A stretch of 64,000 nucleotides of DNA, taken from a virus. Its lineage: Duplodnaviria > Caudoviricetes. This document shows, one piece after another, positions 1 through 64,000 of the stretch; positions within the stretch are counted from its first letter, which is position 1; the number at the start of each line of letters is the position of its first letter. The stretch is from IMG/VR virus record IMGVR_UViG_3300021255_000122, positions 16,228 to 80,227 of that record. One strand, written 5' to 3'. The notes under the pieces were generated by a model. That model did not search any database, was not told the origin of the DNA, and was given only the letters and a program-made list of their open reading frames with translations. A program made the translations under genes and the position numbers.

Positions 1-16
1 GTTAGTGCATGGACAC

Positions 17-47
17 AAAAAAAGCGTACCTAAAAAGATACGCTTTT
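17..47 (-). terminator. Intrinsic terminator for the leftward gene
   Basis: AAAAGCGTA (20-28) / TACGCTTTT (39-47) hairpin with a T7 run on the minus strand, just past the stop at 71. Confidence 0.6.
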
Positions 48-70
48 GATACTATGGAAAAAATGTAATA

Positions 71-418
71 TTACACAAACTTAACTTGGCCGTTTACTTC
101 GAGCGTAACAGCCTCCTGTTGCATTTCGTTTTTGATGCGCTCGGCAATTGCATAAACCTTTGCAAAGTTTTCTTGCAACTGTGCCGAACTGCAAAAAGAG
201 TAAACAATTGTTACCTCCTCTAATACCGTTTCGCCGTTTGCACATACCCAGCCGCCAACGGCCTTCGATGCTGTTGCACCGCCAAACATCTGAGCCAGTT
301 CTGTTATTGTGCGCTTGACTTGTGCACTGTTGTCAGTTTGTTCGTTTACATTTACTGTAGAGGGTACATAAATGCTAACTTTGCAATCTAAATCAAATTT
401 AAATTTTAAGGTCTTCAT
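71..418 (-). CDS. Hypothetical phage protein, 115 aa
   Basis: Clean ORF, A-rich start context, own promoter and terminator. Confidence 0.8.
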   Translation of the reverse strand: MKTLKFKFDLDCKVSIYVPSTVNVNEQTDNSAQVKRTITELAQMFGGATASKAVGGWVCANGETVLEEVTIVYSFCSSAQLQENFAKVYAIAERIKNEMQQEAVTLEVNGQVKFV

Positions 419-467
419 AATTTTTAATTTTAAGTATAAATAAATAAAATGTTAACTAATTCTTTTG

Positions 468-475
468 CAAAGGTA
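468..475 (-). promoter_or_regulatory. Bacteroidota -7 promoter element (TACCTTTG)
   Basis: Matches TAnnTTTG, 50 bp upstream of the ATG at 418. Confidence 0.6.
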
Positions 476-538
476 ATCATTTTATTTATATAATGTATTT
501 GTATTTTTATGTTATAAAACATATTTCCGATATTTAAC

Positions 539-592
539 ATTGTGTTCGCACACAATTAGTAAATGCAAACAAATGTTATGTGTACGCACACA
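539..592. promoter_or_regulatory. Two operator-like TGTGT-N4-ACACA palindromes
   Basis: ATTGTGT-TCGC-ACACAAT (539-556) and TGTGT-ACGC-ACACA (579-592). Confidence 0.4.
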
Positions 593-703
593 ATGCGTTA
601 AATTTATACCAGATATATAACTTATCGTTTTTTAGATTTAAACGCAACACGCGCAAATTATAGCGTTTTTCGTTTTTCTTGACACTTATTTAATACTTTT
701 GCG

Positions 704-1277
704 TAACTACTTGATTTATAGCGTTTTACGTGTTGTTTTGCTAAAAGGTACGTTAATTGCTTGATTTACAAAGAGTTACGATTTTTCGCGCTTTAATAGT
801 GCTTCATAAAGTATTGAAAATCAATTATTTAGCGCAAACACCTTTGTTATTTAGAATTTTCTAAATAAGGAAAACACCTAATTTATTGCACAAATTTACT
901 TTAAATGTGCAAAACGTGAAACAATTGTTTTTGTTACGTGAAACATTTATAAAACTTTGCTTTCAAAAATAGTTTTCCTTTTCTTTTATATTCTTTTCTT
1001 TTCCCTTACTTAATTATATTATGCTTTATTATATCGTATCTTTATATTTTATATTTATATTCTTTAGTATTGCTTTATATATAGCTTTATTATAATATAT
1101 ATTTATTATTATAATTATATTATATTATGTAATGCGCTTTTTTCGCGTTTTGCGCCCGTCGTTTGCATCCGCTTCGCACTTCATGCCGTGAAATATGGCA
1201 TAACACCAGAAATAAACGTTTTTATTTTTGCAAGACGAACGTTTTCAAAACGTAACACGTTGAAAATCAAAACGTTA
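704..1277. promoter_or_regulatory. Four IHF-consensus sites (WATCAANNNNTTR)
   Basis: Exact matches at 704-716 (-), 754-766 (-), 819-831 (+), 1265-1277 (+). Confidence 0.45.
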
Positions 1278-1631
1278 CGCAATTTTAGAAGGGGGAGGGG
1301 GTAAAACTCCCAACTTCTTTGTGTGGTGCATACCTTTTATTTTGAAAAAAAGAAAATTTCCGAAAAAAAGAAAAATTTTCAAAAACGAAAAACGAAAAAT
1401 TTCAAAATTCTTGTATAATATAAATATTAATATTATTTTTGTCAAGTCTAAATATATTATATATATATTATGATGTTTTGTTTTACGTGCGCGTGCGCAT
1501 ACGTGCGTATATATATACATATTAATTAATATCTTAATAATAAGGAAATCTTTATATATAAAGAAACCTTTATAAATATTAAGAAATTCTAATATTTTGT
1601 TGTTTTTGTTTGAATATTAAAAATAATTATA

Positions 1632-1639
1632 TACTTTTG
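1632..1639 (+). promoter_or_regulatory. Bacteroidota -7 promoter element (TACTTTTG)
   Basis: TTTG 19 nt upstream; precedes the rightward operon starting at 1683. Confidence 0.65.
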
Positions 1640-1682
1640 TGGTTGAATTTATATATATTTTTATTTTAAACTTTATATTTTT

Positions 1683-1928
1683 ATGAAAGCAAGATTATTA
1701 CGAAAGTTACGGCGTAGATATTCGCGCAAGTATGCGATTCGCCGTTGGTCTGGTGGTTGGTGTGTTGTATGGGGTGCAAGCGACCTTGACCGTTTGCGTT
1801 ATTCCACCCTTGACCGTGCAAAGATTCAATTTCGCGAAATGGTGCGTGACGACATTATGGCTTACGTTGTCAAGTTCCGCAACCGTCTTTTTTACTTGAA
1901 CCGCAAAGTTACTTATTACCCTTGGTAG
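1683..1928 (+). CDS. Hypothetical basic protein
   Basis: First ORF after the promoter, TTATG start context. Confidence 0.65.
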   Translation: MKARLLRKLRRRYSRKYAIRRWSGGWCVVWGASDLDRLRYSTLDRAKIQFREMVRDDIMAYVVKFRNRLFYLNRKVTYYPW

Positions 1929-1935
1929 ATTTGTT

Positions 1936-2247
1936 ATGGAAAAGGCAAAGATTAAGAACGAACGCCGTTGGGGTGGTATTCTTGGTGTTATCGGTGAAGA
2001 TTTGGTACGTCCTCTATCCGTTATCGAGGGTGTATTGCAAGAAGTATTGCAAGAAATGAAGAAATACGACGAACGTTTAGAATCGCGTGGTATCAATCCC
2101 GACGAGGATGCCGTTCATCGTAGGTATTTAAAGATTTCGTGTGACCTTGGTGCGATACATTCCGTTCTAAGTGGCGGCAATGTGATGTTGAGTGGTGTTA
2201 TATGTGATTTACTTGAAGAATACGTAACGAATAGAAATTGCAATTAG
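1936..2247 (+). CDS. Hypothetical protein
   Basis: Tightly packed in the operon. Confidence 0.7.
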   Translation: MEKAKIKNERRWGGILGVIGEDLVRPLSVIEGVLQEVLQEMKKYDERLESRGINPDEDAVHRRYLKISCDLGAIHSVLSGGNVMLSGVICDLLEEYVTNRNCN

Positions 2248-2250
2248 TTT

Positions 2251-2835
2251 ATGAACAAGAAAACGAATGAATTTATAGAGCGTGCGCATGAAATGGCGTG
2301 CAATCACGGCTTCCACGACAAAGAGTTAAGTATTGAGCATTGTTTAATGTTGGTGATAACCGAGATTTCCGAAATGGTTGAAGCAGACCGCAAGGGAAAG
2401 TATGCGCAAGTGGCGATGTATGAAAGCCAAAAGAATACGCCACAATCAGAAAACTTGAAAGAGGCGCATAGGAAGTTTTGCTTCGAGACTTTCATCAAAG
2501 ACTCCTTTGAGGACGAAATGGCCGATACGTGCATTAGGTTATATGATACGGCAGGTGCTTTCGGTGTGAAATTTGAAAAATGGCAACTTGACGCGGACAT
2601 GGGCGATATGTATTACGACAACATAGCACCAAAGACGTTACCCGAAAAGGCGTTTTTGCTCTGTGGTGTTCTAATGCGTGCCATTGAGGGTGAAGAACTT
2701 GACGGGATTATTGGTGGCGCGTTAAGTTTTCTTGAACTTTTGGCCGAGGAAATGGATGTTGACTTGTTTTGGTACATCGAAAAAAAGATGGATTACAACG
2801 AAACACGCAAGAAATTGCACGGCAAAAAGTACTAA
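2251..2835 (+). CDS. MazG-like / all-alpha NTP pyrophosphohydrolase
   Basis: ITEISEMVEADRKG and FEDEMADTCIRL (ExxE...E.AD) motifs. Confidence 0.75.
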   Translation: MNKKTNEFIERAHEMACNHGFHDKELSIEHCLMLVITEISEMVEADRKGKYAQVAMYESQKNTPQSENLKEAHRKFCFETFIKDSFEDEMADTCIRLYDTAGAFGVKFEKWQLDADMGDMYYDNIAPKTLPEKAFLLCGVLMRAIEGEELDGIIGGALSFLELLAEEMDVDLFWYIEKKMDYNETRKKLHGKKY

Positions 2836-2836
2836 A

Positions 2837-2931
2837 GCCCAAAATCGTGCGTTCTAAGCGTAGATTTTTGTCTTTGTGGGCAACTTATCCACCCAATAGG
2901 TAAAAACGCGTCAAAACGCACGAAAACGGGC
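2837..2931. repeat. Imperfect palindromic intergenic element, copy A
   Basis: TCGTGCGTT/AACGCACGA and GCCC/GGGC arms; shares motifs with 11730-11797 and 43581-43677. Confidence 0.55.
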
Positions 2932-2962
2932 AAATTTGGCATTTATTTTAAATTTACACATT

Positions 2963-3274
2963 ATGAACAACAAGAATTACGAGTCCATTCCCGAATGGAA
3001 AAAGGATTTAACGAGAAAAATCGGTCTGTTTGGTCTTGGTGACTTGCGCAAACTTGCCCCGATAGGAAACTTAGGGTATGCGAACGGGTGGTACTGGAAC
3101 TTTGAAGGCGAAAGTGGGTGGTTTTACGGAGAAATGGAGAAAGCCATTATGGAGGCTTTTCGCGAACAAGGGTTCAAGTTCGACAAAGGTTACGATAGTG
3201 GCTATAGACGTACCGACCACCATTACATTTGTACCGAACTAAACATGCGTTATTCAGTAGATAGTGGGGATTAA
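2963..3274 (+). CDS. Hypothetical protein
   Basis: ATG at 2963 preferred over the TTG in the ORF track. Confidence 0.7.
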   Translation: MNNKNYESIPEWKKDLTRKIGLFGLGDLRKLAPIGNLGYANGWYWNFEGESGWFYGEMEKAIMEAFREQGFKFDKGYDSGYRRTDHHYICTELNMRYSVDSGD

Positions 3275-3302
3275 TATACAAACTTAATATTTTATATTAT
3301 AT

Positions 3303-3500
3303 ATGGAAAAGTACAAGAACGACAACAAGATTGTTATAAGTTACCAAAAGCGGTTGACTACGGTTGACGTGCGTGAAATTGTGGCCATGAACCATCCGAA
3401 TGAGGGTGACAAGTTCTTTCGCGTCTATTTTGAAAATGCCGTTTGGCAGGTTTCTTCCGACCAACATGATAGGTTATACAAAGCATGGATGGCGCAATGA
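3303..3500 (+). CDS. Hypothetical protein
   Basis: ORF with typical start context. Confidence 0.65.
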   Translation: MEKYKNDNKIVISYQKRLTTVDVREIVAMNHPNEGDKFFRVYFENAVWQVSSDQHDRLYKAWMAQ

Positions 3501-3652
3501 TAAGGAAATGTGGGCATAGTGCGTTTGGTGGTCATTTATACCGTTCGTACTTGATATTTGGCCTTATATGGCTACATATTGGGATAGGCAAGGATTTCCC
3601 ACGCATATCGTTTAAAAAGTTACCGTTTTAATTCAACAAAAAAAAGAAAATT

Positions 3653-4042
3653 ATGGAAAATTCAATTATCGTACAAATAGAGAAAATCTTAGACAAGCAA
3701 ACATTCACTTCAAGTAAGACGGGAAACGTCTATGAAAAATTTTTCTTCGTAGGCAAGACGCAAGCGCAATATCCAAAGACAATCGCCTTTTCGGTGATGG
3801 GTGCGGAAAAGTTTGAGAAACTTGGTATTGTGGTAGGCAAAACGTACAATATTTCGTTTGATGTGGAAAGCCGCGAATGGAATGGAAAGTATTTTACCGA
3901 TATAACCGCATGGAAGGCCGTGTGCGTCGATGGTGGCAATGCGCCACAACAAGCATCATCCAATGTTCAAAATCCGCAACCGCAACCACAAGCCGCGCCG
4001 CAAACTACAACGAATGCCAATGATGATGGTCTGCCATTCTGA
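3653..4042 (+). CDS. DUF3127-family OB-fold ssDNA-binding-like protein
   Basis: FDVESREWNGKYFTDITAWK motif and acidic DDGLPF tail. Confidence 0.85.
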   Translation: MENSIIVQIEKILDKQTFTSSKTGNVYEKFFFVGKTQAQYPKTIAFSVMGAEKFEKLGIVVGKTYNISFDVESREWNGKYFTDITAWKAVCVDGGNAPQQASSNVQNPQPQPQAAPQTTTNANDDGLPF

Positions 4043-4066
4043 TGCGTGTTTCGTTCACGAGAGCAA

Positions 4067-4411
4067 ATGATTATGAACGCACAAAATAATGAAACCCTAC
4101 AAGCCATGTGCCGTGACTACTTAACGCGGTTGCGGTACATGGGTAGGAAACACGGTATAGATGTTGATGCGATTATACGTGCCAACAAGCGCAGGGAATG
4201 TGTCGCAACAAACAAGGAGGTTGAAATGCTTTCACGTTGTGTTGACGACGAGAGAATATCACGCACGGAAATACCAACAATGCTTGGCAAGTCATATAGA
4301 AGATGTTGCGAAGATGAAGATTTTGAAAAAATCAAAAAATTAAAACGAGTTGGTATATACTCTAAGATTTCTACTATTTTATACAAAACAAAACGAACAA
4401 AAAGGAAGTAA
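4067..4411 (+). CDS. Hypothetical phage protein
   Basis: ORF in operon; ATG at 4067 chosen. Confidence 0.65.
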   Translation: MIMNAQNNETLQAMCRDYLTRLRYMGRKHGIDVDAIIRANKRRECVATNKEVEMLSRCVDDERISRTEIPTMLGKSYRRCCEDEDFEKIKKLKRVGIYSKISTILYKTKRTKRK

Positions 4412-4412
4412 A

Positions 4413-5507
4413 ATGCCAGAAAAATATTCAAATCCTTTATTGCACACAAGTCAGTTTACAATGTGTGGAAACTGCTTTAGAATGGATTCTTACAAAGGTT
4501 GTTGGTTTGGCTGCGAGTATTGTTTCGCAAATGCAAGAGCAGGTGGTGGAAGCGATAATAATTTTAATAGAGACTTTGCTATTACCGACCCCGAACTTGT
4601 TAGAAAATGGTTTTACGAAGCGATAGAACTTGGCGAGACAAATAATATTAAAAAAGAGATGCTTAATCATCGCGTACCTATTCACCTTGGTGGAATGTCA
4701 GACCCTTTTCAAGAGTTGGAAAAAAGGTATAGGGTAACATATAGATTGCTTGAAATATCAAAAAAATACAAATACCCAATAAATATTAGTACCAAAACAT
4801 CTTCATTGGAAGAAATGTATTTTGAGTTGTTAGACCCTAAGATACACACGTTTTCAATATCGTTGATTGGTGTAAGCGATGATTATATCCGCACATGGGA
4901 AACACGTACACCTTTGGCGTGGGAACGTATTAACTTTATTAAAGAGTTAAAAAAAAGAGGCTTTTGGGTTTCTATAAGAATACAACCAATTATTGATATA
5001 AAAGAGGTGCTCGAACTTGTTAAAGAAACAGACGATTTGGTTGATTACTACACAATAGAACATTTGAAGATACCTACAGACAACAAGCAAATATCAAACT
5101 CTTTATTCAAGAAGTTAGGTGAAATGAATTTAAACATTAACCTAATACCTAAAGGTAGAGAGTATGAGTTTGAAGGAAAAGTAAAACTTGAAAATATAAG
5201 AAAAATACAAGAACTTGCAAAAACGCCTGTTGGTTGTGGTGATAACGATTTCCATATACTATCCGAAAGTCTAAATTGTTGCGGTATAGATTTGATGCCT
5301 AAATCATTTTCAAATTGGATGAAATACAACACTATGTATATCAAAATGACTGGCGACAAATCACAATGGTCTCCACAAAACAATTGTAATGCTTGTTTTG
5401 TTTCACATTGTGTAAAAAAGGGTTTTACAACAGTAAAGCAATATACGGATAGGGCATACATAGAACAATATGGAAACCCAAGCCAGCTTGCTTTTGATTT
5501 TGGTTAA
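4413..5507 (+). CDS. Radical SAM protein, spore photoproduct lyase (SplB)-like
   Basis: YKGCWFGCEYCFAN (CxxxCxxC), GGMSDPFQELE, ISTKT motifs. Confidence 0.8.
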   Translation: MPEKYSNPLLHTSQFTMCGNCFRMDSYKGCWFGCEYCFANARAGGGSDNNFNRDFAITDPELVRKWFYEAIELGETNNIKKEMLNHRVPIHLGGMSDPFQELEKRYRVTYRLLEISKKYKYPINISTKTSSLEEMYFELLDPKIHTFSISLIGVSDDYIRTWETRTPLAWERINFIKELKKRGFWVSIRIQPIIDIKEVLELVKETDDLVDYYTIEHLKIPTDNKQISNSLFKKLGEMNLNINLIPKGREYEFEGKVKLENIRKIQELAKTPVGCGDNDFHILSESLNCCGIDLMPKSFSNWMKYNTMYIKMTGDKSQWSPQNNCNACFVSHCVKKGFTTVKQYTDRAYIEQYGNPSQLAFDFG

Positions 5508-5544
5508 TTGTGGTTAAAGATTTTGATATATGAAAACATAGTTG

Positions 5545-5552
5545 TATCTTTG
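5545..5552 (+). promoter_or_regulatory. Bacteroidota -7 element (TATCTTTG)
   Basis: TTTG at 5522-5525 upstream. Confidence 0.7.
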
Positions 5553-5559
5553 CACCAAC

Positions 5560-5790
5560 CTATCAACCATGCGTTGAAAAGGTAACGGTGGCGTAGTTCC
5601 CGAAAGGGTGGTATCTTTTTAGGTATTATTGGTTAATTGCGCCACTTGCTAAGAAAGAATCGTTGATGCGTTGTCGGTCACAAAGGCGCATTAAGCGAAA
5701 AGATATAAGTAATTACTATTTTTGCCTACGGGCGGCATGAAAGTGTAGTGACCGACACAAGTAATGTCGCTCGTTGGTTTTTTAAAAGGT
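5560..5790 (+). ncRNA. Candidate structured 5' leader of the HNH-replication operon
   Basis: CCC-GAAA-GGG, GCC-TACG-GGC, 10-bp IR 5672-5681/5748-5757, GTGGCG/CGCCAC stem. Confidence 0.4.
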
Positions 5791-5798
5791 CACAAATT

Positions 5799-6347
5799 AT
5801 GAAGAAAGAGTATTTATCGGCACTTGCCAGCCCACAATGGCAAAAGAAACGTCTTGAAATCATGCAAAGAGACAACTTTACTTGCCAATTTTGCGGATGT
5901 AAGGATAGAACGTTGCACATTCATCACAAAGTGTACGAAAAAGGAAAGAAACCTTGGGAATACGAAGACAAGGATTTGATTACTTTGTGCGATAGGTGTC
6001 ACGAATACATAACCGATGAAAAAAACAATCTTTACGAAAATTTTACCAATGCAAGAGATTGTTTTAGAAAGTTTGGTTTTAGTGATTCGATTTTTAATGC
6101 AATTTTGTGCGGCTTTTGTTCTTTTTTTGAAAGCATAAAAGAACAAGAAAAACTTTGGAATTTTGATATAACAAAGCAAGACATCCATAATGCTGTTATG
6201 AGCACCCAAAATTATGACGATGTTAAAACCCTTGTTAAATTGGGGATTAAAGAAAAGGAATTGGTGAATTTCAATTATCCTATTTTTCTTGAAGACTATG
6301 ATAATGCTAAAATAGATGAAAACGTATCTTTACTTCTTAATGATTGA
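5799..6347 (+). CDS. HNH endonuclease
   Basis: WQKKRLEIMQRDNFTCQFCG...LHIHHKVY...LITLCDRCHE. Confidence 0.85.
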   Translation: MKKEYLSALASPQWQKKRLEIMQRDNFTCQFCGCKDRTLHIHHKVYEKGKKPWEYEDKDLITLCDRCHEYITDEKNNLYENFTNARDCFRKFGFSDSIFNAILCGFCSFFESIKEQEKLWNFDITKQDIHNAVMSTQNYDDVKTLVKLGIKEKELVNFNYPIFLEDYDNAKIDENVSLLLND

Positions 6348-7201
6348 TTGCTAACATGGAAAGAAACGATTATATCACCATCCAAGCCTACATGGTAACG
6401 GAACTTGGATTGAGCGGAAACAATTTGATTATCTATGCCCTTATACATGGTTTTTGTAAAGATGGAATACATGAATTTAAGGGTAGTATAAATTATATTT
6501 GTGAATGGACTAACCTAACACGAAACACCGTGATAGCCATTCTAAAGCAATTAGTTGAAAGTGAATTACTCGTAAAGAGAATATACAAGGAAAATAATGT
6601 TGCTTTTTGCGCTTATTCATTGGGTAGTGCAAAAATTGCACCACCAGTGCAAAATGTGGATGATGGTAGTGCAAAAATTTCACCCAATAATAATATAGAT
6701 AATACTAAATTGAAAAAAGATAAAGAAGAATCTTTATCTAAAAGTGCAAGCGATGTGGAACTTTTTGAGAAATGTTGGATTGCATATAGGAGAAAAGGGA
6801 AAAAAGGCAAATCCTTACCGTATTGGAAAAAACTAACTGAAAGTGAGAAGCAAATGGTACTTCCACATATCAAGGCTTATGTAACAAGTCGTGAATTACA
6901 ATTCCAACAGGATTTTGAACGATACCTACGCGATAAAACATTTACCACAATCGTATTTTTAAAAAACAAGGTTATATACGACCCGACAAAAAATAATGGC
7001 GCAACATACATGCCAATATGCGACGGTGCTTTATCATGGAGCGATTATCTTAATTGCTATGTTTACGTTGGAATGTACTATGGCCATGTTTCGGATGGAT
7101 ATACCGATGAAAACCGTCCTAACGGCGCAAAGGTGTTTCTTGGTAATGGTGGCGGTTATATTGTATGGAATAGCGAAACAAAAACTTGGAATAAGATATG
7201 A
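6344..7201 (+). CDS. Replication initiator-like protein with N-terminal winged HTH
   Basis: YITIQAYMVTELGLSGNNLIIYALIHGF...SINYICEW N-terminus; FQQDFERYL C-terminal motif. Confidence 0.7.
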   Translation: MIANMERNDYITIQAYMVTELGLSGNNLIIYALIHGFCKDGIHEFKGSINYICEWTNLTRNTVIAILKQLVESELLVKRIYKENNVAFCAYSLGSAKIAPPVQNVDDGSAKISPNNNIDNTKLKKDKEESLSKSASDVELFEKCWIAYRRKGKKGKSLPYWKKLTESEKQMVLPHIKAYVTSRELQFQQDFERYLRDKTFTTIVFLKNKVIYDPTKNNGATYMPICDGALSWSDYLNCYVYVGMYYGHVSDGYTDENRPNGAKVFLGNGGGYIVWNSETKTWNKI

Positions 7202-7419
7202 AAGCAGAAGAATATATAAAATCAAAGTCAACTATCTTGTATAGTGGTGGTATGAACGAAGAAAAAGTAGTTAGCCAAAAAGACGCTTTACTTGCACTTG
7301 ATGCCGCAAGAAATGAAATGCTTAATAAAGTGTATCATTGGCTTCGTAAGGAGCTTTATATATCGCCACAAGCACTTGAAGAAATGTATAATGCCAATCG
7401 TGTATATCAACCTTTTTAA
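7198..7419 (+). CDS. Hypothetical protein
   Basis: ATGA overlap with the rep stop codon. Confidence 0.65.
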   Translation: MKAEEYIKSKSTILYSGGMNEEKVVSQKDALLALDAARNEMLNKVYHWLRKELYISPQALEEMYNANRVYQPF

Positions 7420-7490
7420 CGATAATGCTAAGTAATGGTCGTGGTACGTTGGTATGGTCAACAATCACTAAGACATGGAATAAGGTATGA
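7419..7490 (+). pseudogene. Orphan second copy of the replication initiator 3' end
   Basis: Translates TIMLSNGRGTLVWSTITKTWNKV* versus rep KVFLGNGGGYIVWNSETKTWNKI*. Confidence 0.7.
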
Positions 7491-7666
7491 TTAAGGACAA
7501 AGCGTTTTACTACTCGCAAAAACGAGGAGTTGGAAAGAAAGCATACGAAAACTACATGCAAGGTGTAAAGGACGTTATCATAGAACTAAACAACGCTTTC
7601 CAAATCGGAGGTATTGGTACTATGGTTGAATGTTACAACAGCATCTTAGAGGAATTAAAACATTAA
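7487..7666 (+). CDS. Hypothetical protein, 59 aa (below track cutoff)
   Basis: MIKDKAFYYSQKRG...ELKH*; ATGA overlap with the remnant stop. Confidence 0.6.
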   Translation: MIKDKAFYYSQKRGVGKKAYENYMQGVKDVIIELNNAFQIGGIGTMVECYNSILEELKH

Positions 7667-7669
7667 GAT

Positions 7670-7936
7670 ATGAACTACGTTATAGAAAAGCATATCACGA
7701 AAAAGTACGAGGTAACGGATATTGCGCGTTTCTTGAAGTACGCTACTTTTGTAGGTGGCCGAAAGGGGATGCGCAATACCCCAAGGACGTGCTTTCGTTG
7801 TGGCCATAAGTTCACTGATGACGAATATACATACCTTGGTGTGGTTAAGGGTGACAAGAACCGTATTTTTTGCAAGTCGTGTGCGGAACATATTGCATCT
7901 ATTATTGGCAAAGAAAATATTAGTTCATTAACATAG
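7670..7936 (+). CDS. Zn-ribbon hypothetical protein
   Basis: CFRCG and FCKSCA pairs. Confidence 0.7.
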   Translation: MNYVIEKHITKKYEVTDIARFLKYATFVGGRKGMRNTPRTCFRCGHKFTDDEYTYLGVVKGDKNRIFCKSCAEHIASIIGKENISSLT

Positions 7937-7986
7937 TATAACATAAAATTTTGCTATATATGAAATTTTATTAGTACACTTGCAAA

Positions 7987-8062
7987 GTGGATAGGGCGGT
8001 TTGGCCACCGCTTGATAAGGGGTAATCCTATCGCCCCTTCCACTTTTTCAAATGATAGGATT
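7987..8062 (+). ncRNA. Homing-endonuclease-associated structured RNA leader, copy 1
   Basis: 57-nt three-way junction plus loop pairing to 8054-8062; covaries with the copy at 14700-14772. Confidence 0.8.
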
Positions 8063-8081
8063 GATTAAAGAATAGGAAATT

Positions 8082-8834
8082 ATGAAAGAAATTTGGAAAG
8101 ACGTTGTAGGCTACGAGGGTTTGTATCAAGTATCGAATCTTGGTAGGATAAAATCGTTACCAAAAGAAAAGAAAACCCCAACCACAACTTTTATGACGAA
8201 AGAAACAATCTTAAATCAACACAAAGATAAGGGTGGTTACTTTCGTGTAATGTTGACAAAGAAAGGGAAATCAATACTTAAATCAGTGCATGTCATTGTC
8301 GCTTCTGCTTTTATTGGTGAAAGGAATAATCTTACCGTAAACCATAAAGACGAAAATAAAGCCAACAATAACGCAAACAACCTTGAATATCTTACAAGAG
8401 CAGAAAACGTGAGGTACGGAACTGGTATTATTCGTAGTGCTAAAAACAGACAAAATAACCCTAACATAGGTATTGCTGTAAATCAATTCAACTTAGACGG
8501 TACTTTTGTCGCAAGATACAAATCTGCTTTTCTCGCAATGAAACTAAACGGTTGGAAAGGTTGTGGAGGTAATATCTTAGAATGTTGTAGAAAAAAGAAA
8601 CACACATTTATGGGTTTTGTGTGGCGTTTTGATGGAGATACAAACATTGAATTTGAACGAAAGACTAATGCCAAGGGTGTTTTGCAATTTACAAAGGATG
8701 GTGTACTCATCACAGAATATAAGTCATTGACAGATGCGGAAATGGCTACACATACTCAAAAAGCGCACATTTGCGATTGTTGTAAGGGAAATAGAAAATA
8801 CGCAAACGGTTTCTTGTGGAAATATAAGGATTAG
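8082..8834 (+). CDS. NUMOD4-HNH-NUMOD1 homing endonuclease
   Basis: EIWKDVVGYEGLYQVSNLGRIKS; VNHKDENKANNNANNLEY; two QF..DG....Y.S repeats. Confidence 0.9.
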   Translation: MKEIWKDVVGYEGLYQVSNLGRIKSLPKEKKTPTTTFMTKETILNQHKDKGGYFRVMLTKKGKSILKSVHVIVASAFIGERNNLTVNHKDENKANNNANNLEYLTRAENVRYGTGIIRSAKNRQNNPNIGIAVNQFNLDGTFVARYKSAFLAMKLNGWKGCGGNILECCRKKKHTFMGFVWRFDGDTNIEFERKTNAKGVLQFTKDGVLITEYKSLTDAEMATHTQKAHICDCCKGNRKYANGFLWKYKD

Positions 8835-8839
8835 TAATT

Positions 8840-10972
8840 ATGGATGCAAACGAAATTAGGCATTGGCACAGCGTTTTCAAACGTGATAATGAATTGTTTG
8901 AGATACGCATATTGGGAGATAGAACTTGGAGCGGATATTTTTATGACGTGGAAACTGCAATAAAGGCTCTTGAACCGTTTGATAATGCCAATATATATTA
9001 TTCAATCAATGAGGTTAAATCAGCTTGCGCAAGCAGAGACCAATTTAATTGTTTTAAACAAGTAAAAGGTACGGCTACAAGTAAACAAGATATAGAACAT
9101 CGTTGGTGGTTGCCTATTGATGTGGATTGTGAACGACCAAGCGGTGTTAGTTCAACCGAAGAAGAAAAAGCAAAGGCTCACAAAAAAGCGCAAGATGTTT
9201 TTGTATTCTTACGCGAAAATGGTTTTTGTACGCCAGTCGTTTGTGATAGTAGTTCGGGTTATCATATATTATACCCTATTGATATGGATAACAATCAAGA
9301 AAGCGAAGATTGCATAAAGGCTTTTCTTGAAATACTTGCAAACAACTTTACGGACGAGAGCGTAAAAATCGACACCGTATTGCATGATGCAAATAGAATA
9401 TTACGATTGTCAGGAACTTATGGACGCAAAGGCCGTTCGACAAAGGAAAGACCTCACCGTATGGCTAAGATACTTTCCGTACCAAGCGAAATAAAACGCA
9501 TGGGTATTGAACAAATCAAGGCTTTTAACGCAAAATACACAATTAAGGTTGAACAACCACAAAGACGGCAATTTCGTGGATTACAAAACGAGCAATTCAA
9601 TCTAAGGGATTTTATTGAAAAGTACGGTATTAAAGTCGCAAAGGAAATTCCTATTAGTGGTGGAGGTACAAAGTTTGTGCTCGAAGAATGCCCGTTCGAC
9701 CAGCAACATAAAGCCCCAGATTCCGCTTTGTTTGAAATGCCAAATGGTAGTATTGCGTTCAAATGCTTCCACAATTCTTGTTCGCAATACGATTGGCGTG
9801 CGTTTAGGTTGCATTTCGACCCACACGCTTACGATTATGAAAACGAACCAAGACAACAACACGTACCACAATCAACGTACCAACAAAAGGGTTACACGCA
9901 ACAAAAAAAGTACGAGATTAAAGAGGAAATCCCCGAACTTGGAGAAAAATGGCTTTCCATGTCAACTATAAAGAAAGTGGACTTGTCACAACTTGAACAC
10001 TTTTCTACGGGTTTTACAGAACTTGATAAGAATATAATTGGTCTTTACATGTCGGAAGTAACCATATTGTCGGGCAGTAACGCAAGTGGTAAATCATCAT
10101 GGTTAAACACGCTCTTACTAAATATAATCCAACAGGGAGGAAAGGCTGCTTTGTGGTCTGGTGAATTGCGCCCCGATATATTGAAGACGTGGATTCAAAT
10201 GGTAGCCGCAGGAAAATCAAATCTTAGGCTTTCAAACTATGGTGATGGCAAATATTATGTACCAAACGCAATTGCCGACAAAATAGACGAATGGCTCGAC
10301 GGAAAGTTTTTCTTGTACAATAACGAATACGGAAACTCATGGCAGCAAATCTTTCACGATATGGAATTGTTGTTAAAGGCTGGCGTAAAAGTATTTGCTT
10401 TGGATAACTTGTTTAGCCTTGATATTGATATTCTTGATGGGGATAAAAACAACAAGCAAAAGGAATTGATATTGCAAATCAAGGATTTTGCTAAAAAGAA
10501 CCTTGTACATATAATATTGGTTGCACACCCAAGGAAAGTTACTTCGTTCCTTAGAAAGAATGATATTAGCGGAACATCAGACTTACAAAATGCTGTTGAT
10601 AAGATATTTATAATTCATAGGGTAAATAACGACTTTTTCCGCTCTGGTGCTGAGTTCTTTGGCGAAAGCGAAATCAATCATTATCGTGGTTACGGAAACG
10701 TTATAGAAGTTTGCAAGGAAAGACTTTACGGCGTTGTTGACTTAATGGTAGGTATGCAATACGAGGTGGAAAGTCGTAGGTTCAAGAACACGATGGACGA
10801 AAACATTCGATATGGATGGGAAATAGAACCCATACAAAGCACGATGTCGTTTAATGGTGGCCAAGTGTACACGCAACCACAAGAAAACGCGCCACAAGCA
10901 AAAGAAACGGCAAATAACGCAAACGATATGATGCCATTTGCACCTTATGTTGGCGACGATACGCCTTTTTAG
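8840..10972 (+). CDS. Primase-helicase (AEP-like primase, Zn domain, SF4 helicase)
   Basis: PIDVDCE and SGYHI primase motifs; CPF..H..CFHNSC; GSNASGKS Walker A; LVAHPRK. Confidence 0.85.
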   Translation: MDANEIRHWHSVFKRDNELFEIRILGDRTWSGYFYDVETAIKALEPFDNANIYYSINEVKSACASRDQFNCFKQVKGTATSKQDIEHRWWLPIDVDCERPSGVSSTEEEKAKAHKKAQDVFVFLRENGFCTPVVCDSSSGYHILYPIDMDNNQESEDCIKAFLEILANNFTDESVKIDTVLHDANRILRLSGTYGRKGRSTKERPHRMAKILSVPSEIKRMGIEQIKAFNAKYTIKVEQPQRRQFRGLQNEQFNLRDFIEKYGIKVAKEIPISGGGTKFVLEECPFDQQHKAPDSALFEMPNGSIAFKCFHNSCSQYDWRAFRLHFDPHAYDYENEPRQQHVPQSTYQQKGYTQQKKYEIKEEIPELGEKWLSMSTIKKVDLSQLEHFSTGFTELDKNIIGLYMSEVTILSGSNASGKSSWLNTLLLNIIQQGGKAALWSGELRPDILKTWIQMVAAGKSNLRLSNYGDGKYYVPNAIADKIDEWLDGKFFLYNNEYGNSWQQIFHDMELLLKAGVKVFALDNLFSLDIDILDGDKNNKQKELILQIKDFAKKNLVHIILVAHPRKVTSFLRKNDISGTSDLQNAVDKIFIIHRVNNDFFRSGAEFFGESEINHYRGYGNVIEVCKERLYGVVDLMVGMQYEVESRRFKNTMDENIRYGWEIEPIQSTMSFNGGQVYTQPQENAPQAKETANNANDMMPFAPYVGDDTPF

Positions 10973-11015
10973 TTAAAATTTGTGTTTTATCTTTGGAATA
11001 TTTAAAACAAAACGT

Positions 11016-11023
11016 TATATTTG
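11016..11023 (+). promoter_or_regulatory. Bacteroidota -7 element (TATATTTG)
   Basis: TTTG 20 nt upstream. Confidence 0.65.
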
Positions 11024-11042
11024 CAACCAAAATTACAATAAA

Positions 11043-11462
11043 ATGGAGAAACCAAAACTTTATGTAAAAAATGAGAAAGGCCGTTATGTGCCTTATCAAG
11101 AACCAGTACAAGAATACGACAACAAATTATATCGTAAAAATGTACGAGGAAAGAAAATCGTCTATGAACCGTGTTCAATGTGTTTGACTAACGACTTAGG
11201 CGAAGGTGTGTGGGTGGTTACTAAGCAATACGGAGGCCGTTGTATTACAAGTGGTAAGTACCTTATGGAAAATTTCATGTGCCTAAAAGCAAGCGACATT
11301 CAAGAAGTTTCGTTGGCAAAGTTAGGAGGCATGGAACGCCTTGCACATCATTTGTCAACACATTGGAATGAATTGCCGCGTTATGTTTCACAATACGAAC
11401 TTTGCCGTGCAATTGTAGGATTATTGTTTGAATACGAAAAAGAAAAGGAAAATGGGAAATAG
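11043..11462 (+). CDS. Hypothetical phage protein
   Basis: ATG at 11043 downstream of the promoter. Confidence 0.7.
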   Translation: MEKPKLYVKNEKGRYVPYQEPVQEYDNKLYRKNVRGKKIVYEPCSMCLTNDLGEGVWVVTKQYGGRCITSGKYLMENFMCLKASDIQEVSLAKLGGMERLAHHLSTHWNELPRYVSQYELCRAIVGLLFEYEKEKENGK

Positions 11463-11727
11463 CAATGTTGACAAGTTTAGCGAAATCCTTTTGGAAATGC
11501 GCGAAACGTATGAAAAGAAAAATAGCGACTATGGAAATAGCTTTGGCGACACAATACGCGAATTTGGCTACATACCTGCCGTTGCCCGTATAAACGACAA
11601 ACTAAATCGCGTAAAAAAGATGGTTAAAGGAGATGCGATGAACGTTAATGAAAGTATGCGTGACAACTTGATTGATATTGCCGTATATAGTATTTTAACC
11701 GTAATGGAAATAGATAATCAAAAATAA
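11452..11727 (+). CDS. DUF1599 / nucleotide-modification-associated domain protein
   Basis: KKNSDYGNSF...RINDKLNR...ESMRDNLIDIAVYSIL. Confidence 0.8.
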   Translation: MGNSNVDKFSEILLEMRETYEKKNSDYGNSFGDTIREFGYIPAVARINDKLNRVKKMVKGDAMNVNESMRDNLIDIAVYSILTVMEIDNQK

Positions 11728-11729
11728 AG

Positions 11730-11797
11730 CGTTCTAAGCGCGCAAAAACGAAAGATGATATAGTTTACCGCATTTTGCGTTACGTGCGCTTAGAACG
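11730..11797. repeat. Imperfect palindromic intergenic element, copy B
   Basis: CGTTCTAAGCGCGC / GTGCGCTTAGAACG arms. Confidence 0.6.
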
Positions 11798-11825
11798 AAT
11801 AAAACGTGGCTTAAAACGAAAGATT

Positions 11826-12227
11826 ATGGCATCATTTCAATTGACAGGATTTGTAAACACGATAAAATATCTACCCGACGCGTTGTTGGTTTATGTAGAT
11901 GAATACAAACGCGGCTACAAGAAACAAGACGGTACGATAGTTAGCGAAAAATATATGACGTGGAAGTGTATTTTTAAGCCATACTTTAAAAAATACGTTT
12001 CCGAACATTTCGGCGACGGAATGCTTGTCGAAATAAAAGGCGAGATAATGCCTTATGCCATCGAAAAGGAAAAGTTGATAGACGGATATAGCGTTATAGG
12101 CCAAACTATCAATATCGCATCATACCCGAAATCTACCGTGAAACGCGAAATAAGGATGATTAAAGATAGTCAAACAACCGCAAATGAAACACCCGATTTA
12201 GAGGGCTATATTGAACCAGATTTTTAG
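11826..12227 (+). CDS. SSB-like OB-fold protein
   Basis: FQLTGFV...WKCIF...LVEIKGEI; acidic EPDF tail. Confidence 0.55.
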   Translation: MASFQLTGFVNTIKYLPDALLVYVDEYKRGYKKQDGTIVSEKYMTWKCIFKPYFKKYVSEHFGDGMLVEIKGEIMPYAIEKEKLIDGYSVIGQTINIASYPKSTVKREIRMIKDSQTTANETPDLEGYIEPDF

Positions 12228-12250
12228 TTAACAATAAAAACAATTAAATT

Positions 12251-12721
12251 ATGAGCAACAAAAAAGAACTTAAACAACAAGTACGTTCCGACGTGACGAT
12301 GCTTGAAGAATTAACAAGATTAAAAAAGGATATTGAAACCTATAAGCAAGTGGGTGAACAAATGGGTGTTGAAATCCTTTCACTTAAACGTCAAAACGCT
12401 GGCTTAAAGGGGTTGAACAAGCAATTGCAAAAGCGTGTAGAACATTACAAGAAACTTGACCTTGAAGGTGATGAATTAAATGAGGAAAAGATAGCCAAAA
12501 TCGAAACTCTCACCAATGAATTAAAAGCCAAAAACAAAGAACTTGAACAATCAAAGTTAGCTTATTCTAACGTAAGCGCACAAGCTATAGGCCGACGCGA
12601 AACGATTGACAAGTTGAACAAAAAGATTTGCGGTTTAGAAAAAGAAATCTTGGAATTACGTTCAACTATTGATAGTTACAATGCAATGCCTTGGTACAAA
12701 AGGATTTATAAAAACATGTAA
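12251..12721 (+). CDS. Coiled-coil hypothetical protein
   Basis: Heptad-rich; ends PWYKRI. Confidence 0.75.
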   Translation: MSNKKELKQQVRSDVTMLEELTRLKKDIETYKQVGEQMGVEILSLKRQNAGLKGLNKQLQKRVEHYKKLDLEGDELNEEKIAKIETLTNELKAKNKELEQSKLAYSNVSAQAIGRRETIDKLNKKICGLEKEILELRSTIDSYNAMPWYKRIYKNM

Positions 12722-12749
12722 CTATTTCTTGCCATATTTATATACAAAT

Positions 12750-12783
12750 GAAATGCCACTATCTTTTTTGACGGTGGCATTTC
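12750..12783. terminator. Bidirectional terminator between convergent operons
   Basis: GAAATGCCAC / GTGGCATTTC 10-bp stem. Confidence 0.7.
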
Positions 12784-12807
12784 GCTTTAAACAACAACAA
12801 ATATATA

Positions 12808-13287
12808 TTACGTTTGTGGGGCGTTAAGACAATGCATCGTGATAGTCCCCATAATCCAAGATTTATCTCCTCTTTTCATCTTTTGTGTCGTTGGCTTGTA
12901 TTCTTTCAAGCACACACAATGTACGTATTTGTTATTAACATAAGAAGATTGAATCCATACGTCTGAATCGGTCATGTACGATATGAAATTATCGTGTACC
13001 GATTGTACATCGAAACTTACGCTTGGATTTGTCGCGTATTTTTTTCTTATGATGAAAGTAATTTCTATATCCGTGTTTTCGCGAATAACAACGGGATTAT
13101 TTGTTGTTTCGCTAATTGTCGTTATAAGAAAATCTTCTTCTTGCGAATCAATCCATTGCGCCGTATAGATATTAACAGGTTTCCCTTTTGCAAGAAATCC
13201 GTCCATTTTCAATATCCTTAGACCATTGAACATTGTTTCAACGTTCGCAAATTCACCGTTGCTTGTGTTCTTTACTTGATATGTCAT
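12808..13287 (-). CDS. Putative tail (distal-tail-like) protein
   Basis: Last gene of the tail operon; beta-rich. Confidence 0.5.
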   Translation of the reverse strand: MTYQVKNTSNGEFANVETMFNGLRILKMDGFLAKGKPVNIYTAQWIDSQEEDFLITTISETTNNPVVIRENTDIEITFIIRKKYATNPSVSFDVQSVHDNFISYMTDSDVWIQSSYVNNKYVHCVCLKEYKPTTQKMKRGDKSWIMGTITMHCLNAPQT

Positions 13288-13862
13288 AATCTTAATTCCT
13301 TTCTAAACGTTTTAATTTGTCCCAAACAATATTTACCGTATTCAACATTTGAATTTTCGGAATATTTGTATATCGTGACGTTGCAAGTGTCGTCGCAATC
13401 CCTAATATTTACCGAAGATGTATCAAAAAGATAAATCCTAATACTTGAATACCCATCACATGTAAGGTTTATTTTACTACCATTGCTTATGTAAAGCGTA
13501 GGACAGGAAACTTTTGGCACTAAAACGTTAATATTACACCAAAGTAATTGTGTAACGTCCGTTGTAATTACCAAATCAGTTTGCGTGTCAATATACATTG
13601 CATAGGTAAATCCGTTTACACCATCACAATCGTTAAAAACGTGTCCATTGATATATTCTCCAAATTCTTTTTTGCAATACTCTTTCGACAACCCTTTGCC
13701 TCGATAACAAAAGTCCGCAAAATAAGGTGCTGCTTGTTGGTTTAGAACTAACCTTACCAACTTCTCTTTATCATCGTGGCAAGCCGCCCACTTACCATCC
13801 CATTCTTTACATAGATTAGCAAGTTTGGCGTTTTTTCTAAATTCTAACATTTCGTTTTTCAT
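13284..13862 (-). CDS. Hypothetical phage protein (Cys-rich, beta-helix-like C-terminus)
   Basis: Clean ORF within the tail operon. Confidence 0.7.
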   Translation of the reverse strand: MKNEMLEFRKNAKLANLCKEWDGKWAACHDDKEKLVRLVLNQQAAPYFADFCYRGKGLSKEYCKKEFGEYINGHVFNDCDGVNGFTYAMYIDTQTDLVITTDVTQLLWCNINVLVPKVSCPTLYISNGSKINLTCDGYSSIRIYLFDTSSVNIRDCDDTCNVTIYKYSENSNVEYGKYCLGQIKTFRKELRL

Positions 13863-13865
13863 ATA

Positions 13866-14678
13866 CTAATCAGTTATTTCTACCTTGTAATTCATTAAAG
13901 CATTATAAACTTTTTCGTTTATCTTTCCATCTTTGTAATATTGTGTTGCCATTTCTTGAATATGGGCTTCTTTCGTCTTTTTGTATGCTTGAAATGCTTT
14001 TTCTTGTGTATCAAACGTGCCAAGATTTATATATTCACCATACTTTCTAACAATAGCACTAAACGATTTGCGTTTATTTCTTTTTACTACACCTATCGGA
14101 AAATTACCCCTTGTTGCATCATGTTTTGTTATAAGCGTATTTATTTCAGATGGCACAAAACAACAAGTTTTAGGGGAATATACTTTATTGCCTTTTATAA
14201 GAATGTCCTTATCAAGATGATACCCTTCTACGTAATTCTCGTCAAACCATCTTTCGAAATTAGAAAAATACCGCCAACTATCACAAACAGTACAATTTTC
14301 GTAAGGTGTTCCTATGTTCTTTGACGAATAACATCTTTGAAACATGGCTTTCCATATTACATAAGATTTATGTCTTTCCCCTTTAACCGATGTGGAAAAA
14401 TCCGAATCATTTATACCAATGCCATATATTTTTTTTCGTGACCATTTTCTTGGAATACCGCCGTTATTACGTGAAGCATACGAACAACTTTTGCATCCAC
14501 AATACAATAAATGGTCGTGTGGGGTTTGTAAAAAAACACCATGTTTCTTGCATATAATAGGAACTTTTGTAGTGGTGTTAACGTAAATTTCTTCTGTAAT
14601 AAGGTTATAATCAAACCTGTTACCCCACACATTTTTAAATGCAGTTTTAATTTCTGCTAAAGTTTTCTTTCTTGGCAT
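13866..14678 (-). CDS. Homing endonuclease (Zn-binding N-terminus, HNH-like core, AP2 domain)
   Basis: ICKKHG..CGCKSC; WKAMFQRCY...LDKDILIKGNKVYSPKTCCFVP; NLGTFDTQEKAFQAY; alternative in-frame ATG at 14708. Confidence 0.85.
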   Translation of the reverse strand: MPRKKTLAEIKTAFKNVWGNRFDYNLITEEIYVNTTTKVPIICKKHGVFLQTPHDHLLYCGCKSCSYASRNNGGIPRKWSRKKIYGIGINDSDFSTSVKGERHKSYVIWKAMFQRCYSSKNIGTPYENCTVCDSWRYFSNFERWFDENYVEGYHLDKDILIKGNKVYSPKTCCFVPSEINTLITKHDATRGNFPIGVVKRNKRKSFSAIVRKYGEYINLGTFDTQEKAFQAYKKTKEAHIQEMATQYYKDGKINEKVYNALMNYKVEITD

Positions 14679-14699
14679 ATTATCTACACTTTTAATATT

Positions 14700-14772
14700 A
14701 TCTACCATTGGAATTATGGAAGGGGCGGTAGATTTGCCCCTTATCGGATGGTGGCCAAACCATCCTATCCAT
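14700..14772 (-). ncRNA. Homing-endonuclease-associated structured RNA leader, copy 2
   Basis: 45/57 identical to 7987-8043, with differences almost all compensatory. Confidence 0.8.
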
Positions 14773-14776
14773 ACTA

Positions 14777-14784
14777 CAAAGATA
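14777..14784 (-). promoter_or_regulatory. Bacteroidota -7 element (TATCTTTG) directly upstream of the RNA motif
   Basis: Perfect TAnnTTTG with TTTG upstream. Confidence 0.7.
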
Positions 14785-14822
14785 AACATTATTCTAAACA
14801 TATCCAAATATTTTTAAGTTCT

Positions 14823-17800
14823 TTAAGATAAAAGTTCAACAGCGAAAGCACGACCACTTGGTACAAGAACCCCTTCAAGTATATGTTGTATGGCTTGTTG
14901 AGTTTGGTACGATGATTGTAGCTGCAAAAGGATTTGGCTTACGGTAGCCGTTTGAACGTCTAAGTCAAAACCTACAACCGCATCGCGGATTTGCGTAAGT
15001 AAGTCACTATGCAAATAAACTTGTTGGCTTACGCTATTCATGTATGCTTCAAGTGCGCCTGCGGTTTCTTCCGTAACACTTTGAATACCTTGTTGTAATC
15101 CGCTAAGATTCTTACTTGGGTCTGCTTTGTCGCCAAACGAATAGTATTGACTTATTAATTCTTTAAGCCTCTCCGCAAGTTCTGGGGTTGTTTGCCCTAA
15201 TTGTTCCATCACCCAACTAATGTCAGAATCGTTAATTGCGGAAACCGAATCAAGTGCTTGTTTTGTCGATTTTTCGGCATCGGCAGCGGCTTTGCGATAT
15301 TCATCAGCAATCCTCTTGAACTTTGATGCATTTGATTGTTGCAACATAAACGCATCGTATGAACTGTAACCGCCAAATGTTGTAAGAATCTCCATGTCAT
15401 TCATGTTTTTTATATCGCTATTTCTTAATTGCGCTTCGGCGTATGCTTCCGCTTCTTTTTCCGAACGCGATGTGATTCTTTTATCTATGCTCTCCCAAAG
15501 GTTATCCATATATTGTGTCATAACACGCGAAACAATTGATTTCATTATCATGTTATCAATCATTTCTTCGAATTTACCTTCAAACACTTCCATGTAGTCC
15601 TCACCTTCACGGAAAGCATCTATCATGGATTCAACCAAGTTTTCTGCAAAATCACCAACGCTTGAAACACCCATTAGGTCGTTAACAATTTCGTTGGTCA
15701 TATCCATAATCTCGTATTGCAATTCCTTGATATTCTTTTGTAAATCAAGAATCTTGTCATCGTCACGGTCTTTGGAGTCACGCGACTTTTCAAGAATCAA
15801 TTGCCTACGTAGTTCTTCAAGTTGCAATTCCTTGTTGGCTTGTGCGGCTTTCTTAGCACCTACAACACTTGTTCCGTATGCGTTATCTATTGCGTGTTGC
15901 AAATCAACATAGGCGATTTCAAGCCGTTTAACGGCGCGTTCGGATGCTTCCACTTGTTCGGTTATCTTTTTGTTATTGTTGCCCGACAAGAAAGAAACAA
16001 GGCCGATAATAACGCTTAACGCGGCGGCTATAGCCAACAAATAAGGTGATGTTGATTGTAAAACAATCATTGCAGCCACGACACCCATGATAACGGTAGT
16101 CATAACGGAAAAACCTTCGGATATTGCATTGATAGCCTCTGCCGTATCATCATCGCCTGCGGCCTCGAATAGTTTTGCCACCGACGTAAATAATCCTTGC
16201 ACGTTTTCAAGTTGCCCAGAAAGACCTTGTAGGCCGTTTTGTAGTTTCTTGTAAGCCTTTTGTTGCTTGTTTTCTGCTTGAACAACCTTTATTTCTGCAT
16301 TTGATTGTCTTTGAATAGCAAGCGCAAGACGTTCTCTTGCTTTTGCTTGCATTTCGGGATTTGCATCTTCCGACTCGTCCAATTCGCGTTGAGCGGCTTC
16401 TACTTCTTTTGTTGCGTCGGCAAGTTCTTGTTGCGCCAATTTTGCTTCAGCGCTTGCTTGTCGCATTTCCCTAATGGATGATGTTATGGCAAGATACGGG
16501 TCACGGCTTTCAAGTTCGGATTGTGCTTGTTTTAGGCTTTGCATCAATGCTTTCATTGACGCTGGGTCTTCTTTGACTTGATTCTTTAAAGTTTCAAGTT
16601 TATCAATAATAAGTTGAATGGCGTGTGTGGAATTGTTTGACATATCCTCAAACGTCATTGTGTACAAATCCGAATCTTTGAAATCACCCCACGTTGCGCT
16701 TGCTATTTTACTATCTTGCATCTTAAATGCTGCATTTGCAACATTCGCGGCTACCTTGTTGCTTGATGTTACCTTAGATAAAACATCTGCAAGTTCTGCT
16801 TGTAAACGTGCAATTTCTTGTGGGTTGCTTGAAACCTTTATCCGCGATACAATGTCTAACGCTTGCGATTGTTGCGAATCGTTACCAAATTGACGAATGA
16901 TAGAAAGTTGTTCTTGAACGGTTTCTTTGTATATCTTAATGATTTTTGATTGTAAGTCACCGTACTTTTCTACCAAATCCGACCAATTCTTTGTAGCGGA
17001 CTTTGCTTCGTCAAGCCTTATCTTGTTGGCATATTCGCGTATCGAGTTGAGTGATTTTACAAAAGCACTATCCAAAGTTTGTCCTTGTTCTTTAGCCCAT
17101 TTTTCGAAATCGTTTTTGTCAAGCATTGCGGCAAGGTCGAAACTTTGTTGGATATTGTTTTCGGCAAACAATTTGTCAACACTTGCTTGCATCTTCGTGA
17201 CAACTTGGTTAAACGTTCTTGGTAAGTCACGTAGTTCGCTTTCATCAATACCCATCATGTCTGCAAAAACGTCGCCAAGTTCGGGGTTGGCATCAAGTTC
17301 TATGCCGAGTTCGTATTCTTCTTTAAGTTTACCAAGTTCATTGTTAAGGCCATCGGTTAACTTTTTGTAATCCGCTTTTGTAATTTCGACATTAATGTTT
17401 GCGATAGCTTTTTCAAGCGATTCTATTCCTTTTGCGTTGTTTGCACCCTTTGCAACATCAAGTAAGGACTTGTAATAATCTCGAACTTCTCGCAAGTCCA
17501 TATTGGCAAGTTCTTGTGCGCCCTTTGTTTGAACGCCGTACTTGCTTAATGTAGCGTTAACACGCATAAGTGTGTTGTTGTATTCTTCGGCTGCTTTTGT
17601 AATCGCTTCTTGTGCAGAAACACCCATCTTGCGATATTCGTTATATCGCTTTTGAATGTTGTTGATTAATTCTATTTCATCTTTAAGCGATTCGGCAAAC
17701 GGGTCTTTCTTAGCACCACCAGAGGATTTCGTCTTTTTATCATGTTTGTTTCTTTCTTCAAGGGCATCCCGTTCTTGTTTGTATTGTTTTTCACGCGCAG

Positions 17801-20648
17801 CGGATGCATACAACAAACCTTGTTCGTATGTTGTTTCCCTTGTATATCCTTTGGCGTGTCCACCACTTTGTGCAATAGCGGTAAAACGCGCTGCAAGCCT
17901 TTGCAATTCGGGCAAATCTATATTCTGCATCCATTGCGGCGGCTTTTGTGCCGTAAGTTTTAAGTCAAAGTTTATAACGTGGTTTTGTTGAGCAAGTTTC
18001 ACTATTTCATATACGCGATTATAAAGCGACACTGCGTCATTTGCATTGTTCCGCATAGCACGGGCGTTTGCGTCTACTTTTTCGGTAAACGACATCGTGC
18101 TCTGTGTAGCCTTTTTCGCGGCATTGTAGTTCGCTTCTGTTTTGTTGTTAAAGTTGTCTAATTCTTCTCGTGCTGTTTGTAAACTTTGAATAAAACTATC
18201 AAGCCCAACCTTATATGCACCGTGATTTTGTGAAAATTGTGTGAATTGTGCTTGTATTGTTTCCTCGCTTATTCCAACCGCCCGAAGCCTGTTGGCAATT
18301 TCTTTGTATATTTCTCTTAAACCTTTTTCGTATTCTTCACCCGTTTTATTGGCAATCAAAGATATTCTTTGTTGTACAATATCTCCAACTATTGCGCTTA
18401 TTACCTTTGAGTTTTCTTCAAGTTCTTTGGCAATTTGGGGTGAGAACTTACCATAGATACCAAGTGTGTCACCTCCTAATCTTTCTTCAAAAGCCTTTTG
18501 TGCTTCTTCAACTTGTGTTTTGTATGTTTCTTGTCCCGTAGCAAGCATATTGGCGCGTTGACGTTGTGCGCTTTCTTCTTGTACCAATTCAATAGTTCTT
18601 TCTATTTTTGAATTGATTTCATCGCGATTTTTGATTTCGCTAACACCGTATTCTTGTAAAACTTGGTTAAGGTCTCCGACTGTTTTCTTATACAAAGCAG
18701 TGTTTTCGTCAACACCTTTTAGGATTTTTCCAAGAGTTTCAATATTGCTAATGGTTTTTGCACCACTTTCACCAAAACGCTCAATATCTACGGTTGTCTT
18801 GTTTGCCGATTGCCTAAAGAAAAGGAAATAACTTGCGAGCCCCATAAGTGCTGATGCAAAAGCAACAACAACATTAGAAGACATAACGGCATTAAACGTT
18901 GCCATAGTTCCAGTAGCGGAACGAACAGCGTTGATATATTGGGTTATACCTACGATTATTCTTGTACCCCATGTTCTTTGATGTTCAAAGTTAACAACCG
19001 CAAGAATTGCCCGATAAGCACCGTATGTAACGATTAAAGATTGTATTATCGAAAGTACGGTTTTCCAATTTTCAAATATCTTTTTTATGGTTTGAACCGA
19101 CCCTACCAAAAAACCTTGATTACTTGCACCAATTTCGTTGTACATATTGTTCATCGCAAGCGTAAGGTTGTTCATTTGAACTTTTAGTGTTTCGGCTTGC
19201 TTGGCTTGGAAATCAAAGAACTTTCCTCCCTCGTCTGTGATTTTATATAAAACTTGAAGCACATCGGAATACGATACAAGTTTTTTTGACATCATATCAT
19301 AGACTTGTGCCGTAGTAACAATTTGGTCGCCAAAACGTTTTTGTTCGGTGTACATTTGTGCAAGCATTGGAACGATAGCAAGACCAGCGTTAGCAAAGTC
19401 ACGGGCATCACGGGCGTTAAGAAAACCTTGCGCCTTAATCTGTCCTAAGTTGTATGTTAAACGTTCCATAGAAACACCCAAAGCCGCACTAATATCTGCC
19501 AATCTACGTGTGGTATCTACAACTTCGTCTGCGGCAAAGTTGTATGCGGTAAGTTGTTTGGCGGCAGTACCAAGTTCAATCAACGTGAATGGCGACTTGA
19601 TAGCCATTTGGTTTAATTCGTTGAATATCTCGGAACCGCGCTCAAAAGAACCTACAAGAACGCCAAGACTTCTTTCCAATAATTCGTATTGACCGCGAAT
19701 TTCAAGAACTTGTTTTGTAAAGTTAGAAATTGCGCCTAATGTTAATGCGTAAACAACACGATTACGAATATATCCAAAAGATTGCGCCAACATATTGTTG
19801 GAACGGATTGCTTGGGCGTTTTTGCCAATAAGCTGTGTTTGCAACTTTGAAAGACGTTGGTATTCATCACCCAATTGTTTTACTTGCGTTTTATTATTTG
19901 GGTCAATAGAAACACGTCTTAATGCTTGCATTTTTTTTGCAATGGCATCAACGCTTGATTCATCCATACCAAGAACATCTTTGATTGTTTTTGGTTGAGC
20001 GTTTCTTATTTTGTCTATTTTGTCTTTACAATTTTGAATAGCGGTAGCAAGTCGGTTTGTTTGTTGTTGGCTAAGTATGGTTGTATTTGCGTATTTGGCT
20101 TGTATGCTTTCCAATGCACGAAGTTTTGTTTGTGCATCGGCTAACATTTTTGTTGGCATAGAGGTTGCTGCGCTAATTTCTTTGCGTGCGTTAGCCATAG
20201 ATTCTTTTAGCGTTCCTTTTGCAAGTATGCTCTGCAAACGTGTACGCATATCCTCTATTTGTTTGTTTATTGCCGCAACTTGTGGAGATGTTTGTTGGAA
20301 CGTGTCTCGCAAGCGTTCTGCGGCAGTTATTTGTTCCTTCAAATCTTTTATTGAATTTTGTGTTGCGCTTGCACCACTTCCACTTGAACTCCCGCGACTA
20401 CCAGCCGATTGTGCAGCTACCATAGCATCAAACGATTGCGACATTTTGCGCCACGCTTCTTGCATCGTATCGACACTAACCTTTTGTGTTATGGCAAAGT
20501 CTTTCATCGCAAGTTTCATCTTGTCAAGCCCTTCGGTAAAATTTTTGGCCATAGCATTTGTTTTATCGCCAACATAGTTCACCAAGTCTTGTATGGACTT
20601 TTCAAGTTCTCTCTTATCGAGACTGCCAACGATTATAACGTCATCCAT
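14823..20648 (-). CDS. Tail tape measure protein, 1941 aa
   Basis: Tape-measure domain (LERSLGVL...QLTAYNF...ADISAALG...NLGQIKAQG); helical; follows the chaperone genes. Confidence 0.92.
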   Translation of the reverse strand: MDDVIIVGSLDKRELEKSIQDLVNYVGDKTNAMAKNFTEGLDKMKLAMKDFAITQKVSVDTMQEAWRKMSQSFDAMVAAQSAGSRGSSSGSGASATQNSIKDLKEQITAAERLRDTFQQTSPQVAAINKQIEDMRTRLQSILAKGTLKESMANARKEISAATSMPTKMLADAQTKLRALESIQAKYANTTILSQQQTNRLATAIQNCKDKIDKIRNAQPKTIKDVLGMDESSVDAIAKKMQALRRVSIDPNNKTQVKQLGDEYQRLSKLQTQLIGKNAQAIRSNNMLAQSFGYIRNRVVYALTLGAISNFTKQVLEIRGQYELLERSLGVLVGSFERGSEIFNELNQMAIKSPFTLIELGTAAKQLTAYNFAADEVVDTTRRLADISAALGVSMERLTYNLGQIKAQGFLNARDARDFANAGLAIVPMLAQMYTEQKRFGDQIVTTAQVYDMMSKKLVSYSDVLQVLYKITDEGGKFFDFQAKQAETLKVQMNNLTLAMNNMYNEIGASNQGFLVGSVQTIKKIFENWKTVLSIIQSLIVTYGAYRAILAVVNFEHQRTWGTRIIVGITQYINAVRSATGTMATFNAVMSSNVVVAFASALMGLASYFLFFRQSANKTTVDIERFGESGAKTISNIETLGKILKGVDENTALYKKTVGDLNQVLQEYGVSEIKNRDEINSKIERTIELVQEESAQRQRANMLATGQETYKTQVEEAQKAFEERLGGDTLGIYGKFSPQIAKELEENSKVISAIVGDIVQQRISLIANKTGEEYEKGLREIYKEIANRLRAVGISEETIQAQFTQFSQNHGAYKVGLDSFIQSLQTAREELDNFNNKTEANYNAAKKATQSTMSFTEKVDANARAMRNNANDAVSLYNRVYEIVKLAQQNHVINFDLKLTAQKPPQWMQNIDLPELQRLAARFTAIAQSGGHAKGYTRETTYEQGLLYASAAREKQYKQERDALEERNKHDKKTKSSGGAKKDPFAESLKDEIELINNIQKRYNEYRKMGVSAQEAITKAAEEYNNTLMRVNATLSKYGVQTKGAQELANMDLREVRDYYKSLLDVAKGANNAKGIESLEKAIANINVEITKADYKKLTDGLNNELGKLKEEYELGIELDANPELGDVFADMMGIDESELRDLPRTFNQVVTKMQASVDKLFAENNIQQSFDLAAMLDKNDFEKWAKEQGQTLDSAFVKSLNSIREYANKIRLDEAKSATKNWSDLVEKYGDLQSKIIKIYKETVQEQLSIIRQFGNDSQQSQALDIVSRIKVSSNPQEIARLQAELADVLSKVTSSNKVAANVANAAFKMQDSKIASATWGDFKDSDLYTMTFEDMSNNSTHAIQLIIDKLETLKNQVKEDPASMKALMQSLKQAQSELESRDPYLAITSSIREMRQASAEAKLAQQELADATKEVEAAQRELDESEDANPEMQAKARERLALAIQRQSNAEIKVVQAENKQQKAYKKLQNGLQGLSGQLENVQGLFTSVAKLFEAAGDDDTAEAINAISEGFSVMTTVIMGVVAAMIVLQSTSPYLLAIAAALSVIIGLVSFLSGNNNKKITEQVEASERAVKRLEIAYVDLQHAIDNAYGTSVVGAKKAAQANKELQLEELRRQLILEKSRDSKDRDDDKILDLQKNIKELQYEIMDMTNEIVNDLMGVSSVGDFAENLVESMIDAFREGEDYMEVFEGKFEEMIDNMIMKSIVSRVMTQYMDNLWESIDKRITSRSEKEAEAYAEAQLRNSDIKNMNDMEILTTFGGYSSYDAFMLQQSNASKFKRIADEYRKAAADAEKSTKQALDSVSAINDSDISWVMEQLGQTTPELAERLKELISQYYSFGDKADPSKNLSGLQQGIQSVTEETAGALEAYMNSVSQQVYLHSDLLTQIRDAVVGFDLDVQTATVSQILLQLQSSYQTQQAIQHILEGVLVPSGRAFAVELLS

Positions 20649-20672
20649 TTCGTATAATATATTTAGTTGTTG

Positions 20673-21071
20673 TTATTTACTTTTTTTTGAATTATTGGCT
20701 TTGGTTTGGCGTATGGGAACGATGTATTCTTCGCCTTCCTTTAGTTCCGAACCATTGCTTAATCCATCCATAAAGTTTTCCAACTTTCTTTGCGACTCCA
20801 ATGCGTCTTTGTACGTTTCCCATGCTTTTTTGTCCGAACCATGCAAGTATTTTGTGTGTGTGTTATCAATGGCCATGAATTGTATTTGCGCACAAGATAG
20901 CTTGAAAAGGTAATCATCAAGTTTGTATTGCGTGAATGCCCTTATGAAGTCTGAGGCGTCCGCAATGATAGTGCTTCCATAAATTGTGATGCTGTCTCCA
21001 TTGACTTCTTCTTCCGAGTCAGAAGTGAATCCGTAGCCATACTCACCGATTTTTTGAGTAAAAAAAAACCC
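20673..21071 (-). CDS. Tail assembly chaperone GT-type extension (reached by -1 frameshift)
   Basis: -1 frame stays open 132 codons from the GGG at 21071; no good independent start. Confidence 0.7.
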   Translation of the reverse strand, partial: GFFFTQKIGEYGYGFTSDSEEEVNGDSITIYGSTIIADASDFIRAFTQYKLDDYLFKLSCAQIQFMAIDNTHTKYLHGSDKKAWETYKDALESQRKLENFMDGLSNGSELKEGEEYIVPIRQTKANNSKKSK

Positions 21072-21529
21072 GATAAGTCTATAGACTTGATTGCGCCAAG
21101 GACAATAGCAGCCCATTGGTTTGCGTCAAAAGTGCTATTCATAACCTTTGCTTTCATTATGCCTATCCACTTGTCGTTTCGCGACATAACCGCTTGTGCC
21201 GAATCATAATCTGTTATATCATCGGGTGCAAACAAATGATTACATAACACTATTGCCATTATTTCACACATAGCATCTAAATCGGTACACAACGCGGTTA
21301 TAATTTTCGCGTCCGTGTCCAAAGTTTCATCAGACTTACGCATGTCCATTACCAATCGGCAAATGCGATACAACGAATAATAACGCATGCCTTTTACACT
21401 ATATTCTTTTTCACCAAGGCGCACCAACGAAGGTGAATCCGTTATGATGTCAAGAATATCGCGTTTAACGTCTATTGGAAAATCGTTAAATGTTTTTTCG
21501 TTGGAACTATTCTTTACGTTTTTGTCCAT
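20942..21529 (-). CDS. Tail assembly chaperone (G-type)
   Basis: Lies between tail tube and tape measure; contains the slippery site. Confidence 0.8.
   Translation of the reverse strand: MDKNVKNSSNEKTFNDFPIDVKRDILDIITDSPSLVRLGEKEYSVKGMRYYSLYRICRLVMDMRKSDETLDTDAKIITALCTDLDAMCEIMAIVLCNHLFAPDDITDYDSAQAVMSRNDKWIGIMKAKVMNSTFDANQWAAIVLGAIKSIDLSGFFLLKKSVSMATDSLLTRKKKSMETASQFMEALSLRTPQTS
21060..21071 (-). promoter_or_regulatory. -1 ribosomal frameshift slippery site GGGTTTTTTTTT
   Basis: Fits X XXY YYZ (G GGT TTT and T TTT TTA). Confidence 0.75.
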
Positions 21530-21655
21530 TTTTTTAGCTTTTCGTAAACGTTGTTTTTTTGCTTTCTATTAAACGTAAAGGGCGCGCACTGGGTGACACC
21601 CCAATAACGCACCCTCACGTTCACGAAAGCAAGTTAATTCGCAAATTAGTACACC

Positions 21656-22174
21656 TTATGCAGACGTTGTACCAACAATCTTGTACATGTGGTCAACATT
21701 CGGAGTAACCGAAGTGTCGGTGTAAACAAGAGCGGTAATAGTAACTGCGTAGTTTAATGCACCATCAGCATCCTTTTTGAGTGTACCAACGGTAAGACCC
21801 TTGTAGATGATAAGTGAATTGTAACCACGTCCGAAATCAAGTTTCCATTCCCACTCCGAAGTGTGGGCGGCGGCAGCACCTTCGTAGGATTCAGCAACAG
21901 ACGATGTTGCAGCCGTAGCAGTTCCACCAAAAAGGTTTGGAAGTTCGGAAAGTTCGTAGTTAGTCAATTCAAATGTCATTGTCACGGGCTGACCCTGATA
22001 AATGATGTCAAACGGAGAATCATAGAACTCGGCTTCAATCTCTGTTGAATCTGGCTCGTCTTGTGCAATAGTAAGACCACGGAGAATACCCATAAGCTGA
22101 GTGTAGTCACCAGTACCAGCACCAACGGCACGATAACCAAGGCTAACTGGCTTCAAAGTTGTTTTCTTTGCCAT
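21656..22174 (-). CDS. Major tail tube protein
   Basis: Position before the chaperone; TEIEAEFYDSPF...TFEL motif; 172 aa. Confidence 0.75.
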   Translation of the reverse strand: MAKKTTLKPVSLGYRAVGAGTGDYTQLMGILRGLTIAQDEPDSTEIEAEFYDSPFDIIYQGQPVTMTFELTNYELSELPNLFGGTATAATSSVAESYEGAAAAHTSEWEWKLDFGRGYNSLIIYKGLTVGTLKKDADGALNYAVTITALVYTDTSVTPNVDHMYKIVGTTSA

Positions 22175-22210
22175 AATTTTATCCTTTCTTTTTAATGTTT
22201 ATAATTTTGT

Positions 22211-22648
22211 TTATTCTTGTTTGTTAATTACAACAACAAAAGACTTTACGAATAAGTTATATTGGTTTCCCTTTTGCGTGTTTGCGTTATCATCCATAGA
22301 AATGGTGGTTTCGGGCATAACATAATAGGGTTCGTTTTCTTGCGTTTCGGCGTTTTTTATAACGGCCAAAATTGCATCTTCAAATTCCTTATACTTTCTT
22401 TTGTGTAGCCTACCACGCGACATCTTAGGAACGTATGCGTAGATATAGCATCGCGCCCATGCGTAAGTTTCTCCTTCAAATTCCGATTCATCCTCTATGT
22501 CGCCAACTTTTGTTACCACAAATCCGTTTTCCGCTTCATCGTCTGTTGTTTCCGATGGTTCGCCCATAGAATGAACATTATTCGTTACTACGCCATATAA
22601 TAGCGAATAAAGATAATCGTATATAGCAATTCTTGACTTGTCTATCAT
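22211..22648 (-). CDS. Putative tail completion/terminator protein
   Basis: Synteny in the neck module. Confidence 0.5.
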   Translation of the reverse strand: MIDKSRIAIYDYLYSLLYGVVTNNVHSMGEPSETTDDEAENGFVVTKVGDIEDESEFEGETYAWARCYIYAYVPKMSRGRLHKRKYKEFEDAILAVIKNAETQENEPYYVMPETTISMDDNANTQKGNQYNLFVKSFVVVINKQE

Positions 22649-23178
22649 AATGGCTTAACGCTAAATGTTACATGTCCTTTAGGTGAAAACGTATTCTTAA
22701 TATGGTCGTATCGTTGGCTAATAACGAAGAAACGGTTTGTTTTCGTACTACCAGCCGCAGGGTCTAAGTATCGCGCATAGGGCGCACATGCAGCCCAAAC
22801 AACAACCCAACCGTCTTTTGTCGGCAAATGCCCTTGAAACGCGCTTAAAAAAGCCGTAGCCTCTTTGCGTCCGTCAACGGGTATTCTTTTTGACGGGTCT
22901 TTACTCCATTCATGCAAATAAGACACATCGTTAGCCATCTTAGAACCAATATGGCCGTGTGATTGTTCTTTGCCATCAAAATAGACAGCCCAAACATAAC
23001 TATCGGCCAAGTTGAATGTACGGCTTTTGAATTGTCGTGTCACAATCATTTCGTAAAGTTCCTCTTTGGCGTATTGTACAAGGCGGCGCGTTTGTTCCGT
23101 AACCAAGTTTTTCATCATGGCTTTTCTAAGTTTTTCCTTATCGAATTTAACGCGTGTTCTTGTTGCCATAGTTACCAC
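22645..23178 (-). CDS. Putative neck protein (HK97 gp10-like)
   Basis: RTFNLADSY and APYARYL motifs; synteny. Confidence 0.5.
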   Translation of the reverse strand: MVTMATRTRVKFDKEKLRKAMMKNLVTEQTRRLVQYAKEELYEMIVTRQFKSRTFNLADSYVWAVYFDGKEQSHGHIGSKMANDVSYLHEWSKDPSKRIPVDGRKEATAFLSAFQGHLPTKDGWVVVWAACAPYARYLDPAAGSTKTNRFFVISQRYDHIKNTFSPKGHVTFSVKPL

Positions 23179-23507
23179 TTTTTACGTGTGCAATAAATGC
23201 TAATTCCTTTTAATTGCGAGGGTTCTGCGTTGTCAACGGTTAGTTGTAAGGTTTCACCATACCGTGTAACCGTTACATCATCGCCTTTACGTGGAATAAT
23301 ATAATTCCCCTGTTCATCGGTTGTAAGCGGAATGGAAACAACATAGGGTGCGGTTTGTAGTGTGCGCCCGTCAAGGTCTCTTTGTGTGGTTTCATCCATG
23401 ACACCACTATAGATTTCCTGTGTAGTATCTTCCTCGTCGCCAACACCGTAGATTGTGCGGCTTATAACACCGTTGTAGGGAAATTCTACTATTTCGTCGC
23501 GAATCAT
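23172..23507 (-). CDS. Putative head closure protein
   Basis: Synteny, size, beta-rich. Confidence 0.5.
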   Translation of the reverse strand: MIRDEIVEFPYNGVISRTIYGVGDEEDTTQEIYSGVMDETTQRDLDGRTLQTAPYVVSIPLTTDEQGNYIIPRKGDDVTVTRYGETLQLTVDNAEPSQLKGISIYCTRKKW

Positions 23508-23896
23508 AGGCTAATAACGTCGGTTATTGGTATAAACTTAATTCGGCGGTTTTCGGCAAGTTCCTCCAAATCGCCAGCCTTTTCGTCGTTGTATCGCTTG
23601 TAAATGCGTATAGCGTACTGAATCTTGTCGTCTTGATAGAAATCCTGTTCGCTACCAATGGTTTTTTGGAAACCGTTGTGCGATTGTTGCAACGATGCAG
23701 TATTAGATGGTCTAAGAAGAACTGCCGTATAGATAAGGTCTGCGGTCATAAGGTCGCGTTCCCTTTCTGTTACTTTAGTTTCATCGTAAACGTCCCAACT
23801 TGGGTCTATACCTCGGTCAAGGGCGATTTTTACAAAGTTTTTCTCCGTAAACGAAGAATACATTGTTGATGCTTCCAACCATTCTAATACCGTCAT
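23504..23896 (-). CDS. Putative head-tail connector
   Basis: Immediately after the major capsid gene; helical. Confidence 0.55.
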   Translation of the reverse strand: MTVLEWLEASTMYSSFTEKNFVKIALDRGIDPSWDVYDETKVTERERDLMTADLIYTAVLLRPSNTASLQQSHNGFQKTIGSEQDFYQDDKIQYAIRIYKRYNDEKAGDLEELAENRRIKFIPITDVISL

Positions 23897-23926
23897 CTTT
23901 GCAAGTTTTTAAGGTTCTATATTTGT

Positions 23927-25222
23927 TTAGGCATCTGCGGTTGCAGTGTCTACCACTACGTGATAAAGTGACTCGTTAAGCACGGGTGCATAGCGACCAA
24001 TAATATCCGTATGATAAGACTTCAACATTCCGTTAGGCGTAACCTTGTTGATTACATAGAGGAAATTCTGCACTTTTGCAAGTGAGAACTGAATATTGCT
24101 ATTCACCTCTCCGCTTTGCATCAACTTAACATCTGCGGTCTTGGCGTGTACAACAACACCTGCCGTACCGAGCGGACGAAGAACGGCTGCGTTTGGCTTC
24201 CATCCCGAAACATCGGAAACGGTTGTGATGTTTTGTACTGTGGCCGACTGCTTGACAACGCGGATAGGCGCAATCTTGGAAATCGGGCTTTGACTATAAG
24301 CAACGATGTTTTCCCAAGTGATGCTTGATTGGTTCGAGGGAGAGCCGCTTGAATCAATGATAACCACGCGGTTGTTAGATACGCCATACATGGCAATCCA
24401 ACGGTTAACCTCGGCCACAAATGCGGCGTTGTTAAGCAATACGGATGTAATCATGCTGTAAGGAATATCCCACTCCATTGGGAAATCCTCTGGCAAGTTG
24501 TTTGCGGCCTTGAAATCATGCTCAATCTTTTGCATTTGTGCAGGAATGTCGCAAGTTGCGTCCGACCAAACCTTTGTACCAGCGGTCTTAAAGTTTGCAA
24601 GAGGAATGTACGAAGACTGCAATGTGTTCACGCCACTAAAGCCCAATGTAGACGTGATAGTTCCCGTGCTACCGTTGAACGAAATGCGGTTGGTGTTACT
24701 ATAAGCACCACCATAAGAAAGTGCTTGTGCGGCCATATAAGAAAGACGGTAGTTGTGTGTCTTGATAAGGTCGGCAACACCACGAACAAAGCCTGTAACA
24801 AGGTTTTGGTCTTGTGGGTTCATTTCACGAAGACGTGCCTGCAATTCCAACTTGGACATAGAGGTTTCGAACAAGCCCTTACCGTATTGGTAGATAGAGC
24901 CAGTCTTTTCCTCCCATCCTTCGTTGTCAAGCTGAGCGGTTTCGGAAAGAGGAGCCATTGCGTCGGCCATAGGCACGATGCGATTCACGCGTTGACGAAC
25001 CGTCCATGCTGGGTTTTTCTTTGTATCGGCAAGGTCAATGTCGTATTCGTTACCTTCTACAACAAAGTGTTCTTGCCAAAAGAAACGGTTTGCCTCGATT
25101 TCAAGAGAATTGTCGATAAGTGTCTGGAGAAAACCACCATTGTTTCCGTCCATAAATCCCTTTTGATACAATTTTTCAATTGCCTCATCGGGTGTCCACT
25201 GATATTTATATGCGTTTGCCAT
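23927..25222 (-). CDS. Major capsid protein
   Basis: 431 aa, strongly biased codon usage, follows scaffold and decoration genes. Confidence 0.8.
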   Translation of the reverse strand: MANAYKYQWTPDEAIEKLYQKGFMDGNNGGFLQTLIDNSLEIEANRFFWQEHFVVEGNEYDIDLADTKKNPAWTVRQRVNRIVPMADAMAPLSETAQLDNEGWEEKTGSIYQYGKGLFETSMSKLELQARLREMNPQDQNLVTGFVRGVADLIKTHNYRLSYMAAQALSYGGAYSNTNRISFNGSTGTITSTLGFSGVNTLQSSYIPLANFKTAGTKVWSDATCDIPAQMQKIEHDFKAANNLPEDFPMEWDIPYSMITSVLLNNAAFVAEVNRWIAMYGVSNNRVVIIDSSGSPSNQSSITWENIVAYSQSPISKIAPIRVVKQSATVQNITTVSDVSGWKPNAAVLRPLGTAGVVVHAKTADVKLMQSGEVNSNIQFSLAKVQNFLYVINKVTPNGMLKSYHTDIIGRYAPVLNESLYHVVVDTATADA

Positions 25223-25254
25223 AATCTATGTTTCCTTTCTTTAATGTTTTGTGA

Positions 25255-25929
25255 TTAAATCCAGAAGATACCGTCAATGTAAGAGCGATTCTTGGCCAAA
25301 ACGTAAGTAGGTAGTGGTTGCATACGTGCAATCCAAGCCTGCTTGTTGTAAACGGCTGAAACACTATAGTTGGCGTTTTCAAATCCGTAGCCCTCGGTGG
25401 GGAGCAAATCGCGGTCTGCCTCGTTGAATACGTTAGGATTGGGAACAAGAACGGTTGCGGATGCGGATGCTGCGCTACCGCTTGCCTCTACAAGAATGTC
25501 GTTGATAGCCAAAGCACCAAGTGCGGTGTCAACGGTTACGGCAAATTCGGCGTTAGCCTTATCGTAAACGACTGCCGTTACCTTACCTGACTGGCCTGTT
25601 CCAGTTGCGGTTTGTGGTGCTTTCATCAAAATTTGGCCAACTTCGGGAGCGTCCGAATAACCATCGGCTTTAATATAGATGGTGGTGTCGGTTGCTGCGG
25701 TAGTAGCCTTACTAACGGCGAAAGAACGGAAAATCAACATCTCTTGGCCTGGGGTGTACTGTAAAAGTTGCGCAGCCCAAAGATGTCCGAAGCCTTTGTT
25801 GGGGTTGCCAATAGTGCCACCAAGCAAGATGTTGTTTCTTTGCTCACCGTTACTATCTTTCACCCAAACAAACTTCCCACCACGCACTTGTCGTGATGTT
25901 TCAAAGAAAAATGCTAAGTTTGTTACCAT
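25255..25929 (-). CDS. Putative head decoration / capsid accessory protein
   Basis: Ala/Thr-rich beta protein between scaffold and capsid. Confidence 0.55.
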   Translation of the reverse strand: MVTNLAFFFETSRQVRGGKFVWVKDSNGEQRNNILLGGTIGNPNKGFGHLWAAQLLQYTPGQEMLIFRSFAVSKATTAATDTTIYIKADGYSDAPEVGQILMKAPQTATGTGQSGKVTAVVYDKANAEFAVTVDTALGALAINDILVEASGSAASASATVLVPNPNVFNEADRDLLPTEGYGFENANYSVSAVYNKQAWIARMQPLPTYVLAKNRSYIDGIFWI

Positions 25930-25954
25930 AATCTTTTGCTTTTAATTTGTTTGT

Positions 25955-26587
25955 TTAAACTTTAACTTTGGGGATGGAATTAAGGAGTTCCTCTTCGCGC
26001 TTTTGTGTTTGTTGCGGCGCGAGTGGCTTAATGTCACCTATACTATCCTTGAAAATATCTTGGAATTGAGATACAAGTGATTCTGCCTGTTCCTTGTCTT
26101 CCTTGTCCAACTTGATTTCATAATTTGCCGCAAATTTCTCAAACGACTTATGCAAATCTTGTCGAACACTTTTCTTTGCCAGTTCCAATACGTCCTTTTG
26201 TTTAGCTTTTTTTGCTTCACTGTCCTTATACCGCTTTAGTTCGTCGATTTGGTCTTGCACCTCTTTTGGAATTTGCGGTGTAGGCTTTGGATTTGGTTCT
26301 GGATTGATTTTTTTTTGCAACTCGGCGATTTGGTTTTTGTATTCGTTTTCTTTCGAATTAAAGACGTTGGTCTTTTCGGTAATGATAGTGCTTGCGCCGC
26401 TAAAAGCGGTATTCAAAGCGAATTTCATGTCCTCAATGGCCTTTTCATCATCAACATTTGTTTCGGCATAACGCTTTGCAAAATGTTCCGCGAATTTGTC
26501 TTTGAAACCATCGGTTAGTGTTGCGGTAGTGTAACTTTTCTCGTTACAATAATCGTTTACTTTCTGTAAAACTTCGTCTTTTGTCAT
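25955..26587 (-). CDS. Putative capsid scaffolding protein
   Basis: Charged helical protein, first gene of the head operon. Confidence 0.6.
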   Translation of the reverse strand: MTKDEVLQKVNDYCNEKSYTTATLTDGFKDKFAEHFAKRYAETNVDDEKAIEDMKFALNTAFSGASTIITEKTNVFNSKENEYKNQIAELQKKINPEPNPKPTPQIPKEVQDQIDELKRYKDSEAKKAKQKDVLELAKKSVRQDLHKSFEKFAANYEIKLDKEDKEQAESLVSQFQDIFKDSIGDIKPLAPQQTQKREEELLNSIPKVKV

Positions 26588-26633
26588 AGTTTTCTACTAT
26601 TTTAAATAAAAACAATGTCGCATTTGTTTTGCG

Positions 26634-26641
26634 CAAAAGTA
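26634..26641 (-). promoter_or_regulatory. -7 element (TACTTTTG) for the head-tail operon
   Basis: TAnnTTTG match. Confidence 0.6.
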
Positions 26642-26748
26642 TAAAAAAAACAAAATGCAATTCTTGCAATATTAAAAATCCATTTGAAATTATTAAAAAC
26701 GCAACGAACTTTCAAAAGGATTGGAATAACGCGCTATATTTTAATGTG

Positions 26749-26756
26749 TAATTTTG
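26749..26756 (+). promoter_or_regulatory. -7 element (TAATTTTG) for the terminase operon
   Basis: TAnnTTTG match, divergent from the previous element. Confidence 0.6.
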
Positions 26757-26781
26757 CATAGAAAACAACAATCAAAGCGTT

Positions 26782-28551
26782 ATGGCGAGAAAAAGAAACG
26801 ATATTGTCTTATCACCGTTAGAGGATGGCAATCAAAAAAAAGCCATTCGCTCTAATGCCGATATTGTATGCTTTACGGGCGGTACGGGAGGTGGTAAGTC
26901 CGTTGCGCTTTATTATGCGCCAATAGAATATCTTTCTATGAACGATAATGCCAAGATTGTTTGTTTTATGCGCAACGTAAGTGATTTCTGGGGTGCAGGA
27001 AAAGTAAACGATACGCTAAAGAAAATGTACCCGTTGATAGATAGGACAACAAAACGCCAACCGCACGACCCGATAGGTGAAATTATCCGTAACCAAACGG
27101 ACATGGGTTTGAAATTCTACAACGGTAGCGAATTGAAATTCCAGCAACTTGACAACGAGAACCCGATTGTTATTGATAAGATAGCAAAAGGTTTGCAAGC
27201 CAAGAAACTTATCTTTGACGAATGCAATAAATTCGAATGGCGTACAATTACGTCGTTCTTTCCGCGTTTGCGTAGTGATAGCAAGGGAAAGGCGCAAATA
27301 TACCTTGCACAAAACCCCGAACGTGAATGTTTCTTGCGTAAACTATGCGGAAAGGGTGAACACGGAGGCGGTTGGATAAACGATGATGGAACGGTAGATA
27401 AGTCTATGGATGGTGTTGTTATGTATTTCAATATGCAAAACGGTGAAATAGACAAGACGTATTGGGGTAGAACGAAGCGTGAAGTTTACGAAAAATGCAA
27501 AGAGCACATAGATGCGCTCTTGCAACAAGACCCCGATATGTCGTATGAAGATTTCATCCTTTCCATGACATTCTTTACGTTTGACGTTCGCGACAACAAG
27601 AAAATGCTATCCAAAAACAAAGGTTATCGTGGTTTGGCCGCAAATTCAGCTACCGCAGCATCATCATATTCCGTGAATTGGAATTATTCGTTAGAGGATG
27701 AACAAAAAGAGGAAATAGACCTTTCAAGCGTTCAATTGTTGCCAACCGATATTGAAAGAATGTTTAGAAAAATGGAAATCCCAACCGATTCCGTTTGTCT
27801 TAAACGCTTTATGACAATGGATATGGCGACAACGGGATTTGATAATCTTGTTTTTAAATATTGGGAATTATGGTCGCGTTACGGTTATATATGTAAAGAT
27901 ATAAAATATTCTCTTTACAATACAAACCGCCAAGCCGTTATGGACGCAATAGCTTTTCGTGACAAGCACGATTTGCAAGAAAAACAAATGATTATTGACG
28001 TGCAAGGCTTTGGCTTTTTACGTGATTGTTTCCCAAGGGCAATATTGTTTAGCGGTTCTGGTAGCCCGTCGCAACGTTCTAAGGCGCAATTTAAGACGAT
28101 GAAAGACGAAGCAGGACACATTGCAATGGAAATGGTGCAATCGGGGCTTATTCACTACGAACCATCGCTTGCAAACATGCGATATACGCACCAAAATATG
28201 AAACGCCAAGCTACAACAATACAAAAGCACATGACGTTTGAACGCCTTATCTTTCAATTCCACAAAACGCCAAATGGCCGCTTGGAAATGATGAGGAAAG
28301 AGGATATGAAGAAACTATTGAAAGGTATGTCACCAGACCTTTTCGATAACGTTATATTGCTTTGCGGAGGCACTTGTTACGATTGTTATAGGATTTTGCG
28401 CGATGATGCAGGTGTTATGCGAAAACAAGTTCAAGCAAGCGATATGCTTACACTTTTGGGAGTAAATGATAATCAAATAGATACAAGGTTGCAGCGTGTA
28501 AGAAAGATACGTAATGCGAGCGAAATATTAAACGTTTTAAGTACAATATGA
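26782..28551 (+). CDS. terL: Terminase large subunit
   Basis: GGTGGGKS Walker A, LIFDE Walker B, MDMATTGFD and SPDLFD nuclease acidic residues. Confidence 0.85.
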   Translation: MARKRNDIVLSPLEDGNQKKAIRSNADIVCFTGGTGGGKSVALYYAPIEYLSMNDNAKIVCFMRNVSDFWGAGKVNDTLKKMYPLIDRTTKRQPHDPIGEIIRNQTDMGLKFYNGSELKFQQLDNENPIVIDKIAKGLQAKKLIFDECNKFEWRTITSFFPRLRSDSKGKAQIYLAQNPERECFLRKLCGKGEHGGGWINDDGTVDKSMDGVVMYFNMQNGEIDKTYWGRTKREVYEKCKEHIDALLQQDPDMSYEDFILSMTFFTFDVRDNKKMLSKNKGYRGLAANSATAASSYSVNWNYSLEDEQKEEIDLSSVQLLPTDIERMFRKMEIPTDSVCLKRFMTMDMATTGFDNLVFKYWELWSRYGYICKDIKYSLYNTNRQAVMDAIAFRDKHDLQEKQMIIDVQGFGFLRDCFPRAILFSGSGSPSQRSKAQFKTMKDEAGHIAMEMVQSGLIHYEPSLANMRYTHQNMKRQATTIQKHMTFERLIFQFHKTPNGRLEMMRKEDMKKLLKGMSPDLFDNVILLCGGTCYDCYRILRDDAGVMRKQVQASDMLTLLGVNDNQIDTRLQRVRKIRNASEILNVLSTI

Positions 28552-30059
28552 TTAGAATAAAAGACATTAATTGGTATCTTAGTGAACCTACAAGGCTTTT
28601 GCAAATGAAGCCTTTTACACGCGGTGGCAAGATGAATAGTCATGGGTTTGAAACGCAAGAAATCCTTAATAACACGACACTTGAAACTGGATTTGCGAAT
28701 CTTACCCTTAGACCTATATCGCAAGATACGTACATTACGGAATACAAGCCCGACTTGCATCACATTATTTATAATAAGACAATTCCGCATATTAAAGTGG
28801 TGTTGAATGGTGTTGAAATTCCAACGGGCGACATGGAATTAACGCAAACCGCAGCGTTTCAAAAACTTATCCATTCCGCGCATGTACGTAGCCTAACATC
28901 AAATCCGTTGGAATTTAACCTTTGCAACATTGACAAAGAACAAGGTGGTATTAACCAATTTGAATACGCAAAGAGTGAATGGAATTGGCGCAACATGGAT
29001 TGGTGGTTAGGACGTGCTATCAACACTTGCAAGCAACTCGGCAATTGCGGATTGTTGTTTAGTTTCGACCCACAAGAAGAAAAATATTCCGTTTCAAGCT
29101 ATAGCTACGAAGATGGCTATCAAGTCATTCCTAACTATGATGAATACGGAATTGAAATAGCGCGAACACTTTGCTATCAAATAGACAACACAACCGTAAT
29201 CGACACATACGACAACAAGTACCATTATCGTTGTACGAAAGGGTCAAACGGTTGGTCTATCCAAAAAGAAAAACACGGGTTTAGTAGATGCCCGTTGTTA
29301 ACGAAACGTGGAAAGGTTGCATGGGAATATGCGGAAAGTTCCATTGAAATATGGGAACTTATGGCAAACATTCAAGCAATTGCACTTAAACGTTTTGGAA
29401 CTTTTGCTTTGGCGTTTTGGGGAGAAATGGACAAGGAAACATTTTCCCGTGATTCATCAACGATGATTATCAATCTTTCAAGCGATACTACGCAAGGAAA
29501 GCAAGATGTTAAGGTGTTGGATTTTCCCGAACCGCAAACAATGGACGGTTTCTTGAAAACCGTAGAGGAAAAAATTTCGTTGTTTAGTTCAACTTCGTTT
29601 ATTACGCCAAAAGATATTACCGCAACAAATAGTGGTGGTAACGGAATTGCGCTTGCGATGTCTAACGACTATGCGCTTGCAACGCAGAGCGCGCTTGATT
29701 GGCGTAAATTCGTAAACGACATGGTGTATCTACACCAAGAAGGACTTGACCTTGAAAACAACGCTACCGAGAAATACGGAAAGCTACGCATTAGCGCAAA
29801 GATAGTTCCTTGGTCACTTGAAACAAACAATACAAAGATTACGAACTTGCAAATGGAATCCAAGTGGTTGTCAATGAAAACTATCATTGAAAAGTCACCC
29901 GATGCCGCGCCAAACGAGGTTGAGCGTATTATTGAAGAACGTGGCTCACTTATACCGCAAGATGGTATTAGTGATGCAGATAGCGAAAAAGCCGCAAGAA
30001 TATCCAAGAACAATAGTAACGAAATAGTTGATAATCAAGCCCAAACGGGACTTTCATAA
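28548..30059 (+). CDS. Portal protein (SPP1-like)
   Basis: Follows terL; 503 aa; SGGNGIAL and SMKTIIE motifs. Confidence 0.75.
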   Translation: MIRIKDINWYLSEPTRLLQMKPFTRGGKMNSHGFETQEILNNTTLETGFANLTLRPISQDTYITEYKPDLHHIIYNKTIPHIKVVLNGVEIPTGDMELTQTAAFQKLIHSAHVRSLTSNPLEFNLCNIDKEQGGINQFEYAKSEWNWRNMDWWLGRAINTCKQLGNCGLLFSFDPQEEKYSVSSYSYEDGYQVIPNYDEYGIEIARTLCYQIDNTTVIDTYDNKYHYRCTKGSNGWSIQKEKHGFSRCPLLTKRGKVAWEYAESSIEIWELMANIQAIALKRFGTFALAFWGEMDKETFSRDSSTMIINLSSDTTQGKQDVKVLDFPEPQTMDGFLKTVEEKISLFSSTSFITPKDITATNSGGNGIALAMSNDYALATQSALDWRKFVNDMVYLHQEGLDLENNATEKYGKLRISAKIVPWSLETNNTKITNLQMESKWLSMKTIIEKSPDAAPNEVERIIEERGSLIPQDGISDADSEKAARISKNNSNEIVDNQAQTGLS

Positions 30060-30445
30060 TGGAGGATTACAATATGGGATGGATGGAATTTGTATTAGGT
30101 ATAGCAACGTTGGTGTTAGGCACGGGATGGTTGTTTACATACCGTGCTTTCAAGAAACGAAACGAAGGCGAAGCCATGCAAGCCGAAGCAGGTGGATGGG
30201 AAGGCCAACAACGCGTATATCAAAACACTATTGCCGATTTGGAGAAATCATGCGAGTTTATCAGAAACGATAGGGATTTACTTAGAAAGGAAAACGAAGA
30301 ATTGCGTCGTGAAAACAAAGAACTTAGAGATAAGATTAACCATCTTGAAAGCGTTATTCTTGATATTAGAAAGGATATGGCAAGGCAAGGTAGGCGCATT
30401 GAATCTTTGACTAACAAAACAAAAAAAGGAAACCAATCAACGTAG
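30059..30445 (+). CDS. Holin-like membrane protein (N-terminal TM plus coiled coil)
   Basis: FVLGIATLVLGTGWLF TM; directly before the endolysin. Confidence 0.55.
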   Translation: MEDYNMGWMEFVLGIATLVLGTGWLFTYRAFKKRNEGEAMQAEAGGWEGQQRVYQNTIADLEKSCEFIRNDRDLLRKENEELRRENKELRDKINHLESVILDIRKDMARQGRRIESLTNKTKKGNQST

Positions 30446-30460
30446 TAAGGAGGACAAATA

Positions 30461-31078
30461 ATGCAAACACTAAGAATAGGTAGCCGAGGAAACGACGTAA
30501 AGATTCTACAACGCGCTTTGAATCTTTACGACGATGGAATATTTGGAAATTTGACACTTGAACGGGTAAAGGAATACCAAAAAAGCGTAGGACTTTACCC
30601 CGATGGAATAGTTGGCGATAAAACTTGGGAAAAGTTGCTTAACGGCAAATCGCAAATATCCGTATCAAAACGAAAGATTACGGAGATAATTGTGCATTGT
30701 ACGGCGACGCAAGAAGGAAAACACTTTACCGTTTCCGATATAACACGTTGGCACAAGCAACGTGGGTTTTCAACGATAGGTTATCATTACGTTATATATC
30801 TTGATGGCACAAGACATTTAGGACGTAACGTAAACATTAGTGGCGCACATTGTGAAAACCACAATTCGCATTCAATAGGCGTTTGTTACGTTGGTGGCCT
30901 TGCAAGCGATGGAAAGACACCAAAGGATACACGCACACAAGCGCAAAAAACGGCCTTGCTTGCGTTATTACGTGAATTACGTAGGGTTTACCCGATGGCA
31001 AGAATTTATGGCCATAGGGATTTCTCTTCCAAGGCTTGCCCATCGTTTGATGCCAAACGTGAATATTCAACAATCTAA
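30461..31078 (+). CDS. Endolysin: peptidoglycan-binding domain plus N-acetylmuramoyl-L-alanine amidase (T7 lysozyme-like)
   Basis: DGIFG/DGIVG repeats; IIVHCTAT, IGYHY, GAHC, SIGVCYVGG, GHRD, KACPSF. Confidence 0.93.
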   Translation: MQTLRIGSRGNDVKILQRALNLYDDGIFGNLTLERVKEYQKSVGLYPDGIVGDKTWEKLLNGKSQISVSKRKITEIIVHCTATQEGKHFTVSDITRWHKQRGFSTIGYHYVIYLDGTRHLGRNVNISGAHCENHNSHSIGVCYVGGLASDGKTPKDTRTQAQKTALLALLRELRRVYPMARIYGHRDFSSKACPSFDAKREYSTI

Positions 31079-31090
31079 AACACGAATATT

Positions 31091-31561
31091 ATGATAGACA
31101 AAGAAAAAATAGAATATGCAAGAATATGGCATGAACAACAAAAACAAAACGTTGGTTGTGGAACGCCTTTGTATGTTTGCATCATTATTGCCGTTATCCT
31201 TTTCTTTTCGTCTTGCGCAACACGTACCGTAATAGAATATCGTGACCACGACGTTAATCACTACATAACGAAAGTAGAAAAAGATACGGTAACACAAAAC
31301 ACAAGGGATAGCATCTATTTTGAAGTAATACAAAAAGGCGATACGGTGTTTGCTACTAAGTATAAGGAAAAATATATCTATTTAGACAAAATCCAAATAA
31401 GATGCGATACATGTTGGCGCGATAGTGTTGTAACGGAATACAAGGAAAACGTAAGGGAAATAAAAAAAATACCTAAAATCTATAAGGTTTCACTTGTGTT
31501 TTCAATCCTTTGTGTTATATTTGCAATATTAAAATTTGTAAGATGGCTAAAGAAACGTTAG
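31091..31561 (+). CDS. Spanin-like lipoprotein
   Basis: Hydrophobic stretch plus lipobox FSSC; C-terminal TM; after the endolysin. Confidence 0.6.
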   Translation: MIDKEKIEYARIWHEQQKQNVGCGTPLYVCIIIAVILFFSSCATRTVIEYRDHDVNHYITKVEKDTVTQNTRDSIYFEVIQKGDTVFATKYKEKYIYLDKIQIRCDTCWRDSVVTEYKENVREIKKIPKIYKVSLVFSILCVIFAILKFVRWLKKR

Positions 31562-34500
31562 GAAGAAATATCACGTTCCCGATATACAACGAGAACGGCA
31601 CATCGTTCCACAACCTTGTTTTAAAAAGAGCCGTTGTGGATAGTGTTGTTATGTCGCTTGGTGACAAGATAACTGGTGATGTATATTACAAAGACAACGC
31701 CCTCGATGTAACGATGCGTGAATATATCTTGTACAAGAAAAATCCAGAGGATGAAAACGAAGATGCGGTAAAATACGTTCTTGTTAGCCCACCTACGATA
31801 GTACGCGAAGGTATGGTTTCGGACAATTCCGAATTAAAAGGAATGACAAAATACTCGTTCGTTTTCTATCATCCTATGTATGTGTTGAACAACATTCCTT
31901 TTAGCGATGTTGCCGTTACAAGCGAACAAGAAAGGTATTTATCGCAAAACAAGGAGTTTTCTTGGATTGGCTACCCAGACGATTATATTGCAAAGATAAG
32001 CAAGAATTTACAGCAAACACAATGGACGGTAGAGAAAAGTTCACGTTTCCCAACCGATAAAGATAGTGTTCTTAGCGGTGTTTTGTCTTTTAGCAACAAT
32101 ACTATTGCCGATGCATTAAAAACATGGTACGACACATGGGAAATACCTTATGTGATTGACGTTGTAAAAAGCGGCGAACAAGGGTATTCCAACGGAAAGC
32201 GTTTCAAGATTGTATTCGGCTTACCGTCAACGGAAATCTACCAACAAAACGGTAGTACGCCTTTTGTGTTTGAAATGGGAAAGGGTGTTGGTTTAAAGAA
32301 CAATTCCCGAACGCCACGTAACAATAAAATCGTTACACGAATAAGTGGTTACGGTAGTGAAAGCAATATCCCTTATGGCTATCCGCAAATTATTTGGACG
32401 GGCGACCAATCATGGGATTACACGATAAACAACGCAAGCGGAATGCAAACAATTACCGTTGGCGGTAGGACAATACAAGCGATGTCTTACCCAATTTATG
32501 ACGGTATTGTTGGTGGCCAAAAAGTAAGGCTTATCAAGCATCCGTTTACGCGCACACACCTTATGCCAACGGTTTATTCGGACACGGTAAACAAAAAGGT
32601 GAACCCACGTAATCCGAACTATAATCCTAACGGCGAAATCATTGATTATTACGATGCAATTGCAACGCAAGAATATCAATACCCTAACGAAATAGACCAA
32701 AATTCACCGTCTTACGAAATACACGAATTTGACGTTAAGCCAGAAATGAGTGATGGTGGCGAGGATATTGAAATTGTAAACGCCGTACCACTTAATGCCG
32801 ACCTAACACCTGCCGATTCTTGGGATGATTCCATAGACGATGATGGTAATTTCCTACAAAGTTATTTTAGGTTGGATTTGCCTATATTTCCGTTTGATTT
32901 GTATGCGTGTGCATCCATAACCGAGGAAATGAGCGTTAATATGCGTTCGGGTGCTTGTATCGGGTGTACATTCAATGTACAAGTTGATTGGGAAGAATAT
33001 AAGCGTAATTTCTACAAGGAAGATGGTACGTTTGACCCTGTAATCCATACGGAAAGCGGTGACGGACACGTAAGAGACGGTAGTAGATTCCCCGATAGTA
33101 GCCAAACGGCAATAAGCCTTATTGTTCAAAAAGACAACGAAACATTTGGTACAATCATGCCAAATGTGTACCAACAACCACATAGCGGTGATGCTTTTGT
33201 CGTGTTGGGAATATCGTTGCCCGTTGAATATATCACAAACGCCGAGGAAACACTTGACGATGAAATGAAATCGTATATGCTTGAAAACAACGTGCATTAT
33301 TACGATTATCCTTTGAAATTCGACGAGTATTTCTTGGCTACACATACAAATATCCTAACTCAACTAAAGCCAAATGCCATTGTTCATTTCGCCTTTGGTG
33401 ACATAGAACAACCGCTTGAATTGTATGTTAAGCAACTTACCGTAAAATACGGATATAATGTATTACCGCAATACGACATTACGCTAACGGACAACGTAGA
33501 GGTGGTTCTTAACCAAATAGGACAAGTTGCCGATGATGTGGAAAGGCTATCTTCGATAATCTCCATGATGCGTGAAAACTATTCGCGTAACGTATGGGGT
33601 GAGATAGCAAAGAAACTATCAAAGGTTAGCGATGATACGGCAAAGGGTAAGATTACGTTCGAAAAGGGAGCGGAATTTGGAACATACAATAGTGGTGCAC
33701 TTGGAAGCGGAGGTGCTATCAACATAGACCAAAACGGCAATTCTAATGCCGAATTTGATTTCCTTACGATACGAAAAGCCGCAACGTTTAGGACAATAAC
33801 GATTCTTGAATTGAAACACGTTGGCGGTGAACTTGGATTAACCGCTGGCGCAATGAAAGTTTCGGCGGTAGAGGAAACCGAAACCGCATACCGTTGTTAC
33901 TTCGATACAAGCGATGGCACAAAGCAAGTGTATCAAGAATTTGTTGTAGGCGACCAAGCACGTTGCCAACAATTCCGACTTGCACAAAATGCAAGCGGAA
34001 TGACAACTACGCATTACTATTGGCGACTTGTAACGGGTGTTGGCGAAAACTACGTTGATTTGTCCAAGACGGATGCCGATACGGGTAGTGGCATTCCACA
34101 AGCAGGTGACGAGGTAATCCAATTAGGTTATCGCAACAACGACCACCCAGAACGCCAATCAGCAATCATTCTTTCGGCGGTTGAAACACAAGCACCTTCC
34201 ATAAGATATTACCAAGGGATTAATAGCTACAACTTAACGAACACTATTGTCAAGGAAGAATATTACGACCCAGACCCTAACGATAAAAAATTTCATTCAA
34301 ACACTTACGGTGAAAGTTATGTAGGAGACAAGAACGAAACTACCTACATGAAATACACGCAAAACGGTGGTGTTGAAATCAAGGGTAAGGTGGAAATGTC
34401 AAGTGCAAGCACTCTTGATGGAAGTAACTTGGGAAGTGTGTTAACCGCAATTAATGGAACGGCAACGACAGCAAACACCAATGCGCAAAATGCACAAACT

Positions 34501-36387
34501 GCTGCTGGCAATGCCCAGAGTGCTGCTGATGCTGCACAATCTACGGCTAACACGGCTAACACAAACGCCACAAATGCACAAACCGCCGCAAGCAATGCGC
34601 AATCAACCGCAGATGCGGCAAATACCGCCGCAAGTAATGCTGCCACAGCCGCACAAACGGCACAAACCGCCGCAAATAACGCGCAAACTGCTGCTGATAA
34701 TGCTCAAACATCAGCCGACCAAGCAAACACAACGGCAAACGCAACCGCAACTACCGTAGCCAATCTTTCTACGGGAAATCAAAATCTTTTGCGTAATAGC
34801 GGATTTACGGGGGATTATCTACCTGAAGATTCCGCAACAAGTGTCGAAGTGAATGATGGTACTTTCTTGTTTTCCAACCCGTTTGACCATTGGACAACGA
34901 CAAATGCAACTGCCATTTCTTCGGTAGAAAGTGTTACTGGTATGGCTGTGGTATTAACAAACGGCTCTTTGCAGCAAACGCTTGAAACGCCTTTGATTGC
35001 AAGCGGAAACTACATATTTTCGTTTAAAGCAAAAGGAACGTCGATAAGTTTCACTATTGGTTCTTATTCCTATACGCAAGCACTAACAAATACGGCTACA
35101 AGATACACGTTCAAGTTCATTGCGCAAAGTGCTTCAACTGCTTTTGCGATAACGTCATCAACGTGTACCGTTATGGAGCTTCAACTTGTACAAGGAACTG
35201 TACCAAATACCGATTGGATAAACAACCCAAATGACAACGACAAAGCACTTGCATATTTCCAAAACCTTACATATCTCACGAATGCTATTGTAAACGGAAG
35301 TACAAGTATTCTTGGCGGTTTGATTCTTTCCAACCAGATAAGAGTTGGCAACTACCGTGACGGTTCAATGGTACAAGAGACTGGAGGTATAGCAAGTCAA
35401 TCAAGTTATGAGTTTGAAGAAAGCGGTGGCACAAGTGGATTGTACACGGGTTCAAATAGTCCTTTCCTTTGGGGAGGAGGAACTATGGAAAAAGCATTCT
35501 ATACTATTGCTAAATACGATGAGAATCCTAATTACGAGCCATCCGCAAGCGAACTTGCAAATTTGATGGCAAAATTCGTTGTGACACACGGTGGTAGGGC
35601 AATTCTTAATGATATTATTCTTCGCGGAGTAATATATGCCGTGAGCGGAAAAATAGGTGGGTTTGATATTGGTGTGGACAAATTAAAAAACACCAATTAT
35701 GCGGCTTCAATTAACATATCTAACGATGCTACAAACCCAACACAAAACACAATTATAGGTGGCGAAGCCGTAGATACTTTTACGAACAAGAAATGTGCAA
35801 TGGTTGCAAGGAATGTTACGCCTTCACAGACACACAACACGGCCTTGTTCTTGGTGGCTCAGGGAGCAAATTACAACTATGCTTTTCACGGAGAAGGCAA
35901 TGGTGTACTTAATGGTGTAATGTATGGTTACAAAACCGCATTGTTGTCATTAAAGACACAAGAAACACAAATAAACCTAACGCAAGGTTCAACTTTTCTT
36001 GTGACAGAAAGAACTGGCACGGATGATGATAAGAGATTTATATTGATGCCAAAACTTAGTCAAGTACAACAAACACTTGGACTACCACAGACGTTTTCAC
36101 AAGAAAATTCAACACCGTTTTCAATAGAAATAAACATAATGTATTATTCGCCCGTAACCACAAAAATAAGACTTATTTTTAGAGGATATACTGGCTACAC
36201 GGATAGTCAATACCCATATTTGCATTATGACGATGATAATATTCATACGGGTGATAGCGAATCGAGTATTGAAATGACGAGAGGTGATATAGTCAAATTG
36301 TTGCTCGTTTATTACCCCAACAAAGTTGCATCCTCTGGAGAACTTGCTCCCTATCAAGCAATCAAGATGGTTCATAATCATTCATAA
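31543..36387 (+). CDS. Large tail-tip / central fibre protein
   Basis: KIVTRISGYGSESNIPYGY hub-like motif, coiled-coil stalk, carbohydrate-binding-like domain; internal promoter TATATTTG at 31516-31523. Confidence 0.8.
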   Translation: MAKETLGRNITFPIYNENGTSFHNLVLKRAVVDSVVMSLGDKITGDVYYKDNALDVTMREYILYKKNPEDENEDAVKYVLVSPPTIVREGMVSDNSELKGMTKYSFVFYHPMYVLNNIPFSDVAVTSEQERYLSQNKEFSWIGYPDDYIAKISKNLQQTQWTVEKSSRFPTDKDSVLSGVLSFSNNTIADALKTWYDTWEIPYVIDVVKSGEQGYSNGKRFKIVFGLPSTEIYQQNGSTPFVFEMGKGVGLKNNSRTPRNNKIVTRISGYGSESNIPYGYPQIIWTGDQSWDYTINNASGMQTITVGGRTIQAMSYPIYDGIVGGQKVRLIKHPFTRTHLMPTVYSDTVNKKVNPRNPNYNPNGEIIDYYDAIATQEYQYPNEIDQNSPSYEIHEFDVKPEMSDGGEDIEIVNAVPLNADLTPADSWDDSIDDDGNFLQSYFRLDLPIFPFDLYACASITEEMSVNMRSGACIGCTFNVQVDWEEYKRNFYKEDGTFDPVIHTESGDGHVRDGSRFPDSSQTAISLIVQKDNETFGTIMPNVYQQPHSGDAFVVLGISLPVEYITNAEETLDDEMKSYMLENNVHYYDYPLKFDEYFLATHTNILTQLKPNAIVHFAFGDIEQPLELYVKQLTVKYGYNVLPQYDITLTDNVEVVLNQIGQVADDVERLSSIISMMRENYSRNVWGEIAKKLSKVSDDTAKGKITFEKGAEFGTYNSGALGSGGAINIDQNGNSNAEFDFLTIRKAATFRTITILELKHVGGELGLTAGAMKVSAVEETETAYRCYFDTSDGTKQVYQEFVVGDQARCQQFRLAQNASGMTTTHYYWRLVTGVGENYVDLSKTDADTGSGIPQAGDEVIQLGYRNNDHPERQSAIILSAVETQAPSIRYYQGINSYNLTNTIVKEEYYDPDPNDKKFHSNTYGESYVGDKNETTYMKYTQNGGVEIKGKVEMSSASTLDGSNLGSVLTAINGTATTANTNAQNAQTAAGNAQSAADAAQSTANTANTNATNAQTAASNAQSTADAANTAASNAATAAQTAQTAANNAQTAADNAQTSADQANTTANATATTVANLSTGNQNLLRNSGFTGDYLPEDSATSVEVNDGTFLFSNPFDHWTTTNATAISSVESVTGMAVVLTNGSLQQTLETPLIASGNYIFSFKAKGTSISFTIGSYSYTQALTNTATRYTFKFIAQSASTAFAITSSTCTVMELQLVQGTVPNTDWINNPNDNDKALAYFQNLTYLTNAIVNGSTSILGGLILSNQIRVGNYRDGSMVQETGGIASQSSYEFEESGGTSGLYTGSNSPFLWGGGTMEKAFYTIAKYDENPNYEPSASELANLMAKFVVTHGGRAILNDIILRGVIYAVSGKIGGFDIGVDKLKNTNYAASINISNDATNPTQNTIIGGEAVDTFTNKKCAMVARNVTPSQTHNTALFLVAQGANYNYAFHGEGNGVLNGVMYGYKTALLSLKTQETQINLTQGSTFLVTERTGTDDDKRFILMPKLSQVQQTLGLPQTFSQENSTPFSIEINIMYYSPVTTKIRLIFRGYTGYTDSQYPYLHYDDDNIHTGDSESSIEMTRGDIVKLLLVYYPNKVASSGELAPYQAIKMVHNHS
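34460..34760 (+). repeat. Ala/Thr/Asn/Gln heptad repeat (trimeric coiled-coil stalk)
   Basis: ANTNAQNAQTAAGNAQSAADAAQSTANTA... Confidence 0.8.
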
Positions 36388-36405
36388 AAACAACAATAAA
36401 GATAT

Positions 36406-39400
36406 ATGGAAAACTTAAATAATGTACCAAGTAGCGGAACTTTCGGTGGTTCTATAAACCAAGTCAATCAGAACTTCGGTTTGGTTAAAGTGGCGATAGA
36501 CGGATTAGAAGGCAGGACAATCCGTTCAAAGGGGCTGTTTCCCACACAAGCTGCGTTAGTAGCCGCATATCCATCCCCAATAGTCGGCGATTATGCTTAC
36601 GTCGGTAGCGGACTACCTGCCGAAATCTATGATTGTGTAACCGCTGGTACATGGCATGACACGGGGCAAACTGGAGGTAGCGAGACGATAAACCTTGGCG
36701 ACTATTCAACGACAACACAAATGAACGCTGCCATTGATAGCGGACTACAAGGGCAAGTTGGTTATGCGGTTTGTAGTACCGCTGGTGGAACGGCGAGAAA
36801 AGATGTCGTTGTTAGTGGTTTCAAGTTACTTGCGAATGGCGGTGCATTGCACATAAAGATGACAACGGCCAACACTAACGCAAGTGCAACGATGAACATA
36901 AGTCCAACGTCAACCGTTATAGCAGCAAACACAAAACCGCTTTTCTACAACGGTGCACAAGCAAGTTCCGAAAACACATGGGGCGCAAATGAAATCATTT
37001 CCGTTTATTATGACGGAACTAATTATCAAGCAACGAATAGCCAAGGAGGGGGTGGCAAGGCCGAGAGAATAAAGTATGACAATTCACAAAGTGGGCTTGC
37101 TGCTGAGAATGTTCAGGGGGCTTTGGATGAGTTAGGGCAGAGGGCTGTTATCATTAATAGTGATAATATAATTGGTAATTATACAGATAAGCTCGGCTAT
37201 ATAACTCCAGATTTAAAGTGGCTTTCTAACAACAAAAAGAGGAAACATAGGGCAATCCCAGTTGCAGGTGCAGATTATGTGAAGATTACGGCAAAGAGTG
37301 ACCACAGGTCATCAATAACATTCGCAACATCTAATTATGTGACACCTACTACTTCCAGTTCAGGAAGTAATGTTCCTGTTTGTGCTGGTGCAGAATTATA
37401 TTATATTGATACAGCAGAAACGAAGATATTTCGTATTCCTTCTGATTGTGCTTACGTTCTTGTTAATATCACTTCCGATAATTCCACTTTTCTTACACCG
37501 ACTTCTATATATTTTGGTGTTGATATTAATAAGGTTGTAACAACGAAAATCACTAATAAGATTCCGTTTGCTACCTTTGAGCACCTTGCACTTAGAATAA
37601 CTAATAACCAAGAAATCGCAATTCAATCAAGGAATGTAACTGATTATATAGATATAAGTACCATGTCAAATATAATCTATACTCGCGCACATTCTGATGG
37701 TGCAGGAGGAAATTATGGTATGTTATTCTACGATGAAGATAAAGAGCCTATAGCTGATTCTGGCTACAGGGAGTTTACAAATTATCCTAAAGATGGATAT
37801 TCGATAGAAAAGATTCCTGTTCCTGAAGGCGCTGTATATGCAAGGTTTACCTATTGGAATAATGAAAAATTTGGCAAGTTCTTCGTTGCTGATGGGGATG
37901 CAGATGCAGAGGCGATTGCCTTGTGGAAAAGTATCAATAATTCAAGAATGCTATATGGCTATGAGGCTGGTATATATAGGCAAGCTAATGGAACAGAAGA
38001 TAATGGCCTCCAACTAAATCCTTTGTATGGATTAAGTGTTCCTATTCCTGTATCAAAAGGTGATACTGTATTATGGCACTATGGTGATGTAGAAATTAGG
38101 ACAATGGCAATGGAGATTATTTCTGAAAATAATACTGACCTTGGTTCTTATAAAAACACAGAAGCTAATGAAAGGTTGTTTACTGATTTTTTTCCTTCCT
38201 CTCAGTATAGTAATTTCTTTATAAGAGTAAGTCTACTGATAGCCAATGGCAGCGATAATTATATTGAAGTCAATGGCGAAAGGGTATGGACAGCATTTAA
38301 TGAAAGCCTTGGAAATAAATTCAACAAGATAGATAAGGTGGTGAATCCTTATACGGATTTATCTTTCTACAATAAATCTATTAGCACCACTACGGGCGGT
38401 GAAGCGAAAACAACCAAAAGACTTTCTACGTCATATATTGTACATAGGGGAAGATATATATTAAGCGTAGCTGATGGATACTTAATCCATTCTGTTAATT
38501 ATTATGATGAAAATAAAACATGGTATAAGGGTATCTTTGCCCCAGCGCAGACAGTCATAACGGAACAGCAAGATATTGAAGGTTATATTAAAATAGTTGT
38601 TACTAATCAGGACAATACTACAGATATCGCACTTGATGCCCCTATAAACCTGACTTTTAATACATATTCAGGCGGTAGTTTGGAAGAGTTTGACGATGCT
38701 TTGCGTATAGGTACATTCAATAGTTCTTATAACAATACAGATGTAGAGGCGGTTAGAAATAAATACTGCGGATTAATCAAGGGTAAGAGCAAGATAGAGA
38801 ATTTCCTTTTCTTTACAGACCCACATCTTACGCCAAATAGCAGATATGAGGAAATGACGGAAGCCATCAGAGATAGATTTATATCTACTCTACAAAAATA
38901 CTATAATTCATTACCTATGGATTTCTGTATTTGTGGAGGAGATTGGCTCAACTTTAACCATCCTAATAATACGGACTGTGAATGGTTAGGATATTGTGAT
39001 GCCTATATGCGTAAGTTGTTTAGGAACTATTATCCAGTGTTTGGAAACCACGATAACAATCCATACACTCCGAGTAACACGGAAAGTAACTGGTTGAATG
39101 CTCTAACCTATCCAACGGTTATGAATCTCATGTTCCGCGAGAATGGAAGAACATACTATTCATTTGAGGGATTGAACACCAAATTCTATGTAATGAATAG
39201 CGGTGTCTCATTCATCAAGGGGATGACAAATAGCACATATTCAAGACTTGTCAGTAACCGATGGGCACAGATTGAATGGTTAGGCAATGCTCTTCTTCAA
39301 GATGATGCAGATAATAGTGTAATTGTAATGCACATTTATTCCAACGCATCTAATCCTGTGAACTGGTTCTCAGAAGAAACAGGATATAGAGCATACGGAA

Positions 39401-39924
39401 TCCACGATTTAGGTAAGAATGTGAAATTGTTAGTGACTGCCTACAATAACAGGCAATCAATAACACTAAATGGCATTACATATAACTTTGCGAATTGCAA
39501 TGGAAGGGTGATGTTTATTCATTGCGGACATACACACTTTGATTATGTAGACACAACAGGGGAAATTCCAATTATTAGTACAACAAACTTAGAAGGTGGA
39601 CACTTGGTAAATGGAGAAGTTGTGTATGACCTTGTACCAACCTTTGATTGTTGTATGAACGATTTGGACAACTCCGCTTTGTATATGACAAGAGTCGGTG
39701 CTGGAGTAAGCAGAATAGTTAATTACAGTCACAAGGCTGTTTCTGTTGGTGGAAGCATTTCTCTTACTTGTAAATTGAGCGGCACTATAACATGGCAGAC
39801 AAGAAACAGCAATATTGCCACTGTATCTAATGGGACTGTGGCTGGTGTTGCTTCTGGTTGTGTGGGCATTATTGCCACCAATGAAAACGGTGAGGAAGAA
39901 TATTCGATTGTTAAAGTTGGGTGA
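36406..39924 (+). CDS. Tail fibre / receptor-binding protein with C-terminal metallophosphoesterase and Ig-like domains
   Basis: FTDPH, GGDW, FGNHD, MH, GHTH motifs; TWQTRNSNIATVSNGTVAG Big_2-like end. Confidence 0.75.
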   Translation: MENLNNVPSSGTFGGSINQVNQNFGLVKVAIDGLEGRTIRSKGLFPTQAALVAAYPSPIVGDYAYVGSGLPAEIYDCVTAGTWHDTGQTGGSETINLGDYSTTTQMNAAIDSGLQGQVGYAVCSTAGGTARKDVVVSGFKLLANGGALHIKMTTANTNASATMNISPTSTVIAANTKPLFYNGAQASSENTWGANEIISVYYDGTNYQATNSQGGGGKAERIKYDNSQSGLAAENVQGALDELGQRAVIINSDNIIGNYTDKLGYITPDLKWLSNNKKRKHRAIPVAGADYVKITAKSDHRSSITFATSNYVTPTTSSSGSNVPVCAGAELYYIDTAETKIFRIPSDCAYVLVNITSDNSTFLTPTSIYFGVDINKVVTTKITNKIPFATFEHLALRITNNQEIAIQSRNVTDYIDISTMSNIIYTRAHSDGAGGNYGMLFYDEDKEPIADSGYREFTNYPKDGYSIEKIPVPEGAVYARFTYWNNEKFGKFFVADGDADAEAIALWKSINNSRMLYGYEAGIYRQANGTEDNGLQLNPLYGLSVPIPVSKGDTVLWHYGDVEIRTMAMEIISENNTDLGSYKNTEANERLFTDFFPSSQYSNFFIRVSLLIANGSDNYIEVNGERVWTAFNESLGNKFNKIDKVVNPYTDLSFYNKSISTTTGGEAKTTKRLSTSYIVHRGRYILSVADGYLIHSVNYYDENKTWYKGIFAPAQTVITEQQDIEGYIKIVVTNQDNTTDIALDAPINLTFNTYSGGSLEEFDDALRIGTFNSSYNNTDVEAVRNKYCGLIKGKSKIENFLFFTDPHLTPNSRYEEMTEAIRDRFISTLQKYYNSLPMDFCICGGDWLNFNHPNNTDCEWLGYCDAYMRKLFRNYYPVFGNHDNNPYTPSNTESNWLNALTYPTVMNLMFRENGRTYYSFEGLNTKFYVMNSGVSFIKGMTNSTYSRLVSNRWAQIEWLGNALLQDDADNSVIVMHIYSNASNPVNWFSEETGYRAYGIHDLGKNVKLLVTAYNNRQSITLNGITYNFANCNGRVMFIHCGHTHFDYVDTTGEIPIISTTNLEGGHLVNGEVVYDLVPTFDCCMNDLDNSALYMTRVGAGVSRIVNYSHKAVSVGGSISLTCKLSGTITWQTRNSNIATVSNGTVAGVASGCVGIIATNENGEEEYSIVKVG

Positions 39925-40005
39925 AAATAATGGACAACAGAATATTGACATTAATGATATGTGGCGGCATCATGCTGCTGATGTAAAAAAACAATTCTTT
40001 ATCGC

Positions 40006-40043
40006 AAAAAGCCTTTGTAACTTAATGATTACAAAGGTTTTTT
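40006..40043 (+). terminator. Intrinsic terminator of the late operon
   Basis: AAAAGCCTTTGTAA / TTACAAAGGTTTTT stem followed by a T run. Confidence 0.7.
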
Positions 40044-40095
40044 CTTTTTGTAATGGACTTAAAAAAGTCCAACATTGTTCTTTCTTGTTTTGGGA

Positions 40096-40103
40096 TATCT
40101 TTG
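40096..40103 (+). promoter_or_regulatory. -7 element (TATCTTTG) for the unknown-function module
   Basis: TAnnTTTG match. Confidence 0.65.
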
Positions 40104-40164
40104 CACCGTAATCGGTTACACAACGTGAACTTAAATTCAATAACAACAAAACAAGAAAAAAATT

Positions 40165-41145
40165 ATGGCAGCAGAAATTTATCAACTTCCAGAAGGAAAC
40201 GGCAATGGTGGCAATGCAACCATTCCTTTCTCTATTCCTATTGGCTTTGGCGGTTATGGGAACGGCGGTATGTTCGGAAACGGCAACGGCTTTAATTCAA
40301 TCGCAGACCTTTTCGGCTTGGCAATTATCGCTTCAATGTTCGGTTGGGGCGGCAATGGCTTTGGCGGCGGTTTCGGCGGTTGGGGCGGCAACGGTGGCGC
40401 AGGTTTCATCAGCAATCAGTTGAACAACGATAGCGGACGTGAACTTTTGATGAATGCCATCACGAACCAAGGCGAAGCATCGAGAACCGCAATACAGACA
40501 CTTAGCACGATGCTCGGACAGGACTTCAATCTTGTCAACGCGGGCATCCAGTCGGCGCAAAACACCCTTAACCAAATTGCCAACGCACAAGGAATGTCAA
40601 CCTTGCAGATGATTAACGCCGTACAATCGGGCGACGCGAACCTTGCAAGCACAATCCAAAAGTGTTGCTGCGACCAATCACTTGCAACTTGCCAGCAAAC
40701 GAACACTTTACAGAATGCGATTAATGGCGTAAACCAAAGCGTTCTTAACAAAGCGGCTTCAGACCAACTTGCAATGTGTCAGCAGACCTATGCTTTGACC
40801 GATACAATGAACCGCAACTATCTTGCTCTTGACAACAAGATTGACGCGCTTGAATCAAGTCGTAAAGACCGTGAAATCACAAGCCTTACCGCTCAAGTGG
40901 CTAAGTTGGAATCGCAGAACTTCACGGCTGGTATCGTTCAGCAAGCCGTTGCACCACTTAACGCTCAATTGAACAATCTTGCAAACGAGGTGGACGATAT
41001 TAAGTGCAAACTTCCCGAAACTGTAAACGTTCAGTGGCCTAATCTTGTGGCCGTCAATGCAAGCCCCTACGTTAGTGGTGGTTTCTACGGACAGCCTTGG
41101 GGTGGTTTCTATGGCAATGGGTTTGGTAACAACATAACGTTCTAA
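40165..41145 (+). CDS. Gly-rich, Gln/Asn coiled-coil protein with CCCD motif
   Basis: GFGG repeats flanking a hydrophobic segment; abundant-protein-like codon bias. Confidence 0.85.
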   Translation: MAAEIYQLPEGNGNGGNATIPFSIPIGFGGYGNGGMFGNGNGFNSIADLFGLAIIASMFGWGGNGFGGGFGGWGGNGGAGFISNQLNNDSGRELLMNAITNQGEASRTAIQTLSTMLGQDFNLVNAGIQSAQNTLNQIANAQGMSTLQMINAVQSGDANLASTIQKCCCDQSLATCQQTNTLQNAINGVNQSVLNKAASDQLAMCQQTYALTDTMNRNYLALDNKIDALESSRKDREITSLTAQVAKLESQNFTAGIVQQAVAPLNAQLNNLANEVDDIKCKLPETVNVQWPNLVAVNASPYVSGGFYGQPWGGFYGNGFGNNITF

Positions 41146-41171
41146 CAATTAGCGGATAGGAGGTAAAAAGC

Positions 41172-41507
41172 ATGAGTTGTTTTGGTAATATTACGACAAA
41201 CGCAGGAGGTATTCCGCTTTTGATTTCAACAACTACAACCGTAGGAACGGAAAGCATTGACATTGCTTTGGGTTTCCGTCGTATTCAGCCGTTAGGATAT
41301 TTCACCGTTCGTATTTCGGATGTTATTCCCACGGATGCAACCACAACGTTACCCGTGACTTTGACTTTGAACGGCACAACACGCGCCCTTACGTTACCTA
41401 ACGGCACACCCGTAACCGCAGCCGAATTGCTTTCGACGAACGTTATCTTGGTGTTCAACGATAGGTTTAATGGCACGCTTGCGCTAATGTCAAGAACGGT
41501 ATTGTAG
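41172..41507 (+). CDS. Small beta-rich hypothetical protein
   Basis: Thr/Val-rich ORF in the module. Confidence 0.75.
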   Translation: MSCFGNITTNAGGIPLLISTTTTVGTESIDIALGFRRIQPLGYFTVRISDVIPTDATTTLPVTLTLNGTTRALTLPNGTPVTAAELLSTNVILVFNDRFNGTLALMSRTVL

Positions 41508-41543
41508 TTTTTAGTGTTTAACAACAAAAAGTAAATAACAATT

Positions 41544-42065
41544 ATGGATTTTTCAAGTTTAGGTAACGGTAATCCGTTTTACATTCTTCGTCAAGGAGAA
41601 AAGCCGGTATTAGAGGTTGGAACGGTTAAGGCAAAGACACAACCACACGTAAAGTTTCCCACCCAAACGCCTAATCTAATGGCAGGTTTGCAAACGCAAC
41701 AAGTTATTGATATAACCGCTACGATTAACGGAAAGGATGAAACATTTAACGACATTCCCGTAGGTGTGGAAATCGCCCAAAAAGGTAATAGCACGTTTAG
41801 TGGTAGCCGTGAGGCAATGTTACAAGCGGTGGATAATATGTTGCAAACGTCTAAAAAGGCTTTGGAACAAATTCCATTGCACAAAAATGTAATTGCCGAA
41901 TCGGAAAAAATGCTTGAAGTCTTGAATCCACGTTATGCGGAGGAAAAGAAACAGGCACGCACTATTACAGACCTTGAACGTCGACAGTCAGAGACCGACA
42001 AGAAACTTGACACAATCCTTGGAATCTTGAAGAAGTTGGATTCTCCTTCGCCGAACAATGTTTAA
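41544..42065 (+). CDS. Hypothetical protein (beta N-terminus, coiled-coil C-terminus)
   Basis: Clean ORF. Confidence 0.8.
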   Translation: MDFSSLGNGNPFYILRQGEKPVLEVGTVKAKTQPHVKFPTQTPNLMAGLQTQQVIDITATINGKDETFNDIPVGVEIAQKGNSTFSGSREAMLQAVDNMLQTSKKALEQIPLHKNVIAESEKMLEVLNPRYAEEKKQARTITDLERRQSETDKKLDTILGILKKLDSPSPNNV

Positions 42066-42086
42066 TCCATATAAAAACGAAAGAAT

Positions 42087-42323
42087 ATGAGTTACGTAAT
42101 AATTAATCGGGATGAAGACGACATGATGGGCTTACGTTCACAAATGCGTAGGAACTATCATGGTGGTGAATATCGCAACTATGGCGGTTCAAGTGCTATG
42201 ATGCGCAATGACGGTAGTATGCGTGACCACTATTACAAGATGGGTTATCGGCACGCTATGGAAGATATGGAAGATGATGAACAGTATCGCCGCCAGCGTG
42301 ATAGCCGTGGCCGTTACGTCTAA
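42087..42323 (+). CDS. Small Arg/Asp/Met-rich protein
   Basis: Ends RRQRDSRGRYV; hairpin at about 42333-42358 follows. Confidence 0.75.
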   Translation: MSYVIINRDEDDMMGLRSQMRRNYHGGEYRNYGGSSAMMRNDGSMRDHYYKMGYRHAMEDMEDDEQYRRQRDSRGRYV

Positions 42324-42394
42324 AAAATTATAGGGGGAGGGTGTTTCGCCCTTTCCCTTTTTTCAATAACAATAAAATAAAAAGGAAAGGAACA

Positions 42395-42802
42395 ATGATG
42401 GAATATTACGTTTATAAAAGTGAGGAAGAAGAAATATACAATAGCAAATACCATTGTCATTTCAACAAAAGACTTGCGGAATGGGCAATAGAAAACATGC
42501 GCAAGGAAAACCCCACGAACGGAATGCTTGAACCAATCAAGAAAAAAACAATTGAGGAATTTGACGAGTTCTTGAAAGAAAACAAATTAAGCATTCAAGA
42601 TGAATCGTATTACGATGCCTACTATCTTTTGCACATGACTTTTGCCGATTATGCAAAATCCTTAGAGGATGATAAGCATCGTGCGGCATATATTGAGGAA
42701 ACCATTTGCGACCCCGATTGTGAACCCACAGCCGTTCTTGCTTGTTTCAAGGCAAAAATGGATTTGATGGGTAAGCCTATCTTTTGGGAGAAATTTTTCT
42801 AA
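42395..42802 (+). CDS. Hypothetical helical protein
   Basis: HFNKRLAEWAIENM...ICDPD. Confidence 0.75.
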   Translation: MMEYYVYKSEEEEIYNSKYHCHFNKRLAEWAIENMRKENPTNGMLEPIKKKTIEEFDEFLKENKLSIQDESYYDAYYLLHMTFADYAKSLEDDKHRAAYIEETICDPDCEPTAVLACFKAKMDLMGKPIFWEKFF

Positions 42803-42813
42803 TATCATGGCCT

Positions 42814-43200
42814 ATGGAAACAACGTATATTGACGTAGATAACAAGTGGGGTATAGTTGTCGTATATGATTACGATGTTGATTACGAAGCAAATGACCTT
42901 TTGGCTATCATGCGTAGTTTTGGTATGACAAGAAAAAACGCCAATCGTGCGCTAAACATTTTGTCTAACTACAACACGGGTATGTCCATTTCGAACGACG
43001 ATTTGCGTATGAGTGCCATCTTCATAAGCAAGGCAACAAACAATAGCGAGTTTTGGTCAACGGCGATACACGAACTAAAACATACCGCTGATGCAATTAT
43101 AACGTATTACGGTGTGGATTGGGACGGAGAAGATGCTGCATACCTTACTGGCTATCTCACAAAAGAAATGGTGGAAGAAATTGGAGAACCATGTTATTAA
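42814..43200 (+). CDS. Putative zincin-like metalloprotein
   Basis: AIHELKH (HExxH) plus downstream EDAAY. Confidence 0.6.
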   Translation: METTYIDVDNKWGIVVVYDYDVDYEANDLLAIMRSFGMTRKNANRALNILSNYNTGMSISNDDLRMSAIFISKATNNSEFWSTAIHELKHTADAIITYYGVDWDGEDAAYLTGYLTKEMVEEIGEPCY

Positions 43201-43220
43201 TCACATAAACAAACAAAAAA

Positions 43221-43592
43221 ATGGAAAAAGAAAAATTAATGGTCGAATACAAGGTTACGCTTGAAAGCCTTGTCGAGAAAACAAAGTTCGTTTATAGCGA
43301 GGAATTTTACAAGTTAGACGAATTTGAAAAACAAAAGTTCACTAAAGACAAGATGGCAACCGAGGGGCATTTAAGCACTTTGTGTAACTTGCTTTGGGGT
43401 GAAAAGGTGCAATTTGGTGGTGGCGTTACCGATATGTTTGCACTTGGTATTATAAGTTCTATGTTTGGGTATAATGGGCTTTGGGGTGGCAACACGTCAA
43501 GTACCGACTACCTAAAGAAAGCACTTGATGATGAAAAGGAAAAGCAAGATGAGGTTTACGTAGTGCCAACGAACGAAAATAAAGCCGTGTAA
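43221..43592 (+). CDS. Hypothetical protein
   Basis: Clean ORF, last rightward gene. Confidence 0.7.
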   Translation: MEKEKLMVEYKVTLESLVEKTKFVYSEEFYKLDEFEKQKFTKDKMATEGHLSTLCNLLWGEKVQFGGGVTDMFALGIISSMFGYNGLWGGNTSSTDYLKKALDDEKEKQDEVYVVPTNENKAV

Positions 43593-43677
43593 GCGCGTTT
43601 TATTTCTTTTGTGGTAACTTGTACGTTAGGGTACATAAAAAGCCGTTACAACGCACGAAAATAGCGTTAGCGGCTTT
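43581..43677. repeat. Imperfect palindromic element, copy C (convergent junction)
   Basis: AAAGCCG/CGGCTTT arms; AACGCACGAAAA shared with copy A. Confidence 0.5.
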
Positions 43678-43682
43678 TAATA

Positions 43683-43889
43683 TTATTCTATTCCTTTTTG
43701 CTTTTTGATGAAATGCCACAAATACCCCATTTCTTGCGTGTATTTTGTGCCATCAAACAAAGGATAGTTTATGTCTTTGCCAAACTTTGCCATAAGGTGA
43801 ATCGCTTTGATAAATCCCTCGTAGGAATCTATTTTCTTTTGCATCTTGGCGATTTCCTTAATTTCATTGTTGTTTAATTTTGTTTCCAT
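43683..43889 (-). CDS. Hypothetical protein
   Basis: Clean ORF. Confidence 0.65.
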   Translation of the reverse strand: METKLNNNEIKEIAKMQKKIDSYEGFIKAIHLMAKFGKDINYPLFDGTKYTQEMGYLWHFIKKQKGIE

Positions 43890-43897
43890 AATTGTTG

Positions 43898-44086
43898 TTA
43901 TTCGCTAATTAAACCTTGTTCGTCAAGAAATTCTTGCAAATCCATATCCAACGTATTTTGCAAATGGATTTTTACTTCTTGTGCCTCGCCACAAGTTAGA
44001 TTTGCAAATTCTTTCATCATACATTCCGATGCAATAAAATTGTGCGCAAAGTCTGTACAAAACTTTCGTATATCTTTTCTTTCCAT
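43898..44086 (-). CDS. Hypothetical protein
   Basis: Clean ORF. Confidence 0.6.
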   Translation of the reverse strand: MERKDIRKFCTDFAHNFIASECMMKEFANLTCGEAQEVKIHLQNTLDMDLQEFLDEQGLISE

Positions 44087-44091
44087 AATAA

Positions 44092-44712
44092 TTAAAGTTT
44101 AGACGGTTGCGGATAAAACCGATTTTCGTTTTCTGCCCATTGGTACACTTGATGACAATGTGGGCATATAGAATCAATACCTGCATACGCATCAAACTCT
44201 TTGTTGCAATTAACGCATAGGGCATTAAACTTTGGGTGTACCGTTATGAAATGTTTTTGGAACGTGTCGCCACTATCAAGCGCACCTTGTTCGTACATCG
44301 TCTTGATAAGCGAAAGAATATCCTTTACGCTTGCATCATCAAGTTCTTGCGAACGATTGTGCAATAGGTTTGCCAATAGTTGTTGTACCTCCGACCCCGT
44401 GAACTTGTAGTTTTCCAACGTACTTGCGCTTGCTTGAACGTCTTGTTGGTAACTTTCTTTTAGCAAGTCAAATAAGTGTTGGCATTCTTGTTGTTGCAAC
44501 ATTACGTCAGCATCGCGGTTAATCTTTGCAAGGTATTCGCTTTCATCTTCACTACTTGTTTCACGCAAGAACTTTTCCCTATCGTATATCATTCCATACG
44601 CAACCGCTTTTTCCTCGCCCAATACAACTTGTGCGACAAATAAATATTGGTTGATGTCAAACGTTACGCCGCGTGTAAACAACACGTTTTTTGTATCAAG
44701 ATAGTTTAGCAT
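44092..44712 (-). CDS. Conserved-looking phage protein with C-terminal Zn ribbon
   Basis: CVNC and CPHC pairs. Confidence 0.75.
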   Translation of the reverse strand: MLNYLDTKNVLFTRGVTFDINQYLFVAQVVLGEEKAVAYGMIYDREKFLRETSSEDESEYLAKINRDADVMLQQQECQHLFDLLKESYQQDVQASASTLENYKFTGSEVQQLLANLLHNRSQELDDASVKDILSLIKTMYEQGALDSGDTFQKHFITVHPKFNALCVNCNKEFDAYAGIDSICPHCHQVYQWAENENRFYPQPSKL

Positions 44713-44900
44713 AGTTCTCTTGCGTCTATTATTTCTCCAGTTTCAATCACATATCCTTGTACGCCGCATCGCGGACATTCAAGGTCTTTAAGTAGTGTTG
44801 CCATAGGTCTTACGGCAATCCACCGCTTTAGACACCCAAGGCAAACGACCTCAGATGTCTTGTGCGGAATGTTTTCTTCTATGTAGTGTATCTCACTCAT
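44706..44900 (-). CDS. Small Zn-ribbon protein
   Basis: CLGC and CPRC. Confidence 0.65.
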   Translation of the reverse strand: MSEIHYIEENIPHKTSEVVCLGCLKRWIAVRPMATLLKDLECPRCGVQGYVIETGEIIDARELC

Positions 44901-45138
44901 TGGTAGTAAACAATTCTTGTTTATCAACAGTCAAAAGTGTTGGCTGTAAAGGCTTGTTAAAAGTAAGCATCGAGTGCCATACTTTTCTTGTAAACACTAA
45001 CTTGATTACCTCCTTCCAAGATAATTCCCAACAAGTTACCACAGTGCCATCATCAAATTTTAGTGCAGGCAATGGCATGTACTCTGGTTGGTCTTTTCCG
45101 TAGACCACGTTCTGTTCTTTAAATTCTATTGGTTTCAT
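44893..45138 (-). CDS. Hypothetical phage protein
   Basis: KPIEFKEQNVVYGKDQPEYMPLPA-type ORF. Confidence 0.75.
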   Translation of the reverse strand: MKPIEFKEQNVVYGKDQPEYMPLPALKFDDGTVVTCWELSWKEVIKLVFTRKVWHSMLTFNKPLQPTLLTVDKQELFTTNE

Positions 45139-45359
45139 ATCTCATCATCCCACAAAATATAATCTTTGTATTTTATTTCCATAGTGCAACATTCATTCTT
45201 GCAAGCAAGACACAAGACTTTGTCGCCATCTGAATTTGAGCCAACATAGTTGTCATCAGCCCACATAGTTTCACCACAAATAGGACATTTTATGTCTTTA
45301 TTGTAAAAATGATGGTGGTGTCTTGTTATAAACTCAATTAACTTCGTGAAAGGTCTCAT
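45135..45359 (-). CDS. Small Zn-ribbon protein
   Basis: CPIC and CLAC. Confidence 0.6.
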   Translation of the reverse strand: MRPFTKLIEFITRHHHHFYNKDIKCPICGETMWADDNYVGSNSDGDKVLCLACKNECCTMEIKYKDYILWDDEI

Positions 45360-45362
45360 ATC

Positions 45363-45857
45363 TTACAAGTTTTTACGTCGTGCATACTCTGCGATGAGGA
45401 GTCCATCAAAGTCTGTATGGTTAAAGTCTGCAAGCTGGGGAAATAATCGTTTTCCAATATCCTTACTTGCTTTCTTTTGTTCGTCAGTTCCCTTAATACC
45501 TTTTGGCAACAACATTCTCTGCCACTCCTTGCTGTCAACATAGCAATAAGGAAAGCCGAAATGCTCAATAAGGGTTAGTTCCGCTTCAAAGCAACGCAAT
45601 GCCGATGTTGTAGCCTTAAACCTTGTCGGATTAACCATTGGACGTTCCATTACTACCATCGTGTTTAATGGGTCAAACTGCTTTAGAATATCGGCCAAAC
45701 CATTAGCATCAACGCGCGTGATGTTATCTTTCTTCTTGGTGTAGTTTTGCTCTTTCTTTACAGGCGTGTGGAAAATCTTTGGTTCTAATCCCTCACCAAC
45801 GATTCCAATAGTGCCAGTCACGCCGTTATCCACACCGATGTATGTTTTTTGTGCCAT
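45363..45857 (-). CDS. RuvC-like Holliday junction resolvase
   Basis: YIGVDNG, VVMERP, DFDGLLIAEY acidic triad. Confidence 0.8.
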   Translation of the reverse strand: MAQKTYIGVDNGVTGTIGIVGEGLEPKIFHTPVKKEQNYTKKKDNITRVDANGLADILKQFDPLNTMVVMERPMVNPTRFKATTSALRCFEAELTLIEHFGFPYCYVDSKEWQRMLLPKGIKGTDEQKKASKDIGKRLFPQLADFNHTDFDGLLIAEYARRKNL

Positions 45858-45869
45858 ATTATTGCGTCG

Positions 45870-46286
45870 TTAAATTATGGTTGTGAACTTTGTGAGTTTC
45901 AAACTAACAAGCGACATGTTATCATATCCTTGCCGCATATATTCCGAAATGAAAGCCTTTGCGTTATCGAATGATTGTGCAAACAAGATAGTCTTGTATT
46001 TGATTTCTTTCTCGTTTCCCTCGTCATCGTGAAAGACATCCATAAGTTCGGCTTGCCAAATCAAATCGTCGTCGTGTTGGCAAGTGTTAAGGATTTCTTT
46101 AATCTTACTGCGCTTAACACCGACAACATCTACTTCGTTAAGGTTCAATCCTTGTCCGTATTCATAACCCGCTTCTTCTGCATCGGCAAAAGATATTGCG
46201 TTTTGTACTACAAGGTTATTTTTTACGTTTTTGTCGTTACCTTTGTTGTCAATGGCAACATGGGTTATTTGTACTTCGTATATCAT
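45870..46286 (-). CDS. DUF4494-like protein
   Basis: NLVVQNAISFADAEEAG; two-domain pattern typical of Bacteroidota phages. Confidence 0.65.
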   Translation of the reverse strand: MIYEVQITHVAIDNKGNDKNVKNNLVVQNAISFADAEEAGYEYGQGLNLNEVDVVGVKRSKIKEILNTCQHDDDLIWQAELMDVFHDDEGNEKEIKYKTILFAQSFDNAKAFISEYMRQGYDNMSLVSLKLTKFTTII

Positions 46287-46288
46287 AA

Positions 46289-46762
46289 TTATTTTCTTTT
46301 AAGTTCTACTCTTGCGTTCTTTGGTATAACAATTTTTATCGGTTCTTCGTTTTCCATTATGCTTTCTTGGTGTTGCTTTATAACGCGCTTGATAATAACC
46401 CACCGTTTTGTCCATATTGGTTCGCATTCTATCATTTGCGTCATTTTAGTAATACCATTGGCAATTGTTGCCGTGGTGAAATACTTTCCGTAATATTGAG
46501 AGGAAACTTTTGCTATCTTTTCGTATGTTTCGTTTGTCATACGTCGGTATGAATACCAAAACAACCAACGTGCTTGCGCGACACTTAACGTGTTGCAGTC
46601 CGTGAGCATTTTATCCATTTCTACGTTACAAAGAGCCGAAACGAAATAAGCAAGCCAATATTGAATCTTGCTTTCGTACCCACGTAGTATTTTACAAATA
46701 GTGTCAAGCATTATTTGTTCGGCTTCCGACATTTTTTCTAATACAAAATCTTCTTCTTTCAT
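46289..46762 (-). CDS. DnaA C-terminal-like HTH protein
   Basis: AQARWLFWYSYRRMTNETYEKIA. Confidence 0.5.
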   Translation of the reverse strand: MKEEDFVLEKMSEAEQIMLDTICKILRGYESKIQYWLAYFVSALCNVEMDKMLTDCNTLSVAQARWLFWYSYRRMTNETYEKIAKVSSQYYGKYFTTATIANGITKMTQMIECEPIWTKRWVIIKRVIKQHQESIMENEEPIKIVIPKNARVELKRK

Positions 46763-47190
46763 CCGCTTTGTTTCCTTTCGCATATTTCGTTAATGATAGT
46801 TTGTTGTGCCAACGGCAATCTTTCGACGTACAAGTTTAACCGTTGTTGCTTTTCCTTTCCAAGAATCTTATCCCAAACCCCTTGTATTTCGAAACGGAAT
46901 CTAAGGAAAACAAATACACCTTTAAATGCAACCATATCGCCATCTATTTGTTTTTCAAGATAAGCCTCCCATTGCGGCCTTCTTTCCCTTTCGGTGTATG
47001 TTTGTGATTCGTTGTTATATTCAAGCAATTTCTTTCGTTTAAGCCAAAGATACGTCTTTCCGTCTTTCTTGAAATATTGCCCGACAATAGGCGAGAGATT
47101 GATACCCTCGATGGTTATCTTTCCCTCGTACCTACCGCCTTGCTTGCGTTCTAAATAGCCGTTAGCATAATCACCGTAATATTCTATCAT
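46759..47190 (-). CDS. Hypothetical protein
   Basis: Clean ORF. Confidence 0.7.
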   Translation of the reverse strand: MIEYYGDYANGYLERKQGGRYEGKITIEGINLSPIVGQYFKKDGKTYLWLKRKKLLEYNNESQTYTERERRPQWEAYLEKQIDGDMVAFKGVFVFLRFRFEIQGVWDKILGKEKQQRLNLYVERLPLAQQTIINEICERKQSG

Positions 47191-47195
47191 TACGT

Positions 47196-48350
47196 TTACG
47201 ATATTAGCATTGGCATAATCAACGAAATGTAATCATACCCGAAAGAATTTTCATCGCCCTCGGTAATAATTCCAGCGCGTGACGGGTCGGAAAGCAACAA
47301 GTTCACCTTTTCACCACTAATGTTCGTTAGCATTTGCAAAAGGGTAGAGCCTTTAAAGCCGATTGTAATTCTTTCGCCGTTGTATTCACAAGGAACGATT
47401 TCCGATGCTGCTTTTGAAAAATCAATATCTTCGGCGTTGATTTCCATTTTCCCGTCCGCAAGTTCAAGTGAAACAAGTTCCACCGTATCGTTTGACATAG
47501 GAAGCACACGTTTCAAGGCTGAAACTAACGTTTTCTTTTCGATTACGGCTTTTTTATCGTTGTCTTTGGGTATTACCGCGTCGTAGTTCGGGTAACGTCC
47601 TTCAAGCAATCTTGTGCAAAGTTTGAACGTGTTATTGTTTATGGAAACAAAACGTTCGTTGAACTCAATCTTAACATCACCCGTTTGTTTGTTTAGCGCG
47701 TTCATAAGGACGTGTGACGGTTTTGTGTGTAGGGTAAATCCGTTGTCTTGTTCACCGTCGCCGTTTTTAATCGTGGTGTCCATGTGTTTTGCAAGTTTGT
47801 GACCATCGCTTGCAACGGCAACCATATAGTCTTGCTTAAAGTCGAAATGCACGCCATTCATAACGGGTCTTAGTTCATCGTTGGCCGTTGCGAATCCTGC
47901 CTTTTCAATAGCCGTAAGCAATCGTGCCGCATCAATACGCTTGACAACGGTTTGCTCGTTGTTTTGTATTGGCATTGGGTATTCCGTTGCATTGTCGTAA
48001 GGTAGCGAAAAATGTCCGTTTTCATATTCGCAAGATGCAATCCTCTTTTCTTCGTTGATATTCATTGTCACGAACTTTCCAGAAAGGTTGCGTAGTGCTT
48101 GCAAGAAATCTTTTTGCGCAATGCAAAGTTCAATACCAACCTCGGCCTCCGTTAGTGTTGACTTTACTTGTAGCCACGTTTCTCCGTCGCTTGCCATTAT
48201 TTCAAGGTACGTGCTTCCCATTCCATCATCCTTTGTGGAAAGTCTTAAATCGGAAAGAATTGGTAACGCATTGTTCGGTGAAACGACACTTGATGCCATT
48301 GCGATTTGTGGCACAAGTTCATCTACGTTGAATTTAATAATCTTTGTCAT
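47196..48350 (-). CDS. dnaN: DNA polymerase III beta sliding clamp
   Basis: NALPILSDL, DELRPVMNGV, VASDGHKLA, LLEGRYPNYDAVIP, LIMPM. Confidence 0.93.
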   Translation of the reverse strand: MTKIIKFNVDELVPQIAMASSVVSPNNALPILSDLRLSTKDDGMGSTYLEIMASDGETWLQVKSTLTEAEVGIELCIAQKDFLQALRNLSGKFVTMNINEEKRIASCEYENGHFSLPYDNATEYPMPIQNNEQTVVKRIDAARLLTAIEKAGFATANDELRPVMNGVHFDFKQDYMVAVASDGHKLAKHMDTTIKNGDGEQDNGFTLHTKPSHVLMNALNKQTGDVKIEFNERFVSINNNTFKLCTRLLEGRYPNYDAVIPKDNDKKAVIEKKTLVSALKRVLPMSNDTVELVSLELADGKMEINAEDIDFSKAASEIVPCEYNGERITIGFKGSTLLQMLTNISGEKVNLLLSDPSRAGIITEGDENSFGYDYISLIMPMLIS

Positions 48351-48390
48351 AAGTTTCTCTTATTGTTTTTTTTGATTAAAAAATATTTTG

Positions 48391-48463
48391 TTGGGGTAGG
48401 TGAACTCGAATCACCACTACGGGAGCCAAAATCCCGTGAACTAACCAGTTATTCTATACCCCA
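48391..48463 (-). tRNA. tRNA-Gln(TTG)
   Basis: Full cloverleaf: TGGGGTA/TACCCCA, CGGGA-TTTTGGC-TCCCG, GGTGA-TTCGAGT-TCACC; CCA not encoded. Confidence 0.9.
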
Positions 48464-48471
48464 ATTTTGAA

Positions 48472-48505
48472 AACCTTACTATACTTTCACAAGCCTTGTA
48501 AGGTT
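48472..48505. ncRNA. Hairpin with TATACTTTCACAAG loop (recalls Bacteroidota Flavo-1-type hairpins)
   Basis: AACCTTAC/GTAAGGTT stem just upstream of tRNA-Gln; family assignment from memory only. Confidence 0.35.
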
Positions 48506-48676
48506 AAAAGTTTTATAAAACAATTACACTGTGTCCAAATCAAACAGTATAGATACGCAAAGATATAGATAATGCCTATCGTTTAGAAAGGTTACTTCGT
48601 TGTCGCAACGTTTCACCTAAAATATCACTACTCATTCACTTAAATACTAAATAATCAATCATCTTTTATGTAGTTG

Positions 48677-48684
48677 CAAAATTA
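48677..48684 (-). promoter_or_regulatory. -7 element (TAATTTTG)
   Basis: TTTG 19 nt upstream. Confidence 0.6.
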
Positions 48685-48736
48685 GTATTTTGTTTTAAAT
48701 ATTCAAAACATGTATTGGCGTTTAACACAAATTTAA

Positions 48737-49054
48737 CTATTTTATTAGTTTTCTTTTCATAAAATCCAAAAGATAAGGTGATGGTTCAACACCATTCTTT
48801 CTCATGTATTTAATTGCGTGCCGCATTGCCTCACGGCTTTCACGTATTTCGCGTGTTAACGCAAAATTATGGTTGCTTAACCTAACATTGTTTTCTTGTA
48901 GTTTCGTGACTTTCGCTTTAATAGCCCAATAATCGTGATACATTCGCTTGTAGTCTCTTACGATGTAGAACAAGTGTTGTTCCTCTGGAATCAATGGGCG
49001 TTCAACATAAGCCCTACCTTCTTCGTCGTATAGCATAATCTTATCGTATAACAT
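48737..49054 (-). CDS. Hypothetical coiled-coil protein
   Basis: Clean ORF. Confidence 0.7.
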   Translation of the reverse strand: MLYDKIMLYDEEGRAYVERPLIPEEQHLFYIVRDYKRMYHDYWAIKAKVTKLQENNVRLSNHNFALTREIRESREAMRHAIKYMRKNGVEPSPYLLDFMKRKLIK

Positions 49055-49057
49055 TGT

Positions 49058-49396
49058 TTATAGTTTATATGGTTTGAATCCATATCTTTCTTGAATAAGT
49101 TCGTCCAACCACGTAGGCCATTCTCCGTTGTGCTTATCCGTATAGTCTTTCAATTCATTTGTGTATTCTTGAACAAGTAACACAAAATCCTTATCGGGTA
49201 TTTCTCCACCTTTGATATGATAAAGTTCTTGTAGGTGTTCAAGTTCGCATTTAAGCCGTGGTGATAGCGAAACCCTTTCATCACCGCCTTGTAAGCCAAC
49301 CCAAGCCATAACTCTTGCCCCAATATCCATTGGTACTATCGCCATATCCATTTGCCTACAAGCGGCATACATTGCTTTTCTAAAGTTCTCCATCAT
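49058..49396 (-). CDS. Hypothetical protein
   Basis: Clean ORF. Confidence 0.7.
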   Translation of the reverse strand: MMENFRKAMYAACRQMDMAIVPMDIGARVMAWVGLQGGDERVSLSPRLKCELEHLQELYHIKGGEIPDKDFVLLVQEYTNELKDYTDKHNGEWPTWLDELIQERYGFKPYKL

Positions 49397-49754
49397 TCCA
49401 ACCTAATATATCGTGAATAAAATCTACTTGTTTCCTATAATTGATTGATGCTTGGTGCTGTTCTTGCCTGCGTCGCTTTTCTATCTCAAACAAACGGTGT
49501 CGTTCACGTTGTTCGGACTTTGCCTCCCTCCTTGCCTTTTCCTGCATATAAATGGTGTTACGCAAGTCTTTGTCATCAAGAATTTCTGACATAAGTTTTT
49601 TGTTCTTTGCAATAATATCCTTGATTATTTCTTGACAAACAAATCCTTCATGCTGCATAATGCAACGCTTAAATTCTTCGTTGTCAACAAGAAAGACGTG
49701 CCGTTTTTCTTCTGTCATTTCAAGAACATCCTTAACCTTTAGTTCTATTTGCAT
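49380..49754 (-). CDS. Hypothetical protein
   Basis: Clean ORF. Confidence 0.65.
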   Translation of the reverse strand: MQIELKVKDVLEMTEEKRHVFLVDNEEFKRCIMQHEGFVCQEIIKDIIAKNKKLMSEILDDKDLRNTIYMQEKARREAKSEQRERHRLFEIEKRRRQEQHQASINYRKQVDFIHDILGWNDGEL

Positions 49755-50197
49755 ACCTCGTAATAGTCTTTTAAGTTTATACCAAATTCCTTTGCCTTTT
49801 CCGTTTGTAGTTTACTGTCCAAAAACGGATTAGTATGTATAGCCTTGTGGCATGTGCGGCAAAGTAAAACAACGTTACTTTCATTGGTTGCCAAATGTGG
49901 AAATCTTGAATAAGGTAATATGTGATGTACCTGCGAATGACAGAATTTCCCTATTTCCTTACCACACATCATGCAATGTCCTTGTGTGCTTCCCCACAAC
50001 TTTTCTTTTATCGGTACGATGTCAAACAAATGCCTTTCATTGTCACGGATTTGCGAGTTTTTCAGTCTGTAGTTCCACGTCAGATAGAAACGTAACTTGC
50101 CGATTTTAAGCATTCGTTTGAAGTGTTTTTGTTTCTTCGGCAAATTCTGTGGTGAATTAAACACCACATTGCTGTTGTTGATAACGATGTCATTCAT
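49745..50197 (-). CDS. HNH endonuclease
   Basis: CMMCG...QVHHILP...NVVLLCRTCHKAIH. Confidence 0.85.
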   Translation of the reverse strand: MNDIVINNSNVVFNSPQNLPKKQKHFKRMLKIGKLRFYLTWNYRLKNSQIRDNERHLFDIVPIKEKLWGSTQGHCMMCGKEIGKFCHSQVHHILPYSRFPHLATNESNVVLLCRTCHKAIHTNPFLDSKLQTEKAKEFGINLKDYYEVCK

Positions 50198-50442
50198 AAT
50201 TCTTTTGTATTCGTTAGTTGTTTAAGTTCATTTTCAAGCCACTCCTTGTATCGTTCCTTACTACCTTTCATTGCTTGCAGTTGTTCGTATTCCTGTGCAG
50301 CCACGCCCCAATGTACTGGTGCTGGGTTGCAGCAATGGAATGACGTATTGACGTTGTAAAGCATTGCCTTCATTTCAAGTATTTCTTCCCTTGTGAAAGG
50401 GCAGTCTTTGTGGACTTTCTTTTGTAGTCGTGGAGTTTTCAT
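50194..50442 (-). CDS. Hypothetical protein
   Basis: ATGA-coupled ORF. Confidence 0.65.
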   Translation of the reverse strand: MKTPRLQKKVHKDCPFTREEILEMKAMLYNVNTSFHCCNPAPVHWGVAAQEYEQLQAMKGSKERYKEWLENELKQLTNTKEL

Positions 50443-50843
50443 TTCAGTAATATCCTTATTCCTTTATACGTTAGATAGCCTGCAACGATTATGTTAGCAA
50501 TGCAGATTATGTAGATGTATGTCGGTTCAAGTTCAAAGTCGAAATAGGACTTTTCGATAAGGTTTACGCCTAAGTAGCCGCAAGTCATTTTGTTGTAGAT
50601 GCAAGTGCTTATTGCTATTGAAAGTACACATAAGACCGCAAGATGTGATATATTATATTCCAATTGATTGCCTATTGCCCAAGAAATAGGTTTGTAAAGA
50701 TAAACACCATCCGCAAATTCCATATAACTATTAGTATATAGCGCGTAAACGTCTTCTAAATATGATACGAATACTATAAAACACAAAATAAATGGAATAA
50801 CCTTGCCTAACCTAATTAGTGCTCTACGAAAAGCGTTAATCAT
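50439..50843 (-). CDS. Multi-pass membrane protein
   Basis: Three to four hydrophobic segments. Confidence 0.7.
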   Translation of the reverse strand: MINAFRRALIRLGKVIPFILCFIVFVSYLEDVYALYTNSYMEFADGVYLYKPISWAIGNQLEYNISHLAVLCVLSIAISTCIYNKMTCGYLGVNLIEKSYFDFELEPTYIYIICIANIIVAGYLTYKGIRILLK

Positions 50844-51151
50844 TTGCGTTTTATTTTAATCTTAAAGTTTGCACCAGTATCTCTATACAATCTCGCTGGT
50901 GCTTTAGGTATTGTATCACCACCATTTGCAACCCTTGTTGCATCATTCTTGTGTACAAGACGAACGCTCTTGCGTATCTTTATTTTGCCTTTGTTGCGCT
51001 TGTTGTACTTGCGCTTTCTCGGTTTTGCCATATAAAATATTTTTTATTTGTTCAAATTGGCTTTTAGAGATAAGCGCACTACCATGTGTTCTATTTCCGT
51101 ATATAAAACAAAATCGTAGTGCGCCCTTGCTTTCGTCTTCGTGCATATATA

Positions 51152-51541
51152 TCAATATCTTTCTTTGTAATCCTTTACCGCTGCATTAAAATCCATTTTT
51201 AGGTCAATAAGCCTTTGTTGTTCCGATTTACTTAACCTTGGACAACCCCTTGACCACGCATCGAAACTTGGTATGGTTTGGTTAAAATCGTGTGCAAACA
51301 TACAATAATTGTACCACGCCACCAAATCCTCGTAGTCGTGTAGGTTGTTATCAACGGCGTATTTTACAACACCGTTAAAATCGAAAAAGTAATCACTAAT
51401 GCAAGTGATAGTACCAACATCACCTGCCACCCAAGAGTCTTCTTCGTATTGCAACTTATAAGCATCGCAAAACGCCTTTAGGTAATCTTCACACGCTTCG
51501 CTATATCTTTGATGCAACAAATCCCTATGTGCTTTGTTCAT
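51152..51541 (-). CDS. Hypothetical phage protein
   Basis: WVAGDVGTITCISDYFFDF-type ORF. Confidence 0.75.
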   Translation of the reverse strand: MNKAHRDLLHQRYSEACEDYLKAFCDAYKLQYEEDSWVAGDVGTITCISDYFFDFNGVVKYAVDNNLHDYEDLVAWYNYCMFAHDFNQTIPSFDAWSRGCPRLSKSEQQRLIDLKMDFNAAVKDYKERY

Positions 51542-51897
51542 AAGTTGAAAATCCTTTGAATGATGTTGCGGTCTTGCAACCTTTCGTTTTCCTCACGTAG
51601 TTTCAAATTTTCGTTAACCGAATCATTATAAAACTTTCTCACGCATTTTTCGCTTTTAATCAACCCAAATACCAATTTGGTTATTTCCGCTTTGGTTGCA
51701 ATTGACGGTTCGCCCATAGCATCGCAATACACGGTATCGGAATGCCAAAGGTCGCCATCCCTTACGTTTGAATCCATAAAGTAATCAACGGCAACGCTTA
51801 TTCGCGTGCATTCCTTACTACTACTTTCAACAACACCAACGGCACGATGTCCGTTGTATGTCCAAGCAATAATATCGTTTTCCTTAAATACTTTCAT
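51538..51897 (-). CDS. Hypothetical protein
   Basis: Clean ORF. Confidence 0.7.
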   Translation of the reverse strand: MKVFKENDIIAWTYNGHRAVGVVESSSKECTRISVAVDYFMDSNVRDGDLWHSDTVYCDAMGEPSIATKAEITKLVFGLIKSEKCVRKFYNDSVNENLKLREENERLQDRNIIQRIFNL

Positions 51898-51939
51898 TGT
51901 CTTAAATATTCATATCTTTGGAAATATGCAAATGTGTTG

Positions 51940-52104
51940 CTAAATTTTTGGTTTTTTTATCAAAACACCAATCATTTTGCCGCGTTTGAATTTCTTTGTT
52001 TCGTACAATTGCGTTTTCACCCTATTGTATATTGTTTGTTTTGAAACGTTCAACAACCCAGCAAGTTCGCTTACGCTTACCCATTCCGTTTCGTTATTCT
52101 CCAT
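51940..52104 (-). CDS. Small excisionase/MerR-like HTH protein, 54 aa (below track cutoff)
   Basis: MENNETEWVSVSELAGLLNVSKQTIYNRVK... Confidence 0.7.
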   Translation of the reverse strand: MENNETEWVSVSELAGLLNVSKQTIYNRVKTQLYETKKFKRGKMIGVLIKKPKI

Positions 52105-52771
52105 TTGCTTGTTCCGTTACAAAGTTTTCTTGTTCCTGTTCTTGCAAAGCCTTTAATTCTTGTTCCTTTCGTTCCTCGTCGGTTAACTTCGGGAAGATAA
52201 CGGATTCTTTCATACCGTCAATATAGCCATTGACAAGTTCGTGTTCTTGCTTGATAAAGTCAATGTTGGTAATATCCTTTTCATTTTCCGAGAGTATGAT
52301 TTGGTTTCTTGCAATATTGTGCAAGTAATTATCATAGATAAGGAAAGCCGCGCTCTCGGTTTCATCAATGCCGTATAGCGGATGGAATATGTTGTTAAAC
52401 CATAGGTCAACAAACCAACAAAGGTTGTATTCCGTCTTATCTTCCTTTTCTTTTAATTTGTCCATCAATTTAGCGTAGGAACGTGTGGCTTTACCATTTG
52501 CGTACTTAACGATGCAATCGTTTTCAAGAGCGATTTCAATAAAACGCTTTGTGTAAAGGTAAGGCCGTGAAACACCATTTGGTGTTAGTTGATTGAAAAC
52601 GTGACGGTGAAAGCCAGTTTCAATAACCGCAAAATCATCGGTTACGGTTAATCGTAAAATCTTATCATCAAAGAATACGGATATTGTATCTTTGGTTTTT
52701 GGAACAAGAACGATAGCGTTTCTTATGCGGCGTTCAAGTTCACCCTTTGTTATGTTTTTGTTGTTATTCAT
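52094..52771 (-). CDS. Hypothetical protein
   Basis: Clean 225-aa ORF. Confidence 0.8.
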   Translation of the reverse strand: MNNNKNITKGELERRIRNAIVLVPKTKDTISVFFDDKILRLTVTDDFAVIETGFHRHVFNQLTPNGVSRPYLYTKRFIEIALENDCIVKYANGKATRSYAKLMDKLKEKEDKTEYNLCWFVDLWFNNIFHPLYGIDETESAAFLIYDNYLHNIARNQIILSENEKDITNIDFIKQEHELVNGYIDGMKESVIFPKLTDEERKEQELKALQEQEQENFVTEQANGE

Positions 52772-52907
52772 TTTCCATTGCTTTTATTCGTGATTCTATT
52801 TGTAGAATTATATTGTCGATGTTTCTATGTGGATATTCCTCTTGCACATCAAGCAAAACCGATAGTTGCGCTTTTAATCTATGGTACATATATGTACTAT
52901 ACATTGA

Positions 52908-53447
52908 TTACTTGCTTCTTGTCTTTTTGTTCAAGTCCGAACGTATTGCCAACAAGCGCATTTTGATGGTTTCCTCGTTTTCGGGTATATGTCCACGAAT
53001 CTTGTTTCTTTGGTTGTAAGACTTAATCCACGCCATCGCCTCTTCTTTGTTGTGGATTTCATCGAACACCCATTCGTTTTCGGGTTCTTTGATTTCGTTT
53101 TCCTTTGTTGTTGCGTTTTCAAGTTCCCGTGCTTCTTGCAGTAATTCCTCGGCTTTTTCTGTCGATTTTTCATCAAGGTCTACGTTTTCAAGTTCCGTGT
53201 TCATGTAAGACGGAACAACGAAAATATCAACGATTCCACCAAATCTTTCGGAAGAGAATACTTTTACAACACGGGGCTTTGCGTCTTTGGTGTTGTCAAA
53301 CTTGCAAACGGCATAAGCCATGCGGTCAAAACCAACGTTAACGGTAGCAACACCTTTTTCAAAGGAACTTTTTCCATCCCATTTCTTGCGAGGAATGCTC
53401 GGCAAAGAAAGGTAGTCGCAGATTTCTTTTTCAAATAGTACTTGCAT
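52908..53447 (-). CDS. Hypothetical protein
   Basis: Clean ORF after the promoter at 53479-53486. Confidence 0.75.
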   Translation of the reverse strand: MQVLFEKEICDYLSLPSIPRKKWDGKSSFEKGVATVNVGFDRMAYAVCKFDNTKDAKPRVVKVFSSERFGGIVDIFVVPSYMNTELENVDLDEKSTEKAEELLQEARELENATTKENEIKEPENEWVFDEIHNKEEAMAWIKSYNQRNKIRGHIPENEETIKMRLLAIRSDLNKKTRSK

Positions 53448-53478
53448 AATATTATGTTTTTAAATTTGATTATTGTTG

Positions 53479-53486
53479 CAAAGATA
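53479..53486 (-). promoter_or_regulatory. -7 element (TATCTTTG)
   Basis: TAnnTTTG with TTTG upstream. Confidence 0.65.
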
Positions 53487-53526
53487 GGCGTTTAGTTTGG
53501 AATATGCAAACATTTAACACTTATTT

Positions 53527-53742
53527 TTATCTTTCGTGTGCCAATCTTATCATTTCCTTTCCTTTTTCCGTGGGTTCACCTTTTTTGTCGCAAGGAACGA
53601 ATATCATCGTTCGTTTGTCTATTTTTACCCACCGCCAACCTTCTTTCTCTAACTTTTTTTCAATACGCTTGGCCTTTACAAGTGTTTTCCTGTCGTTTTC
53701 CGTAACGGCTGGTTTCCATGCCGCCCAATTTGTTTCATTCAT
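53527..53742 (-). CDS. Hypothetical protein
   Basis: Clean ORF. Confidence 0.7.
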   Translation of the reverse strand: MNETNWAAWKPAVTENDRKTLVKAKRIEKKLEKEGWRWVKIDKRTMIFVPCDKKGEPTEKGKEMIRLAHER

Positions 53743-55108
53743 AGTCGCATATTATTAGTTCGTGTGCATAAGGTAATTCTTTAATCCAATCGCAAAAGAT
53801 GTGCCATTCGTGTAACTTGTGGTTTTTCCTTTGACGGTAAATAGTTGCCAATTGTTCGTAGTTTGTGGAACAACGCATAAATAGTTCAATTCCTTGCGGA
53901 CAATTGCTTAGAACGCGCATAAACGTATCGTAGCATGGATTTCTATTGTATCTCGCAATAAGCACTTTCATCATACGCCTTGCCGTAGAGCAAACATATT
54001 CATTAAAGCAAGCATCCATATCCATTTTTGTAAGACGGTGCATTTTGCTTGACGAACAAACAATATCAAGAAATCCGTACCGTTGCATTTCTGGCGAAAT
54101 GTAGTTTGGGTACTTTATATCGAAAGAAACGCGAATACCCTTCATTGCATTTCGATGTCCGCTACCTTGTGGTTGTTTTGCTAATCTCATTATTCTTTTA
54201 AAATCTTTAATAGCCAACATTAAGTTATAATTTCCTTTATCTGCAAAACACGCTTGTTGTGGTTTTTCAATACCGTATTTTTGAAAATGTAAAATATTAG
54301 GAGAAAATTGACCAAACAATTCTTTTTCTTTAGTTAATCTTTTTTTAATTGCATCTTCTTTGTTTGTATAATACCCAAGGTTAATAACATTTCCACCTAT
54401 CGCTATATAAGCCCTCCATTTTTTTCTATCTTTTCTATATGATATTCCAATTATGTTTTCGTCACCTTGAATGATTTTGTTTTTTTGTTTACTTTTGTTT
54501 AATAAGTTTTCTTTTTTAGAACAAGCACGTAGGTTTTTTCTTGTGTTGTTTGAAACATTCCTATCAATATGGTCTATTTCTTCGAATGTATATCCCAACG
54601 TATTACCAAGTAGCCTATGAAACAATTCATCGTCAACTTTTAAATAGCCATTTGAATCAACTTGTATATTTTTATCAAAGATTAACGGCAAATCAACACT
54701 ATCAATATAAGAAGTTCTTGTGATGTTCATGTCTCCAGTAACATCAATCTTTACAATGTCGTTTTCTAACAACGTGTACACAATGTGGTCTTTTATTTCA
54801 CCGTAACGATATAATGTATGAGAATGTTTTCCACAATAATAATTCCCATTTCCATTTCCCGCAAAAACCCTTTGTACATGATTGTTACTACCACATTTGC
54901 AACAGGAATTAATTGTGTTTAAACCTATATTTTTATTTTGATTTTCAAAAAAACGTATAAATCGAGGTAAAAAATCCCCGTGTTTTAACCAAAACCTTAA
55001 GTTTGTTACACGAAAATCAACATCTTTCATGTCGGTTTGCATTGCGTAAGAAGATGCAATTATACATTCTTCAATATCATATACCTTCCAATTTTTTATT
55101 TCAAGCAT
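53735..55108 (-). CDS. Phage ThyX-like (FAD-dependent thymidylate synthase-like) protein with an in-frame HNH-AP2 insertion
   Basis: KGIRVSFDIKYP, EMQRY, SSSKMHRL, NYEQLATIYRQRKNHKLHEW; insert with DHIDRNVSNNTRKNL and an AP2 domain. Confidence 0.75.
   Translation of the reverse strand: MLEIKNWKVYDIEECIIASSYAMQTDMKDVDFRVTNLRFWLKHGDFLPRFIRFFENQNKNIGLNTINSCCKCGSNNHVQRVFAGNGNGNYYCGKHSHTLYRYGEIKDHIVYTLLENDIVKIDVTGDMNITRTSYIDSVDLPLIFDKNIQVDSNGYLKVDDELFHRLLGNTLGYTFEEIDHIDRNVSNNTRKNLRACSKKENLLNKSKQKNKIIQGDENIIGISYRKDRKKWRAYIAIGGNVINLGYYTNKEDAIKKRLTKEKELFGQFSPNILHFQKYGIEKPQQACFADKGNYNLMLAIKDFKRIMRLAKQPQGSGHRNAMKGIRVSFDIKYPNYISPEMQRYGFLDIVCSSSKMHRLTKMDMDACFNEYVCSTARRMMKVLIARYNRNPCYDTFMRVLSNCPQGIELFMRCSTNYEQLATIYRQRKNHKLHEWHIFCDWIKELPYAHELIICDYE
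54224..55021 (-). mobile_element. In-frame homing endonuclease insert (Zn finger-HNH-AP2); boundaries approximate
   Basis: Residues about 30-295; AT-richer than the flanks. Confidence 0.65.
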
Positions 55109-55302
55109 AACCTTTGTCTTTTACCGTCCTCGTTTATTTTACTTTCGTCTTGAATGTATTTCTTTTGTGATGTACATTTGCGCAAGAACTTAATATCGCA
55201 CCCATCGTAAACCGTCACACCCAATCCGTATGTATATCTCTTGCATGTGTTCTTTACCGAACATTCGTGTCCCATACAATATACCATATAGTTTTGCTTC
55301 AT
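55096..55302 (-). CDS. Small Cys-rich protein
   Basis: YCMGHECSVKNTCKRY. Confidence 0.65.
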   Translation of the reverse strand: MKQNYMVYCMGHECSVKNTCKRYTYGLGVTVYDGCDIKFLRKCTSQKKYIQDESKINEDGKRQRLCLK

Positions 55303-56048
55303 TTAATATTCTTAATTATTTTTCCTACCGTTTCTTTATCTTTGAAAACCTTAAATGGTGTTATATCCGTTCGTTTTTCCACAATATCTTGAACCATTGC
55401 TACCGTGTAATAATTCTCTTTGTCGTTGTCCGACAATCGTTTAGCCGACATTAATGCGGAAGACTTGTCCATATCGGTACTAACGCTTTCTTGCTTGTTG
55501 GTTCTTGAATTATATTTCAATACGCACCAAGATTCGTTTTGCACATCGGTTTCAACATCTACCGCCGCATTTCTAAACGTAAGGTTCTTATCCGTGGTTT
55601 GTACACGTATTGCAATATCCGTTTCGTCTTGTATTCTTTGTTCGCCACCCAATTGCCATGATTCTGGAACTTGCGCCCATTTCATAATGTTGTGGAAAAG
55701 ACTTTCGGTTGCATCTACAACTTCGTCGCAAGACATTCCTTCTTCGTAATATGATGTCCAAAATCTAACGAAACGGTCAAAGGCTTTATCAAAACTATTC
55801 ATTTCCTTTGCTATTTCGTTTTTCCTTGCCCTTAGTTCATCTACAAGATAATCCATTTCGCCGTAGATACGATAAGCCGCAAGTACGCTTGAATGGCACA
55901 CGGAAAGCAAATGCCCCATACGTTGAAAGACTCCGAGTTCCTTTGCTTTTTCAAAGTCCAATCCGCGAACACCCGTTGTTTGAATTTTCTTTTGAATATC
56001 GTTGGCGATTTCTACACCGCCAACGACTTCTAACGCTTGATATTCCAT
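55299..56048 (-). CDS. Hypothetical protein
   Basis: Clean 249-aa ORF. Confidence 0.8.
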   Translation of the reverse strand: MEYQALEVVGGVEIANDIQKKIQTTGVRGLDFEKAKELGVFQRMGHLLSVCHSSVLAAYRIYGEMDYLVDELRARKNEIAKEMNSFDKAFDRFVRFWTSYYEEGMSCDEVVDATESLFHNIMKWAQVPESWQLGGEQRIQDETDIAIRVQTTDKNLTFRNAAVDVETDVQNESWCVLKYNSRTNKQESVSTDMDKSSALMSAKRLSDNDKENYYTVAMVQDIVEKRTDITPFKVFKDKETVGKIIKNIK

Positions 56049-56051
56049 TTA

Positions 56052-56309
56052 CTAATCGTTTGTGTTTTGTGTAGGGGTAGGGCTATTGCGCACAATGTAA
56101 TGTATTCGGATTTTGCAAACCACCTCTATTGGCGTTTCTTGAAACATAGCCATAGGGCATACAAGATGTCCGTTGTACGTTAGCCACAACTCTCGATTAT
56201 ACTCTTTTACTTGAATCAAATTCTCTGCATCTTCTTTTACTTGCAAAGATTTGTATTCATTTTCCCTTTGTTTTTGGCGGTCAAACCATTTTCTAAAAAA
56301 ATCAAACAT
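56052..56309 (-). CDS. Hypothetical protein
   Basis: Clean ORF. Confidence 0.65.
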   Translation of the reverse strand: MFDFFRKWFDRQKQRENEYKSLQVKEDAENLIQVKEYNRELWLTYNGHLVCPMAMFQETPIEVVCKIRIHYIVRNSPTPTQNTND

Positions 56310-56327
56310 AACGATATAAATTAAATA

Positions 56328-56540
56328 TTAAACAAGTAAATTCTTAAACACGCCACCTTTGTTGACAAAGGATAGTATGGGAACTTTATAGTATTCCACA
56401 CCGCGATACTTGAAAGGTTTTACGTATTCTGTAAGGAAACTACTTGCAAATTGCGCATCTACAAGTACAAGATGTTTCGGCATACGTAGTTCCCTTTCAA
56501 GTGCGCTATGTGAATGTAGGTAAGTTAATCCGTGACTCAT
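56328..56540 (-). CDS. Hypothetical protein
   Basis: ATG at 56540 just after the RecT stop. Confidence 0.55.
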   Translation of the reverse strand: MSHGLTYLHSHSALERELRMPKHLVLVDAQFASSFLTEYVKPFKYRGVEYYKVPILSFVNKGGVFKNLLV

Positions 56541-56547
56541 AAATCGT

Positions 56548-57387
56548 TTATTCCTTTTCTTCATTGGTTTCGAAATTCGCAAACTTTTCGGCTACCTCTT
56601 GTGCTTTTTGTGCATCATAAATCGCTTGTTCGCTTTCGTTGTCTATGTAGTCGAACTTGTTTTCTTCACGCATAACCGATTGGTCTGCCAAAATAGCATC
56701 TTGTAATTCAGTACTTAACACACCGTTCTTACTAAGATTAAGTTTAATAACCGTCTTTCGCGCCATTCCATCAAAATCCGTACTCCACTTGCTTTGTTCT
56801 TTTATATACGGTGTGGTTGAACGATAGGTTTGTGAATAACGCAAAGCATGTTGGTTCATTTCCTCTTTGCTCATGTAGAACGTGCTTTCAAAGCCGTTTA
56901 GCAACTTGAAATAGTTCACGTAACCTATAATTGGCGTTTCAAGTCTTTTTGCTTCGTCTTCAATCCAATTCCATTCAATTTCTCCAGTCAATCGGTTGCG
57001 CTTACCAAGTTCACCTTCACGTACATCGGTTGTGTTTATGTGCTTGTATTGACCCGTGCGCAATGCAAGTTGTTGGAAACCCTTGTAGCCAAGTTGGAAT
57101 TGTGCTTCGGTTACGCCGCGTTTTTTGTTCTTGAAGGGGATTACGTGTGCCATTCCAAGCGAAGGTTCAATAGGCAGATTTAATGCCGTAGCCTTCAAAG
57201 CCGCAAACATCAATGTGTAAGGTTCACATTCTTGCAAGTTGGCGTTGTTGGCGACAAGTGCCGTAAGATTGCTTACAAATTGCCCTTTGCGTTCATGCAA
57301 CAAGTCCGTAAGGTACTTTTGTGTTGCAGGACTTGTAATCGTTTGGTTGAACGATTTTAAATTGTAGATTTGAATTTCGTTTGCCAT
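56548..57387 (-). CDS. recT: RecT-family single-strand annealing recombinase
   Basis: ALKATALNL, AQFQLGYKGFQQLALRTG, FDGMARKTVIK. Confidence 0.9.
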   Translation of the reverse strand: MANEIQIYNLKSFNQTITSPATQKYLTDLLHERKGQFVSNLTALVANNANLQECEPYTLMFAALKATALNLPIEPSLGMAHVIPFKNKKRGVTEAQFQLGYKGFQQLALRTGQYKHINTTDVREGELGKRNRLTGEIEWNWIEDEAKRLETPIIGYVNYFKLLNGFESTFYMSKEEMNQHALRYSQTYRSTTPYIKEQSKWSTDFDGMARKTVIKLNLSKNGVLSTELQDAILADQSVMREENKFDYIDNESEQAIYDAQKAQEVAEKFANFETNEEKE

Positions 57388-57401
57388 AATATTATAAAGT
57401 T

Positions 57402-58385
57402 TTAATCGTTATTGTTTTTTGTTTTAATCGTAACATAGCCACTACGCTTTGTTGTCTTGGTATATTTCGCAAGAACTTTCTTGGCCTTACGTGGGTGTTC
57501 TTTCTTTAAATCTTCCACATACTTTTTAGAATCGAAAGATTTCGTTTCCGTTGGGTCTACACGGGTAATCGCAAATATTTCATTTTTAAGCGATTTGATG
57601 TTTTTGTCAACCATGAACGTGTACAAGCGTTTCTTAAATTCATCAACAATCTTTTCACGTTCTTTGATTTCCGTTAGAATGTTTGACACTACATCAAATT
57701 CTTTCTTTACCTTTTCGGGTAACAAGTTCGCGTCTATTTCGTCTCCATCGTAGTATTCCGTGAAGTTAGCAAGGAAATTTGAAACAATGGCTACGGCACT
57801 ACACATATCAAATACTTGCGCACCAAACTTGATTGGGCGTATGGTAATCTTTTCGGGTTCAAACACCCATTCGTTATCCATATCAACGTCCGATGTGTCG
57901 TAGTGTACAAGCACCACTTTCGTTTTGTAGTTCCCAAGTTTCTTTGCAAATTCCTTTCCCAACAAATAATGGTGGTAAAGTTGCGTCTTATATGTGTCGC
58001 GCACTTGTTCGGTTGTAAACTTGCTCGCCTTGCATTCGTACAAGTAAAGAACTTTCTTTTCATCGTCTTGCAACAAGAAATCAACGTGGTCGATAATCTT
58101 GACTTCTTTTGTTGAATACACATCGCTAACCAAACACGGGTTTGATTGGTATCTTTCATCTTGTGCGTGTAGATGTTCAAAGATACTCTGCTCAATAAAG
58201 TTGCCGTATTCCATAACCTTTGTCGTGATGTTTTCGGGCTCAATCAATCCCTTGCAAATAGCAAGCCGTTTATAAGCACTACGTGGTACGCTACCCAACG
58301 TTGCTACTTGCGCAAGCAACTTACTATCGCTACCACCCAAGCAACCTTTTCTTGTCGCAACAATGTCTTCTTTGTAATCTTCCAT
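57402..58385 (-). CDS. YqaJ/lambda-exonuclease-like recombination nuclease
   Basis: RKGCLGGSDS, MEYGNFIE, YECKAS, YKTQLYHH; adjacent to recT. Confidence 0.8.
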   Translation of the reverse strand: MEDYKEDIVATRKGCLGGSDSKLLAQVATLGSVPRSAYKRLAICKGLIEPENITTKVMEYGNFIEQSIFEHLHAQDERYQSNPCLVSDVYSTKEVKIIDHVDFLLQDDEKKVLYLYECKASKFTTEQVRDTYKTQLYHHYLLGKEFAKKLGNYKTKVVLVHYDTSDVDMDNEWVFEPEKITIRPIKFGAQVFDMCSAVAIVSNFLANFTEYYDGDEIDANLLPEKVKKEFDVVSNILTEIKEREKIVDEFKKRLYTFMVDKNIKSLKNEIFAITRVDPTETKSFDSKKYVEDLKKEHPRKAKKVLAKYTKTTKRSGYVTIKTKNNND

Positions 58386-58410
58386 AATAATAAAAATAAA
58401 AAAATGATAA

Positions 58411-58731
58411 TTATAATTTTACGTTTTCTAAATCTTGAAACCATATTTCCATACCGATAGCCATCGCAACGGTAAGTTCCGTGTGACATCCTGCACTACG
58501 GTTAAATCCGCTCATAAACAACACAATGTCACAATCAAGCATTGCCTTTATGTCGGCTTTCATGTGTTCATGTGTAGATGCTTCGCGTGGCAAACCGTTA
58601 TCAAGCGGATTAAACACATCGTAGCCTTTTTCGTGTAAGTTTAATTCCATTTTCAATGCGGTTTGTATTCTTTCGGTCAAATCATAACCGCTAATAGGCA
58701 GGGATAAATAGACCTTCTTTTTTTTCTTCAT
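58411..58731 (-). CDS. DUF4406 / nucleoside 2-deoxyribosyltransferase-like protein
   Basis: VYLSLPISG, VFNP, MLDCD, SAGCHTE. Confidence 0.8.
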   Translation of the reverse strand: MKKKKKVYLSLPISGYDLTERIQTALKMELNLHEKGYDVFNPLDNGLPREASTHEHMKADIKAMLDCDIVLFMSGFNRSAGCHTELTVAMAIGMEIWFQDLENVKL

Positions 58732-58736
58732 TTTTT

Positions 58737-59102
58737 TTATTGTTTTGTTTGTTCAACCTCTATCTTTCTAACCACAACACTAAGTTGAATAATGTTGTTT
58801 CCTTTTATTTCCGTCTTTCGGCTTGATAGCCACCCAAACAATTTTACACGTTGGCCACGGTGAAAGTTTACCGAACGTAGGTAATCTACGTGCTTAAACG
58901 TTCTATTGTTGAATACGACGATACGAATGTAGTTTGCCGACCTTGAACTTTCGTTTTCGTTGTCACCGTATCTTTTATCGTATGGCACAACACGCAAAGA
59001 AAACGTGCAATATTCCTTTCCGTTTATGGCACGTCCAAACTTAACATCATCACCTGCGATTCCCGATAGCGTTACTTCGTTTACGTCTTTTTGCTTTTCC
59101 AT
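58737..59102 (-). CDS. ssb: Single-stranded DNA-binding protein
   Basis: VNEVTLSGIAGDD...IRIVVF...GQRVKLFGWL. Confidence 0.75.
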   Translation of the reverse strand: MEKQKDVNEVTLSGIAGDDVKFGRAINGKEYCTFSLRVVPYDKRYGDNENESSRSANYIRIVVFNNRTFKHVDYLRSVNFHRGQRVKLFGWLSSRKTEIKGNNIIQLSVVVRKIEVEQTKQ

Positions 59103-59104
59103 AG

Positions 59105-59179
59105 TGAACGGGGAGGGAATCGAACCCCCGATTAACGCCTTTAGGTAAGCGTTGCTTCAGTCCACCGAAGTTCCCGTCC
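59105..59179 (-). tRNA. tRNA-like element with an atypical 10-nt anticodon loop (TTACCTAAAG); identity undetermined
   Basis: GGACGGG/CCCGTTC acceptor, CTTC/GAAG D-stem, AACGC/GCGTT anticodon stem, GGGGG-TTCGATT-CCCTC T-arm. Confidence 0.7.
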
Positions 59180-59512
59180 GTGCGCCCACCGCTGTGGGCT
59201 GATGAATTTTAATTGGTTTATGGAATTAGATACCCTCACGGGCTTATATTTAAAAGTGGCGAAAATATCGGGAAACCCTTGCGCAAGAAAGTGTCATGTG
59301 GATTATCAATACGCCAATGCCATGCTCGTTGCAATCTAAGCTGGGGAGTGGTGTCCCACAAATCTTCACAATTTCCAAAACATTTTGCGCCACTATTGTT
59401 CAAGTTTTCAAAGAAATTGGTTCTACTTTCACAAGCAAAACCAACCAAGAGACATTTTCAGAATGAAAAAATAATAAAAACCTTTCAAATGGTCAAACAT
59501 GATATTCACTTG

Positions 59513-59520
59513 CAAAATTA
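59513..59520 (-). promoter_or_regulatory. -7 element (TAATTTTG)
   Basis: TTTG 20 nt upstream. Confidence 0.65.
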
Positions 59521-59571
59521 TCAATTTGTTTTCAATATTCCAAACGTATTAACATATTTAACACAAACTTT

Positions 59572-59790
59572 TTAAGTTTCGTTTATTACTATAACGATGT
59601 CGTGTGTGCTACGTTCTAAACCTTGAGCGTTTTGCCAAATGCTAACAACGTGTGAAACACATTCAACCGTTCCTTGCATGTACGCACCATCCTCGTTTAT
59701 AATCTTTAGAAAATCCCCTTTAGATACATTATTGGTGTTATTCTTTGTGGTGATTTCCTTTGTTCCATCCGTATTTTTAAAGTAAGTCAT
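59572..59790 (-). CDS. Hypothetical protein
   Basis: Clean ORF. Confidence 0.65.
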   Translation of the reverse strand: MTYFKNTDGTKEITTKNNTNNVSKGDFLKIINEDGAYMQGTVECVSHVVSIWQNAQGLERSTHDIVIVINET

Positions 59791-59794
59791 AATC

Positions 59795-59944
59795 TTATTC
59801 TTTTAGTTTTCCGTTACACCATAGTTTCCTAATATTAAGTTCGTATCTATCGTAAATATCGCAAAAGTGAAAGCCGTTATCGTTGGTTTCCGAACTTGGT
59901 ATAAACACCCAATGCTTACAACCGCTACAAAATGATTTTGCCAT
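59795..59944 (-). CDS. Small Cys-containing protein, 49 aa (below track cutoff)
   Basis: MAKSFCSGCKHW...KLKE*; fills the gap exactly. Confidence 0.55.
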   Translation of the reverse strand: MAKSFCSGCKHWVFIPSSETNDNGFHFCDIYDRYELNIRKLWCNGKLKE

Positions 59945-59947
59945 AAC

Positions 59948-60259
59948 CTAATCTTCTATTACGTTTTCCTTAAATGCCTTAATGATATTGTGGTTTTCAC
60001 AATACTTAGGCCAACTATTAGCAAGCCATTGTTCGGTGGCTTGGATTACATCAGCCCTACCTTTCTCATATTCTGTACGAAGGGCTTCATTTGCATCTTT
60101 CACTTCAAGGGTGTTGAGGAAAGAAAGAATACTCTTATATCCTTTTATAACGCCCTCAACTCTTTTCATTACTTCAGAATCACCTGTACCATTTTCAAGA
60201 AGAGATAATCTTCTTTCTATCTCCGCTACTAAAGAGGCTTTGTTAATATACTGTTCCAT
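59948..60259 (-). CDS. Hypothetical protein (C-terminus homologous to 63782-63988)
   Basis: EALRTEYEKGRADVI...W..WPKYC. Confidence 0.75.
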   Translation of the reverse strand: MEQYINKASLVAEIERRLSLLENGTGDSEVMKRVEGVIKGYKSILSFLNTLEVKDANEALRTEYEKGRADVIQATEQWLANSWPKYCENHNIIKAFKENVIED

Positions 60260-60264
60260 ATTTT

Positions 60265-60399
60265 TTACGTTGATTTACTTATTGAATCAAATTTAAACCT
60301 ATCACAAACCTCTACCTTGAATCTTTCTTCACAATCAGCCCATCTGTACTTGCAGTTGTAACAGCATCTTTCATATCTTCTTTTACCTTTCTTTGCCAT
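60265..60399 (-). CDS. Small Cys-rich protein
   Basis: CCYNCKY; ATG at 60399. Confidence 0.55.
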   Translation of the reverse strand: MAKKGKRRYERCCYNCKYRWADCEERFKVEVCDRFKFDSISKST

Positions 60400-60400
60400 A

Positions 60401-60808
60401 TCAACCCTCCATATGCTTTTTAAAATCTTCAACAAAGTTGTCAATAACTTCTTCACGATGTAATCTGCCTTGAAACATAAGGTTATCATACATTAACTTC
60501 TTTAGCTTCGCACAAGCCTTCTTAATAAAGTCATTCTTCTTCCATTTGTTATATTCAGCAAGATGTTTATTTAACTCATCCCAATGGAGTAGTTCTCCAT
60601 TCAGAGTAATCGGATAACCTTTCTCTTCATAAAGATATTTAACAAGAGCATCTTTGCGAATGTATTCAACATCTGTTTTCCAAATTTTCTGTTCATTGGG
60701 CACAACAAGTTCGCTATATTCGCATAACTCTTTATAGTCTTCCTTTTCAAATCTCTCTTCGGACATTTCGCCGAAACTAAGATAGATTTTATCTGGCAAA
60801 TTCTTCAT
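60401..60808 (-). CDS. Hypothetical protein
   Basis: MKNLPDKIYL...DVEYIRKD...FIKKAC. Confidence 0.75.
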   Translation of the reverse strand: MKNLPDKIYLSFGEMSEERFEKEDYKELCEYSELVVPNEQKIWKTDVEYIRKDALVKYLYEEKGYPITLNGELLHWDELNKHLAEYNKWKKNDFIKKACAKLKKLMYDNLMFQGRLHREEVIDNFVEDFKKHMEG

Positions 60809-60811
60809 AAC

Positions 60812-61249
60812 TTATAAAATTATCTCTTTTTTAATTCTGCATAGTTTTAAAGCTTGTTGAAGTTGGTGAACATACATACAAGGCAAATGCTCGGCAAAAG
60901 CATATTCTGAATCAATATAAACCCACGGTTCTTTGTACGATGTCCTATTCCCTTGTGGGAATGCAAAACCAACCTTTAGTTTTCCCTTCTCTTCATATTC
61001 GTAATACGGATATGGATAAACATGACTGTTGGAAACAAACCCATTCTTTTCAAGTATCTCTTGTGTGATAGGAATAGGCTTTATTTCATTTATCTCAACA
61101 ATAAGTCCGACACCTTTTGGCTTTCCAACACATACGGCTGGATAGTCTTCACCATCCCTATTTTCTCCAAATATTCCTAATTGTCTAATTTGATGGGGTT
61201 CTCCTTCATGTAAAATCCAGTTCCCAATCATTAAATCTTTTGTTTCCAT
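60812..61249 (-). CDS. Hypothetical Bacteroidota phage protein
   Basis: DLMIGNW...PIPITQEILEKNGF...YVHQLQQAL. Confidence 0.8.
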   Translation of the reverse strand: METKDLMIGNWILHEGEPHQIRQLGIFGENRDGEDYPAVCVGKPKGVGLIVEINEIKPIPITQEILEKNGFVSNSHVYPYPYYEYEEKGKLKVGFAFPQGNRTSYKEPWVYIDSEYAFAEHLPCMYVHQLQQALKLCRIKKEIIL

Positions 61250-61253
61250 AACT

Positions 61254-62153
61254 TTATTCTCCTCTTAGTTTCTTTAATTGGTCTTGTAATGTCCTAAGGT
61301 TAAATGCGCACTCCTCACCACAATTCTTTGCAAGGCTTAAAGCCCAAGCAAGTGCTTCCATCTGCTCATCACTCGGCTTCCAGTGGTTCTGAGGTTTGAG
61401 GGCTTTGAGTTTATTGATAATCCAGACATTCTCCTTGTTCGTTAGAAGATTACAAACTTCCACTTTATGAAGGAATGAATTGAGCATCTTTTCATCCTCT
61501 TTACTCCAAGGCTTCTGCTCTGAAAACGCAGCAGGCTTAGTAGGATATGGAGAACCATTTTCTTTTATGGCATAAACACTAATTATTTCACAATTCTCTG
61601 CCTTAACATAATCAATATGATTTGGCTCATCTTCTATCCCATAGAATGTTACACCAGCAATTTCTTTTGTTTCAAACACATTATACTCACTACCAGCATA
61701 CTTGACCTTAAACTTCGATTCAACCTTATCAGCAGGTTTATTCTCACTTTGTTTCTTTATCAGATGTTCTACAGTAGCGCCAACCCTTGCAGCGTATAAA
61801 TCTGCCCTTATATTACTAAAACTTTCACATTCTTGTAAGGCTTGGCGCACAACATCTGTAATTTCTAATGTAGAATAATCTTTTAATTGTTTCTGCTCAC
61901 CTTGCTTTTCAAGCCAAGCAATCCATTCTTTTGATTTTAATACCTCATCGCGATGGTTGTGTGGTACTGTTTGTTCTAAATATTTAATAATTTCTTTCCT
62001 TATCTTCTCGTCCTCTGACTCTGCGAGTTCTGGAAAAAGGTCTTCAATAGTGTGCATAATCAACACATCATTTTCCTTGTTATAAATCTGCTTTGCCTTG
62101 GCGAACAATTCGTCATAGGCTTTTGCTTTTTCTTCTGTTGATAGTTCTTTCAT
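61254..62153 (-). CDS. Modular hypothetical protein (EKQGEQK/WKPSDEQM type)
   Basis: Recurrent short modules. Confidence 0.8.
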   Translation of the reverse strand: MKELSTEEKAKAYDELFAKAKQIYNKENDVLIMHTIEDLFPELAESEDEKIRKEIIKYLEQTVPHNHRDEVLKSKEWIAWLEKQGEQKQLKDYSTLEITDVVRQALQECESFSNIRADLYAARVGATVEHLIKKQSENKPADKVESKFKVKYAGSEYNVFETKEIAGVTFYGIEDEPNHIDYVKAENCEIISVYAIKENGSPYPTKPAAFSEQKPWSKEDEKMLNSFLHKVEVCNLLTNKENVWIINKLKALKPQNHWKPSDEQMEALAWALSLAKNCGEECAFNLRTLQDQLKKLRGE

Positions 62154-62156
62154 AAT

Positions 62157-62351
62157 TCAATAAAGTTTACTAATATTTTTCAAACCTTCCACATCGAAAC
62201 CTTTACCGCAAGCAGCACAAGTAACACAAGGTGAACTACCACCATCTATATCTTTGTGCCACCATATATCGCCTTTTTCAAGTTCTAACTTAGAACCGCA
62301 ATGTGGACAGATACAAACAACTGATAATTCTTTTCTTTCTAATATCTTCAT
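62157..62351 (-). CDS. Small Zn-ribbon protein
   Basis: CPHC and CAAC. Confidence 0.7.
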   Translation of the reverse strand: MKILERKELSVVCICPHCGSKLELEKGDIWWHKDIDGGSSPCVTCAACGKGFDVEGLKNISKLY

Positions 62352-62353
62352 AA

Positions 62354-62677
62354 TTACAACATTTTAAGTTCATTGAGTTTAACAATCATTTCAACACAAG
62401 CGTCAATAGGGTTGTCCCCATAAGTTTCCAAATCATGTATTATATTTTTACAACAATATCCAGCTAATACTTGATTAGGAGTATAAATTATACTTTGGGG
62501 TAAAGCATCAAGCAATGCTGCAAGACTCCATACAGGTAATTGATGATAATCACTGTATCTTTCTTTTGGCTTTCCATTTCTTGTTACTCCATATTGGTCG
62601 TAAAACATATCTGCACTTTCAAGCGGAAGAATCTCTGCCAATTTCTTTGACTGTTCAATGTCAGTAAAAGCTTTCAT
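62354..62677 (-). CDS. Hypothetical protein
   Basis: TDIEQSKKLAEIL...DNPIDACVEMI. Confidence 0.75.
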   Translation of the reverse strand: MKAFTDIEQSKKLAEILPLESADMFYDQYGVTRNGKPKERYSDYHQLPVWSLAALLDALPQSIIYTPNQVLAGYCCKNIIHDLETYGDNPIDACVEMIVKLNELKML

Positions 62678-62683
62678 AGTCGT

Positions 62684-63055
62684 TCAAATCAAATTTTCAA
62701 GTGAATACTTCAATGCTGCTTCAATGGCTTGTTCTGGTTCTTTTCTTGGCATAGGAGCATAAGTACTTTCATATATACCTTCTTCTTCATTCCAAGTCCA
62801 AACTTCTACAAGATAGACAAGTTTTCCACTTTCTTGGACTGGAAGGATAAATAATAATATATTATGCACTTTTCTCAACCACTTCATTGCCATTTGATGG
62901 GTTGGTACAGGATAAAAGATTTGATAGGTATCTTCTATTGCACCATTTGGCATAAAATTTCCATTTTGACTATATACCATTAAGGTTTCTTGTACAAACC
63001 CTTTCTCCTTGAGCAGCTTTGCCACTTCATAAGAGCAATAATCTTCGGTAATCAT
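62684..63055 (-). CDS. Hypothetical protein
   Basis: EDYCSYEVAKLLKEKGF...PTHQMAMKWLR. Confidence 0.8.
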   Translation of the reverse strand: MITEDYCSYEVAKLLKEKGFVQETLMVYSQNGNFMPNGAIEDTYQIFYPVPTHQMAMKWLRKVHNILLFILPVQESGKLVYLVEVWTWNEEEGIYESTYAPMPRKEPEQAIEAALKYSLENLI

Positions 63056-63060
63056 ATACT

Positions 63061-63423
63061 TTATTCTTTATATGGGTTATTTTCCTCCGTTATTTCAATT
63101 GCAAGACCTTTTTCAATCAAACATCTGTAATCAAAATGATGAGAATTTAACCAGTCAAAAAGACTTGCTTGTTGCTGAACAGTATAACCTCTTGTCATAG
63201 TGTCAAAGATATGCTTTTCTACCTCAGTCATGCTTGATATTGAACGGAGATATAAACGACAATTATTTGTTACACTGGTAAACATTGAAAATGTAGCACA
63301 TGTAAGCCACTCATCACATTCAGCTCCATTGCAGGCATTTACAACGTGACCTTTTGGATGGTATGGCAACCTTGCGCAAAGGTCTTTCAAAAGCTGTTCT
63401 TTATCTTCTTGTATCATAATCAT
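63061..63423 (-). CDS. Hypothetical protein
   Basis: LLKDLCARLPY...HHFDYRCLIEKGLA. Confidence 0.8.
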   Translation of the reverse strand: MIMIQEDKEQLLKDLCARLPYHPKGHVVNACNGAECDEWLTCATFSMFTSVTNNCRLYLRSISSMTEVEKHIFDTMTRGYTVQQQASLFDWLNSHHFDYRCLIEKGLAIEITEENNPYKE

Positions 63424-63608
63424 TCGAAATAATCTTTATTGATGTAATACGTGCAGCCATCAGTAACAGGTTCTTCTGGATAGAAGAATCTGGCATACTG
63501 ATAGTCTGTGTTCTTAATCTCTTGACCAAGCCAGTATCTGTAGCATTGGTCTTTCTTTTTGCACTTGTCTTGAGAACAGTGCATGTAATCATGGAAATAT
63601 TGGGGCAT
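63420..63608 (-). CDS. Small Cys-rich protein
   Basis: HCSQDKCKKKDQCYRY. Confidence 0.7.
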   Translation of the reverse strand: MPQYFHDYMHCSQDKCKKKDQCYRYWLGQEIKNTDYQYARFFYPEEPVTDGCTYYINKDYFE

Positions 63609-63611
63609 AAC

Positions 63612-63779
63612 TTATTCCTTCATAAATAATTCTTCTCGTTCAAATTCGGTGTGCATTATCTCATATTTTCCATCACATGAGGTTAAGACATAATGGTCAT
63701 TGGCTGTGCCTTCCCACATATCTATTTCCCATAGACGGTTAGCATAAAGCACTTTGTCTCCTTTTTTAAATTTTGGCAT
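63612..63779 (-). CDS. Hypothetical protein, 55 aa (below track cutoff)
   Basis: MPKFKKGDKVLY...; fills the gap exactly. Confidence 0.6.
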   Translation of the reverse strand: MPKFKKGDKVLYANRLWEIDMWEGTANDHYVLTSCDGKYEIMHTEFEREELFMKE

Positions 63780-63781
63780 AA

Positions 63782-63988
63782 CTATTCTTTTATTGCTTCC
63801 TTAAATCCTTCGATTATAGTTTGATTACTACAGTATTTTGGCCAACAATTTTCAAGCCAACTAATAGTGTCTGCGATCACATCAGCCCTTCCTTTCTCAT
63901 ACTCTGTACGGAGGGCTTCTACCATATATTCATTCTTCATCTTTTCTGCAAGGTATTTTTGATACCAATAGTTAACTGGGTTGTCCAT
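63782..63988 (-). CDS. Hypothetical protein
   Basis: Shares its C-terminus with 59948-60259. Confidence 0.7.
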   Translation of the reverse strand: MDNPVNYWYQKYLAEKMKNEYMVEALRTEYEKGRADVIADTISWLENCWPKYCSNQTIIEGFKEAIKE

Positions 63989-64000
63989 AACTTTATTCTT

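Follow-up and report, generated by a model that had tools for sequence, protein, structure and literature searches.

The closest catalogued relative of the element described here is int-alpA (RF02996 in Rfam), reportedly one candidate RNA of a 224-motif survey, and the literature that we searched yielded no paper testing its function. Comparable in logic are the platforms of translational riboswitches and RNA thermometers, in which three mutually complementary strands engage in two exclusive pairings, one of them over the ribosome-binding region. Closest in biological setting are the homing endonuclease genes of T4-type phages, which are held down by RNA structures that sequester the ribosome-binding site (PMC3014915). 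The hairpins involved (I-TevI, mobE and segB) are simple and local, and their effect is set by the promoter from which the transcript originates (PMC3014915).

The phage leader that we describe below resembles the T4 hairpins in that RNA structure at the initiation region would limit the translation of selfish phage nucleases, but it shows no sequence or structural kinship with them. The leader has a conserved junction and two pseudoknot targets that compete with each other, and it is transcribed from the cassette's own predicted promoter. Instead of a local hairpin over a Shine-Dalgarno sequence or an AUG, with an internal late promoter, we find a junction and a pseudoknot, with the promoter located upstream of the whole element. 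The leader also differs from riboswitch and thermometer platforms, as its putative sequestering strand is a hairpin loop that would form pseudoknots, and not one partner in a helix swap.

Two leader copies in a rumen phage genome

The window analysed here is a stretch of 64,000 nt of the virus record IMGVR_UViG_3300021255_000122 (positions 16,228-80,227), which derives from a rumen Bacteroidota phage. An initial annotation of this window had reported two 57-nt stretches on opposite strands, each preceded by a promoter -7 box. Both stretches are present as described, at 7987-8043 (plus strand, copy A) and 14716-14772 (minus strand, copy B), and are identical at 45 of 57 positions. A 34-nt degenerate pattern matched only these two copies in the 64-kb window and nothing in 100 shuffles, and they are the sole copies in the complete 80,227-bp virus record.

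In copy A, the promoter can be read directly at 7950-7982 (plus strand), with a -33 TTTG element at 7950-7953 and a -7 box, TACACTTG, at 7975-7982, which has one mismatch to TAnnTTTG. The three-way junction follows at 7984-8046, an assignment based on covariation, on covariance model scores (101 bits with model R1 and 91.9 bits with model R2) and on a match to int-alpA. Helix P1 is formed by 7984-7991 with 8039-8046, P2 extends over 7994-8013 (apical loop 8001-8006, with the palindrome UGGCCA at 8002-8007), and P3 pairs 8019-8023 with 8033-8037. The helices are joined by the strands UA (7992-7993), GAUAA (8014-8018) and U (8038). P3 is closed by the loop AAUCCUAUC (8024-8032), a strand able to pair with either of two downstream sites. 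The gene that follows (8082-8834, plus strand) encodes a 250-aa homing endonuclease, in which a Pfam scan recognises NUMOD4 and HNH_3 domains and, weakly, NUMOD1.

Copy B has the same organisation on the minus strand. Its -7 box, TATCTTTG (14777-14784), is exact, and its three-way junction spans 14715-14773, with scores of 96.6 bits (R1) and 86.9 bits (R2). P1 pairs 14773-14768 with 14720-14715, P2 covers 14765-14746, the junction strand GAUAA lies at 14745-14741, and P3 pairs 14740-14736 with 14726-14722 around a loop at 14735-14727. The gene of copy B (13866-14678, minus strand) encodes a 270-aa nuclease of PHROG 953/374 ('HNH endonuclease'). This nuclease has no Pfam match, and BLAST shows no relation to the copy A nuclease. 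The minimum free energy structure of copy B taken alone gives the junction. For copy A, the single-sequence prediction is a misleading long hairpin, in which GGGCGG pairs with CGCCCC, and was rejected in favour of the junction given by copy B and by the alignment.

The initial annotation stated that all 12 differences between the copies but one fit a single fold. The fold is confirmed and the reservation was slightly too cautious, as all 12 keep pairing. From copy A to copy B, a G-C pair of P1 becomes A-U; in P2, two G.U pairs become G-C, one G-C becomes A-U and one C-G becomes U-A; and in P3, a U.G pair becomes C-G. The three remaining changes fall in the P3 loop, and each is matched by a change in a downstream segment that we call site 1 (8054-8062 in copy A, 14706-14700 in copy B).

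Promoter spacing is conserved well beyond this phage. An exact Bacteroidota -7 box (TAnnTTTG) is found upstream of 33 of the 41 distinct family members identified below, and in 26 of them it stands 5 nt before UGGAUAG; given this fixed spacing, the fold starts at the transcript 5' end or close to it. Assembled contigs from rumen metatranscriptomes, in which DNA carry-over is possible, include relatives of the leader and nuclease. Two such contigs lack the first 6-8 nt counted from the predicted 5' end and one extends 60 nt further upstream, contig ends being unable to define RNA ends.

Covariation supports the fold across the family

The leader is a genuine structured RNA with a wide distribution. 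Pattern scans of IMG/VR, the hits of which were confirmed with a covariance model derived from the 12 sequences obtained first, yielded about 45 relatives, nearly all of them in IMG/VR phage contigs and a few in MAG contigs. The covarying three-way junction with a pseudoknot, proposed initially from two copies, is borne out by these relatives, in which all three helices and the pseudoknot covary strongly. In an unfitted MAFFT alignment of 12 relatives, RNAalifold independently predicts the same three-way junction, and the fold including the pseudoknot pairs 94.6% of cells, with 13 double-change pairs. None of 500 shuffles reached the real value, and slid controls were 39-53% paired. Five of the nine pseudoknot pairs show compensatory changes among 11 distinct sequences. 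When 40 sequences are aligned, 94.3% of cells are paired (44-58% in slid controls), the covariation score is 0.497 versus 0.155 in shuffles (none of 500 reaching it), and outer P1, P2 and P3 all covary. The apparent invariance of the inner P1 pairs and of the P3 G-C pairs arises because the search pattern fixed them: in copies found by other routes, P1 reads GAGA/UCUC and GCGA/UCGC, and in one of these copies (locus L100) P3 reads GCGGU/ACCGC.

Bacteroidota phages and Gammaproteobacteria alike keep the junction nucleotides UAG, GANAA and U, while the helices covary freely; the P3 apical loop of the family measures 7-11 nt. G.U pairs are common (27 of 40 sequences have one at pair 12-44) and the forward strand scores 92 bits versus 19 for the reverse. 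The abundance of G.U pairs, together with this strand asymmetry, points to conservation of the gene-strand RNA.

A small RNA with a three-way junction and a pseudoknot in a phage context might be suspected of being a self-cleaving ribozyme or an RNA-processing element, the more so as the order of its junctions loosely recalls a type I hammerhead (a GAAA-like strand after P2 and a single U after P3). Yet no Rfam ribozyme family is matched, even at E <= 10, and the nucleotides beside the UAG strand pair and covary; of all the explanations that we considered, this one is the least credible. A mapping of the junction onto the hammerhead was attempted and abandoned, as the CUGANGA core strand is absent, only UAG standing before P2, and as no Rfam hammerhead model matches at E <= 10.

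Outside the phage contigs, a pattern scan of a genome collection returned 25 matches, most of which are due to chance and only three of which look real (L064, L057 and L070). Two of these, in a Pasteurellaceae MAG (L057, 6339-6429) and a Terriglobales MAG (L070, 3008-3101), keep the UGGAUAG and GACAA junctions outside Bacteroidota phages. Both have the loop, site 1 and a second site as elsewhere, the latter being Shine-Dalgarno-like. The Pasteurellaceae leader has a tRNA gene 1.5 kb away, and the ORF downstream of it (98 aa) belongs to no family.

One loop, two target sites

The P3 loop of copy A is fully complementary to the 9 nt of site 1 (8054-8062, plus strand), a pairing worth about -10.7 kcal/mol, and that of copy B forms 7 bp with its own site 1, GGUAGAU (14700-14706, minus strand). 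As the site 1 of each copy includes an AUG, the initial annotation described the motif as pairing over the start codon. This part of the description does not hold: the AUG that takes part in the pairing is a coincidence and not the true start, and many relatives have UUG in its place or lack it. A 7-codon upstream ORF does exist in copy A, as reported (8052-8075). A role for the site-1 AUG in opening an upstream ORF or an N-terminal extension was rejected, since the codon is UUG or absent in many members, and copy A and locus L035 have a stop behind it. The open frame that runs from this AUG in relatives of copy B results from a constant spacing of 30 nt. The conserved N-terminus of the copy B nuclease family starts at the second ATG, so that the real start of this gene is at 14678, not 14708.

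A second loop-complementary site, missed by the initial annotation, lies near the true start codons. In copy A this site 2 is AUAGGA (8072-8077, plus strand), which complements the core of the loop (about -6.6 kcal/mol) and ends 4 nt before the start codon; in copy B it is GUAGAU (14687-14682, minus strand), which ends 3 nt before the start codon. The same geometry is fixed in the family. Site 1 lies about 7 nt past P1 (10-12 nt past the UCCA of P1) and forms 7-10 bp with the P3 loop. Site 2 is a shorter copy located 16-21 nt beyond site 1, forms 4-8 bp with the loop, ends 3-6 nt before the true start codon and thus occupies about -4 to -10.

The 41 distinct members have 22 different loop sequences, and both sites vary in step with the loop. 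Within the site-1 window, the mean contiguous run of complementarity is 7.3 nt with the cognate loop versus 4.0 nt with foreign loops, and in the 15 nt before the AUG, where site 2 lies, it is 6.2 versus 3.6 nt. A site-2 run of at least 5 bp is found in 93% of cognate pairs versus 17% of foreign pairs. Site 1 gives the stronger duplex in 31 of the 41 members (on average -10.2 kcal/mol, versus -8.2 at site 2), and three loci have a weak site 2 of only 4 bp (L006, L028 and L048). Loop sequences differ between copies carried by the same genome and match their own sites only.

Two rival explanations account differently for the loop and its sites. According to the first, the element is a 5'-terminal stabiliser, in which the junction and the site-1 pseudoknot shield the end of the mRNA from decay and the site-2 match is a by-product of local duplication. 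Compact junction-plus-pseudoknot folds at RNA ends can indeed block nucleases, as in the exonuclease-resistant RNAs of flaviviruses, and the predicted transcription start coincides with the beginning of the element or lies only a few nucleotides away. This scenario leaves unexplained why site 2 tracks 22 loop sequences, why it always ends 3-6 nt before the AUG and why it is the Shine-Dalgarno sequence in proteobacterial relatives, and we regard it as improbable.

According to the second, the loop and its two sites are repeats that function in DNA, as operators or recombination sites bound by the downstream protein. All downstream products bind DNA, and the account of I-TevI given in PMC3014915, which cites it from elsewhere, provides a precedent in which a homing endonuclease represses its own promoter via an operator. 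Against this, the same repeat (loop AACCAGAAC) stands before three unrelated protein types, pairing and not sequence is kept in three helices with many G.U pairs and a strong strand asymmetry, and one of the repeats is always inverted and enclosed in a hairpin loop. An element acting as DNA has, in our opinion, very little chance of being the correct explanation.

A proposed model based on two exclusive pseudoknots

We propose that the leader is a cis-acting translational throttle or switch operated by two mutually exclusive pseudoknots, a reading to which we assign a probability of roughly 0.6. Each cassette would consist of a promoter of the host type, the leader and an accessory gene, with the leader acting in cis. 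Pairing of the P3 loop with site 1 would preclude its pairing with site 2. With the loop parked on site 1, as a decoy, in a compact pseudoknot, the A-rich initiation region would be left open; with the loop on site 2, this region would be structured and loading of the 30S subunit hindered. The balance between the two pseudoknots would then set, or switch, the translation of costly genes such as those for homing endonucleases, integrases and antirepressors. In Proteobacteria, the same loop contact would hide the Shine-Dalgarno sequence.

Only this model, among those that we considered, explains both the covariation of three elements and the fixed position of site 2 beside the AUG. Repression of translation by site-2 pairing, and a shift of the balance by some trigger, are what we infer from this arrangement. 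As site 1 is usually both stronger and closer to the loop, the permissive state should dominate at equilibrium, and a mild throttle or a triggered switch would thus fit better than a strong block. In Bacteroidia, ribosomes ignore Shine-Dalgarno sequences, and both the structure of the mRNA and the adenines located upstream tune initiation (PMC7797042, PMC6847099), so that a helix at -4 to -10 should matter in these hosts. The design with three partners, namely loop, parking site and a copy of the latter at the ribosome site, survives in phages whose hosts ignore Shine-Dalgarno sequences. As it also persists through at least 22 variants that drift together, we argue that its functional core is the RNA-RNA contact beside the start codon, and not mimicry of 16S rRNA.

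A special case of this model is that the trigger is sensed by the leader itself, the junction being an aptamer for a metabolite, an ion or a protein, the binding of which would stabilise the site-1 pseudoknot (ON) or free the loop onto site 2 (OFF). The junction nucleotides (UAG, GANAA and the single U) are conserved while the helices covary, and the layout of the leader resembles that of translational riboswitches, which combine an aptamer core, an anti-RBS strand, the RBS site and a competitor. The core is small, however, the downstream genes have no common metabolic theme, and a conserved junction could merely dictate how the helices stack. A sensing junction is thus an unlikely refinement, albeit one with more in its favour than the stabiliser considered above.

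An uncatalogued sister branch of int-alpA

At gathering thresholds, Rfam recognises only two tRNAs in the 64-kb window. The corresponding tRNA genes are located at 48391-48463 and 59105-59179, both on the minus strand, with 59 and 34.4 bits for the Rfam tRNA model. Below threshold, copy A matches int-alpA end to end over 7984-8060, with 29.2 bits (E-value of 2e-4 in 251 nt) for a gathering cut-off of 35.8 bits. Copy B has no match to RF02996, even at E-value thresholds, and a scan of 11 related loci with Rfam yields a single RF02996 match, at 22.8 bits (L034). Neither copy therefore reaches the score required for membership.

The architecture is nevertheless that of int-alpA. The three helices and the UAG and GANAA strands, which precede P2 and P3, respectively, are aligned in register by cmscan, and an E. 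coli int-alpA member aligns likewise to model R1. Both RNAs have a three-way junction and a P3 of 4-5 bp whose loop, of about 9 nt, forms a pseudoknot with a 3' segment about 7-10 nt past P1 and also complements a second segment in the ribosome-binding region. Among 151 Gammaproteobacteria, we found 19 int-alpA matches, 18 of them over the cut-off and one at 33.6 bits. These 19 RNAs and the E. coli member, which is a genuine int-alpA (64.9 bits in E. coli D5) located between an integrase gene and a hypothetical gene, all have the same junctions, a P3 loop of about 9 nt and a site 1; in all of them, site 2 is the Shine-Dalgarno sequence of the next gene.

Moreover, some loci are recognised by both Rfam and our models. 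L092 scores 33.6 bits with Rfam, just under the cut-off, and 26.3 bits with R2; it reads GGGAUAG...GACAAGG...CCUUCCC, with the same junction sequences as the Bacteroidota branch. For L091, the scores are 40.7 bits (Rfam) and 18.4 bits (R2), and two further loci over the Rfam cut-off have R2 scores of 14.5 bits (L077) and 12.8 bits (L083). In all four loci, the R2 match falls at the Rfam coordinates. In int-alpA loci, R1 and R2 place the Rfam coordinates first or among a few weak matches.

The two groups differ in several respects. The leaders described here occur in Bacteroidota phages, mostly before homing endonuclease genes, whereas int-alpA occurs in proteobacterial islands and satellites in an integrase/alpA setting, with unnamed genes beside integrases; Pfam identifies no families among the genes that follow genuine int-alpA RNAs. 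In the phages, site 2 has an arbitrary sequence and is not a Shine-Dalgarno sequence, and P2 is longer, with a palindromic apex. Given the shared architecture and the intermediates that score with both models, sequence comparison leads us to place the phage leader as an uncatalogued sister branch of int-alpA, not as a member by the Rfam threshold. The novelty implied by the initial annotation is thus reduced: the element is uncatalogued at the Rfam threshold, but it is not wholly new, being a sub-threshold relative of int-alpA with the same architecture. What is new is a nuclease-linked variant in Bacteroidota phages that lacks a Shine-Dalgarno sequence, and its palindromic P2 loops. If correct, the model of two exclusive pseudoknots would supply a concrete mechanism for the whole int-alpA class, so far an orphan motif.

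Leaders are shuffled among accessory genes

The genes located downstream of the leaders comprise 23 HNH_3/NUMOD4 nucleases, 14 nucleases of PHROG 953/559 (including the gene of copy B), one GIY-YIG/NUMOD3 nuclease, two tyrosine integrases and a few genes of no assigned type. The initial suggestion that the leader is portable between unrelated nuclease genes is thereby well supported, with three nuclease families, integrases and other accessory genes standing behind it, and two loci illustrate its reassortment. The leader at L008 (9235-9319) is identical to that of copy A but precedes a different nuclease body. Conversely, the nuclease at L100 is 97% identical, and the leader (1391-1476) has a different P2 and P3. 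Phages would thus package homing endonucleases, integrases and antirepressors as plug-in cassettes, each with its promoter and a putative translational governor. Among 80 loci with relatives of the copy A nuclease, R2 detects the leader in only six (E <= 0.01), so that it is optional for such genes; several further loci of this set have Shine-Dalgarno-type leaders.

The position of the leaders relative to these genes argues against the possibility that the junction RNA is released as a small RNA that acts in trans on other messages. Rfam does classify int-alpA as 'Gene; sRNA', not as a cis-regulator, and the P2 loops, which are palindromic and identical in both copies of this phage, could allow leaders to contact each other. 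The leader, however, always has a same-strand ORF within 3-6 nt, the stretch that separates P1 from the AUG (30-45 nt) is too short for a terminator, both targets are in cis, and the loops of different copies in one genome, as noted above, match only their own sites. We therefore consider action in trans to be highly improbable, and retain the throttle or switch acting in cis.

In two viral contigs (L041, 4152-4236, and L044, 2727-2811), the leader precedes a tyrosine integrase gene, which recalls the integrase neighbourhood of int-alpA. A single viral contig of 17.7 kb (L011) carries three leaders (3963-4046, 9781-9864 and 13638-13720), which differ in their P2 apices and loops and stand before genes for two HNH_3/NUMOD4 nucleases and for a nuclease of the copy B type. 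At two other loci with related nucleases and promoters of the Bacteroidota type (L102 and L114), a different leader, not detected by R2, lies about 150 nt before the nuclease ATG at 1501. The L102 leader contains a hairpin whose loop is complementary, over 11 nt, to part of another, longer hairpin. These two leaders may represent a second leader class with similar logic.

The cultured phage closest to ours is the Bacteroides uniformis phage C3_41T2LP (OR296439.1), with 43.7% identity in a primase/helicase-like protein. A blastn search of the leader region against cultured phages gave no match, and only R2 brought to light the three leaders of C3_41T2LP (loci L184-L186), at 35181-35099 (minus strand), 51605-51692 (plus strand) and 4357-4276 (minus strand). 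They precede genes for an I-HmuI-like nuclease, an HTH protein and an AntA/B antirepressor. The last of these genes comes directly behind the tape measure gene, in the slot that the copy B nuclease gene takes in our phage. With its three copies, C3_41T2LP offers a cultured system for the study of these leaders.

A palindrome at the apex of P2

In nearly all members, the apex of P2 contains a perfect palindrome of 4-10 nt, the sequence of which varies, with GGCC, AGCU, CAUG, AAUU, UGCA or CGCG as the central four bases. The longest palindrome averages 6.2 nt, versus 3.4 nt in 2000 shuffles (maximum 4.6), and the palindrome lies 1 nt off the axis of the lower stem. The two leaders of our phage have the same apex (8001-8007 in copy A, 14758-14752 in copy B). 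As self-complementarity is kept despite sequence change, at positions that cannot pair within one hairpin, loop-loop homodimerisation is suggested, and the P2 apex may be a kissing-loop homodimerisation site. The dimerisation initiation site of retroviruses is likewise a palindromic kissing loop, dimerisation of the phage leader being only a prediction. A neutral origin of the palindrome, by template switching within a hairpin, is also possible.

A broader and more speculative reading, which we think has a modest chance of being right, is that the int-alpA superfamily as a whole is a portable bistable governor that controls the translation of selfish and accessory genes through two exclusive pseudoknots, distributed over phages and islands of many phyla and independent of Shine-Dalgarno recognition, whose Bacteroidota branch would in addition homodimerise via the palindromic P2 loops or be coupled to a ligand at the conserved junction. 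The output would then depend on the concentration of leader RNA or on a cellular cue. As judged by eye, about half of the genuine int-alpA RNAs also carry a palindrome in P2.

Follow-up and report, generated by a model that had tools for sequence, protein, structure and literature searches.

The cassette and its insertion site

The window analysed here, a 64,000-nucleotide stretch of DNA from a rumen phage, contains on its minus strand the gene for a 1,941-aa tape-measure protein (14823-20648; phrog_9959, 'tail length tape measure protein', E 4.7e-71). Downstream of this gene lies an insert of ~0.94 kb, whose approximate extent (13864-14806, minus strand) is given by the alignment of occupied and empty junctions. 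Along the minus strand, the insert contains a promoter, a structured RNA motif that follows 51 nt after the tape-measure stop codon (14825-14823), and an open reading frame (ORF) for a nuclease. The TAG of the nuclease gene (13868-13866) is followed by three bases and then by the ATG, at 13862, of a 192-aa gene (13284-13862, minus strand; phrog_10156). The original prediction placed this unit between the tape measure and the next tail gene. The first neighbor is indeed a tape-measure gene; the second has no annotated function, and what ties it to the tail is synteny, as it directly follows the tape-measure gene in relatives (L053-L056).

The site is polymorphic among these relatives. When occupied sites (the window, L052, L057, and L060) are aligned with empty ones (L053 and L054), the homology with the empty site ends ~17 nt beyond the tape-measure stop codon and restarts at the ATG of the next gene. 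The inserted DNA between these points consists of the promoter, the leader RNA, and the nuclease ORF, and nothing more. At the empty sites, which have no nuclease gene, the distance from the tape-measure stop codon to the 192-aa gene is 23 nt (L053), ~2 nt (L054), or 49 nt (L055 and L056). In L052 the same gap contains the leader and a shorter nuclease, and in L057-L059 it contains the leader and a nuclease that is 69% identical to that of the window. The idea that promoter, RNA, and nuclease form a self-contained insert is borne out by this distribution, in which the site is empty in L053-L056 and filled by a nuclease of another length in L052 and L057. Presence or absence at one intergenic site, with the flanking genes intact, is a pattern expected of a free-standing homing endonuclease. 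Such cassettes can be present in more than one place: complete related phages have one to three each, a single 17.7-kb contig has three, and the L053 genome, which is empty here, nevertheless has three at other sites. No empty-site contig was found among the contigs of four sequencing runs. As judged from the junction alignments, then, 14806-13864 is a probable free-standing homing-endonuclease cassette that separates the tape-measure gene from its conserved neighbor.

The nuclease

The nuclease ORF (13866-14678, minus strand) encodes 270 aa from the AUG at 14678 and matches phrog_953 (E 1.3e-75). The protein begins with a zinc-ribbon-like domain (residues ~1-75), which corresponds to a DUF723-like region in homologues. 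A Cys-rich core with the invariant pattern LDKD..N..CC..N follows (residues ~76-190; 14109-14453, minus strand), and the C-terminus is an AP2 DNA-binding domain (residues ~192-270; 13869-14105, minus strand), recognized by structure match and by hhalign. More than 4,200 homologues are found at E<=1e-3, and their precomputed annotations include DUF723 and sometimes AP2. A Pfam scan of the 270-aa protein itself yields no match, and no HNH family at E<=10.

An AlphaFold (AF2) model of the full protein has a pLDDT of 92. The AP2 part of this model superimposes on 2gcc_A (Z 7.0, rmsd 2.0 over 57 residues) and is assigned to 1gcc_A by Foldseek with a probability of 1.00. In hhalign it aligns at 93% with the AP2 domain of HNH_3-AP2 proteins, leaving the rest of the protein unaligned, and Foldseek on the full model likewise returns AP2 matches only. 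Within the full model, the best nuclease match of the core is to the HNH enzyme PacI (3m7k_A), a weak one (Z 4.5, rmsd 4.7 over 101 residues); folded alone, the core gives a mediocre model (pLDDT 68.5) with no match above Z 2.6. Besides the LDKD, two Asn and four to five Cys of the core are invariant, but the His position of 'YHLDKD' is not, as H, C, S, or Q can be present there. PHROG families 953, 374, 2081, and 3377 do bear the name 'HNH endonuclease', but this is a name alone. Because there is no HNH profile match, the match to PacI is weak, and the His is variable, we do not file the protein as HNH. Thus, of an earlier 'Zn/HNH-like/AP2' label, the zinc-ribbon-like and AP2 parts hold, and the HNH part is putative. 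The protein resembles the HNH-AP2 phage homing endonucleases (PHROG 953/374; DUF723 + AP2) in its AP2 C-terminus, its DUF723-like N-terminal region, and its polymorphic, free-standing insertion, but differs from them in that its presumed catalytic centre has no match to the Pfam HNH or HNH_3 profiles.

A second nuclease of this phage, a NUMOD4-HNH protein encoded at 8082, lies behind another copy of the same RNA. The two nucleases had been described as having no recognizable similarity, and this is the case by BLASTP (E 0.69) and by profile-profile hhalign (probability 0.2%). They are therefore not recent paralogues, a relationship that could have explained the repeated RNA motif by simple duplication.

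A three-way-junction RNA ahead of the nuclease gene

The RNA motif of the cassette (14716-14772, minus strand; copy 2) is a 57-nt stretch, richer in G+C than its surroundings, that is predicted by its minimum free energy (MFE) fold, by covariation, and by covariance model R1 (78.3 bits) to form a three-way junction. In the MFE fold, helix P1 (5 bp; 14772-14768/14720-14716) is joined through J1/2 (UA) to P2 (7 bp; 14765-14759/14752-14746), which is closed by a loop at 14758-14753. J2/3, GAUAA (14745-14741), then leads into P3 (5 bp; 14740-14736/14726-14722), which carries a 9-nt loop, L3, with the sequence AAAUCUACC (14735-14727). The fold common to the whole alignment is P1, UA(G), P2 with a variable loop of 6-8 nt, GAUAA, P3 with a 9-nt loop, a U, and the P1' strand. 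Copy 1 lies on the plus strand, where the leader (7988-8046; 82.6 bits) and its downstream boxes (to 8076) precede a NUMOD4-HNH_3-NUMOD1 gene (8082-8834). A core word of the motif occurs in the window at 7998-8022 (plus strand) and 14761-14737 (minus strand), and not once in 100 shuffles. In the complete 80,227-bp phage, R1 finds these two copies and no others. The original prediction gave the promoter, the RNA motif, its pairing target, and both AUGs of copy 2 with minus-strand positions that are exact in the sequence.

Pattern scans of viral, metagenome, and genome collections, in which downstream content was ignored, yielded 35 distinct genuine instances. Two other hits, one from a Dehalococcoidia MAG (L051) and one viral (L014), are chance pattern matches and were left out. 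A blastn search of 50,697 deposited phage genomes with the leader returned a single chance AT-rich match in Clostridium phages. Across the 35 sequences, 90.6% of the alignment cells assigned to helices are paired, and in 12 of the 20 base pairs both partners have changed. The alignment has a covariation score of 0.471, compared with 0.149 +/- 0.014 after shuffling (0/500) and at most 0.127 when the partners are slid. In P2, four positions each use at least four pair types, with zero unpaired cells.

Conserved positions must be read with the search in mind, because GATAG, GATAAGGGG, and CCCCTTCC were fixed by the search patterns and conservation there is partly forced. In instances found through proteins or through the model, the pattern-fixed positions vary too, and they do so compensatorily: L057 has a CGGC/GCCG P3 and the junction UGACAAG, and L062 and L074 differ again. 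The junction nucleotides UAG and GA-N-AAG are invariant, or nearly so, from the int-alpA RNA of E. coli through the phage leaders, while all of the stems vary. Such an invariant junction (UAG, GANAAG) hints at something beyond a simple competition between two helices, possibly a bound factor. Two other roles were considered for the structure and put aside. An intrinsic terminator would not fit copy 2, in which a P1 of only 5 bp is followed by AAUUCC, and no match to an Rfam ribozyme was found that would suggest self-cleavage.

Promoter and 5' end

The cassette appears to have its own promoter. The -7 element, TATCTTTG (14777-14784, minus strand), is of the type used by the primary sigma factor of Bacteroidota, and a -33 element, TTTG (14805-14808, minus strand), lies 20 nt upstream of it, near the insert's left boundary. 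In Bacteroidota the promoter consensus is TTTG/TANNTTTG, that is, -33 TTTG and -7 TAnnTTTG (PMC6847099). Thus, by sequence, copy 2 has both elements of a candidate Bacteroidota primary-sigma promoter at a spacing within the expected range of ~19-21 nt. The 20-nt spacing recurs in 13 instances, and in 28 of the 35 a TAnnTT(T/A)G ends 3-6 nt ahead of GGATAG. Baez et al. assign position -5 to the G that ends the -7 element (PMC6847099). This places the predicted transcription start at A14772, the first paired base of P1, which pairs with U14716. Alignment columns upstream of the predicted start pair poorly, as expected if they are not transcribed.

The promoter is absent in six instances, two of which (L021 and L047) adjoin the CCA end of a tRNA gene. 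From the fixed distance of the promoter in most instances and from these two tRNA 3' ends, we infer that the leader always forms the very 5' end of the transcript.

Two complements of the P3 loop

Downstream of the junction, two short sequences are complementary to L3. The first, box A, is UGGUAGAU (14700-14707, minus strand); it complements L3 and the closing G, forming 8 bp with a predicted energy of -10.3 kcal/mol, and it overlaps an in-frame AUG (14708-14706). The second, box B, is GUAGAU (14682-14687, minus strand); it can form 6 bp with L3 (-6.4 kcal/mol) and ends 3 nt before the AUG at 14678. The two pairings are mutually exclusive because they use the same loop bases.

The 35 instances contain 18 different L3 words, and every one of them has a complement in both boxes of its own leader. 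The mean helix formed with box A is 8.5 bp when the loop is its own and 4.5 bp when the loop is foreign; for box B the corresponding values are 6.3 bp and 4.4 bp. Box B is present in essentially all instances, and in nearly all of them the pairing with box A is the more stable one. Bacteroidota initiate translation without Shine-Dalgarno pairing, relying on an unstructured, A-rich region upstream of the start, and structure near the start codon tunes initiation (PMC6847099). Given that there is no Shine-Dalgarno pairing for box B to serve and that box B covaries with L3, the L3:box B pairing itself would be what is selected. On this comparative evidence, both complementarities of L3 are kept by selection.

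Start codons and the public gene calls

Two in-frame ATGs precede the body of the nuclease, one at 14708-14706 and the other, the start of the 270-aa ORF, at 14678-14676 (both minus strand). They had been proposed to offer an RNA-controlled choice of isoform or expression, an idea that the wider set of leaders does not sustain. Box A begins with ATG in 18 of the 35 instances, with TTG (UUG) in 12, and with neither in five. In copy 1 the upstream AUG starts a uORF of 7 codons whose end lies in box B, and in copy 2 it would give an in-frame extension of the nuclease. Pairing of box A starts with the U and G of this AUG, which face the final base of the loop and the base that closes P3. Judged from these alignments, the upstream AUG is a by-product of the pairing with L3 and not a feature of the family. 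Some part in initiation is conceivable for it, but a choice of isoform by the RNA finds no support.

Public gene calls imply a different status for the whole region, in which the motif would encode the N-terminal part of a 311-aa nuclease. An ATG at 14801 begins a frame without stops across the entire motif, the window's protein is recorded at this length (P0001), and of the best 120 homologues at least 38 open with 'MFRI.CIFA.WIGWFGH.PIRGKS', which is the promoter and motif in translation. However, the ATG at 14801 falls within the promoter, downstream of the -33 and upstream of the -7 element. The motif also lies ahead of other ORFs in different frames, and in 18 of the 35 instances there is an in-frame stop between the motif and the start codon. 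Substitutions in the stems are compensatory rather than synonymous, and two of the three frames across the G+C-rich core are stop-free anyway. A coding role is thus scarcely credible. Among public proteins whose calls extend across the leader, only about half have a Met at the position of the upstream AUG. We conclude from the sequence comparisons that the read-through N-termini of the public nuclease entries are annotation artefacts.

Exchangeable genes behind one leader

With later finds added to the 35 instances of the pattern scans, 45 leaders are available, and 43 of these precede genes for homing-endonuclease-like proteins of three catalytic superfamilies: HNH, GIY-YIG, and PD-(D/E)XK. 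The HNH-type ORFs are NUMOD4-HNH_3, HNH_3 with an I-HmuI-type NUMOD domain, and HNH_3-AP2. GIY-YIG ORFs occur with NUMOD3, NUMOD1, or HTH, and PD-(D/E)XK ORFs with NUMOD1. Long and short members of the DUF723-AP2 family also lie behind the leader. The two exceptions, L019 and L028, have small uncharacterised ORFs. Thus, the nuclease part is interchangeable, as had been proposed, and housekeeping genes, whose predominance behind the motif would have told against that proposal, are not what the survey of downstream ORFs finds.

The exchange can be seen at close range. Contigs from three metagenomes match the window's leader through 14676 and then continue into a short ORF of the type found in L022. 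Leader subtype is not strictly tied to nuclease type, since 'GCAAAGUGGAUAG' heads NUMOD4-HNH genes and DUF723-type genes (L012 and L008) alike. The covariance model finds no leader at the third HNH_3-containing ORF of the phage (53735-55108). Taken together, the sequence contexts indicate that the leader is a portable module.

Kinship to int-alpA

At gathering thresholds, Rfam recognizes two tRNAs in the whole window and no more, and at E<=10 the region around copy 2 gives chance rows only. The int-alpA family (RF02996) matches neither window copy, nor anything elsewhere in the phage, at E<=10. A link to this family does emerge through other members. L028 scores 35.2 bits against RF02996 (E 7e-4), just below the gathering threshold of 35.8, and R1 in turn matches a genuine E. 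coli int-alpA member (L066) with 24 bits (E 1.3e-5). Four genuine E. coli members were fetched; they score 60-70 bits, and each lies between the stop codon of an integrase gene and the next ORF.

The E. coli RNAs and the phage leaders have the same order of parts: P1, UAG, P2, GA-N-AAG, P3, 1-3 junction nucleotides, P1', a U-rich linker, and a box complementary to the loop. In the four E. coli members, as in the phage leaders, a second box lies beside the start codon. The E. coli L3 is (G/A)CCUUA, and its box A, UAAGG(C/U), covaries with it; box B, AAGGU, occupies the position of a Shine-Dalgarno sequence, 6-10 nt ahead of the ATG. Thus, int-alpA has a fixed CCUU/AAGG pair of anti-Shine-Dalgarno and Shine-Dalgarno sequences, whereas the phage leaders have 18 free loop/box words. 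P2 is longer in the phage leader, and the contexts differ as well: int-alpA occupies the gap after the integrase gene in enterobacterial islands, while the phage leader is promoter-proximal and precedes homing-endonuclease genes in Bacteroidota phages. The score of L028, the reciprocal match of R1, and the shared order of parts together indicate that the phage leader is an uncatalogued, divergent Bacteroidota-phage branch of the orphan int-alpA family, with the two-box design common to both. The name int-alpA does not appear in the main text of PMC5737381, and two further papers in which it appears assign it no function.

Rfam files int-alpA as 'Gene; sRNA', which raises the possibility of a free RNA that acts in trans. 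A U-rich tract after P1 in many copies would suit this role, but copy 2 has a weak P1 with no U-run after it. Furthermore, every instance lies directly upstream of an ORF and on its strand, with the loop complement beside the start codon of that same ORF. We consider a trans-acting small RNA very unlikely.

The two-box arrangement can also be compared with better-known leaders. In the preQ1-II and SAM-II riboswitches, a pseudoknot between a loop and the 3' tail covers the ribosome-binding region. The phage leader would form a comparable loop-to-tail pseudoknot at this region, but it differs in having a second, decoy site, and it has no sequence or Rfam similarity to either riboswitch. Several homing endonucleases of T-even phages (I-TevI, I-TevII, I-TevIII, segB, and Aeh1 mobE) are restrained by RNA structures that sequester the ribosome-binding site (PMC2988022). 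In these genes a structure in cis at the start limits or times translation, as proposed for the phage leader, and the gene's own promoter lies immediately upstream (PMC2988022). However, the T-even hairpins are simple and gene-specific, and they are bypassed by late transcripts that start inside the hairpin. The phage leader, in contrast, is one portable three-way junction with a decoy, common to unrelated nucleases and wholly inside the predicted transcript of the cassette.

A candidate control of translation

Our preferred reading is that the leader probably exerts translational control of the nuclease in cis, as a throttle. The transcript would begin at the first base of the three-way-junction RNA. 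Box B lies in the region that a Bacteroidota ribosome, working without a Shine-Dalgarno sequence, would need to find unstructured, and box A would provide L3 with a nearby, stronger 'parking' or decoy site. When L3 is paired with box A, the start region would be free and the mRNA translatable; when L3 is paired with box B, the start region would be masked. Only one of the two pairings can form at a time, so the leader most likely switches between these forms, and this toggle would limit nuclease output or set its timing. A further effect of pairing at the 5' end may be a more stable mRNA. Such a toggle fits both the mode of initiation in Bacteroidota (PMC6847099) and the restraint of phage homing endonucleases by RNA (PMC2988022). 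Given that box A is the stronger site in nearly all instances, the resting state of the RNA would be 'on', and a trigger seems to be required. Candidates for this trigger are a factor bound at the invariant junction, ribosomes that initiate at or near box A, and the kinetics of folding.

The first of these candidates leads to the foremost alternative to a plain throttle, in which the junction serves as an aptamer or binds a protein. A small molecule, or a factor of host or phage, that signals the infection state would then decide between box A and box B, making the leader a riboswitch-like sensor. Two exclusive pairings need a chooser, and the near-invariance of UAG and GA-N-AAG, which E. coli int-alpA shares with the phage leaders amid variable stems, would suit a binding site. 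Because the leader is common to unrelated nucleases, the factor could not be the nuclease itself. However, the invariance of the junction is partly a product of the search patterns, there is no similarity to any Rfam riboswitch family, and no ligand-related genes are linked to the leader. A sensor is thus possible, though we regard it as unlikely.

The position of the element at the 5' end is compatible with another role, in which its paired 5' end and compact pseudoknot mainly shield the mRNA from decay that depends on the 5' end. They would also make the cassette independent of transcription and translation upstream, and box B would have arisen as a by-product of duplication. In 28 of the 35 instances the predicted start is the first paired base, other copies come right after a tRNA 3' end, and the cassette lies inside a highly expressed structural operon. 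Shielding would nevertheless explain neither the way box B tracks L3 across 18 loop words nor the fact that box B of the E. coli RNAs doubles as the Shine-Dalgarno site. This makes it an improbable main function, and translational control in cis is the reading that we retain.

A broader proposal can be made for the int-alpA superfamily, one that we offer tentatively and with less confidence than the throttle itself. The superfamily might be a portable two-state translational switch, in which the invariant junction binds a signal of the cell or phage that picks between the decoy and the ribosome-binding site. Very different mobile elements would carry this switch, ranging from enterobacterial integrase islands to the homing-endonuclease cassettes of Bacteroidota, Acinetobacter, and Bacillus phages.

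Implications

Extending protein calls across a promoter and an RNA has consequences for the databases: thousands of nuclease entries would have a spurious, hydrophobic N-terminus of ~40 residues. A covariance model of the leader would mend the start calls of these nucleases and would flag homing-endonuclease insertions in phage genomes. With the phage leaders as a branch of int-alpA, an orphan RNA family gains a testable function, the control of translation start. For the phages themselves, the cassettes suggest that selfish nuclease genes travel as full expression modules, each consisting of a promoter, a regulatory RNA, and an exchangeable nuclease. If the reading of the RNA as a switch is true, homing-endonuclease cassettes would be assembled by swapping nuclease genes behind it.

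Annotation of the nuclease start

Public gene calls for the nuclease family, to which P0001 (the nuclease of the window) belongs, begin at an ATG that lies inside the promoter, after its -33 element and before its -7 element (window 14678-14801, minus strand), and read the leader RNA as coding sequence. The N-terminus "MFRI.CIFA.WIGWFGH.PIRGKS", present on at least 38 of the best 120 homologues (P0001-P0120), is spurious.

The cassette in metagenomes and other genomes

In rumen and gut metagenomes, the promoter and leader (window 14653-14826) stand out as a two- to three-fold peak in summed contig depth, because several different contigs have this stretch in common. In three runs, contigs change over to a different ORF precisely at position 14676. 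Elsewhere, a 24-kb contig of a separate sample is ~97% identical to the whole region except for a 241-bp stretch (window 13241-13483), which is equal in length but strongly diverged. This stretch takes in the end of the gene behind the cassette and the beginning of the one that follows, and is perhaps a patch left by recombination or co-conversion.

A 17.7-kb viral contig (L008) holds three leader-nuclease cassettes, with leaders at 3962-4033, 9780-9850, and 13637-13705; two encode NUMOD4-HNH nucleases and one a DUF723-type nuclease, and each has its own loop/box word. Within the window, no leader RNA lies upstream of the third HNH_3-matching ORF (53735-55108, minus strand; 457 aa; E 8e-6).

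Some leader copies have no promoter. At two such loci (L021:93-236 and L047:1317-1460) the leader starts 3-4 nt past the CCA end of an upstream tRNA gene, which suggests that its 5' end is produced by tRNA processing. The gene behind these tRNA-adjoining copies encodes a GIY-YIG nuclease; L033, L034, and L043 also belong to the promoter-less group.

Relationship to int-alpA

A low-scoring leader variant (27 bits; L074:1501-1570) bridges the phage leader and int-alpA groups. It has the int-alpA-type junction GAAAAG, a GUCGAAA loop, and two UUUCGAC boxes, and the ORF after it encodes a protein of 309 aa that matches GIY-YIG and NUMOD1 weakly.

Genuine int-alpA RNAs are found in E. coli chromosomes (L066:1493-1584; also L077, L078, and L079), where they occupy the gap from the integrase stop to the next ORF. 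The proteins encoded downstream (290-320 aa) match no Pfam or PHROG family. The second box complementary to the loop sits at the Shine-Dalgarno position. These E. coli RNAs look cis-regulatory, unlike the "sRNA" type under which Rfam files them.

Follow-up and report, generated by a model that had tools for sequence, protein, structure and literature searches.

The window, a stretch of 64,000 nucleotides from a complete virus record (80,227 bp, with direct terminal repeats), contains a single open reading frame of 457 codons at positions 53735–55108 on the minus strand (stop codon at 53735–53737; all features described below lie on this strand). The encoded protein is composed of a ThyX-fold host protein and an HNH-AP2 endonuclease that interrupts it in frame. 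The original prediction had identified this reading frame correctly and had placed an insert at about residues 30–295; the insert is indeed there, with limits that are corrected here to about residues 33–296. Its 264 codons contain zero stops. As had also been noticed, it is AT-richer than its surroundings, with a GC content of 0.25–0.33 at 54150–55050 versus 0.37–0.42 in the flanks. An AF2 model of the entire chain has a pLDDT of 90.9 and a pTM of 0.84.

The host portion is formed by residues 1–32 and 297–457, which align with insert-free homologues of about 193 aa, such that both flanks match one contiguous protein. The first 11 codons (55076–55108) encode the start of strand β1 and are common to the insert-free allele, and the C-terminal part (codons 323–457, 53738–54142) largely coincides with a match to PHROG 6721 at residues 290–454. 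Comparison of the full model (range 1–457) with solved ThyX structures gives Z of about 11, with 170–182 residues aligned. The model of an insert-free homologue, P0063, gives Z of 10.9–12.8 with 168–181 of its 193 residues aligned, and when 48,161 chains were searched without bias, Z values of 10.9–12.8 were confined to the ThyX family, the next best match reaching 5.1. The secondary-structure elements of P0063 follow the same order as in the 457-aa protein, with an offset of 264 residues, and the insertion point maps to the boundary between a loop and helix α2, near residues 35/36. In the model of the interrupted protein, the ThyX fold closes round the insert, with β1 and α1 on one side and the remaining fold on the other. 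Taken as modelled, residues 1–32 and 297–457 together make up a complete ThyX fold, and the AlphaFold models fit a fold that stays intact across the insert.

The assignment of the host to ThyX differs between the levels of fold and sequence. Pfam Thy1 has no match in the 457-aa protein (P0001) at E ≤ 1, and matches only 4 of 23 family members, at E ≥ 0.02. A family HMM retrieved no ThyX from the PDB sequences at E ≤ 10, so the link to ThyX is structural, apart from those weak Thy1 matches and a weak lead toward ThyX in the ESM protein atlas. An NCBIfam search found nothing useful. The ThyX motif is RHRxxSxxxxSxR; the host has a conserved segment QRY-x7-S-x-S-x-x-HR, which was paired with that motif by reading and not by structural superposition. 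The earlier description of the flanks as ThyX-like thus stands for the fold (Z 11–12.8) and fails for Thy1 sequence membership. The host is best called a ThyX-fold protein of PHROG 6721, a likeness that holds at the fold level only and does not make it a proven thymidylate synthase; the words "enzyme" and "bifunctional" in the original prediction are accordingly conjectural.

Toward the insert, the host sequence passes into a left flank (codons 12–32, 55013–55075; motif ...ASSYAM...), delimited by a codon table against the insert-free allele of the phage contig L004. This flank is homologous to the host N-terminus but differs strongly from the insert-free allele, the pattern expected of co-conversion. 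The insert opens with a helical N-linker (residues 33–61, 54926–55012; RVxNLxxWL..FLPxF..QNKN), defined by alignment and model, which is kept in all insert-bearing homologues and is missing from free-standing endonucleases. The endonuclease core follows (residues 62–281, 54266–54925). A C-linker (residues 282–296, 54221–54265), placed by alignment and model and predicted to be coil, then connects the end of the endonuclease to host helix α2. The right flank (codons 297–322, 54143–54220) encodes helix α2 and a GSGH loop and, by a corresponding codon table, is also diverged from the insert-free allele.

Each element of a homing endonuclease that had been read from the sequence is borne out in the core. 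The zinc ribbon (residues 69–95, 54824–54904), located by homologue alignment, retains its CxxC...CxxH ligands in 19 of 20 insert-bearing homologues. The HNH catalytic motif (residues 177–204, 54497–54580; DHIDRN..NN.R.NLR...N..N) matches Pfam HNH_3 at residues 177–202 with E = 8e-6, above the gathering score; this family is matched in 20 of the 23 members surveyed, and the His is invariant across the alignment. The AP2-like DNA-binding domain (residues 218–268, 54305–54457) consists of three strands and a helix. Its Pfam match here is weak (residues 218–252), with AP2 matched in 19 of 23 family members, and the region superimposes on the AP2 domains of WRI1, TEM1 and ERF1 with VIA Z of 7.6–8.2.

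Over their full length, free-standing HNH-AP2 endonucleases of phages (205–250 aa) are collinear with the core, to which BFVD also returns structural matches. Enterocloster phage CB473P1 gp2 (L012) and the Bacillus phage Stahl HNH homing endonuclease have the same order of zinc ribbon, β domain, HNH and AP2. Identity to the free-standing enzymes is 33% over residues 69–280, and the match stops where they do: the core ends in FQKYGI, equivalent to their natural C-terminus ...YGI. The difference lies in gene organization, as the free-standing enzymes are separate genes located between others, each with its own start and stop, whereas the insert has neither. Elsewhere in the window, a free-standing Zn/HNH/AP2-like gene at 13866–14807 has no obvious likeness to the insert by eye, and a search of the same genome with insert residues 33–296 found only the insert itself.

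In at least 19 homologues of 445–478 aa with 37–72% identity, the insert is open throughout and the linkers, zinc ligands and HNH residues are kept. No fused form was found among 50,697 GenBank phage records, where no tblastn match extended over 80% or more of the protein, and all examples thus derive from metagenome assemblies. Megablast of 52000–57500 against GenBank phages likewise gave no match, and a related-locus search that used just the insert yielded a single weak match, to an unrelated locus of a giant virus (L009). This metagenomic origin raises the concern of an assembly or annotation artefact, in which sequencing errors erased a start and a stop and thereby fused a free-standing endonuclease gene to its neighbors; one relative, L007, does have a homopolymer frameshift near the gene start. 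However, at least 19 independent protein clusters, drawn from different samples and sources, have this in-frame arrangement in common, and the net insert is exactly 264 codons here and 260 in a second allele pair. In addition, the insert separates a host N-terminal strand from the rest of the host protein, which means that the host gene is really interrupted. An artefact is therefore hardly credible.

In comparison with insert-free alleles, the cassette behaves as a mobile element. The contig L004 is syntenic with the window and 96.8–97.2% identical on either side, and it lacks exactly 264 codons, with 142 nt of L004 replaced by 934 nt in the window; its insert-free allele occupies L004:4134–4715. 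Codons 1–11 lie inside the 96.8%-identical blastn segment; they encode the same residues as in L004 and match at 30 of 33 bases, while codons 325–457 are 98% identical at the DNA level. Between these segments, identity drops at codon 12 and recovers at codon 323. The exchanged cassette is therefore codons 12–322 and includes diverged homologous flanks, such as co-conversion would produce. An independent allele pair (L010/L011) has the same boundaries in another genomic neighborhood. The flank motifs track the insert state, with HRNAMK in the right flank here versus HSNFRK in insert-free alleles. When the window is compared with L007, dS is 0.09 for the insert and 0.33 for the host gene, which makes the insert younger than the gene around it. 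RecT or Erf is encoded nearby in these phages.

The distribution across the family is similarly patchy. In a tree of the host C-terminal domain the insert-bearing rows are scattered, such that 16 changes are needed, at least 4 of which are forced by strongly supported branches, and about 2,000 family members are without the insert. Degraded forms are also present: P0021 and P0023 have the N-linker with the nuclease gone, and P0026–P0040 retain the N-linker within a shortened insert. Insert and host divergences are nonetheless correlated (r = 0.79), so much of the insert history could be vertical.

This correlation bears on whether the HNH-AP2 region is no longer selfish and has been domesticated as a functional component of a phage protein with two domains, for example as a nuclease that might use the oligomeric ThyX-fold scaffold or its nucleotide-binding site, with the patchiness arising from module shuffling instead of homing. 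The persistence of the architecture down to 37% identity with the catalytic residues kept, the high conservation of the linkers, and the occurrence of the same endonuclease family fused in frame to phage NT5C and to C5 methylase are all consistent with such a role. Set against this, near-identical phages live without the insert, the insert is younger than the surrounding gene, the exchanged cassettes have fixed boundaries and apparently co-converted flanks, nuclease-less remnants persist, and roughly 2,000 family members are empty. All these features are typical of a selfish homing element, and domestication is considered unlikely.

If the insert is a homing endonuclease, the host gene could be spared by RNA splicing, by protein splicing, or by neither. 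Splicing at the RNA level would require a group I or other self-splicing intron whose reading frame is by chance in frame with both exons. Phage group I introns often contain HNH endonucleases, and the insert is AT-rich relative to its flanks. However, Rfam 15 gave 0 matches at E ≤ 10 on either strand of 53400–55500, including to the group I covariance model with its conserved P3–P8 core, and all 264 codons are open in the at least 19 diverged homologues, in line with the original observation of no group I core and no stop codons. After subtraction of the 660-nt core, only ~130 nt remain, and these code for a conserved peptide. The substitutions are also those of a protein-coding sequence. Relative to L007, 13 synonymous and 5 non-synonymous differences fall in the insert (dN/dS 0.087 in the host frame), and the N-linker has 4 synonymous changes and 1 non-synonymous change. 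This pattern indicates that purifying selection acts on the insert as translated in the host frame, and removal as RNA is judged highly improbable.

Excision or release after translation can be evaluated at the two junctions. An intein would begin with Cys, Ser or, in classes 2 and 3, Ala together with compensating motifs, would end in (His-)Asn, Gln or Asp ahead of a host Cys, Ser or Thr, and would have a Hint fold or splicing blocks A, B, F and G. At the N-junction (...DF|RV...) the insert opens with Arg or an equivalent, and no nucleophile (Cys/Ser/Thr) is conserved within ±3 positions in 20 homologues. At the C-junction (...Y-x-L-x-x|A-x-KDF) the +1 position is Ala, Ile or Val; across the homologues there is no conserved Asn and no Cys/Ser/Thr at +1. 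Pfam at E ≤ 1 detects no Hint or intein family in P0001 or the 23 family members, and the proteins listed by structure searches were of the ThyX, AP2 and HNH kinds, with no intein among them, although such a list cannot prove absence. The claim that intein-type junction residues are lacking thus holds across the family. An unrecognized process that dispenses with Hint, namely linker self-cleavage or the action of a host or phage protease, leaving the host restored or split, would be compatible with everything computed as far as proteolysis is concerned. It would also give a role to linkers that accompany the nuclease in all insert-bearing homologues and in none of the free-standing enzymes. 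Yet the models depict these linkers as ordinary helices and coil continuing into host helix α2, and the remnants keep a linker without the nuclease, as expected of a structure that is merely tolerated. Together with the absence of conserved Cys, Ser, Thr or Asn at either junction, this makes processing of this kind quite unlikely. The strongly conserved linkers could still take part in some processing. The more specific proposal that the N- and C-linkers form a new non-Hint module that excises or releases the nuclease after translation, which is based on their presence in every insert-bearing allele and absence from free-standing endonucleases, is very doubtful. A milder form of it is that the HNH domain, normally of a monomeric nickase type, works only because the oligomeric ThyX-fold scaffold gathers several copies.

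We infer that the insert undergoes neither RNA nor protein splicing. With no detectable intron or intein, the most likely product is a host protein to which the nuclease adds one further domain. Consistent with this, the insert contains no other reading frame of at least 40 aa on the same strand, and no Met is conserved across homologues in residues 33–68, ahead of the nuclease core. An internal start at Met297, with AAGGA 12 nt upstream, was considered and dropped because this Met is not conserved among homologues; ribosomal bypass was set aside as needless, since the reading frame is continuous. A scan for promoters and terminators found no more sites than in shuffled sequence.

Taken in aggregate, the data make it probable that this locus encodes a non-splicing, in-frame homing endonuclease tolerated between helices α1 and α2 of a ThyX-fold protein. 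The original prediction of a non-splicing domain parasite at a surface position is thereby supported, by the open frame in at least 19 homologues, the low dN/dS and the insert-free alleles, and also by models with an intact ThyX fold and by the missing intron and intein features. The mobile unit would be a 264-codon cassette seated in frame at the start of host helix α2 and consisting of a complete zinc-ribbon/HNH/AP2 homing endonuclease, with a helical N-linker and a short C-linker to the host. As the cassette has no start or stop of its own, translation would proceed from the host start codon, with the nuclease an internal domain of a single 457-aa polypeptide. The nuclease is presumably active within this fusion. 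During mixed infection with a related phage, it would cut that phage's insert-free allele, and repair by recombination off the insert-bearing allele would then copy the cassette with about 20 flanking codons on each side. Homing would thus be the mechanism of transfer, and the diverged flanks, which probably also destroy the recognition site, would confer immunity to cleavage.

Homing endonucleases inside genes usually escape through one of three routes: self-splicing introns, inteins, or splitting of the host gene. For the last of these, Friedrich et al. reportedly described in 2007 that mobE splits nrdA in Aeromonas phage Aeh1 (see also PMC3045599). In fungal mitochondrial rps3, LAGLIDADG endonucleases are said to lie internally or terminally. 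Endonuclease-containing inteins resemble the present insert in being mobile, nuclease-bearing, in frame within a conserved protein and translated with it. Here, however, no Hint domain, junction nucleophiles or terminal Asn are detected, and excision is therefore not expected. Aeh1 mobE and intronless, free-standing HNH/Seg homing share with this insert the entry of an HNH enzyme into a coding region without intron or intein, and spread with co-conversion of flanking sequence. In Aeh1, nrdA reportedly becomes two separately translated genes whose products reassemble, whereas here a single polypeptide is kept.

The closest precedents are two. The first is the ShiLan-domain "hidden HNH" insertions in mycobacteriophage DNA methylases (Arsenault, Gosselin & Gogarten 2025, PMC11855218), which likewise spread actively inside a phage gene with the host frame open and a disjunct distribution. 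They, too, are free of intron and intein features, and their insert is also predicted to project from the host fold and to stay in the protein. However, the ShiLan HNH is read in a different frame, from its own GTG to its own TAA, such that translation in the host frame yields a meaningless hairpin (PMC11855218). In the present insert the host frame itself encodes the nuclease, as a folded domain that lacks a start and stop of its own, and the host belongs to another protein family. The second is the in-frame LAGLIDADG insertions and fusions of fungal mitochondrial rps3 (Gibb & Hausner 2005; Sethuraman et al. 2009, as cited in PMC7902536). There, in the outline given by that source, an endonuclease coding sequence is also fused in frame without its own splicing element, though the nuclease family is different, the setting is a eukaryotic organelle, and the host gene lies inside an rnl intron.

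If the preferred reading of a tolerated, unspliced homing endonuclease is correct, the locus adds to these three routes a fourth that is well represented in nature, whereby the host protein bears the nuclease as one more folded domain, translated from the host signals. To our knowledge, an in-frame, unspliced domain has rarely been described as a lifestyle of such elements in genes. For annotators, it is a warning that a "fusion protein" of this kind may be a mobile element inside a gene. A linker processing module, if true, would let a gene parasite escape at the protein level by a new kind of mechanism. A single gene family provides empty sites, full inserts (37–97% identity), nuclease-deleted inserts and short remnants, a comparative series that makes the life cycle of a homing endonuclease and the structural rules of tolerated domain insertion directly testable. 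The locus also illustrates one way in which multidomain nucleases could arise from selfish elements.

The minus strand of the window contains, as originally predicted, a single open reading frame at 53735-55108, and its 457-residue product (P0001) carries a nuclease within a host protein. The anticipated nuclease domains are recovered by Pfam, with HNH_3 at residues 177-202 (E 8e-6) and, weakly, AP2 at residues 218-252; PHROGs matches link residues 172-282 to HNH endonuclease families, and residues 215-287 match AP2 domains structurally at Z ~8. Residues 290-454 match positions 45-217 of the 218 in PHROG 6721, a family with no assigned function. As this match begins at position 45, the first 44 profile positions must sit elsewhere. 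They are located at P0001 residues 1-29, because insert-free homologues (Clostridioides phage phiCD211, Clostridium phage XP41-N3 and a Fusobacterium phage) align there and again from ~297. The two flanks are thus homologous to one contiguous protein. The insert (residues 33-296) is AT-richer, as had been noted, with a GC content of 0.25-0.33 versus 0.37-0.42 outside. With stop codons at a frequency of ~8% at such composition, we calculate the chance of 264 open codons as ~1e-9.

The flanks had been described as ThyX-like, which holds for the fold but not for the sequence. In Foldseek, the top PDB matches of the AlphaFold2 model of P0001 (52-sequence alignment; pLDDT 90.9, pTM 0.84) are ThyX enzymes. 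VIA-align superimposes 170-182 residues on ThyX at Z ~11; the aligned region extends over the model's full 1..457, and the ThyX fold is thus completed across the insert. The model of P0063, an insert-free homologue of 193 residues (pLDDT 89.4), has its elements in the same order. Unbiased comparison of P0063 with 48,161 chains gave Z 10.9-12.8 for ThyX-family chains only, including the UMP/dUMP methylase PolB; no other chain scored above 5.1. Pfam finds no Thy1 match in P0001 and matches in 4 of 23 relatives, all at E≥0.02, while neither the family profile searched against PDB sequences nor the NCBIfam search found anything. ThyX enzymes carry the motif RHRxxSxxxxSxR; in our reading of the alignments, the equivalent conserved segment is QRY-x7-S-x-S-x-x-HR. 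Judged from sequence, the ThyX relation is nearly invisible. On the evidence of the models, the host protein has a ThyX fold, but it is not a proven ThyX. The family also has a second variable loop after a conserved ...YN, where inserts are 10-70 residues long (alignment A2 columns ~445-500; P0017, P0025, P0037, P0048, L001), and C-terminal extensions in several members (P0038-P0045, ~387 aa; P0047; P0059).

The ThyX-fold gene lies in a recombination and replication block. RecT is placed near it in the window by synteny with L004, a phage contig lacking the insert, and Erf and SSB lie close to insert-free homologue genes in phage isolates. In the window (52908-58385, minus strand) and in L004, the gene sits within a conserved early block, which in L004 includes RecT, SSB and a nucleoside deoxyribosyltransferase-like gene. 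The association with recombination genes may offer a clue to what the host protein does.

Splicing is not indicated at the RNA or protein level. Rfam returned no match at E≤10 and all 264 codons are open, in line with the earlier failure to find group I core sequences or stops. Intein hallmarks are likewise missing: no intein or Hint Pfam family occurs in any family member scanned, and no Cys, Ser, Thr or Asn is conserved at the junctions ...DF|RV... and ...L-x-x|A-x-KDF.... The same architecture recurs in at least 19 protein clusters (445-478 aa, 37-72% identity, 99-100% coverage), and conservation among insert-bearing homologues extends to the zinc ligands, HNH His and linker motifs. Compared with L007, the closest insert-bearing relative, the insert has 13 synonymous and 5 non-synonymous changes (dN/dS 0.087); the N-linker has 4 and 1, respectively. 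Within the insert there is no second same-strand open reading frame, and no Met ahead of the nuclease core is conserved among aligned homologues. The nuclease can therefore be produced only within the fusion, which probably escapes processing. In L007 (3001-4296 plus ~60 nt upstream), the gene for P0002 contains 7 consecutive A at codons 4-6, compared with 6 in the window, and the resulting frameshift makes the gene call start at Met27. Either the assembly is wrong here or the gene start contains a genuine slippery homopolymer.

The insert is a complete homing endonuclease of the free-standing type plus two linkers. P0001 residues 69-280 are 33% identical (E 3e-23) to a 250-residue stand-alone protein of Enterocloster phage CB473P1, whose C-terminus, ...FEKYGIN, corresponds to FQKYGIE at 275-281. 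An exhaustive search with residues 62-281 retrieved many stand-alone proteins of 205-250 residues covering the entire query, and viral structure matches of the insert are phage HNH homing endonucleases. The helical N-linker (33-61) and the C-linker (282-296) lie outside the free-standing relatives and are conserved in every insert-bearing homologue. A structural match to the insert over ~278 columns was also found in BFVD for A0A1V0SJJ7, a 997-residue Klosneuvirus DNA polymerase (giant-virus PolB), which may carry an HNH-type insert or an intein. Elsewhere in the window, the tape-measure gene and the next tail gene are separated by a free-standing Zn/HNH-like/AP2-like endonuclease gene (13866-14807, minus strand; 313 aa). 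By eye, the product of this endonuclease gene does not resemble the in-frame insert, so the phage has several nuclease elements.

The insert is mobile. Approximately 2,000 shorter relatives lack it, and the C-domain (the host part C-terminal to the insert) of P0063, encoded by L004, is 99% identical to that of P0001. L004 and the window share a gene order (RecT; genes of 70, 83, 249 and 63 aa; the ThyX-like gene; genes of 71 and 179 aa) and 96.8-97.2% identity on either side of the cassette. From 55077 to 54142, the window has 934 nt in place of 142 nt in L004 and is thus longer by 792 nt, or 264 codons. Compared codon by codon, identity is lost at codon 12 and regained at codon 323; the exchanged unit therefore includes ~21 and ~26 codons of homologous, diverged host sequence. 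A second allele pair, L010 with the insert and L011 without, has the same breakpoints (codon 12 and KGIRVSFD), and its upstream genes differ from those of the window. Flank type tracks insert state: S[GSA]Y occurs in 19/21 insert-bearing proteins and xRN in 0/21; [CSA]RN occurs in 110/133 insert-free proteins; and HSNFRK is found in 89 insert-free proteins and no insert-bearing one. Divergence between the window and L007 is lower in the insert (dS 0.09) than in the host C-domain (0.33). In a C-domain tree of 165 rows (FastTree on 132 columns, hence of limited resolution), insert-bearing rows are scattered, with 16 changes needed and at least 4 forced by well-supported branches. Insert and host identities are correlated (r = 0.79), which suggests long association, with transfer mostly between related alleles.

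A decay series exists among the homologues. P0021 (286 aa) and P0023 (307 aa) are without zinc ribbon, HNH and AP2 and retain the N-linker, as seen by BLASTP for P0021 (E 8e-17, residues 1-56) and in the multiple alignment for P0023. In P0026-P0040 (~250-273 aa), the insert is reduced to ~50-60 residues. The N-terminal 73 residues of P0028, N-linker included, align to P0008 (E 5e-18), and P0026 has FKIAGIESP at the position of FEQYGIESP in P0008, the endonuclease's own C-terminus. This one short motif suggests that P0026-P0040 descend from insert-bearing ancestors.

Taken together, the open frame, purifying pattern of substitution, lack of splicing signals and presence/absence polymorphism support the original proposal of a non-splicing domain parasite. 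Every example is from a metagenome assembly, although the genome to which the window belongs is a complete record of 80 kb that has terminal repeats. The cycle likely involves: translation of the whole fusion from the host start codon; closure of the ThyX fold round the insertion, which the models of P0001 and P0063 place at the loop/alpha2 boundary; cutting of empty alleles of co-infecting relatives by a presumably active HNH-AP2 domain; and recombinational repair that would copy the cassette plus flanks. The copied flanks probably also remove the target site, which would confer immunity.

In phage Aeh1, nrdA is reportedly split by mobE. Among published systems, the ShiLan insertion in mycobacteriophage methylases comes closest: the host frame stays open there, but the HNH lies in another frame (PMC11855218). 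In-frame rps3-LAGLIDADG fusions are reported from fungal mitochondria (cited in PMC7902536). In contrast to all three, here one phage polypeptide contains the folded nuclease itself as an internal domain. The same HNH-AP2 family also forms in-frame fusions, C-terminal to an NT5C-type 5' nucleotidase domain in P0193 (477 aa) and to a C5 cytosine DNA methylase domain in P0257 (629 aa). In-frame capture of this family may therefore extend beyond the ThyX-fold gene.
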